A stretch of 64,000 nucleotides of DNA. It comes from an uncultured cyanobacterium (GTDB lineage Bacteria > Cyanobacteriota > Cyanobacteriia > PCC-9006 > JAAUQQ01). The stretch is taken from NCBI GenBank assembly GCA_963718615.1, contig OY970368.1, positions 2,016,001-2,080,000 of the forward strand. Reading direction: 5' to 3'. Positions 1-64,000 of this stretch are shown in pieces (position 1 is the first letter of the stretch; each line of letters starts with the position of its first letter). The notes beneath the pieces are model-generated. The model worked only from the letters and a program-made list of their open reading frames with translations, ran no database searches and was not told the origin of the DNA. The position numbers and the translations under genes were made by a program.

Positions 1-544
1 AGCCGTAGATTTTGAGTTTGCCTTGGTGTAATCGCGAATGAACCACTGGATAGGTTTTGAGATTATCAATTTGCGTCAAGATATTCTCGGCAACCGCTGT
101 TTCGATCAGGTCTTCGCCTTCCAAATGTCCGTAGCTATCTTGGATGACCCGCAGGGTGCCCGCCGCATGCTCCAGCCACTCGCAGACCAACGGCATGGAA
201 TCGCGCAGTTCCTTTATCTTGAGTAGCCCCTTCATAGCCCCGCAGTGGGAGTGGCCACAGATGACAATTTGATCGACGCCCAGAGCATGAACCGCATATT
301 CAATCGTCGCGCCCTCGCCGCCATTGGCCGCGCCGTAGGGGGGCACAATATTACCCGCGTTGCGAATGACAAACAGATCGCCTGGATTCGTCTGAGTAAT
401 CAAATTCGGGTCAATCCGAGAATCCGAACAGGTAATGAACAAAACCCGAGGTTTTTGCCCGTGGGCCAATTTTTCAAAGAGCTGACGATATTCGTCAAAG
501 TGATGCTCCTGAAACTCACGCAATCCTCGGATTAATTTTCTCAT
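1..544 (-). CDS. ccaA: Beta-class carbonic anhydrase (partial; 3' end outside window)
   Basis: Not in the ORF track. Manual translation from ATG at 544 gives MRKLIRGLREFQEHHF...KPRVLFITCSDSRIDPNLITQ...ICGHSHCGAMK, with the CSDSR and GHSHCG zinc motifs. Confidence 0.9.
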   Translation of the reverse strand, partial: MRKLIRGLREFQEHHFDEYRQLFEKLAHGQKPRVLFITCSDSRIDPNLITQTNPGDLFVIRNAGNIVPPYGAANGGEGATIEYAVHALGVDQIVICGHSHCGAMKGLLKIKELRDSMPLVCEWLEHAAGTLRVIQDSYGHLEGEDLIETAVAENILTQIDNLKTYPVVHSRLHQGKLKIYG

Positions 545-1014
545 CGCCCTAGATCCTCAATGGTTGCCGTAAGCGATGGTCAAAACTTTAATGGTTCTAG
601 CAGTGATGCCAGCGCTTCCCTCAGAGGCTATTTTACGGGCTTTAGGCTCCTCAACTGCAATCGTGCTGATCAATTCAAGAGACAAACTACCCAAAAGGCT
701 TAAAAGCAAAAGGCGACTGATTCCATGGCTTTCGCCACCTGAACCGTCGCCCGTCACAGGGAATATCACAGCTAACCGATATGAGTATATTCTGGCTTTT
801 CCAATTTCGGAAGACATCCGCCAAATCGCTCATTTCAGGGTTTGATTGCTTTCTTGTCCTAGTACCTTCCGCTGAGCTGCTGTCACACAACATACTCTTA
901 ATGCCCGTAGTACTTGTATCTCTGTCAACTTGGAGTCAACTGGTCCAAAAGCCTCAACGAGGGCAGCCCCCTCTATACTGGTGAATGGCGTTGAGAGAAA
1001 ATCCCTTCAGTTAC

Positions 1015-2463
1015 ATGGCATCCATCCGTGAACTGCATCAGCAGCTCATTAACAAAGAGCGTTCGGCGATCGAAATTGCGCAGGAATTCCTTCAGCGCAT
1101 CCAAGATCTGGAGCCGAAACTCCATAGCTTTCTACGAATTACCGAAGAGCAGGCCCTGAATCAAGCTCAACAGGTGGATGCCCAGATAGCCGCCGGAGAG
1201 AACATCGGACTTTTGGCTGGAATCCCCATTGGGATCAAAGACAATCTCTGTACCCAAGGCATTCCGACCACCTGTGGCTCACGCATTCTTGAAAACTTCG
1301 TGCCTCCCTTTGAGTCAACGGTTACCACGCGCTTGGCGGCGGCGGGGGCTGTGATGGTGGGCAAAACGAACCTAGACGAATTTGCTATGGGCAGTTCTAC
1401 GGAGAACTCGGCTTATCAGCTAACGGCCAACCCCTGGGATTTAGCGCGGGTACCGGGTGGCTCATCGGGGGGGTCCGCTGCCGCCGTTGCTGCCAACGAA
1501 TGTGTAGTTGCCTTGGGGTCGGATACGGGGGGGTCGATTCGCCAACCGGCATCCCTCTGCGGGGTGGTGGGGATGAAGCCAACCTATGGCTTGGTGTCTC
1601 GCTATGGCTTAGTCGCCTATGCCTCGTCGTTGGATCAGATTGGACCCTTTGGCCAGTCGGTTGAGGATGCGGCGATTTTGCTGGGGGCGATCGCCGGTTA
1701 CGATGCCCAGGACTCGACTAGCCTTAAGGTTGAAGTTCCGGACTATACCCAATCGCTGAAGCCCGACCTCAAGGGTATGAAGATCGGGGTTATTCAGGAG
1801 ACCTTTGGGGATGGCCTGGATCCAGAGGTAAAAGCGGTGGTGGAGGGGGCGATCGCCCAACTCAAAGACCTGGGTGCTGAAATCCAAGAAATTTCCTGTC
1901 CTCGGTTCCGCTACGGTCTACCGACCTACTACATCATTGCGCCCTCAGAGGCTTCGGCCAATTTGGCCCGTTATGATGGCGTTAAGTATGGGTTCCGCAA
2001 ACCCGATGCTGAAACCCTGATGGAGATGTACACCAAAACCCGAGCTGAAGGCTTTGGGCCTGAGGTTAAGCGTCGCATTATGATTGGCACCTATGCGCTT
2101 TCCGCCGGGTATTACGATGCCTATTATCTTAAGGCTCAGAAAGTGCGGACATTGATCAAGCAGGACTTTGAAACGGCGTTTGAATCCGTTGATGTTTTGG
2201 TTTGCCCAACGGCACCGACCACCGCGTTCAAGGCAGGCGAAAAAACCGCCGATCCGCTCAGTATGTATTTGTCTGACTTGATGACGATTCCGGTCAATCT
2301 GGCAGGCTTACCGGGGCTGAGCTTACCCTGTGGCTTCGATCGCCAAGGTCTACCCATTGGGTTACAAATCATCGGTAATGTTTTGCGAGAAGACCAGGTG
2401 CTACAGACAGCCTATGCCTATGAGCAAGCGACAACCTGGCATCAGAAACGGCCTCCGTTATAA
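1015..2463 (+). CDS. gatA: Asp-tRNA(Asn)/Glu-tRNA(Gln) amidotransferase subunit A
   Basis: Amidase signature [26 protein letters not shown] and [14 protein letters not shown]; likely start [11 protein letters not shown] at 1015. Confidence 0.97.
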
Positions 2464-2537
2464 GGTCTCGTCGTCAACCCCAAGGGGGCTGTTTCAAATC
2501 TTGTGAGGCTGGTTTAAGTCTTGTGTTAAACCATTGA

Positions 2538-2571
2538 AAAGCGGGGATGTGCTCAGGCATGTCCCCGCTTT
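2538..2571. terminator. Bidirectional intrinsic terminator
   Basis: AAAGCGGGGATGTGC-TCAG-GCATGTCCCCGCTTT hairpin between convergent genes. Confidence 0.75.
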
Positions 2572-2652
2572 CTTAAGAATTGTTGTAGACCAAAGAAAAC
2601 CTGATCGACACAGAAGAGAAATTTCTAGATAAAAGTCTCTAGATAAAAATCT

Positions 2653-2877
2653 CTATTCCTCGTCTTCGTCCCACTGTTCAACCGTGAGCAGTTCGCTAAC
2701 CGGATCTTTCATTGAAAAATCAAATGACTCTAGCTCTTGCTTCAAATAGGACCATTGGTCGCTATAAAGAAACGCGATTTTCCAAAGCCCATCGGTTGGC
2801 TTTAAAACTCCCGACTCAACCAGGGATCTGACATGGCGTTGGAGCTTCACCATGGGGTGGAGAACTTTTTGACTCAT
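2653..2877 (-). CDS. DUF4327 family small cyanobacterial protein
   Basis: MSQKVLHPMVKLQRHVRSLVESGVLKPTDGLWKIAFLY...WDEDEE resembles DUF4327 as recalled; second Met taken as start. Confidence 0.75.
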   Translation of the reverse strand: MSQKVLHPMVKLQRHVRSLVESGVLKPTDGLWKIAFLYSDQWSYLKQELESFDFSMKDPVSELLTVEQWDEDEE

Positions 2878-3109
2878 ATTCAAATTGACATGTTTGATTG
2901 TAAAAACTTTGGAGCAGTAACTTTGCATCGTCGTTCTTGCAAATTGCGGCGATCGCTACGCCTCAACGCTTCTGCATCTTTCAGCATCCAACCCTAACAT
3001 AGAAAAAATAATTCTGTAAATCCTGAAAAGTTACGGTTATTTACGAAACCCAGTTTTTGGATTGATCAGCATCACCGAAGTACAGCGAAAGCGGCTGAAA
3101 CAAGCGGTT

Positions 3110-3142
3110 AAAAAAAACGGCTGAATTCTTAGAATTCAGCCG
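3110..3142 (-). terminator. Intrinsic terminator
   Basis: CGGCTGAATTC-TTA-GAATTCAGCCG stem with an A8 run on the left (U-tract on the minus strand), downstream of the 658-aa gene. Confidence 0.75.
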
Positions 3143-3235
3143 CGATGCGGGTAAACCATCAAAAATAATCTGATCATAATCCGATTTGGGATTCAAGGTT
3201 CTCTTGCTGCAAATTGCTGAGCAACCCTGACGCCA

Positions 3236-5212
3236 TCAGGTTTTCTGCTCATCTTCAACCATGAGATCTGCAAAGGGATCGTTTTCTAGACTATCTAGAT
3301 CGAAGGGATTATCTTCGATGCTGCCAAAAGCCAAGAGATCATCGCCTTCGTCGAAGTGAGGTTCGCCTCCGAGGTCCTCCAAATCACCCAGGGACGTATC
3401 GCTAAACAGGGCCGAGAGGGGGTCGGAGCCGCCGGCTTCTCCAGAGGCTTGAGCGACCTCTGCGTCGACCTCATCGGCGGCAAACAGGCTTTCGAGCGAT
3501 CGCGATACCCGCTGGGGTTGGGCTTCTGAACCCAAGGCGTCACCGAAGGCATCACCCAAGGCATCGCCATCGGAGGATGCTTCATCCCAAAGATTGGAGT
3601 CAAAATCGTCGATGGCATCTAGGGCGATCGCATCAACCTCCAGATCGGGGGCTAGATCATCGGCGGCATCGGCCTCTAGCTGAAGTTCCTCCAGGCTAAA
3701 TTCCCCACCCGCCTCCTGGCTATTGTCCAGGACGAATCCTGTCTCTTCAGCCATCCCGAAGTCGTTGGACAGATCGGCATCTAGATCTAGGTCGCCCAGG
3801 GGATCGGAGAGGGCATCTGTGCCCCATTCCAAGGACTCAGACGGCTCATCAAACAGTCCCTCTGATGCAGCAGTCATGGGATCCGCGTCTTCTTCGGTGG
3901 CCAAGAATCCGGTGTTTTCTTCTGCGGAAGCGGTAAAAAATTCCGTTGACGGTTCCGTTGATCCTTCCGGAGAGAGATCAAAGGCGTCTAGATCTCCCCC
4001 AAAGTCTGTGTCTAGGCTTTCCCCAAAGTTATCGGAAAAGTCATCGGGCAGGCTCTGCTCGTCCCCGGACTCCCCAAATAAATCCAGAGCCGCCTCAGGC
4101 GTTTCGACTCCGGTATCTGTTCCAGCACCTGTGCCAGAGTCAAGGTTTTCGGATAGGTCCAAGCTGTCGGATAGGTCCAAGCTGTCGGATAGGTCTAGGC
4201 TATCCCCAAAGTCCAGTGTCTCTGGAGCATCTAGCTCCCCACCTGTGTCAAATGCGTTCTCCATTCCCTCCAATCCTTCTAGGGGATCTAGGGTGTCCCC
4301 GGAGAGATCGAACGCATCGTCTGCTGGCATATCTGTGGACATCTCTCCGGGAATTTCTCCAGGGATTTCTCCGGGCACGTCTTCGGACATCTCTCCAAAG
4401 AGAAGGTCATCTTTGAGCACGTCGTCAGAGAGGTCTCCCTCATCAGCTTCAGAGGTGGCATCCCATGGTAAATCTGCTGGTAGATCTGCTGCTTCCGCTA
4501 CTAGTGCAGCCGCTCCCATACCGGCGATCGCCACTCCAGCAACTCCCAAGGCTGGGGGCGGCGGTGGCGGTGAAGGCAGCTCTGCCTCCTCCTCGCCCGT
4601 CACCTCAGACAACCACTCTGCACCGGACCCCTGGGTGATATCGTCATGACCCACTTCAATGGTTTCCGCCTCAAAGCCCAAATTCTCAGGAGCCGTGCCA
4701 TCCTCAATCGCCACGAGGGAATCATCGCTGAATGCCTCATCAAAGGAATCGAAGGACAAGTCGCTGGATGGATCGCTAGATAGATCGCTGGAATCAGTAG
4801 CCGTTTGTCTTTTTGCTTTTTCTTCGGATAGCTCTCCAGATTTTGCCTCAGCAGCGATATCTTCTGGAGACATCTCGATCAGATCCAAGAGGGCCTGCAA
4901 GCTGTCAATGTTGTCGCGAATACTGCTGCATCCCGCCACAACCTGCTGCATGTGTCCTTCGGCCAGCGCTGTATACACCCCATCACTGAGGAAACCACTT
5001 CCCACGGATGTTTCAATCCGACCTTCCAATAAATTAATGTGGGTGCAAATTTTTTGGCTGTCGGGCAGTGCCTCCATCGGACTGCTCCCTTCCCCATCGT
5101 TCACAATGCGGGTGACGATCTGAAGCTGCATGACATCATCTAGGACCGATTGAATGGCTCCAGCGATGTCGCCGCTTCTAGCCTGTTCTAGAAATTTCTG
5201 ACTCGTCACCAT
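3236..5212 (-). CDS. Hypothetical protein: ~115-aa globular N-terminus plus very acidic low-complexity tail
   Basis: 658-aa ORF with SD-like GGAGA upstream; D/E-rich tail with DSLDLS and GEIP repeats. Confidence 0.8.
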   Translation of the reverse strand: MVTSQKFLEQARSGDIAGAIQSVLDDVMQLQIVTRIVNDGEGSSPMEALPDSQKICTHINLLEGRIETSVGSGFLSDGVYTALAEGHMQQVVAGCSSIRDNIDSLQALLDLIEMSPEDIAAEAKSGELSEEKAKRQTATDSSDLSSDPSSDLSFDSFDEAFSDDSLVAIEDGTAPENLGFEAETIEVGHDDITQGSGAEWLSEVTGEEEAELPSPPPPPPALGVAGVAIAGMGAAALVAEAADLPADLPWDATSEADEGDLSDDVLKDDLLFGEMSEDVPGEIPGEIPGEMSTDMPADDAFDLSGDTLDPLEGLEGMENAFDTGGELDAPETLDFGDSLDLSDSLDLSDSLDLSENLDSGTGAGTDTGVETPEAALDLFGESGDEQSLPDDFSDNFGESLDTDFGGDLDAFDLSPEGSTEPSTEFFTASAEENTGFLATEEDADPMTAASEGLFDEPSESLEWGTDALSDPLGDLDLDADLSNDFGMAEETGFVLDNSQEAGGEFSLEELQLEADAADDLAPDLEVDAIALDAIDDFDSNLWDEASSDGDALGDAFGDALGSEAQPQRVSRSLESLFAADEVDAEVAQASGEAGGSDPLSALFSDTSLGDLEDLGGEPHFDEGDDLLAFGSIEDNPFDLDSLENDPFADLMVEDEQKT

Positions 5213-5473
5213 GGGTCACTTTCTCCAAAAGGAACGGGGGAATGAGAGGAAATAAAGGATTTTGAAAACCGGGCCTGTATCCTGATCTGTATCCTGGGGG
5301 ATAGCTAGTGTCGCGATCGCCCCTATCTTGACTTAAAACTTCGCGTTATTTCATCAGTCTTTTCATCGATGAATTCATAAATTAGCGGCAGCGGATCAGA
5401 AGGCTTGCGATATTTTGCCGCTAAGTTTAACCGGATTCTACACAAATGCCAAAAGCAAATCCCTAAAAATGCC

Positions 5474-5506
5474 AAAAGAGGGACGCTTCAGCAACGCCCC
5501 TCTTTT
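5474..5506 (-). terminator. Terminator downstream of prk
   Basis: AAAAGAGGGACG...CGCCCCTCTTTT inverted repeat. Confidence 0.65.
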
Positions 5507-5542
5507 AACGTGGCAGAGATCCTAAAAAATCCCAATGATGGC

Positions 5543-6550
5543 TTAACCCAGCGCTACCGTCGCAACCTTCATTTCCTTGGAGGTGAGGCGCTCATAGGCA
5601 GCCCGCATTTTCAGCCCTGTCAACACTTGGAATAGACCCGTGCCGTTGGCAGAACCCGGATAGTCCTTGTGCTGGAGCAGCAGGTGGGACATTTCACCGT
5701 AGTATTTCGTATCCGTTTTGCTGAGGTGACCCTCGATGTAGATCATCTCTTCTAGATTATCGAACTGACCGTCGACCTCTAGAATCGAGACCTCGTTACC
5801 GTAGTAACTGTCCGGACCGTAGTGCAGACGAATGCCGGGGTAGGAACAGGTGAGTTTCCGACCACAGGGAATCCAGTCAATAGTTGACCCTTCGTCAAAC
5901 AGATAGACCGGCTCAAAGCCCTCAACCCCTTCCCGCTGAATCATCTGAACGCGGAGAATCTTGCCTTCCTTCTCATCTTCGATCAGATTTGTGGGCAGAA
6001 CCCGCAGAACAACGTCGGCATGGGCTTTCTGGGGATCAATATAGGCATCAAAGTCCGGCTTACGGGCATTGATCGAAGCCAAGATATCCTCGTAGGTGTG
6101 GCCACGCTCTGCCATGTCCCGCTGGATTTTCCAGGCGATTTTCACCTCGTCGCTAATGTCGAGATAAACGCTGAAGTCCAGCAGCGAACGGACCCGCTCA
6201 TCAAACAGAGGATGCAAGCCCTCGATCACCACAATATGATTCGGCTCAACTTTTTCAGGGGGATCGAGTTCGCCGGTCTCGTGGTTATAAATCGGTTTAT
6301 CAATGGGTTCACCATTTTTCAAGGCTTTGATCTGCTCGTACATCAGATCAAAATTATTTGCTGCCGGGTTGAGGGCCGTTACCCCTTTTTCCTTGCGACC
6401 CTTGCGGTCCAGACTGTGGTAGTCATCCAGGCAGATCACCGTCATCAGCTCCCGGCCAAATAAATCGGCCAGACGGCGGAGGAATGTGGACTTTCCACAC
6501 CCAGAATCTCCAGCGACTCCAATTAAAACCACGCGTTCTGGCTTACTCAT
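5543..6550 (-). CDS. prk: Phosphoribulokinase
   Basis: VAGDSGCGKSTF, ICLDDYHSLDR and WIPCGRKLTCSYPG motifs. Confidence 0.98.
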   Translation of the reverse strand: MSKPERVVLIGVAGDSGCGKSTFLRRLADLFGRELMTVICLDDYHSLDRKGRKEKGVTALNPAANNFDLMYEQIKALKNGEPIDKPIYNHETGELDPPEKVEPNHIVVIEGLHPLFDERVRSLLDFSVYLDISDEVKIAWKIQRDMAERGHTYEDILASINARKPDFDAYIDPQKAHADVVLRVLPTNLIEDEKEGKILRVQMIQREGVEGFEPVYLFDEGSTIDWIPCGRKLTCSYPGIRLHYGPDSYYGNEVSILEVDGQFDNLEEMIYIEGHLSKTDTKYYGEMSHLLLQHKDYPGSANGTGLFQVLTGLKMRAAYERLTSKEMKVATVALG

Positions 6551-7047
6551 TATGTCCCCTCTGTAAAGCAGTGCTGTGTGAAGTAGGTTAACAGACCTAT
6601 TGAAACGGCCCGGAGAGCTTTTCTCTGGATCGTCATCCCCTAGGAGTAGGCATTATTGCTGTCTAGTGCAATCGATATTACCAAAATTAGAATTTCGCGA
6701 ACAAGCGTTAAGCAAATCCGGTACAGATTATTCCTGAGACTGACGCGATCGCCACAGATTCCCCCGAGGACATTCCGTAAGGTATGGGACAACGCCAGCA
6801 CTTGGCAGGGAGCCCCAAACATAAATCAGTTAGCTCTCTGCCTGCCCCTCTGCCAACGTCGCTAGAACATGGGTCCCCCGACAAGCGGTGAATTTGACCC
6901 AAGGACAGCGCTAAGAGGGGGCGCTGCTTAATGATACGCTAGTCATTAATACCGACTGCATCTTCGCAAAGATTCAGTCGGAGTTATTGTGAAGGGGGAT
7001 GTTTCCGCCAGCACAGTGGTATTTGTGTAGGTTCGGAGAATTCATAA

Positions 7048-8277
<1,230 letters not shown>

Positions 8278-8310
8278 GCCCATAGCTCGTTAGTCTGTTT
8301 CTAAAACTTG

Positions 8311-8345
8311 AAAACCCTACCTGCGGATTAGGAGGTAGGGTTTTT
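8311..8345 (+). terminator. Terminator after petH
   Basis: AAAACCCTACCT...AGGTAGGGTTTTT hairpin. Confidence 0.75.
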
Positions 8346-8547
8346 GTTTGCCTGGATTGCTTCACCTAGACTGGCTAACCTGGAATGAATTGGGAGCTTG
8401 ACAGACCATTGCAATTCCTTAAGCGCCACTGACCACACCAAATTTACCTGCCTATCCTGGGGATGAGGATGCTGGATATCCCTATCAGCTATTGAACCCT
8501 TAGCCGCATCCCGAGCCAGTACTGAAACCACAAGCAGGAAGTCACCC

Positions 8548-9645
8548 ATGCCTGGAGAAACCTATCAACCCCCTGAGCAAGCACTGGCGATCGATCGCGA
8601 TTGCATGACGCTCTCCCGTCATGTGTTGACGCAACTTCAAAGCTTTTCCGCCGACGCCCAAGATCTCAGCGCCTTAATGTCCCGCATTGGGTTAGCCGCC
8701 AAACTGATTGCCCGTCGGCTGAGTCGCGCGGGCTTGATGGAAAATACCCTTGGGTTTACAGGGGAAACCAACGTCCAGGGGGAAGCCGTTAAAAAAATGG
8801 ATCTCTATGCCAACGAGGTCTTCATCTCGGCCTTTAAGCAAAGTGGCTTAGTTTGCCGGTTGGCCTCTGAGGAAATGGAGAAACCCTATTACATTCCTGA
8901 AAACTGTCCTATTGGTCGCTACACGCTGCTTTACGATCCTATTGATGGTTCATCCAACGTTGATATCAACCTCAACGTCGGCTCAATCTTCGCGATTCGT
9001 CAGCAGGAGGGCGACGACCTGGCGGGGGAAGGCCGTGATTTGCTCCAATCTGGCCATAAGCAGATTGCGGCAGGCTATGTCCTCTACGGTCCCAGTACGG
9101 TTTTGGTCTATTCCATTGGGACTGGCGTTCATCTTTTTACCTTGGATCCCAGCTTAGGAGAATTTATCCTTTCGCAAGAAAATATCCGCATACCGGAGCA
9201 TGGGCCGGTGTATAGCGTTAACGAAGGCAACTTCTGGCAATGGGAAGAGTCTTTCCGAGACTATGTGCGCTATGTCCATCGCCATGAAGGGTATACCGGT
9301 CGTTATAGCGGTGCGCTGGTCGGAGACTTCCATCGGATTTTGCTCCAGGGAGGTGTGTTTATTTATCCAGGAACTGTGAAAAATCCAGCCGGTAAACTGC
9401 GGCTGTTGTACGAATCGGCTCCGCTGGCTTTTTTGATGGAGCAGGCCGGTGGGCGAGCTAGTACAGGTACGCAGGAAATTCTGAGCGTTGTCCCGGATGC
9501 CGTTCATACTCGAACCCCTCTCATTGTCGGGAGCAAGGAAGATGTGGCGCTGGTAGAGTCCTTTATCCAGGAATACCAACGCATGCAGCGATTGGCTGCA
9601 CCCAGCTCCGACGGATTGCCCACCGCTGCGATCCCCGGCCTTTGA
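8548..9645 (+). CDS. fbp: Class 1 fructose-1,6-bisphosphatase
   Basis: [20 protein letters not shown] and GKLRLLYE motifs. Confidence 0.97.
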
Positions 9646-9787
9646 TGGCCCAACGGTTCAAAAACTTAAGATTTTCTTCCCGTCTATTCCCTGTTCCCCG
9701 TACCCGATATCACTTTCAGGGTCTGAATCGGCTCGGCATAATGAAGACAAATCGCTTGCTCTATTTCTGCCCCATTTCTAAGATTCT

Positions 9788-11317
9788 ATGGTTTCTCTTC
9801 TCGAAAATCCCCTGCGCGTTGGTCTGCGGCAAGAACGCATGCCGGAGCCCCAAATCCTCATTATTTTTGGTGCCTCGGGGGACTTAACCCAGCGTAAGCT
9901 AGTGCCCGCACTCTACGCGCTCTACGTCGAGCGTCGATTACCCCCTCAAATTACGATCGTGGGAGTGGCTCGGCGGGACTGGAGCCATGACTTTTTTCGC
10001 GAACACCTGCGAGAAGGGGTGGAAGAGTTTGGCGGGGGACTAGGCTCTGAGGAAGTTTGGGACGAGTTTGCCAGGGGGTTGTTTTACTGCGCGGGTGATA
10101 TTGACAGCCAAGAGAGCTACCAAAAGCTCAAGGCCTTTCTGGGGGAACTGGATGAACAGCGCGGGACCCGAGGCAATCGCACGTTTTACTTGTCGGTGGG
10201 GCCTCGGTTTTTCGGTGAAGCAGCCACCCAGCTGGGCAATGCAGGCATGTTGGGTGACTCGCGTAAGACCCGTCTGGTGATTGAGAAACCCTTTGGCCGT
10301 AACTTGAGCACAGCTCAGGCGCTGAACCGCACCGTTCGCAGTGTCTGCGCCGAGGAGCAAATCTATCGGATCGACCACTATCTTGGGAAAGAGACGGTTC
10401 AGAATCTGATGGTATTTCGGTTTGCCAATGCCATTTTTGAGCCGCTTTGGAATCGTCAGTTTGTCGATCACGTACAGATTACCGTGGCCGAAACTGTGGG
10501 CTTAGAGGGACGGGCGGGCTATTACGAAACCTCTGGGGCGCTGCGGGATATGGTGCAAAATCACCTAATGCAGCTCTTTGCCCTAACGGCGATGGAGCCC
10601 CCTAATTCCCTGGATGCCGATGCCATTCGCAATGAAAAGGTTAAGGTCATTCAGGCGACCCGGTTGGCGGACTTGGAACATCTCGATTGTGCGGCGGTAC
10701 GGGGGCAATATACCGCAGGCTGGATGAAGGGTAAGGCGGTTCCTGGCTATCGCGACGAAGAAGGGGCCAGTGCGGGGTCCACGACGCCGACCTATGCGGC
10801 CCTGAAGCTGGCGATCGACAATTGGCGCTGGAAAGGGGTTCCGTTTTATCTGCGGACGGGTAAACGCATGCCTAAAAAGGTGACAGAAATTGCGATTCAG
10901 TTCAAAGAAGTTCCCTTTTTGATGTTCCAATCGGCGGCCAAACAAGCCAACCCCAATGTCCTGGCGTTGCGGATTCAGCCTAACGAAGGGATTTCCATGC
11001 GGTTTGATGTGAAAATGCCGGGTTCTTCCCTGCGGACGCGATCGGTCGATATGGACTTTAGCTATGACTCCGCCTTTGGCAAAGGAACGCAGGATGCCTA
11101 CAGCCGCCTACTGGTGGACTGCATGTTAGGGGATCAAACCCTCTTTACCCGAGGCGATGAGGTTGAAGCGTCTTGGCGAGTTGTTACGCCGATTTTGGAT
11201 GCTTGGGACAATGCAGCTGATCCAGAGGCAATTCCCCTATATGAGGCCGGAACTTGGGAGCCTGCCGAGGCGGAGTTTCTGCTCAATCGCGATGGCCGCA
11301 AATGGCGGCGATTGTGA
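9788..11317 (+). CDS. zwf: Glucose-6-phosphate dehydrogenase
   Basis: GASGDL, EKPFG and RIDHYLGKE motifs. Confidence 0.98.
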
Positions 11318-11368
11318 ATCCTATGTGAATTCTAAAAATCCTCATTTCTCAATATTTCTCAATTTTTA

Positions 11369-12700
11369 ATGACTATGACCACTCCTCTTGTTGCGCTCCA
11401 AAAACCCAAAGCCATTTCCGTTGCCCAGATTGAAGCTGAGCTGAGCGAAATCTGGCTGAGTCAGCAAAATAACTCTGGTGTCCTTGCGACCCGTGCGGCC
11501 ACCTTTAGCATGGTCATCTATGAGCCTGAAGAATTTCAGCAGCTCCTGGCGGCGCTGGGCTTTTACGATGGGGCGATCGATGGTATCCATGGCCCTGCGA
11601 CTAAAGCCGCTGTCAAGGCAGCTCAGCGAGCCTATGGGATTGAGGAAACGGGACGGGTTGGGCCACAAACCCTGGCTAAGCTGCGGGAGGAGCGGGATTC
11701 TACTGGGGCGAAGGACCAACCCGTTTCCAACTTGAATATGCGGGGATTTAGCGTGAGTGATGCGATCGCCACCCAAAACCCCTGCCGGATCATCACCCTC
11801 TGCCCTATCTTGACCGGTGAATCCTCCCTTTCTGCCCAGGTTTCGGCCTATTGCCCCATCCATAAAGGCAACGACAGCACGCTGATGTGTTGCGAATACA
11901 TTACGCTCAAGGGCACCAAAGAGGAGCTGCAAGGGGTTGGAGAATTGGTTCAGTCGCTGATGATCCCCAATCTGCCGCGTTTTGTTTGGTGGAAAGCCAC
12001 GCCCAATCCAGAGCAACCGCTGTTTCAGGATCTGAGCCAAGCCTGTGATTGCATGATCTTTGACTCCTGCTACTTCAGTGAACCGGAGGCAGAGCTGCTC
12101 AAGCTACAACAGTTGCTGGAAGGACAAACCTACGTTGCGGATCTAAACTGGCATCGTCTGGCAGCTTGGCAGGAACTGGCAGCGGCGGCCTATGACGCTC
12201 CGGAGCGGCGACGGGATCTTTTGGAGGTCGATCGCGTCACCATTGACTATGAAAAAGGCAATGCCGCGCAAGCGCTGATGTTTTTGGGGTGGTTGGCCAG
12301 CCGCCTAGAGTGGCAACCCATCGTTTACGTCGAAGAAGGTGGTGACTACAATATTAGCCGCGCCAAATTCCAAGGGCCCCAGGGCCGGGAGATTGAAGCC
12401 GAGCTGGCGGGGATTCCTGTGGCGGACTGGGGGCAAATTCCAGGGGATTTGGTCGGTTTACGGCTCGCTTCGACCAATACAGACGCCAACTGCGCCACAA
12501 TTCTTTGTTCGGAGACAACGGGCTGTATGCGGATGGAATCGGGCGGCAGTGCTCAAACGGCCACGACCCACCAGGTGACACCGCCCACCGACGAGAGCGC
12601 CGAAGGCCTGATGGCACAACAGCTCCAAAGCTGGGGCCGCAACGTTCTCTATGAAGAAAGCCTTGAGATGACCGCCGCCATCCTCAAGCAAAAAGCCTAG
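11369..12700 (+). CDS. opcA: G6PDH assembly/activator OpcA with peptidoglycan-binding-like insert
   Basis: Follows zwf; ATRAATFS, CCEYITL and DLNWHRL motifs. Confidence 0.95.
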   Translation: MTMTTPLVALQKPKAISVAQIEAELSEIWLSQQNNSGVLATRAATFSMVIYEPEEFQQLLAALGFYDGAIDGIHGPATKAAVKAAQRAYGIEETGRVGPQTLAKLREERDSTGAKDQPVSNLNMRGFSVSDAIATQNPCRIITLCPILTGESSLSAQVSAYCPIHKGNDSTLMCCEYITLKGTKEELQGVGELVQSLMIPNLPRFVWWKATPNPEQPLFQDLSQACDCMIFDSCYFSEPEAELLKLQQLLEGQTYVADLNWHRLAAWQELAAAAYDAPERRRDLLEVDRVTIDYEKGNAAQALMFLGWLASRLEWQPIVYVEEGGDYNISRAKFQGPQGREIEAELAGIPVADWGQIPGDLVGLRLASTNTDANCATILCSETTGCMRMESGGSAQTATTHQVTPPTDESAEGLMAQQLQSWGRNVLYEESLEMTAAILKQKA

Positions 12701-12809
12701 GTAAGCGGTGGAGCATAACGCAAAGTTCTGCTGCTCAGATGTGCCAAATATCCCTGGACGTGATATCGTACCTTCGTACTACTCTTGAGCACAGTCTCAT
12801 TCAATAGAC

Positions 12810-13607
12810 GTGTCCTTGAACAAACGAGGTCCGACCTACGCGGCTCCGAGCAATCGAGATCACCTCAAGGATGGGGTGTTCTTGGTGGCGCTACGGGGAG
12901 CTCCCGATCGCGATACCCCCCGTCATCGGCAGCAGGTCTTTGACCATCTGATGGAACAATTTGAGCAAGGACTTCCCCCCTTTGATGGGGAAGACTGCTT
13001 TCTCAATGGATTGAGTGAGCAGGATTTGATTTATATTCCACCCTCCTCTGCAACGGCTATGAGCAAATCTTCGACCAAGGGCTCCGACACTAAATCCTCC
13101 GACGCTAAATCCTCCGAGCCTAAATCTGCCGATACCCAATCTGCCGATACCCAATCCACGAACGCCAAATTCACAGACAGCAAGTCTGCCGAGCAGGCGG
13201 AAGCTGAGGGCACGGTGACTCGAACAAGCGATCGCCCTCCCTCCAGCGCTGACGCTGCCTCTGAGGCGGAAGCTGTGATTTTGGCCGCCAACGAAATTTT
13301 GGATCTAGCTAAACTGCGGGTGGCCCTCGCCAGTGCCTTTCGAGAGGCCCAGCAGTACAAAGACCTAGTTTTTAAGATTGTCAACGACAACGCCGGTCAT
13401 CTCAGCGAAGAAGAATGCGAAATTGTTTCGCAGAAAAACTTTGCCAAAAGCATTCGGGGGTTAGCCGAAGCCCGCGTCAAGATTACCCAATGGTATGAAA
13501 ATTCTTCAGGGAACCATGAGCTGATTTTGAATGAGCTGAGTTTTATGAACGAGGAAATTGCTGAGACCTTGGCGATCGCCGAACAAAACGGCAAATCGAC
13601 GAACTAA
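12810..13607 (+). CDS. Hypothetical protein with S/T/D/K pentapeptide linker
   Basis: 265-aa GTG-start ORF filling the gap between opcA and the convergent TolB-like genes. Confidence 0.65.
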   Translation: MSLNKRGPTYAAPSNRDHLKDGVFLVALRGAPDRDTPRHRQQVFDHLMEQFEQGLPPFDGEDCFLNGLSEQDLIYIPPSSATAMSKSSTKGSDTKSSDAKSSEPKSADTQSADTQSTNAKFTDSKSAEQAEAEGTVTRTSDRPPSSADAASEAEAVILAANEILDLAKLRVALASAFREAQQYKDLVFKIVNDNAGHLSEEECEIVSQKNFAKSIRGLAEARVKITQWYENSSGNHELILNELSFMNEEIAETLAIAEQNGKSTN

Positions 13608-14152
13608 CGCACCCCCAGAAACCGTCCCTGGCGATCGACCACCGCGATATCCCACTGCCCATTGCGACTGAGCTCAAAGGCTATGCGCTCCCCATTGGCA
13701 CTGATGCTGGGGTTGCGCACTTCGCTGTTTAATCCAGAGACTAGACTACGGACCTGTGCCCGATCTCGTCGATAAAGGAACAGGGCCGATCGCCCCCCTT
13801 GACTGGCGGTAAAGACTAACCACTGACCATCCTCGGAAACGCTGGGATGGCTGGCGAGATTGCCCAAACGACCAATGCCAGGAAGGGGGAGCAAGCGGCG
13901 ATCGCGCAGGTCAAACAAATACAGCTCCTGGCTGCCGCGCCGGTCTGAGACCAAGGCAATATAACGCCCTGAAACCTGGGGCTGAACTTCGTCATAGCGG
14001 CTGTTGAGGCTATTATTGCCATCCTGCTGGTAGGGGAAGCGCAAGGGCTGACCGCCGCTGACCGCCGAGCATCCGCCGAGGAGGAGCAACAGCCAGAAGA
14101 GAGTCACAGACTGAATGACAACAGGTCCAAACTTTACAGGTCTAAACTTCAA
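13604..14152 (-). CDS. TolB-like (PD40 repeat) lipoprotein
   Basis: Lipobox LGGC; PSVSEDG and PSISANG PD40 repeats. Confidence 0.85.
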   Translation of the reverse strand: MKFRPVKFGPVVIQSVTLFWLLLLLGGCSAVSGGQPLRFPYQQDGNNSLNSRYDEVQPQVSGRYIALVSDRRGSQELYLFDLRDRRLLPLPGIGRLGNLASHPSVSEDGQWLVFTASQGGRSALFLYRRDRAQVRSLVSGLNSEVRNPSISANGERIAFELSRNGQWDIAVVDRQGRFLGVR

Positions 14153-14736
14153 GGGGCAGTCCCTCCGGCTTCAGGGTCTGAGAGCGCTGGAAGTCCTGGG
14201 GGAATACCCTGGGGGAGATCTAGCACCACGCTCGGCCCTCGATCGATCACTTCGACATCCCACTGGCCGTTTCGCGCCGTTTCAAATACCACATACCGAC
14301 CATCGGCACTTACGCTGGGATTACGGACGGGGCTACGGTAGCCCAAGGTCAAAATTTGTCGGCGTTGGGCAATGCGATCATACAGTTCGATACGGGGTTG
14401 ACGGCGATCGCTCACCCCATAAACCAAATACCGAGCCGAGCGGCTTAAGCTCGGACTGTCCACGATAGCATCTTGGCGATATAGCTGAGGTAGCCGCACC
14501 GCCTGTTGTTGTGCCAAATCATAGAGCACCAGCTCCTGTTTTCCCGCGCGATTAGAAATAAACGCGAGATAGCGACCATCGCCGCTCAGTGCCGGTTGGG
14601 ATTCGGTATAGCGGCTGTTGACCGTTGCATAGCTGCCCAGGGAGGGGGAAGGCTGGCAACCCACTAGGCCCAGCGCTGTGGCAAACACCATCCCGAGAAA
14701 AATGGGTGCCGCAGCACCCACTCCCTTCTTAGTCAT
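14149..14736 (-). CDS. TolB-like (PD40 repeat) lipoprotein
   Basis: Lipobox LVGC; PALSGDGRY and PSVSADGRY repeats; start MTKKG overlaps the ycf66 stop. Confidence 0.85.
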   Translation of the reverse strand: MTKKGVGAAAPIFLGMVFATALGLVGCQPSPSLGSYATVNSRYTESQPALSGDGRYLAFISNRAGKQELVLYDLAQQQAVRLPQLYRQDAIVDSPSLSRSARYLVYGVSDRRQPRIELYDRIAQRRQILTLGYRSPVRNPSVSADGRYVVFETARNGQWDVEVIDRGPSVVLDLPQGIPPGLPALSDPEAGGTAP

Positions 14737-15895
14737 CAAAATTCGATGAATTATCAAACTCATCCTCGGGCGGCGGGGTGAGGGGTTTGAACTCCACATA
14801 ACCCTCGTCACCGGATCTAGGGCTAGAGGTCGGTGTATTGGGTTTCGGCTCTGGACGGAGGGGAGAGCCGAGAGGAGGCTGGCCTGTTCTGTCCATGGGA
14901 GAACGGTCTATCGGAGAACGTTCCATTGGAGGACGATCGCCCTGGGGACGATCGGCAGAAGAACGACGCCGCCGGGGGCGATCGCCCAAGTCTTCATCCA
15001 CGACTGGATTCACCGGAGGCACATCATTGCGAGGACGACGGCGGGGCGGTGGGCTGAGGTCATCCGGATTGCGAACTCCCAAATCCCGAGGATTGACGTC
15101 CCGAGGATTTACATCCCGAGGATTTACATCCCGAGAATTCACCTCGCGGGCTCCACCTTCCCGCGCACCCCGATCCCGCACCGGTTCATCGCCCCAATCA
15201 TCCGCAGAACGACTCGGCGTCACCGGGGGCACCTCCCGACGAGGGGGCTGACTGCTGCGACTGCGCGGTTGGCGATCGTCCCATTCATCCAGCGAAGCAC
15301 GACCCCGCTCCCGAGGGCGATCGACTACATCCTGGGAAGGACGACTTCGGCGGCTACTATCCTGGGAAGGATAACCCTGGGGAGCACGGCGTGCAGGAGC
15401 ATCCAACTCCTCCTCATAGCCTTCCCGAGGTTCACTGCCCCGAATCCGGCGCGGCTGGCGGCGTGGGTCATCCGGGCGATCGTAGGTATCAATCTCAGCC
15501 TCATAGCGATAGACCGTGCTCACCGGTCTATCCTCCTCATAGAACGATGAACTGCGGCGACCCCGGTCCCGTTCGGTGCTGACCCGTTTCCGAAAGCTAT
15601 CGAAGGCTCCTCGGCGTAGACCTGGGTCTCTAGGCTGTCGGGTACTCACGTTTTCCCACATCAGCGCGATCAGCATGCCAATCATGAGCAGGAGCTGAAA
15701 CGAAATTAAAATTGAAACACCAGAGATCGATCCCAGGGTGATCAGCGCACAAATCACACCAATAAAAGCGTAGATGTTGTCCGAGTCACGCCGCAGCTCA
15801 GGCTTCAACCGCCCAAACAAAAACAAGGCAAGTGCTGCAACCAGAAGAACCAGACCACATAGCAGTGCAGTTGTATTAAACGTACCCACAATCAT
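14729..15895 (-). CDS. ycf66: Ycf66 family protein with R/P/D-rich disordered tail
   Basis: Membrane N-terminus with KPELRRDSD; lies downstream of psbX, a conserved cyanobacterial arrangement. Confidence 0.8.
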   Translation of the reverse strand: MIVGTFNTTALLCGLVLLVAALALFLFGRLKPELRRDSDNIYAFIGVICALITLGSISGVSILISFQLLLMIGMLIALMWENVSTRQPRDPGLRRGAFDSFRKRVSTERDRGRRSSSFYEEDRPVSTVYRYEAEIDTYDRPDDPRRQPRRIRGSEPREGYEEELDAPARRAPQGYPSQDSSRRSRPSQDVVDRPRERGRASLDEWDDRQPRSRSSQPPRREVPPVTPSRSADDWGDEPVRDRGAREGGAREVNSRDVNPRDVNPRDVNPRDLGVRNPDDLSPPPRRRPRNDVPPVNPVVDEDLGDRPRRRRSSADRPQGDRPPMERSPIDRSPMDRTGQPPLGSPLRPEPKPNTPTSSPRSGDEGYVEFKPLTPPPEDEFDNSSNFDD

Positions 15896-16200
15896 TTCCT
15901 CTCATCGGCTGCCAACTGCACAGTAGAGACAGATCTGCCCCTTGGAACAGGGCCGCAACAATCTGCATTAAGCCACTGCCCAACGTCGCCTGGGCGAAGA
16001 GCGGGGGCATCACTGCCCCGGTCGCACAACCTATTGGGGTCATCGATAAAAGGTTCACTCGTTAACTCCGTCCTGTGGGAAGCATCATCCTGGAAAAGTA
16101 TGCTTCTAGAAGCAAGTCTAGAAGCAGGTCTGGGCTCTACGGGCCGCCCTTATCCTACCCGATGGGGACCCTTTCGTCCTCTACCTATCCTAGCCAAAAA

Positions 16201-16232
16201 GCGAACGGACTCTCCGGCGAGAGTCCGTTGCT
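16201..16232 (-). terminator. Hairpin downstream of psbX
   Basis: AACGGACTCTC-CGGC-GAGAGTCCGTT with an A-run on the left. Confidence 0.6.
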
Positions 16233-16303
16233 AAGGGGGATTGGAATAGGGTAATGCAATAAAAACGGCGTCTCGCACTCCAAGGCGAAACCCCGAGGAG
16301 AGA

Positions 16304-16423
16304 TTAGGAGCGTTTTACCTTATCGGTTTGGCTGACGAACAGGAGCCCAACGGTGAGCGGAACAACGACGATCAATCCACCCAACAGAAGGCTCAACATG
16401 AAGTTTGCTAAAGACGGTGTCAT
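16304..16423 (-). CDS. psbX: Photosystem II protein X
   Basis: Too short for the ORF track; manual translation [39 protein letters not shown]. Confidence 0.95.
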
Positions 16424-16538
16424 ATTTTTCTACCCTTTTATGAGGATACAGGCGCGATAAAGTCTGTTGCTTAAGATTTTAGCGGTATGCCCCCCTTCTC
16501 GTTAAGATCTTGTAAGAGAGTCTTTAAGTTTTGCAACT

Positions 16539-16844
16539 ATGACGGCGCTGACGATTACGAGTTGGATCCTGGGACCGCTGCTGGCAGTCATGACGTTTGC
16601 GTTCATTTTTCGGATTGTTTTGACTTGGTATCCCCAGGTTGAGCAGGGAAAGTTTCCGTTTAATTGGGTCATTGCGCCGACGGAACCGTTCTTGGCTCCG
16701 ACCCGCAAGCTGGTGCCCCCGATTGGCGGGGTGGATATTTCACCCATTATTTGGGTGGGACTGTTTAGTCTGGTGCGGGAGATTCTCCTCGGCCAGCAAG
16801 GGCTGATTACGATGGCAATAACGGCGATGACGGTTGGGGTGTAG
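16539..16844 (+). CDS. YggT/Ycf19 family membrane protein
   Basis: RIVLTWYP...PTEPFLAPTRKLVPPIGGVDISP. Confidence 0.92.
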   Translation: MTALTITSWILGPLLAVMTFAFIFRIVLTWYPQVEQGKFPFNWVIAPTEPFLAPTRKLVPPIGGVDISPIIWVGLFSLVREILLGQQGLITMAITAMTVGV

Positions 16845-18111
16845 CTAGGACCTTATCGACTCGGTTGCCATCCATATCCATGACCTCGAAGGTCCAGCCT
16901 GCGTACTCGAACCGGTCTGCTGCGCGGGGAATTTTTCCTAGACAGTGGATCACAAAGCCGCCGAGGGTGTGATAGCTGCCGCGATTTTCCGGTTCTTCGA
17001 GTTTGAGAAGGTCTTGTACCGCTTCAATATCCATCATGCCGTCAATCAGCCAAGAACCGTCTTCGCGCTGCTGAGCTTCTAATTCTTCTGGGGTATCCCA
17101 GGAGGGCACATCCCCCACAAGGGCTTCTAAGATGTCCCCGAGGGTGACCAAGCCCTGAATGACGCCATATTCATCAATCACTAGGGCGGTGTGGATGCGG
17201 GATTGTTTGAAGCGTTCTAGGACCTTGAGCGATCGCATGGTCTCCGGCACGACCAAGGGCTGTTCTAACTCCCTTGTCAGGTCAAAGGCTTGTTGGGCCA
17301 ATGCGTTGTTGAGTAGATCATTGACGCTCACCAGCCCCAAAATGTCATCTAAATCTCCCTGACAAACGGGCAACCGTCGATGCTTGCAATGGGCAATTTT
17401 TTGCTGGTTTTCCTGGCTAGAGTCTTCTAAATCAAGCCAAATGACGTCGGGACGAGGGGTCATGATGCTGCTGACTTTGCGATCGCCCAGTCGAAACACC
17501 CGCTCCATGATGGCTTGTTCTTCCTCTTCGAACGTCCCTTCCTCGGTGCCTTGGCGAATAAACGCGCGGATTTCTTCCTCGGTGACGCTGGGTTCATTAG
17601 AGGGTTCGATCTGGAGCAGTCCCATGACCGCTTTTGTGGAGAGGCTTAGCAAACCGACAATGGGTGAGGCTAGGCGGGATAGGGTTTGCATCGGGCCTGC
17701 GATGGTTTTGGCGATCGCTTCGGGCATGGTCAGGGCCAGTTGCTTGGGCACCAGTTCGCCAATGATCAGCGACAGGTAGGTAATTGCAACTACAACTAGA
17801 CCAAAGGCAAGATTTCCGGCATAGGGACGCAGAAGGGGGATGGTCTTAAAAAAGGTTGCGATGGGTTCCGACAGGGCTGCGCCGCCAAAGGCACCACTGA
17901 TAATACTGATGAGGGTGATGCCAACCTGCACGGTGGAAAAAAAGTCGTTGGGTCGATTGGCCAATTGCAGGGCCGCTTGGGCACGGCGATCGCCCCGAAG
18001 GGCGGCCTGCTGAAGCCGAACTTTGCGGGCGGAGACGATTGCCAGTTCAGACATTGCAAAAATGCCGTTGGCCAGGATTAACGCCAGAACGATCAGGGTG
18101 TTGGTCAGCAT
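16807..18111 (-). CDS. Hemolysin/CorC (CNNM-CBS-CorC) family protein
   Basis: NGIFAMSELAIVS, GELVPK, CBS pair and TLGGF...DGNRVDKV. Confidence 0.93.
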   Translation of the reverse strand: MLTNTLIVLALILANGIFAMSELAIVSARKVRLQQAALRGDRRAQAALQLANRPNDFFSTVQVGITLISIISGAFGGAALSEPIATFFKTIPLLRPYAGNLAFGLVVVAITYLSLIIGELVPKQLALTMPEAIAKTIAGPMQTLSRLASPIVGLLSLSTKAVMGLLQIEPSNEPSVTEEEIRAFIRQGTEEGTFEEEEQAIMERVFRLGDRKVSSIMTPRPDVIWLDLEDSSQENQQKIAHCKHRRLPVCQGDLDDILGLVSVNDLLNNALAQQAFDLTRELEQPLVVPETMRSLKVLERFKQSRIHTALVIDEYGVIQGLVTLGDILEALVGDVPSWDTPEELEAQQREDGSWLIDGMMDIEAVQDLLKLEEPENRGSYHTLGGFVIHCLGKIPRAADRFEYAGWTFEVMDMDGNRVDKVLATPQPSSPLLPS

Positions 18112-18232
18112 GGAGGAGTCAGAGGCAAGCCGTACTAGAGCAATAAAGCGTAGCCTTCACATCCTAAGCGGATCAGTGAGTTTAGAATAAAACTATAACC
18201 TGTCCTGCAAACGGATTTTTGAGGCGATTAGG

Positions 18233-18706
18233 ATGTTGAAGTTCTTATTTCCAGTACTATTTGCGGTCTCTTTAAGTGCTTGTGGTGTTTCAGGCAATGG
18301 TCCAGCTAGCCAACAGGATCTAGTCTTTAAACTTCTTCAGGAGCGGGAATGCCTAGAATGTAATTTGACAAACGCCAGTCTATCCAAAACTAACCTTAGC
18401 CAAGTTCGTCTGAACCGGAGCAACTTACAATCCGCTGATCTAAGTCAAGCGGATCTTTCAGGTGCGTTGTTAGACAGTACCAATTTACAAGATGCTAATT
18501 TAAGCGAGGCCAACCTCACGGGTGCAACCCTAGCCGATGCTGATTTAACTGGGGCAAATCTATCAAGGGCTAACCTAAACAATACCTTTTTGTCAGGTGC
18601 GATCTTAACAGGAGCTGACTTGAGTAATGCCGATTTAAGTACAGCGGATTTGAGCGCAGTCGATCTATCCCAAGCAAAAACTACTGGAGCAAAGTTACCC
18701 CAGTAG
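18233..18706 (+). CDS. Pentapeptide repeat lipoprotein
   Basis: Lipobox LSAC; CLECNL followed by A(D/N)LS repeats. Confidence 0.9.
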   Translation: MLKFLFPVLFAVSLSACGVSGNGPASQQDLVFKLLQERECLECNLTNASLSKTNLSQVRLNRSNLQSADLSQADLSGALLDSTNLQDANLSEANLTGATLADADLTGANLSRANLNNTFLSGAILTGADLSNADLSTADLSAVDLSQAKTTGAKLPQ

Positions 18707-18781
18707 AGCAGTTATGGAGAGGAAGTGAAAATCAGTGTAAAACTAGTCTAAAACCAGTCTAAAACTAGGCTGATATGTTTT

Positions 18782-19831
18782 CTATTTCCAGCCAACGCGA
18801 TTAGCAATTTTGATTGCTTCTGAGCTGTTACGGCCATAGCTCACTATATTGATATTTGCCTCCTTAAAGGAGCCATAGCGAGCTAGAATTGAGTCTAGCT
18901 GTACCCCTTTAGTAACGGGGTATTCATTGTTTCCTCTTGCAAAGAAGTCTTGAGCTTTAGGGCTACTGAGGTATTCCAAAAACTTAATGGCGGCGGCTTT
19001 ATTCTTAGAGGTAGACACAACACCTCCTCCACTAATATTGACATGGGTTCCCCAGGTTTTCTGATTGGGGAAGAAGATGCCGACCTTACGGGCGATCGCC
19101 TGTTCTTTCGGGTCCTGGGATTTGACCAGTCGAATCACATAGTAGCTATTACAAATTGCTAGATCACCCATCCCTGCGGCTACAGCTCGAATTTGATCCG
19201 TATCGCCACCTTCCGGTTGTCTGGCTAGGTTTTTAACAAGGCCCTGAGCCCATCTTTCAGTGTTGGCTTTTCCTAATTTTTCAATCAGCGCTGACATTAA
19301 TGAAACGTTATAGACGTTGCTAGAAGAACGAACCAAAAGTTTGCCTTTCCATTTGGCATTGGCCAAGTCTTCGTAGGTGGAAAGTTGGGTGGGATTGATG
19401 CGATCGCGATTGTAAACAATAATCCGCGCTCGTTTAGACAAGCCATACCATTTGCCCTGGGGATGGCGTAAATTACCGGGAATACGCTGGTTTAAAACTG
19501 ACGAAGAACTGGAAGCCAACAGGCCCATGCTCTCCGCCCGCCAAAGGCGTCCCGCATCTACCGTAATCAAAACATCTGCCGGACCATTGCGACCTTCGCT
19601 TTTGATCCGCTCCAAAATTTCATCGTCTTTACCCTCCAACAGATTGATCTTGATTCCTGTCTGCTCGGTAAAGCCGGAATAAAGGGCGTTATCTGTGTTG
19701 TAGTGGCGTGATGAATAAACGTTAAGAACTTTAGTTTGGGCTTCACTGGGCTGCGATCGCAACAGTTGTACTCCCCCAAACGCGGCGCTTGCCATTCCCA
19801 TCGCTACAAACCTACGCCGAGTCGTTGTCAT
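18782..19831 (-). CDS. futA: Fe(III) ABC transporter substrate-binding protein (FutA/IdiA)
   Basis: Tat signal TRRRFV; YSSRHY, DAGRL, NSYY and GTHVNISG motifs. Confidence 0.93.
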   Translation of the reverse strand: MTTTRRRFVAMGMASAAFGGVQLLRSQPSEAQTKVLNVYSSRHYNTDNALYSGFTEQTGIKINLLEGKDDEILERIKSEGRNGPADVLITVDAGRLWRAESMGLLASSSSSVLNQRIPGNLRHPQGKWYGLSKRARIIVYNRDRINPTQLSTYEDLANAKWKGKLLVRSSSNVYNVSLMSALIEKLGKANTERWAQGLVKNLARQPEGGDTDQIRAVAAGMGDLAICNSYYVIRLVKSQDPKEQAIARKVGIFFPNQKTWGTHVNISGGGVVSTSKNKAAAIKFLEYLSSPKAQDFFARGNNEYPVTKGVQLDSILARYGSFKEANINIVSYGRNSSEAIKIANRVGWK

Positions 19832-19849
19832 GTCAATTGCCGTCCTACT

Positions 19850-19890
19850 ATTGAGAATAAATTACATTAAAGCTGATATTAAAATCAATA
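19850..19890. promoter_or_regulatory. Putative Fur box(es) upstream of futA
   Basis: ATTGAGAATAAATTACATT plus adjacent TGATATTAAAATCAATA; AT-rich 19-bp imperfect palindrome. Confidence 0.55.
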
Positions 19891-20108
19891 AACCAAAAAA
19901 TCAAACAAAAGTCATTATTAATTATGCTTGTATTAATGAGAATGCCTTGATCCAGCTGTGGAGCGATCTATGTGAGAATTCTAGGATTTATAGGCTTTGA
20001 GGCAGTTATTCTTGAGGTATCGGTGGCTTCTGGGATCAACCCCAGCTCAAGCTTTATTGACATTTTTTTGTATTATGTTTGTCTTTTGCTACCTAGTCTT
20101 CTAGGCTA

Positions 20109-20127
20109 ATTGATAGACAATTTCAAT
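20109..20127. promoter_or_regulatory. Putative Fur box
   Basis: ATTGATAGACAATTTCAAT, 11 nt before the start at 20139. Confidence 0.55.
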
Positions 20128-20138
20128 AGAGAAGAGAC

Positions 20139-20879
20139 ATGGCTCAGCGCTTAAGGGTGGTGGAACTGTTTCTGGCTGTAGGTTTGACCGCATCAATGGC
20201 AGCCTGCACAGCCCCCTCTGACTTGAGAGGGAAAAGGACAGCAGAAAGTACGCCAGCTCCGGCGGTGGAATCAAGCGTAGAAAGACAGGAAGGCGGCGAA
20301 GGCGGTGAGGGCGGCGAAGAGGGTGCTGCCACCGCAAACTTGAATTGGGGGAATCGGTTTGACGAGGCTTCAGTGATTTCTGGCTTTACCAAGGCAACAG
20401 AAATCGATCAAGCTACATTAGAAGCAAGTACTTTCTATGTTCAAACCTTAGGAGTACCCGCACGAACACTCATGCAAGAGGCTATGGTGCGCAAAGGTGA
20501 GCGGTTATTTGAGCAGGCGAATTGTACGGCTTGTCATCTGGCGACGGTGAAGACAGGTTCTTCTCCGATTCGGGCTTTAGATCACCAAACCATTCATCCC
20601 TATACTGATTTGCTACTCCATGATCTAGGGCCAGGATTAGCGGATAACCGACCGGATTTTGAGGCAAGTGGCCAGGAATGGCGGACATCACCGCTATGGG
20701 GGCTAGGGTTAACGCAGACGGTTTTGCCGTTTTCAGGATATCTTCATGATGGACGTGCCCGAACCGTGGAGGAAGCGATTCTTTGGCATGGGGGCGAGGC
20801 GGAAAAGGCTCAACAGAGGTTTGTTAAGCTATCGCTGAAGGATCGTCAGGCACTATTAAAGTTTTTGAATACTTTGTAA
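20139..20879 (+). CDS. Chimeric lipoprotein: imelysin/IrpA-like N-terminus fused to the C-terminal half of a di-heme oxidoreductase (DUF1111); possible deletion remnant
   Basis: Lipobox MAAC and EGGEGGEGG, then FYVQTLGVPAR, a single CTACH, YTDLLLHD, EWRTSPLWGLG and YLHDGRART. Confidence 0.75.
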   Translation: MAQRLRVVELFLAVGLTASMAACTAPSDLRGKRTAESTPAPAVESSVERQEGGEGGEGGEEGAATANLNWGNRFDEASVISGFTKATEIDQATLEASTFYVQTLGVPARTLMQEAMVRKGERLFEQANCTACHLATVKTGSSPIRALDHQTIHPYTDLLLHDLGPGLADNRPDFEASGQEWRTSPLWGLGLTQTVLPFSGYLHDGRARTVEEAILWHGGEAEKAQQRFVKLSLKDRQALLKFLNTL

Positions 20880-21062
20880 TACCCGAAGCAAGATGTGATC
20901 CCTTGACCTTGGTCTATGGCTACCGATCGCCCATAACCTATGCTAGCTTGGAGCCGAATCCGCAGCAGCTTGCAAGGCAGCGGTTCAGGTTCTGTCTGCC
21001 TGACCGGCTCGCTTGGCCTCTGGCCAATGCGTGTGTCACCCAGCATGTTGCCCAGATTCACC

Positions 21063-21136
21063 GCCGGATTTGCTCAGTGGTCGAGCCGCTGTCTCACGGA
21101 TAGTGCAGGTGGGTTCGAATCCCACATCCAGCTCCA
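21063..21136 (+). tRNA. Atypical tRNA-like gene, anticodon CAC (Val)
   Basis: GCCGGAT/ATCCAGC acceptor with C3·A70 mismatch, GCTC/GAGC D-stem, GCTGT-CTCACGG-ATAGT, GTGGG-TTCGAAT-CCCAC, T-CCA end. Confidence 0.7.
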
Positions 21137-21139
21137 ACC

Positions 21140-21214
21140 CAAAAGTTAGCTCACTGGTAGAGCATCAGACTCATACTCTGACTGTTGCAGGTTCGATTCC
21201 TGCACTTTTAACCA
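21140..21214 (+). tRNA. Atypical tRNA, anticodon CAT (Met/Ile2-like)
   Basis: CAAAAGT/ACTTTTA acceptor with C1·A72, GCTC/GAGC, TCAGA-CTCATAC-TCTGA, GCAGG-TTCGATT-CCTGC, A-CCA end. Confidence 0.8.
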
Positions 21215-21218
21215 CCCC

Positions 21219-21540
21219 GCCTTTGGGTTAAGAGGCAACTGATTTGGGATCAGTCCAACGCTGTTTTTAAAGACTTCGCTGGGCCAGTGTTCCGCCTCTG
21301 TTGGGCTTCGGCTCAGACAGAAGCAGCAGCCCAAGGCTTGCGCGATCGCCCTCTGCTTTGGTTCCCACAGAACGGTTTGCCCTCGCTTGAGTTTGTCCTT
21401 CCTCCCCGACGTTTCCCTAGACTAGAACTTCGGCTCAGGTCCCTTGGAAATGGAGGCGCAACGAACGACAAATCCGCCCCAGTTCAAATTTTTAGCGCTG
21501 TCTTCGGGCATCCTAGGGTTTGGGTTGAGGCTTAATCCAG
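21219..21540 (+). ncRNA. Split tRNA-Pro(TGG)-like structured RNA upstream of slipin
   Basis: D-arm GCCT/AGGC and anticodon arm ACTGA-TTTGGGA-TCAGT, then ~280 nt with several TTCG-capped stems. Confidence 0.6.
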
Positions 21541-21626
21541 CGATCGCACCCCCTGCGTGACCCCTGCCATGGCCCATCGTCCGCCCCACCGCTGTGAACC
21601 CGTGCCTTGCGGAGTCTTTGTCTTTT

Positions 21627-21646
21627 ATGTAGCATTTGTATTACAT
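21627..21646. promoter_or_regulatory. Imperfect palindrome, candidate repressor operator
   Basis: ATGTAGCATTTGTATTACAT, 63 nt upstream of the slipin ATG. Confidence 0.45.
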
Positions 21647-21651
21647 ACGCC

Positions 21652-21703
21652 TGTTGTCTGTGAGTGTTGTCTGTGAGCGTCGTCTGTGAGCGTCGTCTGT
21701 GAG
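21652..21703 (+). repeat. 4 x 13-bp tandem repeat
   Basis: TGTTGTCTGTGAG x2 then CGTCGTCTGTGAG x2, immediately before the slipin start. Confidence 0.9.
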
Positions 21704-21709
21704 TGAAAT

Positions 21710-23239
21710 ATGTTCAAGACCTTCTACATCAAACCCAGCGAGCGGGGGATGCTCTATCACCGCAGCCACTTTAAGCGACTGTTGCGCCCTGGCATTCATC
21801 GTTTTGTGGGCTGGCACTGGCGCGTGCAGTGTTTTGATCTAAACCAGCCGGAGGTGGAGCTACAGGATGCGGAATTGCTGCTGCAAAACCATGGCGACCT
21901 GCTGCGGCAACACCTCATTGTAGTACGCACGGCCTTTAATGAAGCGGCTCTGGTGCGGTTGGGGCAGCGCTGGCTGAGTGTGGCTCCAAACCAATTGCGT
22001 TTGTTTTGGCGGGGCCATGTGGAGGTTGCCGTCGAGCGGTTCAACCTGAACGAGAATCTAGAATTGCCTGCCGAGTTTGTCCAGCAACTTCGTGGCGAGT
22101 CGATTCAGGGACTTCAGCGAGTGGAACTGGCGGAGTTTGAGGTCGGGTTGCTGTTTGTCCAGGATAATTTTGTTCGCCCTTTGGAACCCGGAGAGCATGC
22201 CTTTTGGCAGTTTGGCCGTCAGGTGATGGTGCGATCGCTCAATCGTAATCTCCCCAATCCCGACTTTCCCTTTGAGAATGTCTTGCTGGACCAACATCCT
22301 GAGTTTGTTGACACCTACTGTGAGCGGGTAGAGCTTACACCAGAGCAGGTGGCCATTATTCGCCACCGAGGCCAATGCATCGATATTTTGCCGCCTTCTA
22401 GCCGTCGCCTGTATTGGCAGGGGGTTGGGGTCGAAATCCTCGAAATCGAGGCAGAACGAAAATTGTCGCCTCAGTTGGTCGCAGAACTGGTTTCTGGTTC
22501 GTCTGAGGTCTTGGATCACAGTTTGCCTCACCTCTATGTCCATCAGGTTCCTCAGCATTCGATTGGGATGTTGGTCATAGATAGCGTAGTACAGGCACCG
22601 CTGGAGCCGGGGATTCACGCCTGGTGGTCGTTTGGACGGGCGATCGCCGCCACCAATATCAGCCTCAAGCTCCAAACCCTGGAGGTCTCAGGCCAAGAGA
22701 TTCTCTCCAAGGACAAAGTTCCCTTGCGACTCAATCTTTCCGCTGATTATCGGGTGACCGATCCGATGCAGGCGCTGGCTCAACTGACGAATATTTCCGA
22801 GTTCTTGTATAAGGAACTCCAGTTTGCGCTGCGGGCGGCGGTGGGAACGAAGAACTTAGATGCACTCTTGGAGGATAAGGGGGCGATCGATCGCAGTATC
22901 GCTGAATCTATGGCGGAAAAAACCGAGGGTTATGGTCTAGAGGTGCGATCGGTGGGCGTTAAGGACATCATTTTGCCGGGGGACATCAAAGACATTCTCG
23001 GCAAGGTAGTGGAAGCAGAAAAGTCGGCCCAGGCCAATGTGATCCGCCGCCGGGAAGAAACCGCCGCCACCCGCAGTATGCTGAACACGGCGCGGGTCAT
23101 GGAGGATAACCCGATCGCCCTACGGCTGAAGGAGTTGGAGGTGCTGGAGCGGATTGCCGAGAAGATCGATCGGATCAATGTCAACGGCAGTTTAGACAGC
23201 ATCTTGACCGAGCTGATTCAACTTAACCCATCTGCCTAG
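21710..23239 (+). CDS. Slipin family (SPFH/band-7) protein
   Basis: EVSGQEILSKDKVPLRLN, LQFALRAAVG, VKDIILPGDI and ANVIRRREETAATRSMLNTA. Confidence 0.92.
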   Translation: MFKTFYIKPSERGMLYHRSHFKRLLRPGIHRFVGWHWRVQCFDLNQPEVELQDAELLLQNHGDLLRQHLIVVRTAFNEAALVRLGQRWLSVAPNQLRLFWRGHVEVAVERFNLNENLELPAEFVQQLRGESIQGLQRVELAEFEVGLLFVQDNFVRPLEPGEHAFWQFGRQVMVRSLNRNLPNPDFPFENVLLDQHPEFVDTYCERVELTPEQVAIIRHRGQCIDILPPSSRRLYWQGVGVEILEIEAERKLSPQLVAELVSGSSEVLDHSLPHLYVHQVPQHSIGMLVIDSVVQAPLEPGIHAWWSFGRAIAATNISLKLQTLEVSGQEILSKDKVPLRLNLSADYRVTDPMQALAQLTNISEFLYKELQFALRAAVGTKNLDALLEDKGAIDRSIAESMAEKTEGYGLEVRSVGVKDIILPGDIKDILGKVVEAEKSAQANVIRRREETAATRSMLNTARVMEDNPIALRLKELEVLERIAEKIDRINVNGSLDSILTELIQLNPSA

Positions 23240-23357
23240 ATCCCCCCGGCATCTACAGTACCTTGCCATCCGTTAAGGAAAGCGCCAAACCGTGCCGCTG
23301 GTCGTTGCAGCCGCTGGCCGTCGCACTTTCTAGAAGCATACCTAAACTATTCAAAAA

Positions 23358-23430
23358 AGCTGGTGACAAGACTTGAACTTGCGACCGGCTGATTACAAAT
23401 CAGCTGCTCTACCAACTGAGCTACACCAGC
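23358..23430 (-). tRNA. trnT: tRNA-Thr(TGT)
   Basis: GCTGGTGTAGCTCAGTTGGTAGAGCAGCTGATTTGTAATCAGCCGGTCGCAAGTTCAAGTCTTGTCACCAGCT; canonical cloverleaf, CCA not encoded. Confidence 0.97.
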
Positions 23431-23462
23431 AAAACCAAACGGGGCGTTTATACAGAACCATT

Positions 23463-23501
23463 ATACAGATGCAGGAGCAAAAATTATTCCTGCATCTGTA
23501 T
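23463..23501. terminator. 14-bp inverted repeat, probable terminator of the response regulator gene
   Basis: ATACAGATGCAGGA...TCCTGCATCTGTAT. Confidence 0.55.
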
Positions 23502-23561
23502 CAGGAGACTTAATCGACATAGGTCTTCATCTGTATCGACCAGAAGCAATTCAACTCGGCC

Positions 23562-24209
23562 TTAGGCCATGCTGTTTTCAATCGCCCAGCGTGCTAGCTC
23601 CGTTCGATTATGAAGGCCCGTTTTGCCCAACATGTTGGACACATGGCTTTCAATCGTCCGCTGACTGACGTTGAGCTGTTCCGCAATCTCACGGTTGGCC
23701 ATTCCCCGTGCGACAAACTGAACAACCTTTTGCTCCGTTGGCGTTAATTCCACATCGAACGGAACATGAATGGTCATTTCCGCATCGCCTCGGCCCGGAC
23801 TTCGACTGGTTAACCGAGAGGCTTGTTTTAGCGAAGACTCCACCTGGGCCACGAGTTCTTCGGGCTCAAAGGGCTTCACCATGTAAACATCCGCGCCGGT
23901 CGAGAGGCCCTTCACCCGATCCTGGCTTTGTCCTTTTGCAGAAAGGAACAGTACCGGAATCCAGCTAGTTTGGGGATTCTCACGAACATTCTTCACGAAG
24001 GAATAACCGTCCATTTCTGGCATCATCACATCGCAAATAATCATGTCTGGAGTGAGATCCTCCAAGGCCTCCAGCGCAGCCCTGCCATTTTCGGCAGTGA
24101 CTACGGTATAGCCCCTAAACTCAAGGTAGTCTTTGACCAAGAGAATTAAATTCGGGTCGTCGTCAATGAGCAGAAGTTTCTTGTTGTCTCCCACGCTCGT
24201 ATCCTTCAT
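23562..24209 (-). CDS. NarL/LuxR-family response regulator
   Basis: Receiver domain LLIDDD...CDVMMP...KPF plus LTPTEQKVV...NREIAEQL HTH. Confidence 0.95.
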   Translation of the reverse strand: MKDTSVGDNKKLLLIDDDPNLILLVKDYLEFRGYTVVTAENGRAALEALEDLTPDMIICDVMMPEMDGYSFVKNVRENPQTSWIPVLFLSAKGQSQDRVKGLSTGADVYMVKPFEPEELVAQVESSLKQASRLTSRSPGRGDAEMTIHVPFDVELTPTEQKVVQFVARGMANREIAEQLNVSQRTIESHVSNMLGKTGLHNRTELARWAIENSMA

Positions 24210-24760
24210 GATGCAGTGTCCGCGATCGCCCTTCCTGTTCTACTCGCTTGCAGGCAAGCTTGCAAAACACAGGGGGTAGGCTAGCAATTCTATAGTACCC
24301 AAAGCTACCTATATTGACCAACCAGAGTTTATCAGGTTTAGCAGAAGAATCCGCAGTTTTATAGATGACTCAGGACGGGGCAAGGCTCTGTAGAGACAGA
24401 GTTTATTTGCTTTGGGTACCCGCGCTCCCAAGCTATCCACGCTTTTTACTATAGTCAATATAATTCAGTAAAATCAACTAAAAGGCTCCTTTTTTCTTGT
24501 TAAAACAGAGACGTTTGACCGAGTTTTCAGTTAATCAAATCCGAGCTTACACGAAGGTCGTTTGACTTTTTTCTATCTATAGAATTCTTAGTCGAATGGG
24601 CGAAACCGGAGATTTTGAGGGCGATCGCCATCTTTTTCTCAAAATTTTTCAACGTTGAGGATAAATTAGGGATTGAAATTTTCTATGGAAAACGATAATT
24701 TTCGCACAAAAAACAATGATGGCGACGTCTAAACATCCAAACATCTCATGAACATCTCCC

Positions 24761-25126
24761 TCAGCGGAGGGGTGCCTCGACAATAACATGAGACTCGACA
24801 GGCTGATTACCCAGCAAATGCTCTTGAATAATCTGTTCGACGATGGCAGGGGTAACGCTGTGATACCAGATGCCATCGGGGTAGACCAGCAAAATTGGCC
24901 CTTGCTGACAGATCCGCAAGCAGTCCGCTTTGGTCCGAAAAATACAGGTGGGACGCTCAGCGGTTGGCGCATCCAGATTGAGATCCTTGAGGCGCTGCTT
25001 GAGATAACTCCAGGTTTCTAGGCCCAGGGTCGGATCGCAACATTTGGGCTTCAGGGGCGTGGCGCAGAGAAAAAGATGGCGCTGAATGTCAGGAATTCCT
25101 AGGGCGCGCACGGTAGCTTCGAGCAT
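24761..25126 (-). CDS. Thioredoxin-like (2Fe-2S) ferredoxin
   Basis: HLFLC...CC...[20 protein letters not shown]. Confidence 0.9.
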
Positions 25127-25159
25127 AGGGCGTTAGAGGAAGAATCAGTTGAATCGTTA

Positions 25160-26197
25160 TTAATCGGTTGAGGCGAGAGGGACTTGGGCAAGGGCTCCCA
25201 GGATAACCTCTGGCCCTGCACCCCGTTTACAGCCCTGTTCCGTCAGATAGCGTTTCCAGGCGCGGCTACCGGGCTGACCCGCGAACAGTTGCAGCAGATG
25301 GCGGGTAATGCTGTGGGGTTTGAGATCTGTTGCGGTCCAGCGATCGAGGTAGGGAACCATGGCTTCCGCAACGGCGTGGCGGCTGAGCGGTGGCTCGGTG
25401 CTGCCGTAAAACCGGGTGTCGGCATGAGCGAGGCCATAGGGCGTGTCGTAGGCGGCGCGGCCAATCATCACGGCATCAACCGCCTGAAGCTGGGGTTCCG
25501 CTTGGTCGAGGGTGAGAAAGCCCCCATTAATTTCGATAAAAAGCTGGGGAAAATCCTGCTTGAGGCGATGAACTTCCTCGTAGCGCAGGGGGGGAATGGT
25601 GCGGTTTTGCTTGGGGTCAAGGCCATGAAGCCAAGCTTTGCGAGCGTGGACCGTAAAGTAGTGACAGCCTGCATCGGCGACGATGCGGACAAATTCGGCC
25701 ATGTCTTCGTAGCGATCGCGATCATCAATCCCAATGCGATGCTTGACGCTAATGGGCAACCGCGTCGCCCCCGCCATCGCGGCCACCGCTCGCGCCACCC
25801 GCTCGGGTTCCGCCATCAGGCAAGCGCCGAAATTGCCACTTTGGACCCGACTGCTGGGACAACCCACATTCAAATTCACCTCGTCGTAGCCCCAATCCTC
25901 GGCAATGCGGGCGCATTCCGCCAGACTTTTGGGATCATCTCCGCCAACTTGCAACACCAGTGGCTTTTCCTCGGGAGAGAAATCTAGGAGCTTAGGGCGA
26001 TCGCCATGGAGAATCGCCGGAACAGTCACCATCTCCGTATAAAGCAACGTTTGCCGTGTAATGAGCCTGAGAAAATAGCGGCAATGGCGGTCCGTGCGGT
26101 CCATCATGGGGGCCACACTGAGGGGAAAGGGGCGTTGGCGCTGGCCTTGGGGCGGCGGGGCGGTTGGGTTGGGGGCGATCGCGGGCAAAAGACTCAC
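25160..26197 (-). CDS. dusA: tRNA dihydrouridine(20/20a) synthase
   Basis: SVAPMMDRTD, NLNVGCPS, VHARKAWL and MIGRAAY. Confidence 0.95.
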   Translation of the reverse strand: MSLLPAIAPNPTAPPPQGQRQRPFPLSVAPMMDRTDRHCRYFLRLITRQTLLYTEMVTVPAILHGDRPKLLDFSPEEKPLVLQVGGDDPKSLAECARIAEDWGYDEVNLNVGCPSSRVQSGNFGACLMAEPERVARAVAAMAGATRLPISVKHRIGIDDRDRYEDMAEFVRIVADAGCHYFTVHARKAWLHGLDPKQNRTIPPLRYEEVHRLKQDFPQLFIEINGGFLTLDQAEPQLQAVDAVMIGRAAYDTPYGLAHADTRFYGSTEPPLSRHAVAEAMVPYLDRWTATDLKPHSITRHLLQLFAGQPGSRAWKRYLTEQGCKRGAGPEVILGALAQVPLASTD

Positions 26198-26606
26198 AAA
26201 CTTACGTCAAAATTTAGGAACGGCGCTTAAACTGCTTTTGAGGCTGAGGCAGGGAGGAACGATTGGGCAGCACCGTTAAAATTGCTAAGACCAGGCTTAA
26301 TGCAAGTACGTCCATAGGGTTTATAAAATGCGAGTTTTAGGCAATATGCTTCAGGTCTTGAAGCCCACAAAAAGGATTATCCGTATTGTTTCTGAGGAAT
26401 CTATGCTTGCCCTACCTCATTCGGATTAAATTTTTCGAGTTCCGGCCTTTTGTAATGACTTTTCATCTGAGGTTTTCAGCATCCTAGCGAAGCGGGAGAT
26501 GAGCTCGCTCCCCTAATTCTACTGAAGGAGTTGCCCTTTGCCATCGTCCCGTCGGCAATTTCAGTGATAGCCGTCACCATTTGAGTATAAAGATTGTAAA
26601 AGATTC

Positions 26607-27968
26607 ATGAATGATCCTCAGGATGAATCCATTGGGTCTGGATCCCATCCAGAGTCAACGCCCGCCGCTCCCGAAGCCGAGTCTGCCTCTGCGCCTTGGT
26701 TTTCCCTCAACCGGGTGGGTAAACTCTCTCGCCAATTCTCCCGGCAATTTTCCGAACGGATTACCCAGCCCCTAGCGCGTACGCTGCCTTTGGAGCAGGT
26801 GACAGAGACCGTCATGGGCTGGTTTAGCGTCAGCGAAGAGCGAGTGGCGGAGATTTTAGTGGCGATTCGGGCAGAACTCCCCACCACGGAAGCCCTGCTG
26901 GTGGGCAAGCCCCAGGCTGGAAAAAGCTCGATCGTGCGGGCGATTACTGGGGTTTCTCCGGAAATTATTGGTCAAGGCTTTCGGCCCCACACTCAACATA
27001 CTGAGCGGTATGCCTATCCTTCCGAAGACCTGCCTCTGCTGATCTTTACAGATACCGTCGGTTTGGGAGATGTCAAGCAGGCGACCCAGACTGTGGTGAC
27101 GGAGCTTCAGCAGGAGTTGGCCCAGGAGTCGGGCGGAGCTCGGATCTTGATCCTGACGGTTAAGATTAACGATTTTGCGACGGATACGCTACGCCAAATT
27201 GCTGAGGACCTGCGGCGGCAGTTTCCCCAGGTGCCCTGCTTGCTCGCCGTGACCTGTTTACACGAGGCATACCCCAGTCCGAGCACCGAGCATCCGGACT
27301 ATCCCCCCCAATTTGAGACGGTGCAGCGGGCCTTTGGGGCGATTCAGCAGGATTTTCAGGGGCTTTGCGATCGCGCCCTCCTGCTCGATTTCACCCTGGA
27401 GGAAGATGGCTATGAGCCGGTGTTTTATGGCCTAGAGGCCCTTCGAGATGCCTTGGCAGACCTGCTGCCGGAGGCGGAAGCCCAGACGATTCATCGGCTC
27501 ATCGAAGAACAAAGCGATGCTCGCGAACAGCTCGGCAGTCTCTATCGGGACGTGGGCCGTCGTTATATGTCAACGTTTGCGGTGATTGCGGCGACGCTGG
27601 CGGCGGTGCCGTTGCCCTTTGCGACGATGCCGGTGTTAACGGCGTTGCAGGTTTCGATGGTGGGACTCCTGGGTAAACTGTATGGTCAAACCCTGACGCC
27701 TTCGCAGGCTGGGGGGGTGGTGAGTGCGATCGCGGGTGGATTTGTTGCCCAGGCGATCGGGCGGGAGTTGGTTAAGTTTATCCCTGGGTTTGGCAGTGTC
27801 ATCGCTGCGTCTTGGGCCGCTGCCTATACTTGGGCGTTGGGTGAAGGGGCCTGTGTTTATTTTGGCGATCTAATGGGGGGTAAAAACCCGGATCCGGAGC
27901 GGATTCAACAGGTGATGGGCGAAGCGTTTACTGCGGCGAAGGAGCGGTTTAAGGAGAACCAGCGATAA
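26607..27968 (+). CDS. GTPase with C-terminal DUF697/YcjF-like region
   Basis: P-loop GKPQAGKSS, DTVGL and AAVPLPFA...KFIPGFG. Confidence 0.85.
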   Translation: MNDPQDESIGSGSHPESTPAAPEAESASAPWFSLNRVGKLSRQFSRQFSERITQPLARTLPLEQVTETVMGWFSVSEERVAEILVAIRAELPTTEALLVGKPQAGKSSIVRAITGVSPEIIGQGFRPHTQHTERYAYPSEDLPLLIFTDTVGLGDVKQATQTVVTELQQELAQESGGARILILTVKINDFATDTLRQIAEDLRRQFPQVPCLLAVTCLHEAYPSPSTEHPDYPPQFETVQRAFGAIQQDFQGLCDRALLLDFTLEEDGYEPVFYGLEALRDALADLLPEAEAQTIHRLIEEQSDAREQLGSLYRDVGRRYMSTFAVIAATLAAVPLPFATMPVLTALQVSMVGLLGKLYGQTLTPSQAGGVVSAIAGGFVAQAIGRELVKFIPGFGSVIAASWAAAYTWALGEGACVYFGDLMGGKNPDPERIQQVMGEAFTAAKERFKENQR

Positions 27969-28106
27969 CTTTAGCAATGAGCTGATGCTTCAGGTGTACC
28001 AGGAAGGTTTACTGGTGTTGAGTTAGGGGAAGAGGAGAGGGGATGGCGATCGCTATAATAATGCCAGCGGAATCCAACCCATCAGGACCAATGTGGCTCC
28101 AACCCA

Positions 28107-29009
28107 GTGATGACCCACCTTGCAGAACGATACATTAATCCCCTCACGGACTTTGGGTTCAAGCGTTTGTTTGGCACAGAGCCCAATAAGGATTTCTTAA
28201 TTGATTTCCTCAATGTTGTTTTGCCAGAGGAACATCGGGTTCAGGATTTGACGTATCGTAATAATGAAAATATTGGCAATACATTAATCGATCGCAAAGC
28301 CATTTTTGACATTTACTGTGAAAGCGAAAGCGGCGAGAAGTTTATCGTTGAGATTCAGAAGGCAAAACAAAACTACTTCAAGGATCGGAGCATTTACTAT
28401 TCGACTTTTCCCATCCAGGAGCAGGCGGAGAAAGGAGATTGGAATTATCGGCTTTCTGCTGTTTATACCGTTGGAATTCTAGATTTCATCTTTGATGACC
28501 ATAAAACGGATCCAACGATTAAACATGTTGTTGAGCTGAAAAACCAAAGATGCGAGGTGTTTTATGACAAGCTGAAATTTATCTATATTGAGCTACCTAA
28601 ATTCACCAAGACCCTTGACCAGTTGGAGAGTCACTACGAGAAATGGCTGTTCCTACTTCGACATCTTTACGAGTTTGAAGATAAGCCAGAGATATTGCAA
28701 GAGGGTGTTTTCAATCGTTTATTTGAGGTGGCAGAAATTGCCAACTTCTCTCCCCTAGAGCGACAAGCCTATGAAGACAGCTTAAAGTATTATCGTGATC
28801 TTCAGAATGTTGTAGACACCTCACGAGAAGAAGGTTGGGAGGAAGGTTGGGAAGAAGGTCGGGAAGAGGGCCGGGAAGAGGGTCGGGAAGAAGAGAGACA
28901 GGAGATTGCGCTAAACCTTCTGCGTGAGGGGGTTTCAGTGGAAATGGTAAGCCGCACGACAGGTCTTTCTGTTGAAAGGTTGGAGCGGCTACGGCAGCAG
29001 CTTGGGTGA
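28107..29009 (+). CDS. Rpn family PD-(D/E)XK nuclease / putative transposase
   Basis: NPLTDFGFKRLFG, DIYC...VEIQ, IELPKF and C-terminal (R/W)EEG repeats. Confidence 0.93.
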   Translation: MMTHLAERYINPLTDFGFKRLFGTEPNKDFLIDFLNVVLPEEHRVQDLTYRNNENIGNTLIDRKAIFDIYCESESGEKFIVEIQKAKQNYFKDRSIYYSTFPIQEQAEKGDWNYRLSAVYTVGILDFIFDDHKTDPTIKHVVELKNQRCEVFYDKLKFIYIELPKFTKTLDQLESHYEKWLFLLRHLYEFEDKPEILQEGVFNRLFEVAEIANFSPLERQAYEDSLKYYRDLQNVVDTSREEGWEEGWEEGREEGREEGREEERQEIALNLLREGVSVEMVSRTTGLSVERLERLRQQLG

Positions 29010-29391
29010 TGGGTGGAGTTTAAGGTGGTCTCTAAAACTGAGACGGTTGGTTTTCCGGTTTCGGAAAGGGCTTGAGGGTGCTTTATCTGGGGTTCATTTG
29101 TAAACGAAGTTTTCTTGATCGTAAAAAATATTACTTGTCTATTCTCCTGGTTGGTGGAAAAATGAGTCCCATTGAGTTTTTATTTTGAGCACTTGAGTCG
29201 GGGGTCGGGCGTTAGGCAATTTCGGTTTTATAGAGCGGCATATTAGCTGTGTTGGCTGTGGTTTCTTTCTATGGCTGGGTTCTCTGGGCAAGGGAATTTG
29301 TCTGGAACTGAGGGTGATGTGTTGCTCTATCAAGCTTAATATTGCGCTCTGACTTGAGCATCTTCCTGCGGTGATTTGCGGGAGGTTTTCT

Positions 29392-29580
29392 ATGGTTGTC
29401 AGTGTGGCGAATACGTCTGCGGTGGCTGGTGCGTCGCGTTTAGAGCTGAATGCTTCGCGGCAGTTTGTGGCTTGGCTGCTGGAGCAGCGGCTTAGTTTGG
29501 CGTTTACGACGTATCAGGCGGGGAAGTAGTTGTTTTTGCTGGGGGTGAACCCGGAGGGCAATTTTTCAATGTTTGAGTGA
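29392..29580 (+). pseudogene. Truncated TIGR03032 (DUF4915) 5' fragment with in-frame TAG
   Basis: MVVSV...LELNASRQFVAWLLEQRLSLAFTTYQAGK*LFLLGVNPEGNFSMFE*, paralogous to the gene at 29656. Confidence 0.8.
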
Positions 29581-29994
29581 ATCCTTAAACATTGTCTTTT
29601 ACGTACAAGAAAGTTCTAACTAATGACACTCGTGTTAACGACATAATTTATTCTTATGCATGAGAATCACTCATCTTTGCTAACTACTTCTCGACACTTT
29701 CCAAGTTGGCTCGCACAACAAAAAGTTAGCCTTGCGTTTACAACATATCAATCAGGTCGGCTCTTCTTGTTAGGTCTTAAAGATAATGGTGAACTGTCTG
29801 TCGTTGCCCGATCATTTGATCGAGCATCTGGAATGAGCACAACACCGAACAGTATTTACTTAGGAAGTAGAAATCAGATTTGGGTTCTAAGGAATGTTTT
29901 GAAAGAAAGCGAATTTTATCAGGCTCACGATGCGCTATACGTCCCTTATAAATCCTACGCCGTCGGAGACGTAGATATTCACGATATTGTTGTA

Positions 29995-30962
29995 ACGTCA
30001 GTTCCGGTTAAGATTGGGCCGATGGAAGGGCGAAATCAAGGTTGAGAGCCGGTTTCTTGGGCTGATGGCAGTAGGCAATCAAGCCACATAGCAGGTTGAC
30101 CGAGAAATTGATGGGACTGCGATGGCGCGAATGCTCAATCTGAGAGATGTTCTTGAGCTGGTCAATGATGGTCTCAATGATGGAGCGCTTACGGGCGAGC
30201 AGCTTATCGGTGAATCGCATGAGCTGGTTCTTCATGTTGCGTTTGGGTTTGGCGTAGAACTCAAGGCCACAAGTCTGAAGAAGCTCCAATGCGAGCTTCT
30301 TGGAGACATAGCCTCGGTCTGCGAATATCTTGCCAAAGAGCCCCTGAAGCAGCTCTTTGACTGGTTTGCGGTCATCAGTATTGCCGGGAGTCAGGGTCAT
30401 ATTAAGGAGTTCTCCGCGGTCATTCACGACCAGATGAAGCTTGAATCCGAAGAACCAGTCCACTGACGTTTTGCCCCGAGCGGCGGAATCTTTGAAGACC
30501 TTGTGCTGCCGGATTCGACGGTTATGACAAACCTTGATGCAAGTCGCATCCATGAAACCAACGCCACTGCATTGACCAAAGCAGCTTTTGAGGTAGGCAC
30601 ACAAAGGAAGGACCAGAGAGGGCAACCCGCTGATAAAACGCTGATAGCTCACCAACTTGGGAAAGGCTGAGCGCCAATGAACGGCCACATGTCTGGTGTA
30701 AAAGTCTTTGAAGTTTCGATAGCCTTGGAGATGAAAGGCAATGGCGATCGTCATTCTCTCGCTCAGGCTTAGCTTCCCGATGCGCTTTCGCATCTTCAGA
30801 CCGCTGCCAAGTAACCGCTGATTCCATTTGGGTTCGAACGCCTGGCAGAAGTCATCGACGTCACAGAACAGCTCTTCTAAACTAATCATGGGTAGAGGGG
30901 GGTTGATTGCTTTGGTTAGTTTCAGCCTAATCTCCTCTGCCTTTCTTATCCAGAACTGACGT
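29995..30962 (-). mobile_element. IS982-family insertion sequence
   Basis: Terminal IRs ACGTCAGTTC.../...GAACTGACGT; 7-bp target duplication TGTTGTA at 29988-29994 and 30963-30969. Confidence 0.93.
30008..30889 (-). CDS. IS982-family transposase
   Basis: [36 protein letters not shown] and [13 protein letters not shown]. Confidence 0.93.
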
Positions 30963-31780
30963 TGTTGTATCAAAAGCAGAAGAAAATGATAAGAAGCTGC
31001 AAGTTTTCTTTGTAAGTTCGCAATTTAGTTGTGTGTCAACATTAAGCGATCGATATAGCTTTCAGTTGTCTTGGCTGCCCCCTTTCATCTCTAAGTTGGT
31101 TCCAGAGGACCGATGTCATCTTAATGGTTTAGCATCGATCGAAGGAAATCTTCGATATTCAACTGCTTTAAGTGAGTCAGATATAGCAGACGGATGGCGA
31201 GATCATCGGCATGAAGGAGGATGCATCATAGACATTGAAGCAAATGAAACGATTGTGACAGGTCTTTCGATGCCGCATTCTCCCAGATGGTATCGAGATA
31301 AATTGTGGCTTCTTAACTCTGGAACAGGTGAGTTTGGACACATCGAAAATCTTGGAGATTCCTGTACTGGCCCTTTAGCTTTCAAGCCAATTGTATTTTG
31401 TCCAGGTTATTTGAGAGGTCTGGCTTTTCATGAAAATTATGCGGTGGTCGGTCTTTCCTTACCCAGAGAACTTACTTTTAGAGGATTAAAGCTTGATGAG
31501 CAACTAACTCAACGCAAGGCAAAGCCGCGTTGTGGGTTAATGGTAATTGATTTAGATCAGGGCAATGTGGCCCACTGGTTGAGATTAGAAGGAGAAATCA
31601 GTGAGCTGTATGATGTTCAAATCCTGCCAAGAATACGATGTCCTAGTGCGATAAGCTTGAACACTGAAATTTTAATGGCCGATCACTTTAATGGTGATTT
31701 CATATGCTGGAAGGCAAGAAAGTGTTAAGAGCTTTACGTTGAGTCATCTATACCTAAGTTATGTAATGTAGAGGGAAATA

Positions 31781-33469
31781 ATGTCCATAAATTTTAGCGA
31801 TGAACAAGTTATTTCTGATGTAGCTAGCAGAGTTTACTCAATATTCTCAGCAGATATTGACGATGACGGTGATCTCGATATAGTAGCCGCTATCAATGGG
31901 GAAAACACAGTTGCTTGGTATGAAAATGATGGAAATAGTAACTTTACTCAGCGAACCATTTCGGATACTACTACAGGAGCGTTAGCTGTATTAGTGGCAG
32001 ACATTGATAGTGATGGCAACCTAGACGTTGTAGCTAGCTCACGAAAGAATCAAATTGTTTGGTTTCAGCAAGATAATAGCGGAAATTTTACTGAAAGGAT
32101 TGTAACAAAGACTTTCAACAACACGAATAGTGTTTTTTCTCTTTCTTCTTCAGACATTGACAACGATGGTGATCTTGACATTATTTCAGCTTCAGCCTAT
32201 TCGTATGCAGGTAATTTGACTTGGTATGAGAATGATGGCGCTGGAAACTTTACAGAACACACAATTTTTGCTCCTGAAACAAGGCCTTCTGACTTACAGC
32301 CTTGGCAAGTGTCTTCGATTGATATCGACTCCGATAATGATATCGACATACTAGCTGTATTCAAAGGACGGATGGGAGGAGCAAAGATTTCTTGGTATGA
32401 AAATGATGGTAATGCTAACTTCGAGGAACATATTATCGTTGAGAATCTTACTAATAACGGAGGACGATCTGAATCAGCGTTTCTTGTTGACTTAGATGCC
32501 GATGGTGACATCGATTTCATTTCACAGTCTCTAACAGGTCTCGGTATTTCATGGTATGAGAATGATGGTGAAGAAAACTTCACCGAGAATTTAGTGGATG
32601 ACAATCAGCTTTATTATGTCGAGCCAAAATCAATTGATGTTGTGGACTTTGATAGAGATGGAGACCTAGATATCCTAGTGTCATCTCAAGTGAATCCTGC
32701 CAGAACGCTTCTATTTGAAAATGATGGCAATAATAACTTTCAAAAGCATCTCGTAGCCATTAACGAAAAGGCTATATTTTCTTCGTCTTTCTCCGATATC
32801 GATGGTGATGGCGACATTGATATTGTCTCAGCATCGCGTGATGACAATAAGATTGCTTTGCTGGTTAACCTTGAATGCTTCCTCACCGGCACTCTCGTCA
32901 CCACCACCCAAGGCCCACGCCCCGTCGAAACCCTCCAAATCGGCGACCTCATCCAAACCGCCGACGGCAAAACCCAACCGATCAAATGGATCGGCACCCA
33001 AACCTTCGACGCCGCCAAACACCCCGCCCACCCCTTCCGCACCTACCCCATCCGCATCCAAGCCGGAGCCCTCGGCCACAACCTCCCCAGCCGCCCCCTC
33101 TATGTCTCCCCCGACCACGCCCTCCTGATCGACGGCCTCCTGATCAACGCCGGAGCAATCACCAACGGCACCACCATCACCCAGATCCCCATGGAGCAAT
33201 TCACCTACTACCACATCGAACTCGAACACCACGCCCTCCTCCTCGCCGAAGGCACCCCCGCCGAAAGCTACCTGCCCCAAAACCAAGCCCGCGACAGCTT
33301 CGACAACGGCGCAGAATACGACCAGTTCTACCCCAACCACAACATCCTTTCGCTGTTGCCCATGCACTACCCCCGCGTTAGCAGCAAACGCCAACTGCCC
33401 CGCTTCGTCGCCAAACGGCTCCAGAAAATTTCAGAAATTCTCAGCAGCGACGGTATCCTTACCGCCTAG
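31781..33469 (+). CDS. FG-GAP/VCBS beta-propeller protein with C-terminal Hint domain
   Basis: About 7 D(I/L/F)DxDGDxD repeats with WYENDG; then CFLTGT...VSPDHALL...YYHIELEHH...AEGTPAESY. Confidence 0.9.
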   Translation: MSINFSDEQVISDVASRVYSIFSADIDDDGDLDIVAAINGENTVAWYENDGNSNFTQRTISDTTTGALAVLVADIDSDGNLDVVASSRKNQIVWFQQDNSGNFTERIVTKTFNNTNSVFSLSSSDIDNDGDLDIISASAYSYAGNLTWYENDGAGNFTEHTIFAPETRPSDLQPWQVSSIDIDSDNDIDILAVFKGRMGGAKISWYENDGNANFEEHIIVENLTNNGGRSESAFLVDLDADGDIDFISQSLTGLGISWYENDGEENFTENLVDDNQLYYVEPKSIDVVDFDRDGDLDILVSSQVNPARTLLFENDGNNNFQKHLVAINEKAIFSSSFSDIDGDGDIDIVSASRDDNKIALLVNLECFLTGTLVTTTQGPRPVETLQIGDLIQTADGKTQPIKWIGTQTFDAAKHPAHPFRTYPIRIQAGALGHNLPSRPLYVSPDHALLIDGLLINAGAITNGTTITQIPMEQFTYYHIELEHHALLLAEGTPAESYLPQNQARDSFDNGAEYDQFYPNHNILSLLPMHYPRVSSKRQLPRFVAKRLQKISEILSSDGILTA

Positions 33470-33492
33470 AGAAGCACTAGAGAAGCATGAAT

Positions 33493-34062
33493 CTAACGTT
33501 GCACTTGTAGGCAAGCAAAAAGCTGCCCCACAGTCAAATCTACACCCATCGCAAAGTCAGGAACGGGTAACCGGTCATCGGCGGCACTGAAATGAATCGG
33601 TTGTTGATCTTTTGGATAAGTGGTCACTGATCGCTCAGCCGGATCGACGAGCCACCCCATCTTGCAGCCGTTGCGTAGGCAGTGAAGAATATTGTCGATA
33701 ACCCTGGTGGTGCTTTGATTCGGGGAAAGAATCTCGATGGTCCAATCCGGAGCGATTGAGAACGTATTCGCGATCTCCCCCTGGTCATCGGTTGGAATTC
33801 GCTCCTGACAAAAGATCGCCACATCCGGGACGATTGAGCGGCCCCCAAAAGTGCAGCGAAGCTCTGGAAACGCTTCAGCTGTTCCCTCATCTTCTAAAAC
33901 GCGGTTAATTCGCTCAGTGACTTTGCGCTGAAGGCGGCTATGTTTTCCCTTGGGCATTGGCTTTTGGTCAATCTGCCCGTTGATATATTCGCAGCTCGGC
34001 TCAGTCTCAGGGAGTGCCAGGAATTCTTCGAGGGTGAGGGACTTTATCGGGGTTTGAACCAT
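33493..34062 (-). CDS. Uma2 family endonuclease
   Basis: PELRCTFGGRSIVPD, PDWTIEILSP and GWLVDP. Confidence 0.93.
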   Translation of the reverse strand: MVQTPIKSLTLEEFLALPETEPSCEYINGQIDQKPMPKGKHSRLQRKVTERINRVLEDEGTAEAFPELRCTFGGRSIVPDVAIFCQERIPTDDQGEIANTFSIAPDWTIEILSPNQSTTRVIDNILHCLRNGCKMGWLVDPAERSVTTYPKDQQPIHFSAADDRLPVPDFAMGVDLTVGQLFACLQVQR

Positions 34063-34143
34063 AGATTAGCGATCGTCGTCGTAGCTCTAGTGTACCGTAG
34101 GAAATGACTTGTCCGTAATGCTCTGTTAGGGGGAGATGAGGTC

Positions 34144-34800
34144 TTGCAACTAGACGGTGAAATGGCCTATGAGGGCTTGCGCGATCGCATCCTCCCCGGT
34201 GATGTCATTGCCTTTTCAGGTACAGGGTTTCCGTCAGAAACGGTGAAGCTGGCAACTCGATCTGTGGTTTCCCACGTTGGGATTATTGTGCGGGTGGATC
34301 GGGCGGCGGAGGGCACCTTTCCGATCGTGATGGAAGCCAGCCCCATTGAAGGGTTTTCGGGGGTGGGGATACGGGATTTGGGCGATCGCATCCTCCATCA
34401 TCCCGGCAATATTTGGTGGCTCCCTCTAGACCTCGAACAACGTCGTCGCCTGGATCAAGCCGCGTTGGTTAAATTTTTGTGGGAGCAGGATGGCAAACCC
34501 TACGACACCGTCCAAGCCATCAACTCTGCCCTCGATTTTCGCTGCGAGGTTTCGGGGCTTGCCCAGCTCACAGCCAATGAAGAGAACTTTGATCAATTAT
34601 TCTGCTCCGAGCTCGTGATCGGAGGGCTTAAAGCTGGGGGGCTGTTGGCAGGGGTAAATGCCTCCGAACTGACGCCAGCGGATCTCTGTCAGTTGGCGAT
34701 CTATGCCCCTCAATATTACGGCTTAAAAATCATAGATACCCATTTAGAAATTGCATCCTATAACAGCGTCCCGATCTCCCAGGCAGAACAATTTCACTAG
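34144..34800 (+). CDS. Permuted papain-like (YiiX/YebB NlpC/P60) hydrolase
   Basis: PGDVIAF, SHVGI, GKPYD and LFCSELV in the permuted His-then-Cys order. Confidence 0.75.
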   Translation: MQLDGEMAYEGLRDRILPGDVIAFSGTGFPSETVKLATRSVVSHVGIIVRVDRAAEGTFPIVMEASPIEGFSGVGIRDLGDRILHHPGNIWWLPLDLEQRRRLDQAALVKFLWEQDGKPYDTVQAINSALDFRCEVSGLAQLTANEENFDQLFCSELVIGGLKAGGLLAGVNASELTPADLCQLAIYAPQYYGLKIIDTHLEIASYNSVPISQAEQFH

Positions 34801-34832
34801 ATTCTTGATAGCTCGATCTTTTCGCAACAAGA

Positions 34833-34856
34833 AGGGACATGGCATGCCATGTCCCT
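34833..34856. repeat. Perfect 24-bp palindrome (REP-like element or terminator)
   Basis: AGGGACATGGCATGCCATGTCCCT between convergent genes. Confidence 0.75.
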
Positions 34857-34879
34857 CAGACCCCTGAAGCATTCACCGA

Positions 34880-35818
34880 TCAGCCTTCTACATTGATTTT
34901 GGTGACCAGCTCTAGCTTGACCGTTTCTGCCAGCTCGTTGGCCACTTGGCAAGTGCCCGCATTCGCATGGCCACCGCCACCATAGGACAACATCATTTCA
35001 CCGATATTGAGCTTTGAAGTGCGGTTGAGAATGGATTTGCCAACGGCAAAAACAGTGTTTTGCTGATTGAGTCCCCAAAGAATATGAGCCGAAATATTGC
35101 AGTTAGGGAAGAGGGCGTAGATCATAAAGCGATTGCCCGCATAGATTTTCTCTTCATAGCGCAGATCCAGGACGACAAAATTGTCATACACCGTTGCGCA
35201 GCGCTCAATTTGTTCCTTAAATAGCTCCTGTTGGACAAAGTACAAATCGGTTCGTTCTTGAACATCAGGCAGTTCTAGAATCTCTTCGATGGACATGGAT
35301 TTGCAGCAATCGATCAGCTCCATCATCAGCTGATAGTTGGAAATCCGAAATTCTTTAAAACGACCCAATCCCGTCCGAGCATCCATCAAGAAATTCAGCA
35401 ACACCCACCCTTGGGGATTGAGAATTTCATCTAAGCTAAACTGAGCTGAATCCGCCTGATCGACCGCTGCCATCATCTCTTGAGAGATATTAGGAAACGC
35501 CGCTGCTCCGCCGAAGTATTCATAAACGACTCGGGCTGCCGAGGGAGCATCGGGCTGAATAATATGGTGTTCTATCTCCGCAGGATTCCGCAGGATTTCG
35601 CTGGCATGATGGTCAAAGGCGAGATAAACGCCAGGTACATAGGGGAGATTTGTCGTGATATCGCGATCGGTAATCTCGACCTTGCCATCCTGCATATCCT
35701 TGGGATGGACAAATTTAATCTCGTCGATTAGCTCACGCTCTTTCAACAGCACCGCACAAACCAGTCCGTCGAAATCGCTCCGGGTCACCAATCGATACTT
35801 GTCTCGGGTTAGCAGCAT
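34880..35818 (-). CDS. DHH/DHHA1 phosphoesterase (exopolyphosphatase-like)
   Basis: RSDFDG, FDHH and GGGGHANAGT. Confidence 0.88.
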   Translation of the reverse strand: MLLTRDKYRLVTRSDFDGLVCAVLLKERELIDEIKFVHPKDMQDGKVEITDRDITTNLPYVPGVYLAFDHHASEILRNPAEIEHHIIQPDAPSAARVVYEYFGGAAAFPNISQEMMAAVDQADSAQFSLDEILNPQGWVLLNFLMDARTGLGRFKEFRISNYQLMMELIDCCKSMSIEEILELPDVQERTDLYFVQQELFKEQIERCATVYDNFVVLDLRYEEKIYAGNRFMIYALFPNCNISAHILWGLNQQNTVFAVGKSILNRTSKLNIGEMMLSYGGGGHANAGTCQVANELAETVKLELVTKINVEG

Positions 35819-35854
35819 CGCGTTCAGAGAGATTAAAAGTCATATATACTGTGC

Positions 35855-37720
35855 CTAGTTTTCCCGTCTGCGATCGCGAAACAACAACCCTTCCCCTCCC
35901 GCCAACACCACCCGCTGCCATTTGCGTACCGAATTAATCCGATAGAGAGCTTGTGCCCGCTGAAGTTGCTCGGGAGTGATGCGCGCCTCGACTAGTTTTC
36001 CCTGAGCCAACAGCCAATTCCGGAAGGTTCCGGCTAACAAACCCGCTACCACTGGGGGCGTCAGCCAGGTGTCATCCAGCTCGACCACCAGATTACCCAA
36101 GCAAAATTCAGTGACCTCTCCTTGATCATTCCACAGCAATACATCGTCGTAGGCCGAATGGGCACTGAGGGCTTGGTCATACCACTGGCGATGGGTCGTT
36201 TTGTGATAGAGAAAGGGATCGTTGCGGGGGATGGGATGGGTAGCCAATGTGGCGGTGAGTGGTGGTGAGGTGCCGGTGTTAGTGCCGATGTTAGTGCCGA
36301 TATTAGTGCCGGTATTTTCCAGGGGCTTGGCTTCTAGCCGACAGTCGCCACTGCGCCCGAGCAATAGCCGCACGCGCTGGGGGGCCTTCCAGGCATGAGC
36401 TGCTGTCAAAAGTTGCGCTTGGACTCGGTCAAGGTTCTGCTCAAAGTCAAAATAGGCTGCCGATCGCCCCAATCGCTGGAGGTGTTCTTCCCAGAGAAAA
36501 TAGCCCGATTCCGGTTCCCAAAGCAGGGTTTCCAAGAGTTCAAAGGGTGGTGGGGCATGGGTTAAAATTGCCGTTTTTAAGCAGCATTCCTCGTACTCTG
36601 CTTGGCTGTCGGAGTCCCACACAATGCCACTACCCACACCATATTCTGCCGTGCCAGTTGAGCGATCAACTAATATTGTCCGAATGGCAACGTTGAACTG
36701 AGCCTGATGCTGCGGTCCCCAATAGCCGAGCGCCCCTGTATAGATTTTTCGGGGAGAATCTTCCACGGCTTGAATAATCTCCATCGTTCGGGGTTTAGGC
36801 GCACCGGTAATTGAAGCACAGGGAAACAGCGCCGCCAAAATTTCGGCCATGGTAGCTGAACTCTCCGCTGTGACCGTTGAGGTCATTTGCCACAGCGTCG
36901 GATATTGCTCTAGGTCAAATAATTGGGGAACTTGCACCGACCCCAACCGGGCAATCCGCCCCAGATCATTGCGCAGCATATCGACGATCATCACGTTTTC
37001 GGCTCGATTTTTAGCCGATGCCTGGAGCTGCTGAGCCTGGGCGCGATCGCCCGCCCAATCCAATCCTCGCGCCATGGTTCCCTTCATCGGTCGTGTCGTC
37101 AACAGCGGCCCCGTCTGGGTAAAAAACAGCTCCGGCGACGCCGAACAAATGGCATAGTTGCCCAGATCGAGATAGGCTCCGTAATAACCCGGTTGAGCTT
37201 GCATCAAATCTTGAAACAGCCCCCAGGTGCTGCCTTCAAAGGTTGTCCGTAGCCGGAATGTATAATTGACCTGAAACGTATCTCCCTGGGCAATGGATTG
37301 TTTGATTGCGGCGATCGCCCCCTCAAACCCCGCCCGATCCACCGAAGCCAACCATTTCCCGAGTTGATAATTGGCCTGATCGGCAGTCTGATCAGCGGTC
37401 TGATCAGCGGTCTGATCAACAATACCTTGCTCTCTCGTCAGAGCCTCCTTCGCTAACCGTTGGGGTTCTCGATACAATCCAAACCACAACAGCGGAAACC
37501 CAGCGGGATCGGTTTGGACCTGCAACGCCGAATCAAAGGCAGGCGCGGCCTCATAGCTCAAAAAACCAGCGGCGTAAAGTCCTTGGTAGGTGACCTGTTG
37601 ATCGAGGTGGGCGATCGCATCCAGAATTTCTTCCCGTCGAAAGACCTCAACCACCTCAACTGGGTTTTGAAAGGAAAGCCATTGCTGACTTTCTGGCTGA
37701 TGCAGCAAAACGGATGACAT
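35855..37720 (-). CDS. pabB: Aminodeoxychorismate synthase component I fused to class IV aminotransferase/ADC lyase
   Basis: SPELFF, PMKGT, AENVMIVDMLRNDL and ITGAPK; C-terminal HKTT, VTEF and GLLAGT. Confidence 0.9.
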   Translation of the reverse strand: MSSVLLHQPESQQWLSFQNPVEVVEVFRREEILDAIAHLDQQVTYQGLYAAGFLSYEAAPAFDSALQVQTDPAGFPLLWFGLYREPQRLAKEALTREQGIVDQTADQTADQTADQANYQLGKWLASVDRAGFEGAIAAIKQSIAQGDTFQVNYTFRLRTTFEGSTWGLFQDLMQAQPGYYGAYLDLGNYAICSASPELFFTQTGPLLTTRPMKGTMARGLDWAGDRAQAQQLQASAKNRAENVMIVDMLRNDLGRIARLGSVQVPQLFDLEQYPTLWQMTSTVTAESSATMAEILAALFPCASITGAPKPRTMEIIQAVEDSPRKIYTGALGYWGPQHQAQFNVAIRTILVDRSTGTAEYGVGSGIVWDSDSQAEYEECCLKTAILTHAPPPFELLETLLWEPESGYFLWEEHLQRLGRSAAYFDFEQNLDRVQAQLLTAAHAWKAPQRVRLLLGRSGDCRLEAKPLENTGTNIGTNIGTNTGTSPPLTATLATHPIPRNDPFLYHKTTHRQWYDQALSAHSAYDDVLLWNDQGEVTEFCLGNLVVELDDTWLTPPVVAGLLAGTFRNWLLAQGKLVEARITPEQLQRAQALYRINSVRKWQRVVLAGGEGLLFRDRRREN

Positions 37721-37826
37721 GGTGCAAGGCTCAGAGAGGGTTTTTCTATGAATAGGGTTTTTCTGTGAAACTTAGGGTTTGCCTGTAAATCTACTGGGCG
37801 GGCTGCCAATGGCTTTAGCGTTATTC

Positions 37827-37874
37827 AAAGCTTGGATAAAAGCTTGGATAAAAGCTTCGATAAAAGCTTGGATA
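37827..37874. repeat. 4 x 12-bp tandem repeat
   Basis: AAAGCTTGGATA x4, one copy AAAGCTTCGATA. Confidence 0.9.
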
Positions 37875-37980
37875 AAATTGCGAATTTTAGGGGAACGCAT
37901 GGGTAGTTTCAGATTAGGTAATCAGAGCTTTCTGGTTTTGGCAATTCCTTCTCTATCTAGGTCAATCAGGGCGAAGAATC

Positions 37981-38190
37981 ATGAGACAACTTTGGTTGGA
38001 TTTCCTCAAAACTCTAGGATTTGCCTATTGGGTCACTGTTGCAGATGGCACCAATAAGACCTATTGTTTTGGTCCCTTTGGCAGCGCAGGTGCTGCGATC
38101 GCAGCCCAAGACGACTGCTGCCGTACCCTTCTCCAAAATCAAACAGGGCCGGTCTACATTAAGTCGGTCAGAATTTCCACAGAACGCTAA
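37981..38190 (+). CDS. DUF1816-like small protein
   Basis: GFAYWVTV...TYCFGPF motif. Confidence 0.7.
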   Translation: MRQLWLDFLKTLGFAYWVTVADGTNKTYCFGPFGSAGAAIAAQDDCCRTLLQNQTGPVYIKSVRISTER

Positions 38191-38249
38191 AGCCTGGAAA
38201 GGGAAATTGATGCATCTCTTGCTTTGCATCCATGCAGCTCAATCGCCTT

Positions 38250-38609
38250 TTAGGTGGCTAACAGCTTGGCCTTGAGCTCGGCTTCCGAAGCCCGAAAGCC
38301 CACTAAAATCGCTTGGCCATCCCGTTCAAAGAGGGGACGCTTGAGCAACATGGCATCTTGGGCGAAGGCCTCGATCCATTGCTGATCGTCCCAATCTTTC
38401 TTCTCTTCATCCAGTGCCCGATAGGATTGCCCGGAAGTATTGCGCATCGGCTTAGCCGTTAGGGCCTGCACCCAGGTTTGTACTTGCTCAAGGCTGGGGG
38501 GGTGCTCTTTGGTATTGACAAATTCGTAAGGAATTTCGTGATTATCGAGCCACTGCAAAGCCTTTTTACAAGTGCCGCAGCTGGGAATGCCATAGATTTT
38601 AAGCACCAT
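38250..38609 (-). CDS. ArsC/Spx/MgsR family protein
   Basis: YGIPSCGTCKKA, NTSGQSYR and LLKRP. Confidence 0.9.
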   Translation of the reverse strand: MVLKIYGIPSCGTCKKALQWLDNHEIPYEFVNTKEHPPSLEQVQTWVQALTAKPMRNTSGQSYRALDEEKKDWDDQQWIEAFAQDAMLLKRPLFERDGQAILVGFRASEAELKAKLLAT

Positions 38610-38613
38610 GATT

Positions 38614-39144
38614 TCACTTCATGTTCTCTGACGCTTGATTGACCTGGGCGATCGCCCCTTGATCAATCTGAATCTCTAAATTCTGATCATCGCGGGAAAG
38701 CAGCGATCGTCTTACCTGTCCCACATACACGGGGATCGTTACCCCCGCTTGATGCAGCAACGCCCGTGCCCGCACCGTCAGTTTTGCATCGCCATTGCGA
38801 CCTAATCGTCCAGGGGAATACAGATCGTTCGCCGCTTGCTGGAGGGTTGCCTCTAGGCTGTCTGCATGGACGGTGTCCGGCGTTAGGACAATGACCACTT
38901 CCGCTCCGCCATTGTCATAGACCACGGTGAACCGCTCTGCCCCTTCAACGGCCACCCGCTGATACAAACTGAGATTGAGGGCTAAGACTCCCGCTGTGAG
39001 TAGCCCCATAAAGCTGGTTACACCCACCAAGCGAAAACGCAGCCCCCAGCCAAAAATAAAGCCAAGGGTCGTCAATGCACCGCTGACCAATGTGATCAGC
39101 CCTAGCCCTTTGGCAAGGGTAAGGAAGTCAAGGGTTTCTGGCAT
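38614..39144 (-). CDS. ycf51: Ycf51 family protein
   Basis: WGLRFRLVGVTSF, VYDNG and LEATLQQAANDLYSPGR. Confidence 0.88.
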   Translation of the reverse strand: MPETLDFLTLAKGLGLITLVSGALTTLGFIFGWGLRFRLVGVTSFMGLLTAGVLALNLSLYQRVAVEGAERFTVVYDNGGAEVVIVLTPDTVHADSLEATLQQAANDLYSPGRLGRNGDAKLTVRARALLHQAGVTIPVYVGQVRRSLLSRDDQNLEIQIDQGAIAQVNQASENMK

Positions 39145-39292
39145 GGGTACTAGAAAGGGATAGAACTAAGATGTAACACTTTGTTGAGCGATCGGTTTCC
39201 ATCCTATCGTTTTATTGCTGTTGTTTTTGGGCTGTTGTTTTTGGGCTCTTGTTTTTAGGCTCTTGTTTTCTGAGACGTGAGGAGATCAGCCG

Positions 39293-39685
39293 TTGAAATT
39301 TTCTGGATTGAAGTTTTCTGGGTCAAGGGCGATCGCGATCGCCTGGACACTACTCATTCTCTTGCTCTGCTCGATTCCCCAGCGGGCCTTACCGGATGCC
39401 CCCGATTGGCTGGGGCTAGACAAAATTGTCCATTTCACCCTGTTCGCAATTTTGGCACAGCTTTGGCTGCGAGCCGCTGCCAAGGGGGACAATCCCTTGG
39501 TCCTTAACCCAGCCCATCGCTGGCGTCTATGGCTGGCTGGCGTTGGCTATGGGGCCTTTACCGAATTGTATCAAGCCCTGATTAGCTGGGCCTTTGCGGC
39601 TGGGCGCTCTGCCGATGTCGCTGACATGCTCGCGGATGCCTTGGGCTTTACCGTCAGTCTTTTGCTCAAAGGTCGCTGGCGCTAG
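39293..39685 (+). CDS. VanZ family membrane protein
   Basis: DKIVHF...TELYQ...GRSADVADMLAD. Confidence 0.85.
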   Translation: MKFSGLKFSGSRAIAIAWTLLILLLCSIPQRALPDAPDWLGLDKIVHFTLFAILAQLWLRAAAKGDNPLVLNPAHRWRLWLAGVGYGAFTELYQALISWAFAAGRSADVADMLADALGFTVSLLLKGRWR

Positions 39686-39901
39686 GGGCGGACTCTCTGA
39701 TTAAATCTTTTGAGATTAAATCTTTTGAGAGCAGGGTTGGGTTGAAGGCTGCTTTTAAAAAGTTGCTTTGTATGTCCAAACTTTAAGTGTTATTGCAAGA
39801 GGCTTAGAGAAGTCTTTAGGACAATGGCATTCCGCCAAAGTTACTTTTACGCTTAGATTACGCTTAGAACAAGACGCTCATCACTCACCAGCGGATTTTG
39901 T

Positions 39902-40204
39902 ATGAAGAATTATCGCCTCACCTGCACGCTCACCTTTGGAGATATCTACGGTCAGATCATTATTTGGCTGATTGTCATTTTCCTGAGTTTGGCCACAGCA
40001 CTGGCGCTGATGGGCGCAGGTAGCCCGATTTATGCCCTCGCAACCGTTGGCTTGATTTTGGTTCTGTCGCTGCCCTTTTTGCTCTTTGCCTTCGTGACCA
40101 CGTTGCTCAATAACATTGTGATTGCGCCTTTTGACCCTGAAGCTCAGCCTGCAGGGAATGATGCCGTTGTTGCGCCCGGTAATCCTGCCGAGGCGATGGG
40201 ATAG
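39902..40204 (+). CDS. Conserved hypothetical membrane protein
   Basis: CTLTFGDIYGQII followed by two hydrophobic helices. Confidence 0.8.
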   Translation: MKNYRLTCTLTFGDIYGQIIIWLIVIFLSLATALALMGAGSPIYALATVGLILVLSLPFLLFAFVTTLLNNIVIAPFDPEAQPAGNDAVVAPGNPAEAMG

Positions 40205-40215
40205 GAAGAACTATC

Positions 40216-42030
40216 GTGATCATTCAGCATGATGTCCTGATCGTGGGGGGCGGCATTGCAGGCTGCCAAGCGGCCCTAGAAATTGCCAAAACTGCGCCCC
40301 ACCTCAGCATCGGCCTTATTGCCAAAACCCATCCCATTCGCTCCCATTCCGTTGCGGCCCAGGGTGGGATCGCGGCTTCGTTGCAAAATGTCGATCCGGA
40401 AGATAGCTGGAAAGCCCATGCCTTTGATACGGTCAAGGGCTCGGATTATTTGGCAGACCAGGATGCGGTGGCAATTTTGGCCCAAGAAGCGCCCCAAGCG
40501 ATCATTGACCTAGAGCATCTGGGGGTGCTGTTTTCACGACTGGCCGACGGTCGTGTGGCCCAGCGAGCCTTTGGCGGTCATTCCCATAACCGCACCTGTT
40601 ACGCCGCTGACAAAACGGGCCATGCCATTTTGCATGAGCTGGTGATGAACCTGATGCGCCACGGCGTCACGGTCTATGACGAGTGGTATGTGATGCGGCT
40701 GATTGTGGACGAAGCCGAGGCGGAAAAAACGGCCCGAGGCGTCGTCATGTTTCGGATTCGGGATGGGCAATTAGCGGTGGTGCAAGCCCGAGCCGTGATG
40801 TTGGCGACCGGGGGCTATGGTCGTGTTTTTAATACGACCTCCAATGACTACGCCTGTACGGGCGATGGTTTGGCGATGGTGGCCCTAGCCGGACTGCCCC
40901 TTCAGGATATGGAATTTGTTCAATTTCATCCCACGGGACTCTATCCTGTGGGGGTTTTGGTCTCTGAAGCCGTGCGGGGTGAAGGAGCCTATTTGATCAA
41001 TCATCAGGGCGATCGCTTTATGGCCCACTATGCCCCCAGCCGAATGGAGTTGGCCCCTCGGGATATTACGTCACGGGCGATCGCTCTAGAAGTCCGGGCT
41101 GGTCGGGGCATTCACCCCAATGGCAGTGGCGGGGGTCCCTTTGTCTATTTGGATCTGCGGCATATGGGGCGTGAGAAAATCATGAGCCGGGTGCCCTTTT
41201 GCTGGGAAGAGGCCCATCGGCTCCTGGGCGTAGATGCCGTAGAGTCGCCGATCCCCGTCCGACCCACGGCCCATTACTGCATGGGCGGTATCCCCACAAC
41301 GGTGGATGGAGAAGTGATCTATAACCCTAGCAGCCAAACCGTTGCAGGCCTGTTTTCTGCGGGAGAAACGGCCTGTGTTTCAGTGCATGGAGCCAATCGC
41401 CTGGGCAGCAATTCCCTGCTGGAATGTGTGGTCTATGGGCGGCGAACGGGGGGGGCGATCGCCCGCTTTCTCCAAAGCCCCAAGGCCCCAGATCCTAACG
41501 CCTCAGCCCTCGATCCAACTCCTTACCTCCAAGATGCCCGAGCTCTGCTCCAAGGGTTACTCGACCAACCCGGCCAATACCGTCTGGGCGAAGTGCGTCA
41601 GCAATTCCAAGACTGCATGAGCGAACACTGTGGCGTGTTCCGCACCGCAGAAACCATGCAGGCCGGTCTTGTCCAGTTGCAAAGGCTCAAGCAAAAAGCT
41701 GCCCAGATTTATCTCGACGACAAAAGCAAGCTCTGGAATACAGAACTGACCGAAGCCCTCGAACTGAGAAATCTTTTAGTCGTGGGTGAAATCATCCTCG
41801 CCTCTGCCCTCCAGCGCCAGGAAAGTCGGGGAGCCCACTTTCGAGAAGATTTTCCCCAGCGCGATGACCCCCAATATCTTCATCACAGCCTTGCGGCTCG
41901 GGGAATTGCTCGTTCAGTAGAAGACTCAAAAGACTTGACGATCGAGGCTTGGGGCCTTGCTACGGCGGTTAAGGTACAGCCACGCCCGGTGGCCCTGGGT
42001 CTGTTTGAGCCCAAGGAACGCAAATACTAA
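40216..42030 (+). CDS. sdhA: Succinate dehydrogenase flavoprotein subunit
   Basis: RSHSVAAQGG, QFHPTG, HGANRLGSNSL and ESRGAH. Confidence 0.96.
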   Translation: MIIQHDVLIVGGGIAGCQAALEIAKTAPHLSIGLIAKTHPIRSHSVAAQGGIAASLQNVDPEDSWKAHAFDTVKGSDYLADQDAVAILAQEAPQAIIDLEHLGVLFSRLADGRVAQRAFGGHSHNRTCYAADKTGHAILHELVMNLMRHGVTVYDEWYVMRLIVDEAEAEKTARGVVMFRIRDGQLAVVQARAVMLATGGYGRVFNTTSNDYACTGDGLAMVALAGLPLQDMEFVQFHPTGLYPVGVLVSEAVRGEGAYLINHQGDRFMAHYAPSRMELAPRDITSRAIALEVRAGRGIHPNGSGGGPFVYLDLRHMGREKIMSRVPFCWEEAHRLLGVDAVESPIPVRPTAHYCMGGIPTTVDGEVIYNPSSQTVAGLFSAGETACVSVHGANRLGSNSLLECVVYGRRTGGAIARFLQSPKAPDPNASALDPTPYLQDARALLQGLLDQPGQYRLGEVRQQFQDCMSEHCGVFRTAETMQAGLVQLQRLKQKAAQIYLDDKSKLWNTELTEALELRNLLVVGEIILASALQRQESRGAHFREDFPQRDDPQYLHHSLAARGIARSVEDSKDLTIEAWGLATAVKVQPRPVALGLFEPKERKY

Positions 42031-42214
42031 CGCCTAGGGTTCAAACCCCAGGCGGTTTAGGCTGGCTGCAAATCTGAAATAGGATTGATTTGTTTTAAAA
42101 TTCGCCTGTAAAATTCCCCATAGGTGTTGAATCCCCCTTAGTGCGGTAGGGTACCCAACGCAACTACGTTACGATGGAAATTACGCATCTCAGTCCCTGA
42201 GGAATGGGTCGCAT

Positions 42215-42850
42215 ATGTTATTGACCGAGCTTGCCACTCAAACTCCGGCTCCCTGTAAATTGCTAATTTCACGTCGACAGTACCGAACGTGTCATATTCA
42301 TGTGCCTGATCTGGAGCAGCACTTGAGCGCGATTCAGGTGGGCGAGGATTTCTACAGTTTTTATAAAATTTTTGATGATCCCCAAAAGTTAATTCATTTG
42401 GTTTGTAAGTTGGGGAACCGAGGCGATCGCATGTCCCTCACCCGTGCCCCCAAGGGCTACACCCTCTGGGTGTGGGAGCCGGATGCCACCCCTTTACCCG
42501 GCCAACAGCATCCCGCGCTGACGGATGACCCGGCCTATACCCAGATTTTGCCTCTCCAGGCCGAATATTTTCCCTGCATGGTCACGGTTCCCGAGCTTAA
42601 TCGGCAGGTTTTGGCCCTGGGGCTCAAAGGTCATTTTTACCGCTTTTTTAAGCTAGAGAAGGACTTTGACGGCGTCATGAATGTGGCGGGGCGTCTCTCG
42701 CGCCAAGGATCAGAAACCATGATTGTGACTGCGCGCGGAATTTTAGAGAAAGTGGCCCAACACCTCGACCCGACGGTGACTCAAAGCATTGAGGGGGGAT
42801 ATGTCATCTGTGTCCGAGAAGACTCGGCCCATCTCGTGATTCCCGCCTAG
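42215..42850 (+). CDS. Hypothetical protein with two-fold internal repeat
   Basis: Both halves share the CxxxVP(D/E)L...FYxF(Y/F)K...GYx(L/I)xVxE pattern. Confidence 0.75.
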   Translation: MLLTELATQTPAPCKLLISRRQYRTCHIHVPDLEQHLSAIQVGEDFYSFYKIFDDPQKLIHLVCKLGNRGDRMSLTRAPKGYTLWVWEPDATPLPGQQHPALTDDPAYTQILPLQAEYFPCMVTVPELNRQVLALGLKGHFYRFFKLEKDFDGVMNVAGRLSRQGSETMIVTARGILEKVAQHLDPTVTQSIEGGYVICVREDSAHLVIPA

Positions 42851-42904
42851 GTTCTGCTCAAATCAACCTTTAAAATTGACTGCTGATGTTTTGGCGGCGC
42901 ACCT

Positions 42905-43834
42905 GTGGATGGATCCTTAACCTACGGACTGATCAACTTTTATAAGCCTCTAGGCTGGACCTCCCATGATTGCGTCGCCAAGGTCCGGCGTCTGCTGCGC
43001 CAAAAACGGGTGGGTCATGGCGGCACGCTTGATCCGGCGGCAACGGGGGTCCTGCCGATTGCGGTTGGTCAGGCAACCCGACTGATCCAATTCTTACCCG
43101 AAGACAAAGCCTATGTGGGTCGTGTCCGGCTTGGATGGATCACCGATACCGATGACCTAGAGGGGGCAGTGATTGCCCAAACGGATGCTTCTGCGGTGAC
43201 CCTAGCCCAGGTCGAGGCTCAACTTCCTCAGTTCCAAGGAACCATCCAGCAGTTTCCCCCTCGCTACAGTGCCATCCAAATCGAGGGCAAGCGGCTTTAC
43301 GATCGTGCCCGACAGGGGGAAGTTTTTGAGGTGCCGCTCCGAACGGTTACGGTTCACCATATCCAGGTGTTGAGTTGGCAACCGGGCGATAGTGAACGGG
43401 CTCCGGAAATTGAGCTGGCGATCGCCTGTGGGCCGGGTACCTACATTCGCTCCATCGCCCGTGACCTTGGTGCAGCCCTAGGGGTCGGTGGAACCTTGGC
43501 AAGTTTGGTGCGGACGAAGAGTTGTGGATTGGCCTTGGGGGAAAGTTTGACCCTAGAGGAATTAGAGGCCCGTCGAGAGGTGGGGGAATTGGCGCTGCTG
43601 GATCCGGCGATCGCCCTTCAGCACCTCGAAGCCATTTGCCTGACCCCCGCGCTCGTTCAGCGTTGGTTCTATGGACAGCGGTTGCCGATAGAACGGTCGC
43701 CGTCACCCCATCCCGTGCGGGTTGAGGACGAAGCGGGAAGTCTCCTAGGAATTGGGGAGTTGTGTTTAGGACAAAACGGGTGTCCGATTCTGGCTCCTAA
43801 ACTGGTCTTGTCGCCGGAGACTGGAATCGGTTGA
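42905..43834 (+). CDS. truB: tRNA pseudouridine(55) synthase
   Basis: TSHDCV, GHGGTLDP and GTYIRSIARD. Confidence 0.96.
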   Translation: MDGSLTYGLINFYKPLGWTSHDCVAKVRRLLRQKRVGHGGTLDPAATGVLPIAVGQATRLIQFLPEDKAYVGRVRLGWITDTDDLEGAVIAQTDASAVTLAQVEAQLPQFQGTIQQFPPRYSAIQIEGKRLYDRARQGEVFEVPLRTVTVHHIQVLSWQPGDSERAPEIELAIACGPGTYIRSIARDLGAALGVGGTLASLVRTKSCGLALGESLTLEELEARREVGELALLDPAIALQHLEAICLTPALVQRWFYGQRLPIERSPSPHPVRVEDEAGSLLGIGELCLGQNGCPILAPKLVLSPETGIG

Positions 43835-43870
43835 ATGGGCCTCTGCAAATCATGAGTTTAGCCTTTAGGT

Positions 43871-46800
43871 CTATTGGGTTTCTCCAATTAAGGTAAATCC
43901 AGCCCAGGCTTTTGGATCCGCATTTTCTTGCTTGACCCGTAACATCGCTTGCCGCAGCGCTTGAGCACTGTCTAAATTCTCGCCTTGCCTCAGCCGATAG
44001 AATTCCGCCATCAGCTTGGCCGTTGCGTCATCCGGGACCTGCCAGAGCGATACCATGACGCTCGCGGCCCCTGCGCCCAAAAACGATCGTGATAACCCAA
44101 TCACGCCATCTCCAGTAATTCGCCCTCGTCCGGTATCGCAGGCGCTGAGGACAACCAGTTCCGCTTGGATGGGAATGTCCAAAATTTCGCCCGCTGTCAG
44201 TAAGCCGTCATCCGCAGGGGTGGTTGCAGTCGCACTGTCGGGAGCGAGGGCGATCGCCCCCTTCAAAGGCTCACTGGAATTGAACACCCCATGGGTTGCC
44301 AAATGAATCAGCCGAGACTGGGACAGTTGCTGTTTGACGCTGCCCTCTGTCGCTGCGGCACCGATGCGCGCTTGAGTCTTGAGAATTTCGCCAATTTCTT
44401 CGGCTTCCGTCGCGGTAAACGGCAGCGGCGCAAAGGATGGCGGCATAGGGGTCGGATTGCCTACAATCAGGGACTGTTGCAGCGTATTGGGGATTTGCTG
44501 GCGGCGACGGTGGGTGGCCTCTAGAACTTGCATCGCTGGAGCAGTTTGGAGGGTATGTTGCTCGAACCAAGTAGCTGCCGTCATTGGCCTGAAGCGCTGG
44601 GAAGGGTACTAAGAAGAGTTCCTCCTGGGGAATAAAGACGATTCGCTCCTGGGCCTCTGGGGGCAAGAGATCGGCGATGGGGGTAATCAGGAGTTGGTAG
44701 AGTTGATTGAGGGGATTGGCGGCGATCGCAGCGGCTGGCGCAGCCATTGATGCAGCCGTTGATGCAGCAGCTCCTGAAGGCACAAGACCGGCCCCTTCCT
44801 CGCCCCGGCTCAACCGACTGGCGGCTCGGGCGCAGAGGCGATCGTTCATACAGCGTCGGGCAATGGCGACAGCATTCACGAGGGACGTTTTGTTTTGCTG
44901 TTGCCAAGCAAACAGATTAACTTGCCGAACCTGCACGTTACCCTCGGGCGAAAGCACCCAGATGAGCAGTCGGGACGCTTGGGGCTCTCCGGCATATTGG
45001 GGCGATGCACCGTGGGGAACTTCGACAAACTGCTCACGGGCAATGGTATAGGCCACCATCGTTGCCTTTTGCTCACGGGCAATGCGTTGCAATTCGGCTA
45101 AGTTGGGGGGAGGAACAGTGGCTTTTTGGGATTGCTGGGCCGCATTGCCTCGGGCCAAGAGCTCCACAAAGGCTCGGCCTCGGCCCCGTTCGGCAATTTC
45201 GAGGGCTTGGGCGGGTTTGTTTTGGTCGACGAGAACTTCCTGCAAATTTTGGTAGGCCGCTAGCTGGGTTTCAAAAATTGAAACCTTATAGGTATCGTTA
45301 TTTCCCAGCCCCGCCCGCAGGGATTCCCAAACGCTCAAACTCTCAAACAGACTCCGTTCTGCGGCGGCCAGTTGGTCCACTTGAAACTGAGCATCCCCTA
45401 GATTGGTTAAGGCAATCCCTTCGCCTAAACGAGTTTTGAGATCGCGCACGATCGCCAGTGCCTGTTGATTGAATTCAATGGCCTTACCATAATCTTTTTG
45501 ATAGGCATAGGTCGCGCCCAAGCCTAAAAGAGTCTGTGCAATTTCTAACTGAGAGCCAATGGCTTGAGCGAGGGTGAGGCTTTGCTGGTAGTGGGCGATC
45601 GCTTGCCCAAATTCCCCATTCAGGGCATAGGTATTGCCTAGATTTCCTAGGGTTTGCATTTCCCCATAGCGGTCTTGGGTTGCACGGACTAGGGTTAAAC
45701 TTTGCCGCTGGTATTGAATGGCCTGAGGATAGTTCTTCTTCGATAGGTAGGCGTTCCCCAAATTGCGTAGGGCTAAGGTGTACCATTGGGGTGCCGTTTC
45801 TGGAGTTAGTTGATTAAGGCTGCGGTTGTAATAGTCGATCGCGGTGTCGTAGTCCCCGAGGGCTGCGTAGGCGGCACCGATGCCCGCTTGGGCGATGCCG
45901 ATTTGGGTGCGATCGCTCGTTCGCATGGCTTTCTCAAGCTGTGTTTGATGAAATTCTAGCGCTTTAAGATAATCTCCAATGACAAAGTGAGAAACTCCCA
46001 AATTATTGAGCGAATAGAGTTCCCATTCTGAGCTTTTGTTCGCTTCTGCTAAAGATAGATTTTGTTCATAACACTGAATTAAGACATTATAAAGGCCCTG
46101 GTCTCGCTGACCGGCGGAGGTCTCTTGAAGTTGCTTGACCTGTTGGGGACAATCCTGAAATGGAATACGGGTGGGTGTTACGCCTGAAATCGTTTCGGGT
46201 CCAGGGTTGCTGTTGTTTTGGGAAGGATTAAGCGAGTCGTCTTGGGGAACGTTTGCGATTGGACCTAAATCAGGATTGCTCGGTGAAATTGGTGCACCAG
46301 CAACACCGGGATTTAGAGAATTAACTCCAGAGGCAGCAGGGTCGATCACTTCTGCATCACCCGTTGGTGAAATTTGAATACTATAGGTGACGGTATTCAT
46401 GGGGCCAATACCAAGGGGGAGGCTTGGGAAAAGAGGCTGAACACCAATGACCATCGGAATGACTGTAACCGTAAAACTGCCCCCCGGACCAAGAAAAGGT
46501 AATGTATTGGGTCCATTGGTATTAACGGAAAGACTTGTGGGTATTTTGTTTGAGGTGTCAGGATTATTCCCAAAAACGTTGCCCTGTAGACTTTGTATGG
46601 TTTTGGTAGACCAGTAAGTAGGAGGAATCAGTAATAAGTTTGGTTCTGGAATGACGCTCTTAAAAATGGAGAGATCTGCAAACCGGGCAGAAGATTCTAG
46701 GGGAATTCCAAAAATGACAGAAACGGATTGATTGACCGTCTCAGGAACTTTGAGGACTGATTCTGGTTGTGTTTGTAAATCTCGGATAATGCCTGGGGGA

Positions 46801-48533
46801 ATGCGAGGCGGGGATGGCGGATCCGGAGGATTATCAATTTGAGTGGGAACTTCAACGGTTTGCGAAACGGCGAGGCCATCGCTAACACGGAGGCTAAAAG
46901 CATTGAGATTACCGCTAATTCCGGTAGGTGGTTCGTAGGTGAGAGCGTCGGTCAGGGCGATCGCCTCACCATTACCCAAAACGACCCCATTTCTTCGTAA
47001 AATACCGCTGTTAACCGCAACGAGAGCCAACGTCAAATTATCATTGTCTGCATCTGCGATCGCTAAATTCAAATCATTCAACGTAAAGCTAAGCGGCTGA
47101 TCGACCGTCGTGGTTAACCCTGGACTTCCCGTTAAAATCGGTGCGGCATTGTTAAAGGTAATACTAATTTCATTGTTGGGACCTTGAGTGGTTGTACCGG
47201 TTGCGTTAAACGAGGTATTGGCGATCGCCACCGGAGCCCCAAAAGTCCCCACAGAAAGACCCCCTGCTGTGCCATTAATCGCCAAATTCCCCACCGTAAA
47301 GCCAACATTGTCGGGACCTCCATTATGCTGAAGGGCGATCGTTCCCGCTGTCTCTCCTCCAAAGGTATCAATCGTGGTTGGACTTCCTAATTCATTTAGA
47401 AGGGTCCCTGTTCCCTGAATCGTTCCCGCTGCATTGATTGAAACATTTCCCCCCTGTCCGGCATCGCGACTTTCCCCTTGGCTGGCTGTATTAATGGTTT
47501 CAAACTGAATGTCTCTACCCCCATTGAGTTGAACAGCGCCTGCGGCCACATTATCTGTGGAGTTTGAACGTGCAGAAGTATCGATCGCCCCCGCTGCAAT
47601 CGTACCTTGGGGCGCGGCTACGGATATGGGACCACCCTGAATAAAGTTAGCAGCTTCTTCCGTCGTATCATTGACTGCCGTACTGAGATTGCCCACTTGA
47701 ATACTAGAATCTGTGCCCGTTAAGAATTGGGGGAGCGACTGAGGGGTGAGTTCTGGCGGGAGGCGATCGCCTCCCGCCAGCGTGGAAATTTCTAGCGTCA
47801 ACACTGCCCCCGCTTGACTAATCTGAACCCGATTTTGTCCCGGTACTGCTGCAATCAGAAGGTTACCTCCGGGCGCTGTCAAATTGCCACCACCGTTGAT
47901 GTTGCCGCCTAGAAGAATCAGCGTGTTACCCGGTCGTACAGCCAAGGTTGCTTGGTTGACTAAGGCTGCTGGATCCTCGAAGGAAAAGGCGAAGGCTGTT
48001 GGATCGCCGAGCAACTGGGCGTAGTTATTCGGGCCAAAGGCATTAAACCACTGGTCTCCGAAGGCAATGCGATCGCCCGTCATCCCCAAAAACGCCGCAG
48101 GCAAATTGAGCTGGGCATTGGGACCAAAAATCAGACCCGCTGGATTGATTAAAAATAAATTAGCAGTGGCTCCCGTAATTTGAAGCGTTCCGTTAATGCT
48201 TGAAGGCTGTCCCCCCGTGATTCGACCCAAGATATTTTCAAGGGTGGGATTGGCCACAAAATTGGCCGTTTGCCCGAGGTTGACATCAAAGGTTTGAAAA
48301 CTATGAAAGAGGTTATTGCCTGCCGTCGTTCCACCGCTAATATCAACCTGATTCCCAACAGAATTGACCGTGGTTCCGGTGCCATCCGTTGCCGGGGTAA
48401 TGGCTTGGGCCAAGATCAATGGAGGCTGTGAGAATGCAGGCCTTGATAACGCAGGCTGTGATAACGCAAGCCAAGAGACCATTGCCACGCTGGGCAGCGT
48501 GAGCCAGGACAACGGAGACAGAGGCGTTAGCAT
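43871..48533 (-). pseudogene. Filamentous haemagglutinin N-domain / TPR / CHAT protein, frameshifted near 44565
   Basis: NLFHSF and NPAG; TPR array; CHAT split between ORFs 44271..48533 and 43871..44584, the latter holding HLATHG and LSACDTG. Confidence 0.85.
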
Positions 48534-48658
48534 AGCACTTACCCATTCAGGAGATTTGGATCCCTATGACCGCGCACCGCAATTTATGCAGTGTAGCGAT
48601 TCAATCATAGAATCGGGTCTTGCCTTTGGTTTTCGAGCTGAAATTCTCTGGCTCCGGA

Positions 48659-50407
48659 TCAATGGCTGGGTTCGTTACTCTTGTCACAGGCTTCGGGGGT
48701 GAGCATAGCGCGATCGCGCCCCGCCTGCTTGGCGGCATAGAGCCCCGCATCGGCCTGATCGACCAAAAGACTCGGCAGTTGTTCCGAGTTGGGAATCATC
48801 GTGGCGACTCCCAAACTCAAGCTCACCACCGGGGCGACCTTAGATCCCTTGTGTTCAATTTGAAGCTCCTTCACCCGCTGCCGCACGAGCTCCGCCAGCT
48901 CTAGGGCACGGTCCGTCGACGTATTGGGCAACAAAATCACAAATTCTTCCCCCCCATAGCGGGCCGCCAAATCTGTTGAGCGTTTGACAACGGATTGTAG
49001 GGCTTGGGCAACCGACCGCAAACAGCGATCGCCCTGGGGATGGCCATAGGTATCGTTATAAATTTTAAAATAGTCAACATCGCAAATTATCAACGATAGG
49101 GGCCGCTGCGATCGCATCCCTTGCTGCCAGGAGCGCTGCAGGGTTTCATTAAATAAACGCCGATTGGCTAATTGGGTCAGCTCGTCTTTGCTGGAAAGCT
49201 GCTTAAATTGACGGGTTTGATAGGCCGCTAAGCCCAAGGTGGAACCGAGCCAAACCAGTAAACCCGGTACCCAGGGTAGCCACCAACTGCCCCACCAAAA
49301 GACGATATAGCTCCCCCCGACGAGGAGACCGGTGCCCCCTAGAATCCACAGCAGGGGCCTGCGGATTTGCAAGGGCTGCCAGTACAGGAGAAAACCGAGG
49401 CTGGCGATCGCCCCCAATCCCACCCATTCGGCCCATTTCGGTACCGTGCGAATTCCCGGTGCACGGCCCATTTCTACGGCACTGATGATTTGGCTAGCGA
49501 GATTGGCATGGAGTTCCACCCCGTACATTGTGGTACCGGTGTTCTGTGGCCCATTGCTGTAGGACGTAAAGAATAGATCACCATCCGCAGCAGCGGTACT
49601 GCCCACAATCACGAGGCGATCATGTAAGAGTCCTGGCACTAACTCACCCTTGAGGACCTGGGTGAGGGAAACTCGCACAAACGGTTCTGTGGAATGACGT
49701 AGATTGAGCAAAAGCTGATACCCATTGGCATCCGCATGGATATAGCCGCCATCCTGAGACTCAAAGGCAGGAAAGGCGATACCTTGGATGGTCAAAACTG
49801 GGTCTTCGGGGTCCGGCTGGATGCCTGCGGCTGCGAGATATTCCAAGGCCAAGCGAAACCCCAAGCCCGGTAGGGCCTGATCATGATCCAAGGCCGGATA
49901 GAGCAACCCCCGCCGTATCCGTCCATCTGGATCCGCAAGAATATCGCTAGCGGCTAATCGCCCTTGGGAGCGCAAAATCTCATTACCAGGCACGGCTCCA
50001 ATTTTTTCATTGCCAACCACTTTTTCAATGCCAATCAAATTGGGCGTATTGGCAAAGACTTGGGCCAACTGGTCTTGACCCTTGCCAATGGGCAAATTGC
50101 GGTAAAGATCTAGACCTATGACCCGAGGTTGCTGGGCTGCGATCGCCGTCAACAACTCCGCCAGGGTTTGGTCAGAGATCGCAGCTTGGCCCAGTTGCTG
50201 TAAGTCTTCTTCCTGGATGCCGACAATGACAATCCGGTCGTCCCTAGGCTCAGCCACCCGAGAACGAACCATGGCATCCAAGGTTTGCAATTCGAAGGAC
50301 TGTAAACCGCCCAAACATCGCAAACCTGAGATCAGGCCAACCGTCCCCAGGCTAATCAACCCTGGAATGAGGGAGGTCAGACAACGCTGCCAATTTTTCC
50401 CAACCAT
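48659..50407 (-). CDS. CHASE2-GGDEF diguanylate cyclase
   Basis: IGLDLYRN, DPDGRIRR, GVELHAN, three TM segments and RSTDLAARYGGEEF. Confidence 0.93.
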   Translation of the reverse strand: MVGKNWQRCLTSLIPGLISLGTVGLISGLRCLGGLQSFELQTLDAMVRSRVAEPRDDRIVIVGIQEEDLQQLGQAAISDQTLAELLTAIAAQQPRVIGLDLYRNLPIGKGQDQLAQVFANTPNLIGIEKVVGNEKIGAVPGNEILRSQGRLAASDILADPDGRIRRGLLYPALDHDQALPGLGFRLALEYLAAAGIQPDPEDPVLTIQGIAFPAFESQDGGYIHADANGYQLLLNLRHSTEPFVRVSLTQVLKGELVPGLLHDRLVIVGSTAAADGDLFFTSYSNGPQNTGTTMYGVELHANLASQIISAVEMGRAPGIRTVPKWAEWVGLGAIASLGFLLYWQPLQIRRPLLWILGGTGLLVGGSYIVFWWGSWWLPWVPGLLVWLGSTLGLAAYQTRQFKQLSSKDELTQLANRRLFNETLQRSWQQGMRSQRPLSLIICDVDYFKIYNDTYGHPQGDRCLRSVAQALQSVVKRSTDLAARYGGEEFVILLPNTSTDRALELAELVRQRVKELQIEHKGSKVAPVVSLSLGVATMIPNSEQLPSLLVDQADAGLYAAKQAGRDRAMLTPEACDKSNEPSH

Positions 50408-50447
50408 ATTGTGCAGTCCCTGCTAAAGCGGCGGTCGAAAAGTAACA

Positions 50448-51257
50448 TTACCGCTGTGAAATCTGAAGCGAAGGCGTTTTCACCTGAGCCTGCTGGAGGA
50501 GCGAGGTCAGAGTTGTGCGCAGTTCGACTTGGTCGGGATTTTGTTCGATCGCCCGCACCAATAAGCCGACAGCGTCATACCAATAGCCCTGGGCCGCTTG
50601 GGCTGAAACCTGCTCGAGTACAGACGCAGAAGGAGAAAACTGGGCGATGCTTGCGGGCAGGCGAGTAATAAAGCTGCGAGCATAGATGCCAGAGCCAAAG
50701 AGCTCTGCCGTGGTGGTCACGGGTCGACAGGCGGAAACCACGGTCCAGCGGTAGCGAACATTGGGTTCCAGCGTAATCGATTCAGGCAGCGTCAGATGGA
50801 AAACCCCGCTGTGGTTCGCGGTCAACGCCTGGGAATAGATCGGCTGGGCCTGCTGAGGATGGGACAGCATCATCACCATGGAAACCGGCTGCTGGGTTTG
50901 CACAGACCAGGCCAGCGTCGGCTGGGCTTGGGTGGTGAGGAGGCCAGCCGGGTCCTGGGGGGCCAGGAGGCTGAGCTGAGTGGCGGGAGTTTGAGCGGTA
51001 GAGATTTGATCGGGAGACGGAATGACGCCAGGGCAAGCGGGGGCACCGGCATCGCGCCGCCCACCGGAGAGTGTACTGCCGACCCGGCCTCGGTTCTCTT
51101 TGGGACGCCATTGGACTGTGGAGGGGGAAGCACTGGCCGAGGGGGGTGGACTTGGGTGAGTTTGGGCGATCGCACTCGCGGTCATCAAGCCCCAAAGGGG
51201 AATAAAACCGCCTGTGATGGCGATCGCCAAGCCCCAGGAAGATAGCTGCTGCAACAT
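50448..51257 (-). CDS. DUF928 domain protein
   Basis: SGGRR...C, TQAQPTLAW, YRWTVV and GYWYDAV. Confidence 0.85.
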   Translation of the reverse strand: MLQQLSSWGLAIAITGGFIPLWGLMTASAIAQTHPSPPPSASASPSTVQWRPKENRGRVGSTLSGGRRDAGAPACPGVIPSPDQISTAQTPATQLSLLAPQDPAGLLTTQAQPTLAWSVQTQQPVSMVMMLSHPQQAQPIYSQALTANHSGVFHLTLPESITLEPNVRYRWTVVSACRPVTTTAELFGSGIYARSFITRLPASIAQFSPSASVLEQVSAQAAQGYWYDAVGLLVRAIEQNPDQVELRTTLTSLLQQAQVKTPSLQISQR

Positions 51258-51332
51258 AAACAATCCGGTGTGAGGAAAGGAATAGGGCAGATCCACCTTA
51301 AGACTCGTAAAATTTGCCAAGAGAATTAAAGC

Positions 51333-54300
51333 TTACCAAGGATTGCCCACAAGGTTGAAGGCAGCCCAGTAAAAGGGATGGGTAAAGCGAATCGGTTCAG
51401 CATTGGGCTCAGAATTTACCTCAGAATTCACCTCAGAGGGAGGGTCTGATTCTGCTGCGGGGGGAGCAAGCCACTGTAATTCCGGGGGCAACGGAATCGA
51501 CTGGTGAGCCGTCAGTAATTGACCGTTCTCGATCCGCGTTTCGCCGTTCAGCATGTGAAGCTGGGTGGCTTGCAGGGCGGCGGCGAGTCCGTTTGCAGAG
51601 GAAACCTGACGATAGAAATCCGTCATTAAGGCCAGTGTGCCCACATCTGAGACAGACCATATACTTCCTAATACAGACTTCACACCACTGGCTGCCGCTA
51701 AGCCGGTAAAGCCCAGTTCTGCGTCTGAACTGCCAAGCGCGGTTGCGCAGGCACTAAATGTCAGTAAATCTACGTTGGATAAATCCCAGGGAAGCTGGCG
51801 GAATTTGCGGAGATTGAGTTGTTCTTCCCACAACTGAATAAAGGAATCCTGAGCGGATCCCGGTTGAAAAACGGCGTGGGTGGCGAGATGCAAAATCTCT
51901 GGCCGCTGCTGTTGTTGCTGGTTGAGCAGATTGTCCAGGGTAAAGCCTTCGTTGAGCCAGGGGCGATCGCTTCCCAAACTCTGACTAATGGTTTGCAATT
52001 CTGTCGCGACCGCAGGCAGAGGCGCTAGGGTTTGAAACTGGTCCGCCCCCATGGATAACAATTGGCGGGGGGGCTTGGCAGGGAGTCGGGCATCCATCAA
52101 ACTCATGCTGGGAACGAGCGCTAAGGCATAGCGTTCAATCACAAACGTTTCTTCATCCATCATGGCTGCGACGGGAAGCGTGCGCAGTCCTTCATCTAGG
52201 CTGAAGAGGAGCTGGGTGATCTGATTTTTTTCTAGTTCTGGTTCAAAGGGTTCGACCAACCATTGATAAAACTGTCGTCCCGTGGGTTGATAGCCATATT
52301 CATCGTCCGGGTCAGAGGCGGCCATGCGAAACAGTTGTGCGAGCGGAATGACCTGTTGCCGCTGGACGGGGAGGGTTTTAGCGATCGCTTTCCCCTCCGG
52401 TAAAACCAAAACAATATTCAAATGATCCTGATCGAGTTGGGGCGATCGCCCTTGTTCCGTCAATAAGTCTTGATCAAGCTGGTTAGGACTGGTCGCAGAA
52501 ATGCCTGTTGCTTCAGCTTTCTGACGAGCGGGGGGCCGAAAGAACGCATAGATAACGGCGCTAGCAATTCCTTTGCTGTCCCGCGCTTGGCGTAACCGGG
52601 CCTGAATTTCTCCCAAGCTCAGAGTTTCGCCGGAAGCAATGTCCCAGTAGTTGCGATAGTCTTCACTGCTATTTCGCTCGGACTGTTGCACAAGCATGCC
52701 AGCGGTCGTAGGATCGAGGGAAAGTCCGGTTGAGGGGTTGAGGCTTACCGTCTCATTGGCGTTGGTGAGCAGCGCCGTTTCTGACTGAAGCGCTAACGTG
52801 TTCTCCCACTGAGATATCAATTGCTGAGATGTCAATGGGATCAACGGTAGTTTTGATGCATTAGAGTCAGCGGTTGTTGCCGGGGACAAAGGGTCTGAAG
52901 AAGCCCCAGGATTGCTAACTGGCAACGGCGTTGGAACGGGATTCGGGTGAGCAACAGATGTTGGAATGGGGCTGGGAATGGGGCTAGGAATAGGGTTGAT
53001 AACCGGTGGAATAACAGGCTGGGTTGTCGTGAGTTGATAAGGGATAGGTGTGATCAAACCGGGGGTTGTTGCAGTGGCCGTGTAGGTTGCGGGGAGATCG
53101 GTGGCGGCGATCGCCAAACTCGCCTGCCCCCCGCTAATAGCAACCTGGCTGTTGCCCTCAGGGGTGATACCGCTGGGAACTGTAAAATTGACCCAGCCAC
53201 CATCCACCGGAGCGCCGTCGTTGCTGGCGATCGCCAAGCCAATCGGACTGGCAAAGGCCGTATTTACCTCGGTGGTTTGGGGCGTACCGCTAGCGGTAAT
53301 CACAAAGCCTTGGGATTCAAAGGCACCGATATCGGGATTGCCCCATCTGGCTAGGCCCCGTTGATCCGTGGGGATATTAGAACTGCCTTGGTCGATTGCT
53401 ACACTACCGGGCAATAGGGCTATGGTTTCTGTCAGGCCGCCATAGTTCCCGAGGGGCGCGAGCAGTGGATGGATTGGCGCAGTGTGGGTGCCCACAAACG
53501 CACTGAGGGTGAAGCCTGTTGATCCAGTTTGAATCCCAATCAGATTGTGGTTTAAATCCGTAAACGAACCAAAGAGATCGGGACCTATCGCCGCTTGATT
53601 CTGCGCCACAATCGTATTCGCAACCGTTAAAGCTCCTCCGGCTGTCCCTTGCATAATGCCGCCGCCACGACCTTGACCATCCCCATCGGCATCGGCTTGA
53701 TTATGGGCGATCGTGGCATGGATAAGTTGACCCGTTCCATAGTGATTTAAGCCGCCACCATCCCGCCCTGCTTGGTTATCCGACAAGGTAATATTTTCAC
53801 CCTGAAACGTTGAATTTTGCCCCAGGGAAATTCCGCCACCGTCCAGTCCAGCCGTATTACGAGCGATCGTCGAATTTACCAAGTTTAGGATTCCCCCGGC
53901 AGCAATGGGATTGACCCCAATTCCCCCGCCGTAGTCCCTGGCGTGGTTGTCCGTTACCAGGCTGTTTTTTAGGGTGATAGTACCCGTGAAGTTTTGAAAA
54001 TTCGGAGCCGCTAAACCACCGCCGTTAATGTCAGACTGATTGTTACTCAAGGTAACAGTATCAAGTACCAAATTACTCGAATTTTCAAGATTAATCCCAC
54101 CCCCAAATTGACCCGCTTGATTGCCTTGAATGACGGTCCGCTGAATGTTACCTTGTAATTCTAATAAACTCAGCGCACCGCCATAGAGCTGTGCTTGGTT
54201 GTTGATGAAGTTGCTATCGGCGATCGCCAAATTACCCGTATTATGCCGCACTGCGCCACCGCTGGTCGCAGTATTATTTTGAAAGTTACTCCGAAGGATG

Positions 54301-57164
54301 GAAAGTATTCCATTGTTAACGGCGATCGCTCCCCCATAGCGTGTTGCCACATTATTTTGAAATGTGGTATTATCCACTGTCAGCGTTTCATAATTGTTAA
54401 TGGCACCCCCATCTTGGGTCGCTTGATTGGCGTCAAAGAGCGAGTTACGAATTACCATCGTAGCGCCAACGTCGTTTTGGATTGCACCCCCGAAAGCCGT
54501 TGCAATATTGTTTTGAAATTGCGTGTTCTCTATCTGAAAATTACCGCCATCACTCGCCTCTAGACCGCCGCCAAATCTGGCTTGGTTATTGAGAAATTCA
54601 CTAAAGGCGATCGTGCCATTAGCATTCGACAGTCTTAAGCCGCCGCCGTCCCCAACCGCCGTGTTGTCCTGAAATGTTGCCGACTGAATATCAACCGATG
54701 TATTGACGGCAAAAATTCCTCCTCCGTGACTGGCTGCTTGATTGTGGTCAATAGAGGTATTTTGCAATGTAAGGGGTCCATTGCTCCATAGACCCCCACC
54801 ATTGGTTTGGCTAACGTTGGCACTTACTCCAATATTACTCAGATTCAGACGGCCTAAATTGTTATAAATTCCTCCTCCTCGATCTGAGGAGAGATTCCCG
54901 CTAATACCTGAGAAAAGGGCATTGACGGTACTTCCAGCGCCGATATTCGCAATGCCACCTCCCCGAACTGCCGAGTTTTGATCAACGCCAACGGCGTTTA
55001 GAGTTAATTGGCCGAGGTTATAAATTCCTCCTCCCTCATTGGTCGTCGTATTACCACTAATACCGCTATTTAAAATCTGGCTTGAACCGCTGAGAAAAAG
55101 CCCTCCTCCATCGACTGCGGCTTGATTTTGGGTGATGCTACTGTCCCGAATGATTAAGCTAGAAGTCGGTGCACTGCTATCGATTCCGCCTCCGTCTAGA
55201 CCAGACTGATTATTGAAAACCGCAACATTTTCTAGGGTTAAATTGCCTTCATTTAAGATACCTGCACCGGATTCTCCTGTGGGGGTTTGTCCGTTGACGA
55301 TCGCCACATTCCGAATCGTTGCTGTCGTCCCCGGTGCAACAAAGAAATTTCGAGACTGATTACTTCCGCTAATGGTTGTCGTTGCTAAATTTCCACCATC
55401 AATCGTGACATCCTTATTGATCGTTACTAGGGCAAAGCTTGGGTTCCCGCTATAAACGCCTGATCCTAAGTTGATCTGACGGGGGCCAGCCACATTACCG
55501 ATTGCATCGATCGCCTGCTGAATGGACTGAGTAGGAGAATTGATTTCCAGATTGACTTGATTGAGATTAAACGTTAATTCTCCGGTACTATTCAGGTTAA
55601 TTGAAGTTCCACCGACTCGATTAAAGCGTCGTCCCGTTAACGTTAGGGCGGCATTGCCGCCACCGGTTTGATTGATGGAGTTTCGCAACGTAATGTCGCC
55701 ATTGCCGCCGCTCCCGCTGCTGGTGGTAATGAAAACATTAGTACCGGTATTGAGAGCGCCTTCAATTTGGCCAGGGGAGATTTGGCTCGCGGTTCCCGTT
55801 GTGCTGGGGTCAAACAGCCCGCTGCTCAGAGATCCTGTGCCACTATTAATGATGTCAATGTCGCTGGGATCTAGGAGCCAGGTGCCTGGTATTCCTTGGG
55901 TTGCACTGGCATCAACCTGGGCGTCTTGAACATTCAGGACCGCTTTGCCCGAGGTTTCAAGCAGCCCGCCGTCGCCCCCCTGAGGCCCGCCCTGGGCGGT
56001 AGCGCTGCCTGCAAAACGGGTCTGCGCCTCAGACCAAACGGTGATCTGCCCGCCCTGGCCTTGAAGGGTGGCATCAGCCTGTAGCTGGCTCTGGCTATCC
56101 ACATTAACGATTTGGGCACGGGGTAAGTCACCTTGTCCTTGCTGATCGCCTCCGATCCGGATTTGTCCCCCCTGAGTTTCGCCGTTGGCCTCCAGGGTTG
56201 CATGGGCGAGCTGAATCTGTTGACCCAGCACCTGAATCTGACCTCCTTGGGTCCCGCTGGTGTTGATTTTGCCAGAGGCGATCGCCTCCCCCGCCCGCAA
56301 CGAAATCTGTCCTTGGGCGTTAATGGCGATGCCGGTTGCCTCCTGTACCGCCGGGGGCAGATCCGCCTGTGCTGTAATCGTGCTATCTGAGAACGTCGGT
56401 GCGTTGGTTTCGGTTGGGGGGGCAGGCAATGGGGCGGCAGGACCTGCCAGCCTGACTTTGAGTAAGCCCTGACCATAGTCCAACTGCACGGCTTGCCCCT
56501 GGGGCACCGCCATTAGCGTCACTTGACCTTCTGGGGCATTGAGTTGACCGGTATTGACAACGCTATCGCCAATTAGCGCCAAATCTTGACCCGGTTTGAC
56601 GTCCAGATTCCCTTGATTGATGACTGCACCACCGGGCTGATCGACTGCAAACGTTGCCCCTTGGGGATTGCCAAGCAATCGCTGATAATCATTCGATCCA
56701 ATCGCTGCAAATTGCCCATCAGAAAATTCTAGGGTACGGGCCGTTGTGGCGGTAAAGGCTCCGGACAGATCGAGTCGCGCATTCGGACCAAAGACGATGC
56801 CCTGGGGGTTGATCAAAAATAGCCGTGCGGTGCTATCTATTACGCGCAGCGTGCCGTCAATCTGGGAGGACTGCCCGCCGGTGACGCGCCCAAGGACATT
56901 TTCGACTTGGGGGCCGGGGGAGAATTCTGCGGTTTGCTGCTGGCTGAGGTTGAACTGGTCAAAGCTATGGAACAGGTTTTGTCCGGCTTGGGTGCCCCCT
57001 TGAATTTGGAAGCGATCGCCCGTTTGCAGAACGCTTGTACCGGTGCCGTCCGGTGCTGAAATAATCCCTGGAATCGATTGGGCCAGGGATTGAGGGCAAT
57101 ATCCCCCTGCAATCCCGAGGAGAATCGGCAAGGAAAGGCGAGAGGCAGATTGTGCAGAGTCCAT
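51333..57164 (-). CDS. Large exoprotein: haemagglutinin N-domain, Pmp-like beta-helix, choice-of-anchor-Q-like motif, CHAT
   Basis: NLFHSF, NPQG, GG(A/G)I-FxxN repeats, TDQRG...DIGAFE, HLATHA and FSACAT. Confidence 0.9.
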   Translation of the reverse strand: MDSAQSASRLSLPILLGIAGGYCPQSLAQSIPGIISAPDGTGTSVLQTGDRFQIQGGTQAGQNLFHSFDQFNLSQQQTAEFSPGPQVENVLGRVTGGQSSQIDGTLRVIDSTARLFLINPQGIVFGPNARLDLSGAFTATTARTLEFSDGQFAAIGSNDYQRLLGNPQGATFAVDQPGGAVINQGNLDVKPGQDLALIGDSVVNTGQLNAPEGQVTLMAVPQGQAVQLDYGQGLLKVRLAGPAAPLPAPPTETNAPTFSDSTITAQADLPPAVQEATGIAINAQGQISLRAGEAIASGKINTSGTQGGQIQVLGQQIQLAHATLEANGETQGGQIRIGGDQQGQGDLPRAQIVNVDSQSQLQADATLQGQGGQITVWSEAQTRFAGSATAQGGPQGGDGGLLETSGKAVLNVQDAQVDASATQGIPGTWLLDPSDIDIINSGTGSLSSGLFDPSTTGTASQISPGQIEGALNTGTNVFITTSSGSGGNGDITLRNSINQTGGGNAALTLTGRRFNRVGGTSINLNSTGELTFNLNQVNLEINSPTQSIQQAIDAIGNVAGPRQINLGSGVYSGNPSFALVTINKDVTIDGGNLATTTISGSNQSRNFFVAPGTTATIRNVAIVNGQTPTGESGAGILNEGNLTLENVAVFNNQSGLDGGGIDSSAPTSSLIIRDSSITQNQAAVDGGGLFLSGSSQILNSGISGNTTTNEGGGIYNLGQLTLNAVGVDQNSAVRGGGIANIGAGSTVNALFSGISGNLSSDRGGGIYNNLGRLNLSNIGVSANVSQTNGGGLWSNGPLTLQNTSIDHNQAASHGGGIFAVNTSVDIQSATFQDNTAVGDGGGLRLSNANGTIAFSEFLNNQARFGGGLEASDGGNFQIENTQFQNNIATAFGGAIQNDVGATMVIRNSLFDANQATQDGGAINNYETLTVDNTTFQNNVATRYGGAIAVNNGILSILRSNFQNNTATSGGAVRHNTGNLAIADSNFINNQAQLYGGALSLLELQGNIQRTVIQGNQAGQFGGGINLENSSNLVLDTVTLSNNQSDINGGGLAAPNFQNFTGTITLKNSLVTDNHARDYGGGIGVNPIAAGGILNLVNSTIARNTAGLDGGGISLGQNSTFQGENITLSDNQAGRDGGGLNHYGTGQLIHATIAHNQADADGDGQGRGGGIMQGTAGGALTVANTIVAQNQAAIGPDLFGSFTDLNHNLIGIQTGSTGFTLSAFVGTHTAPIHPLLAPLGNYGGLTETIALLPGSVAIDQGSSNIPTDQRGLARWGNPDIGAFESQGFVITASGTPQTTEVNTAFASPIGLAIASNDGAPVDGGWVNFTVPSGITPEGNSQVAISGGQASLAIAATDLPATYTATATTPGLITPIPYQLTTTQPVIPPVINPIPSPIPSPIPTSVAHPNPVPTPLPVSNPGASSDPLSPATTADSNASKLPLIPLTSQQLISQWENTLALQSETALLTNANETVSLNPSTGLSLDPTTAGMLVQQSERNSSEDYRNYWDIASGETLSLGEIQARLRQARDSKGIASAVIYAFFRPPARQKAEATGISATSPNQLDQDLLTEQGRSPQLDQDHLNIVLVLPEGKAIAKTLPVQRQQVIPLAQLFRMAASDPDDEYGYQPTGRQFYQWLVEPFEPELEKNQITQLLFSLDEGLRTLPVAAMMDEETFVIERYALALVPSMSLMDARLPAKPPRQLLSMGADQFQTLAPLPAVATELQTISQSLGSDRPWLNEGFTLDNLLNQQQQQRPEILHLATHAVFQPGSAQDSFIQLWEEQLNLRKFRQLPWDLSNVDLLTFSACATALGSSDAELGFTGLAAASGVKSVLGSIWSVSDVGTLALMTDFYRQVSSANGLAAALQATQLHMLNGETRIENGQLLTAHQSIPLPPELQWLAPPAAESDPPSEVNSEVNSEPNAEPIRFTHPFYWAAFNLVGNPW

Positions 57165-57520
57165 AGTCTTCTACCGGTCGGTGCCCAAGGGCCACAAACT
57201 ACACTCAGACTGATGTCTAGGTCGGTTTGAGGCTGGAAGTGATTCGGGATCGATGGGTAGATGACGTAGGATTAGAATACCCAATGGGGTTGAGGAAGCG
57301 ACGCAGGTTTGTTGTCGTGCTCAACGACTTACGGCATCACAGGTTTTGGTAGGCCGCGCCCCCACAACCTTGACTAGAAAGGACTCAGATTCAAGCTTGC
57401 AAGCATCCAGAATATTCCAATTCAGTGCTTCTTGAGACAGCATTGAAGTTGCTCATATACCTCATTCAGGCGATCGCCTCGCCAACCAATCGTTCAAAGT
57501 CCAATGCAAACGGGCGAGGA

Positions 57521-58213
57521 TTAAAATAATGCTCTCGTTAAATCTGCGTTCAATAAATTGGCTCCCGTTAAATCCGTCTCTCGTAAATCTACCCCTTGCA
57601 AATTGGCTCCCGTCAAATCTGCATAGCTTAAGTCTGCTCCTTGCAAATTCGCATCCCGCAAATCCACAGCGACCCCTGGCTGCTCCAAGGAACGGCATAA
57701 ACTTGCACGACAAAGCCTAGCCCCTTGCAAATTGGCTCGACGCAGACTGGCCCCATCCAATCGCGCATAGCTTAGATCTGCGTTCTGCAAAATCGCATCT
57801 GATAAATCCGTTCGGTGGGTTGCACTGGTTCGCAAATCTGCATCAAAAAGGAGGGCATTGGTGAGATTTGCGCGCTGAAGATTGACCCCACTTAAAATTG
57901 CTTTACAGCAATGGGCTGCTACTAACTGAGCCTCTATCAAAATCGCACCACTTAAATCTGCTTCCCGTAAGCGAATCCCTTGGAGCAGAGCAGTAGAGAG
58001 ATCAGCCCCCCAGAAAATCGATTCACTCAAATCCCCAGCTTGCAAGTTTGCTTGACGCAAATCGCTTTTGCCAAAATGCGCCTGCCGCAGATCTGCACCG
58101 CTAAAATCAATTCCTCTGAGGCATGCACCCGTAAAGGCTGCCTCATGGATTTTAACCTGGGAAAAACAGGTTTCCCCCGCCGCATAGCGTTGCAAAATAA
58201 CTTGGCTATTCAC
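57521..58213 (-). CDS. Pentapeptide repeat protein
   Basis: LQRYAAGE followed by A(D/N)L repeats. Confidence 0.9.
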   Translation of the reverse strand: MNSQVILQRYAAGETCFSQVKIHEAAFTGACLRGIDFSGADLRQAHFGKSDLRQANLQAGDLSESIFWGADLSTALLQGIRLREADLSGAILIEAQLVAAHCCKAILSGVNLQRANLTNALLFDADLRTSATHRTDLSDAILQNADLSYARLDGASLRRANLQGARLCRASLCRSLEQPGVAVDLRDANLQGADLSYADLTGANLQGVDLRETDLTGANLLNADLTRALF

Positions 58214-58285
58214 TGCACGATCCCCTCAACCAATATGAACCAAACTACTGATTAAAAAACGATGACTTGCTTAGCTTAACTCGAC

Positions 58286-58621
58286 TTAATTCCCAAAATT
58301 CTGAATTTGGCGCTTGAGGCGATCGCTAATGCCATCACAAACAATCTCACACAACTCAAAAACCCGAGGATCAATAATTTTATAGTAGGCACTCACCCCC
58401 TTGGGTTGCCGCTCCAAAATTCCGGCCTGGGTCATAATCTTGAGATGCTTCGACAAATTGGCCTGACTAAACCCCGTGGCCTCGGTCAGCTCCATTACAT
58501 TCATCGGCCCCCCCCGCAAACAATTCAGGATCTGTAACCGGGTGACCTCCGATAGCACCTTGAAGTAGTCCGCAAGTAGCGCCAGACTATCGGGGGATAG
58601 CGACGAAGGAGATGAAGGCAT
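58286..58621 (-). CDS. ArsR/SmtB family regulator
   Basis: FKVLSEVTRLQIL...SQANLSKHLK...FELCEIVC. The longer ORF overlaps feoAB and is spurious; start may be 58666. Confidence 0.9.
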   Translation of the reverse strand: MPSSPSSLSPDSLALLADYFKVLSEVTRLQILNCLRGGPMNVMELTEATGFSQANLSKHLKIMTQAGILERQPKGVSAYYKIIDPRVFELCEIVCDGISDRLKRQIQNFGN

Positions 58622-58708
58622 AGGCAGCGGGCAATCAAAGTCCAAGAGGGAATGGGAGACCTCCATTTTACGGGACTCATCCTCTTTTTCTGAAGTCTGT
58701 GCAATAAT

Positions 58709-58727
58709 CATGAAAATAATTGTCAAT
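58709..58727. promoter_or_regulatory. Putative Fur box upstream of feoA
   Basis: CATGAAAATAATTGTCAAT. Confidence 0.55.
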
Positions 58728-58746
58728 AAAGCAGCGGATTTAAGCC

Positions 58747-58989
58747 ATGGGCCTATCTGAATTGCGGATTGGTGAAGTCGCCTTTGTTCAACAGGTGAAT
58801 ACAGAGACTCACGAAGCAGCGCTAAAGGGACGTTTTGAGGCATTGGGAATCTATAGCAATCGACCGATTCGCGTGTTGCGAAAAGCGAGATTTGGTGGAC
58901 CGCTCCATGTTCGGATCGGAGCAACGGCAGAAGTGGTCCTCCGGCGTCAAGAGGCGGCGCGAATTTTAGTGTGGTCGAAGCAATCATGA
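58747..58989 (+). CDS. feoA: Ferrous iron transport protein A
   Basis: RFEALGI...ARFGGPLHV...LRRQEA; stop overlaps the feoB start (ATGA). Confidence 0.9.
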   Translation: MGLSELRIGEVAFVQQVNTETHEAALKGRFEALGIYSNRPIRVLRKARFGGPLHVRIGATAEVVLRRQEAARILVWSKQS

Positions 58990-60845
58990 AACAGAACATC
59001 CAGATCAGTGAGCCTCTGGGGAGTACACGGGAACCCCGAGTTGTTTTGATTGGCATGCCGAACACAGGGAAGTCAACCTTGTTTAACCGTATTACAAAGG
59101 CTGCGGCCTCTGTGGGAAATTGGCCCGGCATGACGGTTTCCTTGCTCCAAGCCCAGGTGCAAATCCAGGGAAAAACCATAGAGGTTGTTGACCTACCGGG
59201 GATCTATGACCTCGGTGGCTTTTCTGATGACGAAAAGGTAGTTCAGGATTTTCTAGAGAATTTTGCGGTTGATTTAGTAATTATTGTCATTAATTCTGCA
59301 CAAATTGATCATCAAATTCGCTTGCTGTTGCAGGCTAAATGTCTCAATCTCCCCATTTTGGTCATTCTGAACATGGCCGATGAAGCGCAGCAGTATGGAA
59401 TTCGGATCGCGGTCGAAGAACTCTCTCGCCGATTAGAGTTGCCTGTGATTCTGCTCAGTGCGAAATATGGCAAAGCGGATCAAGTGATTGAGCAGGCCAT
59501 TGAGCAGGCGATCGCCCCATCCCTCTTCCAGTCGACGCCTGCTTCCCCCCTTCCCAACCTACTCGCCTGTCTTGGGGATCAAGCGGCGATCGCCCCCGCC
59601 ACCCTTGAGAACCTCCTGGCCGGTGTGGTAACCCTGTCTCCCCAACGGGGTGGATTGACGCCTCGAATTGATGCTTTGCTGTTGCATCCCGTTTGGGGAT
59701 TACCGCTGTTTTTTTCAGGCATGTTTTTGGTGTTCTGGCTGATTTGGAGTCTCGGTTTACCCGCCCAAGGACTCATGGGTCAACTTACCGATACTGTCCA
59801 AACATGGGTTTTAGAACCCTTGCTCGCGCCCTTACCACCCTTAATTCAAGATTTTTTCATCAATGGCTGTTGGAATGGCCTTGCAACGGTGGCTTCGTTT
59901 ATTCCCCTCATTCTGCTCTTCTTTATTTTGATGGCTGTCCTCGAAGATAGTGGCTATCTTTCTCGGTCTGCCTATTTGATGGATGCATTGATGGAAAGAC
60001 TGGGGCTAGATGGCCGCAGTTTCGTCATGCAAATGCTGGGGTTTGGTTGTAATGTGCCCGCATTAATGGGAACTCGGGTGATGCGATCGCGATCGCTCCG
60101 TTTACTCACCATGTTAGTCATTCCCTTTTCTCTTTGTTCAGCTCGACTTCAGGTTTTTGTCTTTATCTTGACCGCTGTTTTTTCAGATCAACGGGGGGCG
60201 ATCGCCCTATTTTCGCTCTATCTCCTCAGTTTTGCCGTCGCTCTGATCACCGCCGCCCTACTCCAAAACTTCTTTCCCCACAATGAGCCCTTTGTGCTCG
60301 AACTTCCACCCTATCGTTGGCCCACTTTCCGTCAAGTAATCCTGAGAAGCTGGATCGAGGTTAGGGATTTTCTGACCCGTGCTTCAGGGTTTATTCTTGT
60401 GGGCTGCATAGCAGTTTGGATGGTGACCAATCTTCCTCCTGGAGCGACTCAATTGGACAGTATCGGGGGCCAAATGGGTCAATGGCTCCAGCCAGTGATG
60501 GCTCCGCTGGGCATTGATCCCAAGCTAACCCTTGCCCTGATTTTTGGTTTTGTGGCGAAGGAAGTCGTCGTTGGAGCCTTAGCCGTCATCTATGGTTTAG
60601 GAGGATTGGGATTGAACGATGTCACGTTTCAGCACACGTTAGGGGCACAGATCAGTTTTGCCCAGGGCTATAGCTTTTGCATTTTTTGCCTCCTATATAC
60701 CCCCTGTCTTGCGACGCTGTCCACACTCCTGAATGAATCTAGATCCTGGAAGTTTATGCTATTCTCCCTGGGATTCTCGCTGCTCTTAGCCTGGGCAAGC
60801 AGTTTTGTCTTTTATCAAAGCGCCTTGTTATTAGGCTTTAGCTAG
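58986..60845 (+). CDS. feoB: Ferrous iron transport protein B
   Basis: GMPNTGKST, NWPG, DLPG, NMAD, GFGCNVP and LYTPC. Confidence 0.95.
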   Translation: MKQNIQISEPLGSTREPRVVLIGMPNTGKSTLFNRITKAAASVGNWPGMTVSLLQAQVQIQGKTIEVVDLPGIYDLGGFSDDEKVVQDFLENFAVDLVIIVINSAQIDHQIRLLLQAKCLNLPILVILNMADEAQQYGIRIAVEELSRRLELPVILLSAKYGKADQVIEQAIEQAIAPSLFQSTPASPLPNLLACLGDQAAIAPATLENLLAGVVTLSPQRGGLTPRIDALLLHPVWGLPLFFSGMFLVFWLIWSLGLPAQGLMGQLTDTVQTWVLEPLLAPLPPLIQDFFINGCWNGLATVASFIPLILLFFILMAVLEDSGYLSRSAYLMDALMERLGLDGRSFVMQMLGFGCNVPALMGTRVMRSRSLRLLTMLVIPFSLCSARLQVFVFILTAVFSDQRGAIALFSLYLLSFAVALITAALLQNFFPHNEPFVLELPPYRWPTFRQVILRSWIEVRDFLTRASGFILVGCIAVWMVTNLPPGATQLDSIGGQMGQWLQPVMAPLGIDPKLTLALIFGFVAKEVVVGALAVIYGLGGLGLNDVTFQHTLGAQISFAQGYSFCIFCLLYTPCLATLSTLLNESRSWKFMLFSLGFSLLLAWASSFVFYQSALLLGFS

Positions 60846-61837
60846 GCCGAATGTTCCGGTTGCAATTGCAGGTCCGGCGCAGAGCCAAAGATTTTATCCG
60901 TAAAGCGCACATACCAGGCAGCGGCTTGCACTTGGATAATGTAGGCCATGGCAATAATCAAGGCAATTTCAGACCCTTTTTCACCGAAGGCGCTCATGGC
61001 GATCGCCAAAGCAATGGACAGATTGCGCATCACAGTACCGTAGACCAGGGCGATCGCATCACCTCGATTAAAGAAGAATTTGCCCACAAGGGTACTGAGT
61101 AGAAAGTTGCCAAGATAGAGGATCGCCAAGGGTAGCAAAAACGAAAGTAGCTCCATGGGATTATTCACAATAGCCTTAGATTTGATTGCCATGGCCACAA
61201 AGACAATGCCGAGAACGCCCAAGGTTGAAAATGTCGGAAACTTTTGTTTGAGGTTTTTGTTGTACTTGTCGACCCCGACCAGTTGAATCAAAATAATTCG
61301 CGTTGCAATCCCCAAAACCATGGGTAAGAAAACAATGATGATAATTTGTTTGAAAATTTCCCTTAAGGGGATTGTAACCACGGCTCCCATTAAAAACTTG
61401 GCGTAAAAAGGCGTGGCAACGGACCCTAAAATTAGACCAATTACGGTCATTTTGACCGCAGCACTAAGATTCCCTTTGGCAAATCCAGTCCAAGAAATCG
61501 TCATCCCACTGGTGGGCAATAGCGAAGCCAGCAGCAGTCCTAAAGCCACGAGGGGGCGATCGCCAAAGAAAAGCTTACCCATGCCAAAGGCAAAGAAGGG
61601 AACAATGGCAAAGTTAATCAGTTGGGTCACGAGCTGAACCTTATAGTCGCCACCAGAAAGAACCTTCTGAAATTGAAGGTTGATCATCATGGGATAAACC
61701 ATGAGAAATGTCAGGGGAATAATCAAAGACTTCAGCGGAGCAGGATTGACGATCGAACCCACGACGATCCCTGCAACCATAAAAATGGGAACGGACCAAA
61801 CCAGATTTTTCTGAAGAAATCCCAGTAACTTCCACAC
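60842..61837 (-). CDS. ACR3-like / bile acid:Na+ symporter family transporter
   Basis: MVYPMM, LLPTSGMTISWTG and RNLSIALAIA; start uncertain (GTG 61837 or ATG 61924). Confidence 0.85.
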   Translation of the reverse strand: MWKLLGFLQKNLVWSVPIFMVAGIVVGSIVNPAPLKSLIIPLTFLMVYPMMINLQFQKVLSGGDYKVQLVTQLINFAIVPFFAFGMGKLFFGDRPLVALGLLLASLLPTSGMTISWTGFAKGNLSAAVKMTVIGLILGSVATPFYAKFLMGAVVTIPLREIFKQIIIIVFLPMVLGIATRIILIQLVGVDKYNKNLKQKFPTFSTLGVLGIVFVAMAIKSKAIVNNPMELLSFLLPLAILYLGNFLLSTLVGKFFFNRGDAIALVYGTVMRNLSIALAIAMSAFGEKGSEIALIIAMAYIIQVQAAAWYVRFTDKIFGSAPDLQLQPEHSA

Positions 61838-61932
61838 GAGTTTTGAGCTCCCGTAATCTTGCAAATATTTTTCAAAACCGACGACGCGAGGCTTGAGAGA
61901 ATTAGAATGTCGATCGTCTTCCATTCAATATA

Positions 61933-61946
61933 TAACTAATTAGTTA
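61933..61946. promoter_or_regulatory. Perfect 14-bp palindrome, candidate ArsR-family operator
   Basis: TAACTAATTAGTTA directly upstream of the transporter. Confidence 0.5.
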
Positions 61947-62002
61947 ATTAGGCAATCAAGCAATTCTTGTGCCGCTGGCCATTGCCAAAAGAACACCTAG
62001 CC

Positions 62003-63637
62003 CTAAAACTGAAAGACCGTGCGCAGGCTACCCACCCAAATTGGGTCGTGATCCGCTTGATTTTCTGGGTTGATCACCACAAATAATCCAGGAATCAGCG
62101 CCACATGAGCATTGAGTCGATAGCGATACAGGGCTTCTAGATGCCAAGCCGAATCCTGCTCCTCCGGTCCACCGGTATTGCTGAGCACATGGGGCGGCTG
62201 GCCGAGGATGAAGCCTCCGTAGTTTCCCTTGCCACCCAGATCGGGCAGTCCTAGGGTGACCGCCCAGTTTAAGAGCGTGGCGCGATCGCCTGCCACAACA
62301 CTACCGCCAGAGGTCTCTGCATCCGCAAAGGTCATGCCCACCCAACCGGAGAGTGTTGCTGGTGCACCCAAGCGTAAGTTTGTTTCTAGACCCACATGGT
62401 CCGCTGAAGTCGCCAGATTACCAAAGGGCGCATTCGCGAGCCGACTGCCGGTTCCGCCTGCAACCGCAACCCCATCAACCGCGTAATAGGAATGAGCATA
62501 AGTCAGTCCCAGTTGAACAGTCTTGTTGGGTTGGTATTCAAGTTGGGTAAGAGCGGTGTAATTCCCCTTGAAAAGCCCGATATCGGCATTAGCAGCACTG
62601 TTTTCCTGGGCTAAGTACCCCAAAGAAAGTGTCAGTTGGTCACTGAGATCATAGGCAGCGGTGATACCTGTTCCTGGAAAACCTTGATAATAGATCGGGT
62701 TAAAACGTCCAAATCGCGACACGGAGCCGAGAGTGGGACTTGCCAAACTTCCATTAAACGTGTTCAACGTATTGGCATAGTAGGCCCCTTTGATGGCATC
62801 AACCTGGAGCTGAAGCCGATCATTAACCGGAAAACGGTAAAAGAGTTTGCCAATATCAAGGGTGTTTTGGGTATTGCGATCGAAATTGAGGCGCGTCATG
62901 TTCGTGCCAGTGGTTCGCGTGTTAAATGCCACTGGATTAAGCGCATCCAGACGAATTTTGAGCAGATCTTTGCCCGTAAAACTCGTATCTAGATTGAGCC
63001 GAAGCCGACTGCCCACCGCCAGATTTTCCGGCAAATCGGCTCCACTACCGTTAGGCTTTGTGTCACCCCTGAGTTGATCCAAGGAGAAGACAGCATCCCC
63101 TTGCAAACGCGTTGTAGGAGAGAACTGATGAGATTGCAATTCAGAGGTTTGAAGATCAAGGCGATCGAGTCGCTGATTGAGCGTCACGAGTTCCGCTTGA
63201 AAATCAGATTGAATTCGCTGAACCGCATCCCAATCCTCCTGAGGGATTTGCTCAAAGGAGAAGGTTGTGATTTTCGCTAAACATTGATCGAGAATATCGG
63301 CGAACTCATAACGGCTGATTGCCTGATTGCCTTGAAAAAGCTGCTCCGCAGGATTACGGAAGTCCGAAGGATTAGCCGGAACGCATTGGTATTTTTCCAC
63401 GAGCGATCGCAAAGCCTGAAAGGCCCAGTCCGTCGGCTGTACATCAGCTAATCGATCCACTAGGGGCAAAACTTCGGCAGCCTCAGCAAGCTCGACAGTC
63501 TCGGGGAGGCGATCGCCCAAGGGAACTTCTGCTGCGGCAACCCTTTCACCTTGGACCGCCCAAAACACGGGGAGGAGTAAAGCCAGCGTCAACTCCCCCA
63601 TTTTAGCAATTAGGAAAGGTCGAAATTGATATTTCAT
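62003..63637 (-). CDS. Cyanobacterial SLH-domain porin (OprB/iron-uptake type)
   Basis: DVQPTDWAFQAL...SRYEFA, FSPTTRL, LDTSFTGKD and terminal RTVFQF; start uncertain. Confidence 0.92.
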   Translation of the reverse strand: MKYQFRPFLIAKMGELTLALLLPVFWAVQGERVAAAEVPLGDRLPETVELAEAAEVLPLVDRLADVQPTDWAFQALRSLVEKYQCVPANPSDFRNPAEQLFQGNQAISRYEFADILDQCLAKITTFSFEQIPQEDWDAVQRIQSDFQAELVTLNQRLDRLDLQTSELQSHQFSPTTRLQGDAVFSLDQLRGDTKPNGSGADLPENLAVGSRLRLNLDTSFTGKDLLKIRLDALNPVAFNTRTTGTNMTRLNFDRNTQNTLDIGKLFYRFPVNDRLQLQVDAIKGAYYANTLNTFNGSLASPTLGSVSRFGRFNPIYYQGFPGTGITAAYDLSDQLTLSLGYLAQENSAANADIGLFKGNYTALTQLEYQPNKTVQLGLTYAHSYYAVDGVAVAGGTGSRLANAPFGNLATSADHVGLETNLRLGAPATLSGWVGMTFADAETSGGSVVAGDRATLLNWAVTLGLPDLGGKGNYGGFILGQPPHVLSNTGGPEEQDSAWHLEALYRYRLNAHVALIPGLFVVINPENQADHDPIWVGSLRTVFQF

Positions 63638-63734
63638 ACAGTCACTGAATAAGCTGAAAAGAGATACAGTTGCTTGTCCTTTTCTTTCAGGCATTAGCAA
63701 CCGTATCGATCCAACAACAACTAACTCCACTCAA

Positions 63735-64000
63735 CTAGCCGTTTGCATTCAGTCCCGAGGCGTGAAACACTACAGGTGTCGCTGGACCTAAGGCCAAAAG
63801 CTCAGGAAAATTATGAGCATTAGGCTCATGCATGGCTTGAATTCCTAAGTTTGCCCGATTAAGCAAATCGGCATAGGAGGGCACCACAGCACCCTGACTG
63901 TCGAGGATGGAGTGGTTGAAATTGAAGCCATTGAGATTAAAGGCCATGACGCCAATCCCAAGGGTGGCCGACCAAATCCCAAGGGTGGGAAGTGCCGCCA
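63735..64000 (-). CDS. psbA: Atypical (rogue-type) photosystem II D1, 3' part
   Basis: [36 protein letters not shown]...[23 protein letters not shown]. Confidence 0.92.

Follow-up and report, generated by a model that had tools for sequence, protein, structure and literature searches.

A conserved structured RNA with tRNA-like modules encoded upstream of a Band-7 gene in cyanobacteria

The DNA analysed here, hereafter called the window, is a stretch of 64,000 nucleotides from an uncultured cyanobacterium (contig OY970368.1), and all coordinates below are those of the window. A conserved structured RNA of about 550 nt is encoded at 21063-21616, directly upstream of a gene for a Band-7 protein and on the same strand. 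It is composed of two non-decoding cloverleaf mimics of tRNA, a third tRNA-like module devoid of an acceptor stem, and a multi-helix domain of 345 nt. The original prediction had let the element start at 21219 and had described it as a broken tRNA-Pro with a large insertion. Two complete tRNA-like units, 21063-21136 and 21140-21214, lie upstream of that position, and the supposed broken tRNA with its insertion represents the third module and the 3' domain of the larger RNA. The suggestion of a large non-coding RNA built on a tRNA scaffold was essentially right. The first mimic is preceded by a 5' leader (20968-21062, plus strand), as contigs from RNA libraries, identical to the window, extend the element upstream of 21063 and back to 20968 (library X3 from 20968, X2 from 20989 and X1 from 21007). 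The leader can be aligned with that of the closest relative, L003, from about 20950 onward. In a scan of 20800-21800, no sigma-70-like promoter site was detected, and one terminator-like site (21600-21612) was found in the same range, which is uninformative because shuffled sequences predict 1.0 such site.

The downstream gene (21710-23239, plus strand), located 496 nt downstream of unit 2, encodes a soluble SPFH/Band-7 protein of 509 aa (Pfam Band_7, PF01145, 107.1 bits against a cut-off of 23.6, residues 279-450). The protein consists of two N-terminal repeats of about 135 aa each (residues 1-134 versus 135-275, E 3e-10), the SPFH domain and a long C-terminal helix, and belongs to a long form, which has one N-terminal repeat more than the short, proteobacterial-type form. 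Its structural model has a pLDDT of 85.1, and its fold is matched best by stomatin, major vault protein and HflK/C. A total of 578 relatives of this gene were confirmed in a metagenome scan. For gene loci with at least 700 nt of upstream sequence, two T-loop motifs spaced by 60-95 nt, in the orientation of the gene, were found upstream in 85 out of 100, as compared with 0/100 in the reverse-strand control, in agreement with the remark in the original prediction that similar sequences occur upstream of slipins. A phage origin was considered and rejected: the viral contig collection contained only one relative of the Band-7 gene, and neither the long nor the short form matched any defence family of PADLOC-DB at E up to 0.01.

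Unit 1 (21063-21136, plus strand) forms a cloverleaf with an encoded CCA and one acceptor-stem mismatch (Rfam tRNA, 40.5 bits; ARAGORN 'Val CAC'), and unit 2 (21140-21214, plus strand) forms a cloverleaf with a C1-A72 mismatch and an encoded ACCA (Rfam tRNA, 65 bits; ARAGORN 'Met CAT'). For comparison, 32 homologous elements from cyanobacteria and one Calidithermus were assembled into alignment A2. The acceptor, D and T helices of unit 1 (helices 1, 2 and 4) are 97-99% paired in A2, and the acceptor is followed by NCC in all 32 sequences and by CCA in 14 of them. Within the source genome, encoded CCA beyond the discriminator base is absent after every other tRNA gene found by ARAGORN. The anticodon loops of units 1 to 3 vary in length and sequence while the tRNA body is conserved. 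The loop of unit 1 ranges from 4 to 17 nt across the 32 elements; in unit 2, both sides are changed at all five pairs of the anticodon stem, and of the 30 seven-nt loops 12 have CAT as the 'anticodon' and the rest have one of 10 other triplets. As their anticodons lack conservation, the units are not being kept for decoding. Unit 2 is dispensable for decoding because the source genome carries two further CAT tRNAs and its own initiator, which is intron-split. Judging from these sequences, units 1 and 2 are non-decoding tRNA mimics, and their annotation as 'tRNA-Val' and 'tRNA-Met' following the ARAGORN calls is misleading.

Unit 3 is present in the window as a remnant (21219-21254, plus strand) consisting of a D-arm-like hairpin (GCCT/AGGC, 21219-21236) and an anticodon-arm-like hairpin (ACTGA-TTTGGGA-TCAGT, 21238-21254), both located, like every other motif listed in the original prediction, exactly where they had been read. 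The two hairpins correspond to A2 helices 9 (86.7% paired; 2/3 pairs changed on both sides) and 10 (96.0% paired; 5/5 pairs). The identity of this unit with a tRNA-Pro is not supported: neither ARAGORN nor Rfam gave a tRNA call at 21219-21300, no acceptor stem was found in any of the 32 elements, and the seven-nt loop is not conserved, showing 22 different sequences among the 32 relatives. Direct reading agrees that no T-arm follows in the source genome. At the junction (21255-21271, plus strand), relatives carry one to four extra hairpins and a T-arm that are deleted here, leaving the window gapped over A2 columns 259-422. The third T-loop motif is present in 26 of the 32 sequences and missing in the window, L032, L039, L074, L076 and L115. 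The suspected 3' truncation applies to unit 3, which lost the variable hairpins and the T-arm kept in those 26, and not to the RNA as a whole. Two further pairings were considered and rejected. An 'acceptor' pairing of the T-rich stretch after the T-arm of unit 3 with the 5' strand of unit 2 is broken by L038 and L079. A loop-loop pairing of the unit 3 loop with the CTTAATCC block is devoid of covariation, and relatives with a different loop keep the block.

The 3' domain (21272-21616, plus strand, 345 nt) is closed by the long-range helix P1 (A2 helix 14), in which 21272-21281 pair with 21607-21616; P1 is 91.3% paired, and 8 of its 10 pairs are changed on both sides. At helix P1b (21283-21289 with 21599-21605), the window pairs at only four of seven positions in the consensus register. 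A variable hairpin with a TTCG loop, TCTGTTGGGC-TTCG-GCTCAGACAGA (21297-21321, plus strand), forms locally without mismatch in the window; across A2 both the length and the sequence of this part are variable, and pairing in the consensus helix 17 reaches only 82.8%. Further downstream are a conserved GCAGCAG block and the 5' strand of P3 (21326-21345, plus strand), with partners at 21592-21595 and 21577-21585. Helix 18 is 97.7% paired and helix 19 is 90.2% paired, the latter with 6/8 pairs changed on both sides. A HIP1 site (21341-21348) is included in the 5' strand of P3. The 3' strands of P3, the GCAG/CTGT helix, P1b and P1 were all located in A2 and occupy 21577-21616 (plus strand).

Between these outer helices lies a central sub-domain (21380-21546, plus strand), supported by A2 and by the covariance model R1. 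This part includes P4 (21380-21390 with 21536-21546), P5 (21391-21400 with 21464-21473), a helix of 21476-21481 with 21526-21531 and a TTCG hairpin at 21495-21514, together with the conserved blocks TGAGT.., GAACG..ATTTG and CTTAATCCAG. Helices 20, 21, 24 and 25 are 81-93% paired, and 7, 7, 4 and 6 of their pairs are changed on both sides, including 7/8 pairs of the long stem (helix 21) and 6/7 of the TTCG hairpin (helix 25). In the window, GTTTGTCCTTC at 21391-21401 pairs with GAACGACAAAT at 21463-21473, and the inner pairs of the long stem are formed by CCTCC (21401-21405) with GGAGG (21452-21456) and TTTCC (21412-21416) with GGAAA (21446-21450); TGTC-TTCG-GGCA is located at 21499-21510 and AATCC at 21534-21538. 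The structure had been thought to stop at the HIP1 site at 21540. This site, GCGATCGC (21540-21547), forms the 3' strand of the conserved helix P4, and the RNA continues up to the closing helix that ends at 21616.

The support for the structure is comparative. The structure of A2 was derived with RNAalifold and includes 128 pairs in 26 helices. As controls, the 3' partners were slid by 1-3 columns and 500 shuffles were made. The structure is 91.7% paired, against 33.9-39.6% with slid partners; changes on both sides were observed for 100 pairs (605 cells) against 42-53 pairs (93-141 cells), and the covariation score was 0.442 against 0.07-0.10, with 0/500 shuffles attaining any of these measures, the structure being favoured over both controls by its derivation from the same alignment of related sequences on which the counts were made. 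The window sequence alone folds no better than chance: 21215-21560 has a minimum free energy of -108.2 kcal/mol as a single sequence, with shuffles averaging -115.9 (z = +1.35), and 96 of 100 shuffles folded at least as well. Model R1, which covers 159 positions of the central sub-domain, matched the window with 70.3 bits (E 3.6e-13) and recovered 14 of the 20 long-form loci that had been left out of model building. Helix P4 was predicted again on a model-based alignment of 44 sequences, though it is absent from the structure of R1.

The element is present in a single copy per genome and is tied to the Band-7 gene. R1 gave one match in the source genome and matched 7 of the 151 genomes of the class; all seven carry the Band-7 gene, and each match is located just upstream of it. 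Neither nhmmer (0/77 loci) nor R1 (0/26) detected homology between the 3' domain and the leaders in short-form (proteobacterial-type) loci, and a resemblance seen by eye in L045 is therefore unsupported. The Rfam check proposed originally was carried out for the window and 15 related loci: no family covers the region, and only tRNA models reach the gathering level. A permissive Rfam scan of 20850-21750 (E up to 10) gave only chance-level matches to miRNA and lncRNA families and a weak match to YrlA. In the literature on tRNA-like RNAs, tRNA arrays or non-coding RNAs with bacterial SPFH/stomatin proteins, nothing was found on the present RNA.

Contigs with 0 differences from the window were found in three RNA libraries of three studies, covering 21007-21231 and 21289-21611 (X1), 20989-21212 (X2) and 20968-21138 (X3). 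The sequence of the element is thus present in RNA libraries; these contigs are not proof of transcription, because DNA may contaminate RNA libraries, and they carry neither ends nor strand. No RNA contig lies on the Band-7 coding region or on 21232-21288, which is uninformative as to transcription there. The interval between the RNA and the gene contains a 16-bp palindrome, GTA-N10-TAC (21629-21644), which may be a putative operator or part of a promoter; a matching motif is located 7-15 nt past P1 in 8 of the 32 elements. Immediately before the start codon is a 13-nt tandem repeat of 4.2 copies (21652-21705, plus strand; Tandem Repeats Finder score 80), and a near-identical contig of run X4 has one repeat unit fewer. 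The spacing from the 3' end of P1 to the start codon is 93 nt in the window (21617-21709) and 21-23 nt in L031, L036, L037 and L065. The distance between RNA and gene is not fixed, because the central sub-domain is located 630-880 nt from the start codon in L041, L066, L075 and L082.

The gene for the RNA ligase RtcB is the next same-strand gene in five of the nine short-form (proteobacterial-type) loci examined, and RlaP in one, while RtcB follows the Band-7 gene in none of the eight long-form loci examined. The source genome has a single RtcB copy, 21.5 kb upstream and on the opposite strand. Among cyanobacteria, RtcB is present in 19 of 26 carriers as compared with 123 of 275 non-carriers, and is not detectable in 7 of the 26 carriers. 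It lies about 4 kb away in G005 and 0.12 to 2.4 Mb away in G118, G184 and G191, and is on other contigs in the remaining carriers. A conserved physical linkage to RtcB in cyanobacteria was therefore rejected, the two being unlinked in three single-contig carriers with readable distance.

Taken together, we consider it probable that a single conserved RNA, structured and non-coding, is encoded at this locus and represents an enlarged, cyanobacterial version of the 'Band-7-associated tRNA', for which a partnership with Band-7 proteins in RNA-repair systems of the RtcB type has been predicted. If this reading holds, the element is among the larger conserved structured bacterial RNAs without an Rfam family or an experimental study (about 550 nt, 26 covarying helices). 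As to how it may act, transcription of the RNA would occur together with the Band-7 mRNA or immediately ahead of it, and the product would fold into a stable RNA that forms part of a Band-7 oligomer as its RNA subunit. Enzymes that recognize the tRNA shape, such as RNase P, nucleotidyltransferases of the CCA-adding or RlaP type and, in trans, the RtcB ligase, would then find tRNA-like handles in the tRNA-shaped modules, and attachment of the RNA to the Band-7 protein would fall to the 3' domain, in analogy to the tethering of Ro60/Rsr by Y RNA. We infer the processing of the RNA, its protein binding and its repair role, and the mechanism of an RNA subunit with tRNA-like handles for repair enzymes is put forward tentatively, as a plausible model that falls somewhat short of being probable. 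Because the cyanobacterial RNA-protein pair stands alone, away from RtcB, its own function can be told apart from that of the ligase. The locus offers a concrete and testable object for the role of soluble SPFH proteins and predicted tRNA-like RNAs in RNA-damage responses.

Alternatively, the element could be the 5' untranslated leader of the Band-7 mRNA, of which the folding or processing sets the level of Band-7 protein; for instance, P1, beside the ribosome-binding site, could be altered when the tRNA mimics are damaged or are cleaved by RNase P or RNase Z. RNA and gene are on the same strand, no sigma-70-like promoter was found between them, and the spacing of 21-23 nt between P1 and the start codon in four elements leaves little space for a separate promoter there and is no less compatible with a leader than with a free RNA. 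A fold of 550 nt and 26 helices with three tRNA-like modules, however, far exceeds the needs of known leaders, the distance to the start codon is variable (up to the 630-880 nt of four loci), and the palindrome between RNA and gene hints at separate control of the gene in the eight elements that have it. Such cis-acting control is compatible with the RNA being a partner of the Band-7 protein and does not exclude it; as the explanation of the element we regard it as rather unlikely.

The strongly variable loops of units 1-3 on a conserved tRNA body could also point to a decoy or sensor, in which non-decoding mimics serve as bait for anticodon nucleases and their cleavage protects tRNAs or yields a cyclic-phosphate damage signal that feeds RtcB. 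The proteobacterial linkage of the system to RtcB fits such a role, as does the location of the element directly after ordinary tRNA gene arrays in several proteobacterial loci. In PMC10159003, tRNA halves with cyclic phosphate ends are proposed as activators of the Rtc operon in Salmonella, in line with such a signal. This account is improbable, however, as unit 1 loops of 4-17 nt are unlike any real anticodon loop, no nuclease gene is linked at the window locus, and neither the conserved 345-nt domain nor the Band-7 protein is given a role. The tRNA arrays that precede the element in some proteobacterial loci, together with the visible degeneration of unit 3, which is without a T-arm here, might instead suggest a decayed tRNA array, with units 1 and 2 as spare tRNA genes, unit 3 as a tRNA-Pro pseudogene and the rest as spacer; mobile tRNA arrays often encode CCA, as is known from the cyanobacterial tRNA-cluster literature, and so do the present units. 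Yet the 'spacer' contains 14 covarying helices, including long-range ones, the conservation spans cyanobacteria to a Calidithermus, the position with respect to one gene family is constant in 85/100 loci, and the anticodons are not conserved. Decay of an array, a very improbable reading, is already contradicted by the covariation, the synteny and the recovery of held-out loci by R1. Still harder to credit is an intron-like or split tRNA joined by RtcB, or a protein-coding stretch, which would draw on the succession of a tRNA 5' part and a long structured stretch, on the presence of RtcB in the genome and on an ORF of 82 aa at 21287-21535. No relative has a downstream 3' tRNA half or acceptor strand, the T-arm precedes rather than follows the 3' domain in 26/32 relatives, no Rfam intron matched at E up to 10, and no junction joining 21254 to a downstream 3' half was present among the RNA contigs, which are poor evidence for rare joints. 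Of the intron-like element needing an RtcB-type ligase in the original prediction, the neighbourhood of RtcB in proteobacterial-type loci (5/9) remains, and the intron, devoid of a 3' half, an exon junction and an Rfam match, is not supported. The ORF is present in the window and not conserved in relatives, the indels are not multiples of three, and the longest stop-free stretch of the domain is 31-114 codons in the 32 sequences and under 60 codons in 24 of them; the region is thus not protein-coding; coding capacity would have refuted the original prediction.

Among known systems, the closest is the b7a-tRNA, which a passage of 10.1101/312249, citing Burroughs and Aravind 2016, describes next to Band-7 and RtcB. 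As in that description, non-decoding tRNA-shaped genes adjoin a soluble Band-7/SPFH gene on the same strand, and RtcB, or RlaP at one locus, is the next gene in proteobacterial relatives. The window differs in that two full mimics are joined by a third module lacking an acceptor and by a covarying 3' domain of 345 nt, and in the long form of the protein with its extra N-terminal repeat; the location within an RtcB-type repair cluster, typical of the description, is not found in the source genome, where RtcB is not adjacent. As compared with this citing passage, the predicted kind of RNA is already known, and the window element represents a larger form of it. The same source describes for YrlA/Y RNA a tRNA-like domain and genes located by Ro60 (Rsr) and often by RtcB (10.1101/312249). 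Like the window element, YrlA is a non-coding RNA of bacteria that contains a tRNA-like domain, and each of the two has its gene beside that of a ring-shaped RNA-binding or scaffold protein. In contrast to YrlA, the partner here is an SPFH and not a TROVE protein, and the RNA is about five times longer. Identity with YrlA (RF02553) was rejected, the match of 19.3 bits (gathering level 69, E 0.33) only connecting the T-arm of the first unit with the D-arm of the second.

The large structured bacterial RNAs GOLLD, ROOL and OLE are Rfam families that are often encoded near tRNA genes. The present RNA is alike in its size class, hundreds of nucleotides with many helices, and in the tRNA genes near some loci, and differs in that it is tied to one protein family and that none of these families matched at the gathering level in the window or the 15 related loci, or at E up to 10 in 20850-21750. 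As for the eukaryotic vault, the full-length model of the Band-7 protein matches the major vault protein over about 590 alignment columns (E 1.5e-13 to 5e-12), ranking directly after stomatin; beta repeats at the N terminus, an SPFH-like domain and a long helix are common to the two proteins, and each is accompanied by a non-coding RNA of small or medium size. The N-terminal half alone, however, matches the vault repeats weakly (Foldseek E 0.01-0.04; VIA Z 3.1-3.2, with rmsd 14 A at Z 3.2) and agrees better with prohibitin, erlin and HflK, whose first beta-meander it matches at Z 5.7-5.9 (43 residues). We would venture, as a distinctly doubtful speculation, that the soluble Band-7 protein, with its tandem beta repeats, SPFH 'shoulder' and long helix, may form a closed ring or cage carrying the 550-nt RNA, a vault-like ribonucleoprotein on which the tRNA-shaped modules would be exposed as docking sites for RNA repair. 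If true, the Band-7/tRNA-mimic and the Ro60/Y-RNA particles would represent two prokaryotic roots of the protein and RNA parts of the vault.

The stretch at 21219-21547, originally predicted to be a tRNA-Pro-like 5' half with an ornate insertion of about 280 nt, is part of a longer RNA (about 21063-21616) consisting of three tRNA-like units and a closed 3' domain. Two complete tRNA-like genes, not used in that prediction, are located directly upstream: unit 1 at 21063-21136 (Rfam tRNA, 40.5 bits; ARAGORN 'Val CAC') and unit 2 at 21140-21214 (Rfam tRNA, 65 bits; ARAGORN 'Met CAT'). By direct reading of the sequence, all the predicted motifs were found in place: the D-arm-like hairpin (21219-21236), the arm ACTGA-TTTGGGA-TCAGT (21238-21254), a TTCG hairpin (21297-21321), the long nested stem (21391-21401 with 21463-21473), TGTC-TTCG-GGCA (21499-21510), AATCC (21534-38) and the HIP1 site (21540-47). 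The segment 21215-21560 alone gave no thermodynamic signal (-108.2 kcal/mol; mean of shuffled sequences -115.9; z +1.35; 96 of 100 shuffles folded at least as well), and no Rfam match to the predicted stretch was obtained even at E up to 10.

The structure was recognized by comparison of 32 non-identical long-form elements, each taken from 15 nt ahead of unit 1 up to the start codon and aligned over 1290 columns. Application of RNAalifold segment by segment, followed by counting of pairs, gave a consensus of 128 pairs in 26 helices. Against controls that flatter the structure, since the alignment used for counting also gave the structure and its sequences are related, 91.7% of cells were paired (33.9-39.6% with the 3' partners slid by 1-3 columns), 100 pairs and 605 cells were changed on both sides (42-53 and 93-141 slid), and the covariation score was 0.442 (0.070-0.098 slid; shuffled mean 0.206), none of 500 shuffles reaching any observed structure measure. 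The margin is large despite this flattery and extends to the long-range helices, about 330 nt apart. The 345-nt 3' domain is closed by the helix P1 (21272-81 with 21607-16), with both-side changes at eight of ten pairs, and includes a GCAG/CTGT helix (21326-29 with 21592-95), P3 (21335-45 with 21577-85), P4 (21380-90 with 21536-46), P5 (21391-21400 with 21464-73), a short helix (21476-81 with 21526-31) and a TTCG hairpin (21495-21514). The structure does not stop at the HIP1 site of 21540, as had been proposed; this site is the 3' strand of P4, and the other HIP1 site in the region likewise forms a strand of a helix.

A covariance model of the central sub-domain, R1 (159 positions, with only 11 pairs in its automatic structure), matched 14 of 20 held-out long-form loci but none of 26 short-form (proteobacterial-type) loci. 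Three of the six misses had less than 370 nt of upstream DNA, and the other three were from a divergent clade (41% protein identity). P4, though outside the structure of R1, was predicted again by RNAalifold on a 44-sequence alignment based on R1, with compensatory changes in 11-12 sequences at three pairs.

Mapped to the window, the consensus folds units 1 and 2 as cloverleaves. Their tRNA body is kept, with nearly invariant D- and T-arm sequences and covarying acceptor and anticodon stems; the decoding loop is not kept among the 32 sequences. The loop of unit 1 varies from 4 to 17 nt, and the triplet of unit 2 is CAT in 12 of the 30 seven-nt loops, ten other triplets occupying the remainder. 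ARAGORN assigned almost any anticodon, or abnormal loops, to the upstream units of related loci. Both units carry an encoded CCA, found in none of the ordinary tRNA genes listed by ARAGORN for this genome; unit 1 is followed by NCC in all 32 sequences and by CCA in 14. Unit 2 is dispensable for decoding, because the genome has two other CAT tRNAs and an intron-containing initiator. The canonical 5' half of the latter (G000:C1:849799, + strand, outside the window) is interrupted inside the anticodon loop, then followed by unrelated sequence, and is absent from the ARAGORN listing; presumably it is the group I intron-containing initiator tRNA of some cyanobacteria.

In relatives, unit 3 consists of a D-arm, an anticodon-like arm, one to four small hairpins and a T-arm; an acceptor stem was found in no relative. 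The D-arm is helix 9 of the consensus and the 'anticodon' arm helix 10, with both-side changes at all five pairs. The assignment to tRNA-Pro is not sustained, the loop read as 'TGG, Pro' having 22 different sequences among the 32 relatives. The lack of a T-arm after this half was correctly noted for the window; the piece was lost here and is kept, together with extra hairpins, by L003, the closest relative, and by L005 and L006 of a second genus. The T-loop of unit 3 is present in 26 of the 32 elements and absent from the window, L032, L039, L074, L076 and L115, indicating that it was lost more than once. A protein-coding reading of the region is contradicted, the 3' domain having a longest stop-free run of 31-114 codons across the 32 sequences, and so are the readings as an intron and as a decayed tRNA array.

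A DNA search of 61 genomes of the class detected the stretch in six of the seven genomes of the window's family. Loci were then fetched by protein relatives, 53 from one-genome-per-species contigs (Chamaesiphon, Chroococcidiopsis, Mastigocoleus, Altericista, Aliinostoc, Nostoc, Waterburya, a Calidithermus and many Beta- and Gammaproteobacteria) and 80 of 578 confirmed metagenomic matches. For 100 loci with at least 700 nt upstream and a match from the protein N-terminus (14 partial-match loci and those with shorter upstream DNA being excluded), the same-strand upstream 1 kb contained two T-loop motifs 60-95 nt apart in 85, only unpaired motifs in 11 and no motif in 4; on the opposite strand, such a pair was found in none of the 100. 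The long-form gene is present in 26 of 301 sampled genomes of the class (19 of 270 high-quality), once each, and the RNA is present in one copy in the window's genome. Under stricter filters, R1 matched 7 of 151 genomes, all carriers of the gene and each just upstream of it, and none without the gene. In L041 and L066 (1617-1754) and in L075 and L082 (about 215-379), the central sub-domain precedes the Band-7 start codon by 630-880 nt, against the usual about 100-250, indicating an insertion between RNA and gene. In five proteobacterial loci (L045, L047, L049, L051 and L056), same-strand arrays of roughly 6 to 12 tRNA genes of ordinary appearance precede the tRNA-mimic pair, and L045 has a hairpin with a T-run between this pair and the leader after it.

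The first downstream same-strand ORF was RtcB in five of nine examined short-form loci (L047, L048, L051, L057 and L061) and RlaP in one (L060); it was RtcB in none of eight long-form loci. The only RtcB of the window's genome (G000:C1:2014491-2015582, - strand, 416.9 bits) is located 21.5 kb upstream of the RNA on the opposite strand, about 420 nt before the first base of the window. All of five other cyanobacterial carriers have RtcB, far from the gene in the three with readable distance. In G005, of the window's family, RtcB shares contig and strand with the gene, about 4 kb upstream; it is unlinked in other cyanobacterial carriers. Within the class sample, in which kin are not independent, RtcB was found in 19 of 26 carriers and 123 of 275 non-carriers, and one carrier clade is altogether without RtcB.

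Contigs from three public RNA libraries of three studies and one run of unrecorded kind were placed on 20880-23300. Those without any difference from the window cover 21007-21231 and 21289-21611 (X1), 20989-21212 (X2) and 20968-21138 (X3), the 323-nt contig of X1 covering the 3' domain almost end to end; such contigs indicate that the sequence occurs in RNA libraries and not where the RNA ends, from which strand it comes or how abundant it is, and they may stem from DNA carry-over. Two contigs (X2 and X3) match only the 3' end of unit 2 (21183-21214) before running into a different unit-3-like D-arm, indicating related elements of other organisms in the same libraries.

Taken together, the results show an RNA that is conserved, covaries and has tRNA-shaped modules. 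It keeps a fixed place before one protein family, is single copy and occurs in RNA libraries. In the most likely mechanism, transcription would start from a promoter upstream of 20968 and might run on into the gene; the distance from P1 to the start codon is only 21-23 nt in four relatives. Enzymes of tRNA processing would then cut or cap the RNA at its tRNA-like borders, and a Band-7 oligomer would take it up as its RNA subunit and act in the response to RNA damage, with RtcB working in trans. Two alternatives are live, a leader that acts purely in cis to regulate the gene and a decoy or sensor for nucleases, and neither need exclude a role as RNA subunit.

The same-strand gene that follows the RNA (21710-23239) codes for an SPFH/Band_7 protein of 509 aa (Band_7, 107.1 bits). 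A GTA-N10-TAC palindrome (21629-21644), 12 nt past the closing helix, may be an operator or promoter part for this gene; a matching motif follows P1 by 7-15 nt in 8 of the 32 elements, which belong to the window's family and to Nostocales-like loci, with none from Chamaesiphon. A 13-nt tandem repeat (21652-21705; 4.2 copies, 92% matches) directly precedes the start codon, and a near-identical X4 contig lacks exactly one unit at 21669, indicating variation in copy number between strains. Upstream of the RNA, an ORF (20139-20879, + strand) aligns with the di-haem oxidoreductase profile (DHOR, 499 positions) at positions 337-499 only; either its true start is further upstream in another frame or ORF, or it is a gene fragment.

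The AlphaFold model of the protein (pLDDT 85.1, 20-sequence alignment) contains four beta units of five strands each (residues 2-112 and 135-245), the SPFH domain and a 60-residue helix, and lacks a membrane anchor. Residues 1-134 are repeated as residues 135-275 (27% identity, E 3e-10), and both repeats start like the SPFH domain (E 8e-9); the first repeat is missing from the proteobacterial forms, which have about 377 aa. The language-model atlas placed the protein with SPFH clusters, and PADLOC gave no match for it.

This kind of RNA is already known as an in-silico prediction from 2016, the Band-7-associated tRNA, and a passage of bioRxiv 10.1101/312249, which places it beside Band-7 and RtcB and cites Burroughs and Aravind 2016, describes its existence as not experimentally validated at that time; a literature search on tRNA-like RNAs with SPFH or stomatin found nothing on such an RNA. 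To this, the present locus adds the covariation-supported architecture of the cyanobacterial long form, with three modules and a 345-nt closed domain, the evidence that it is a sequence family separate from the proteobacterial leaders, its independence from RtcB adjacency and its presence in RNA libraries. For the protein, Foldseek with the full model listed stomatin first (E 6.5e-15), major vault protein next (about 590 columns, E 1.5e-13 to 5e-12), and then HflK/C, prohibitin, erlin and flotillin. When folded by itself (pLDDT 89.2), the N-terminal half was most similar to prohibitin, erlin and HflK, at their first beta-meander (Z 5.7-5.9, 43 residues), and its similarity to the vault repeats was weak (Z 3.1-3.2, Foldseek E 0.01-0.04). 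Hence the likeness between the Band-7 protein and major vault protein is one of overall plan and not an established relationship.
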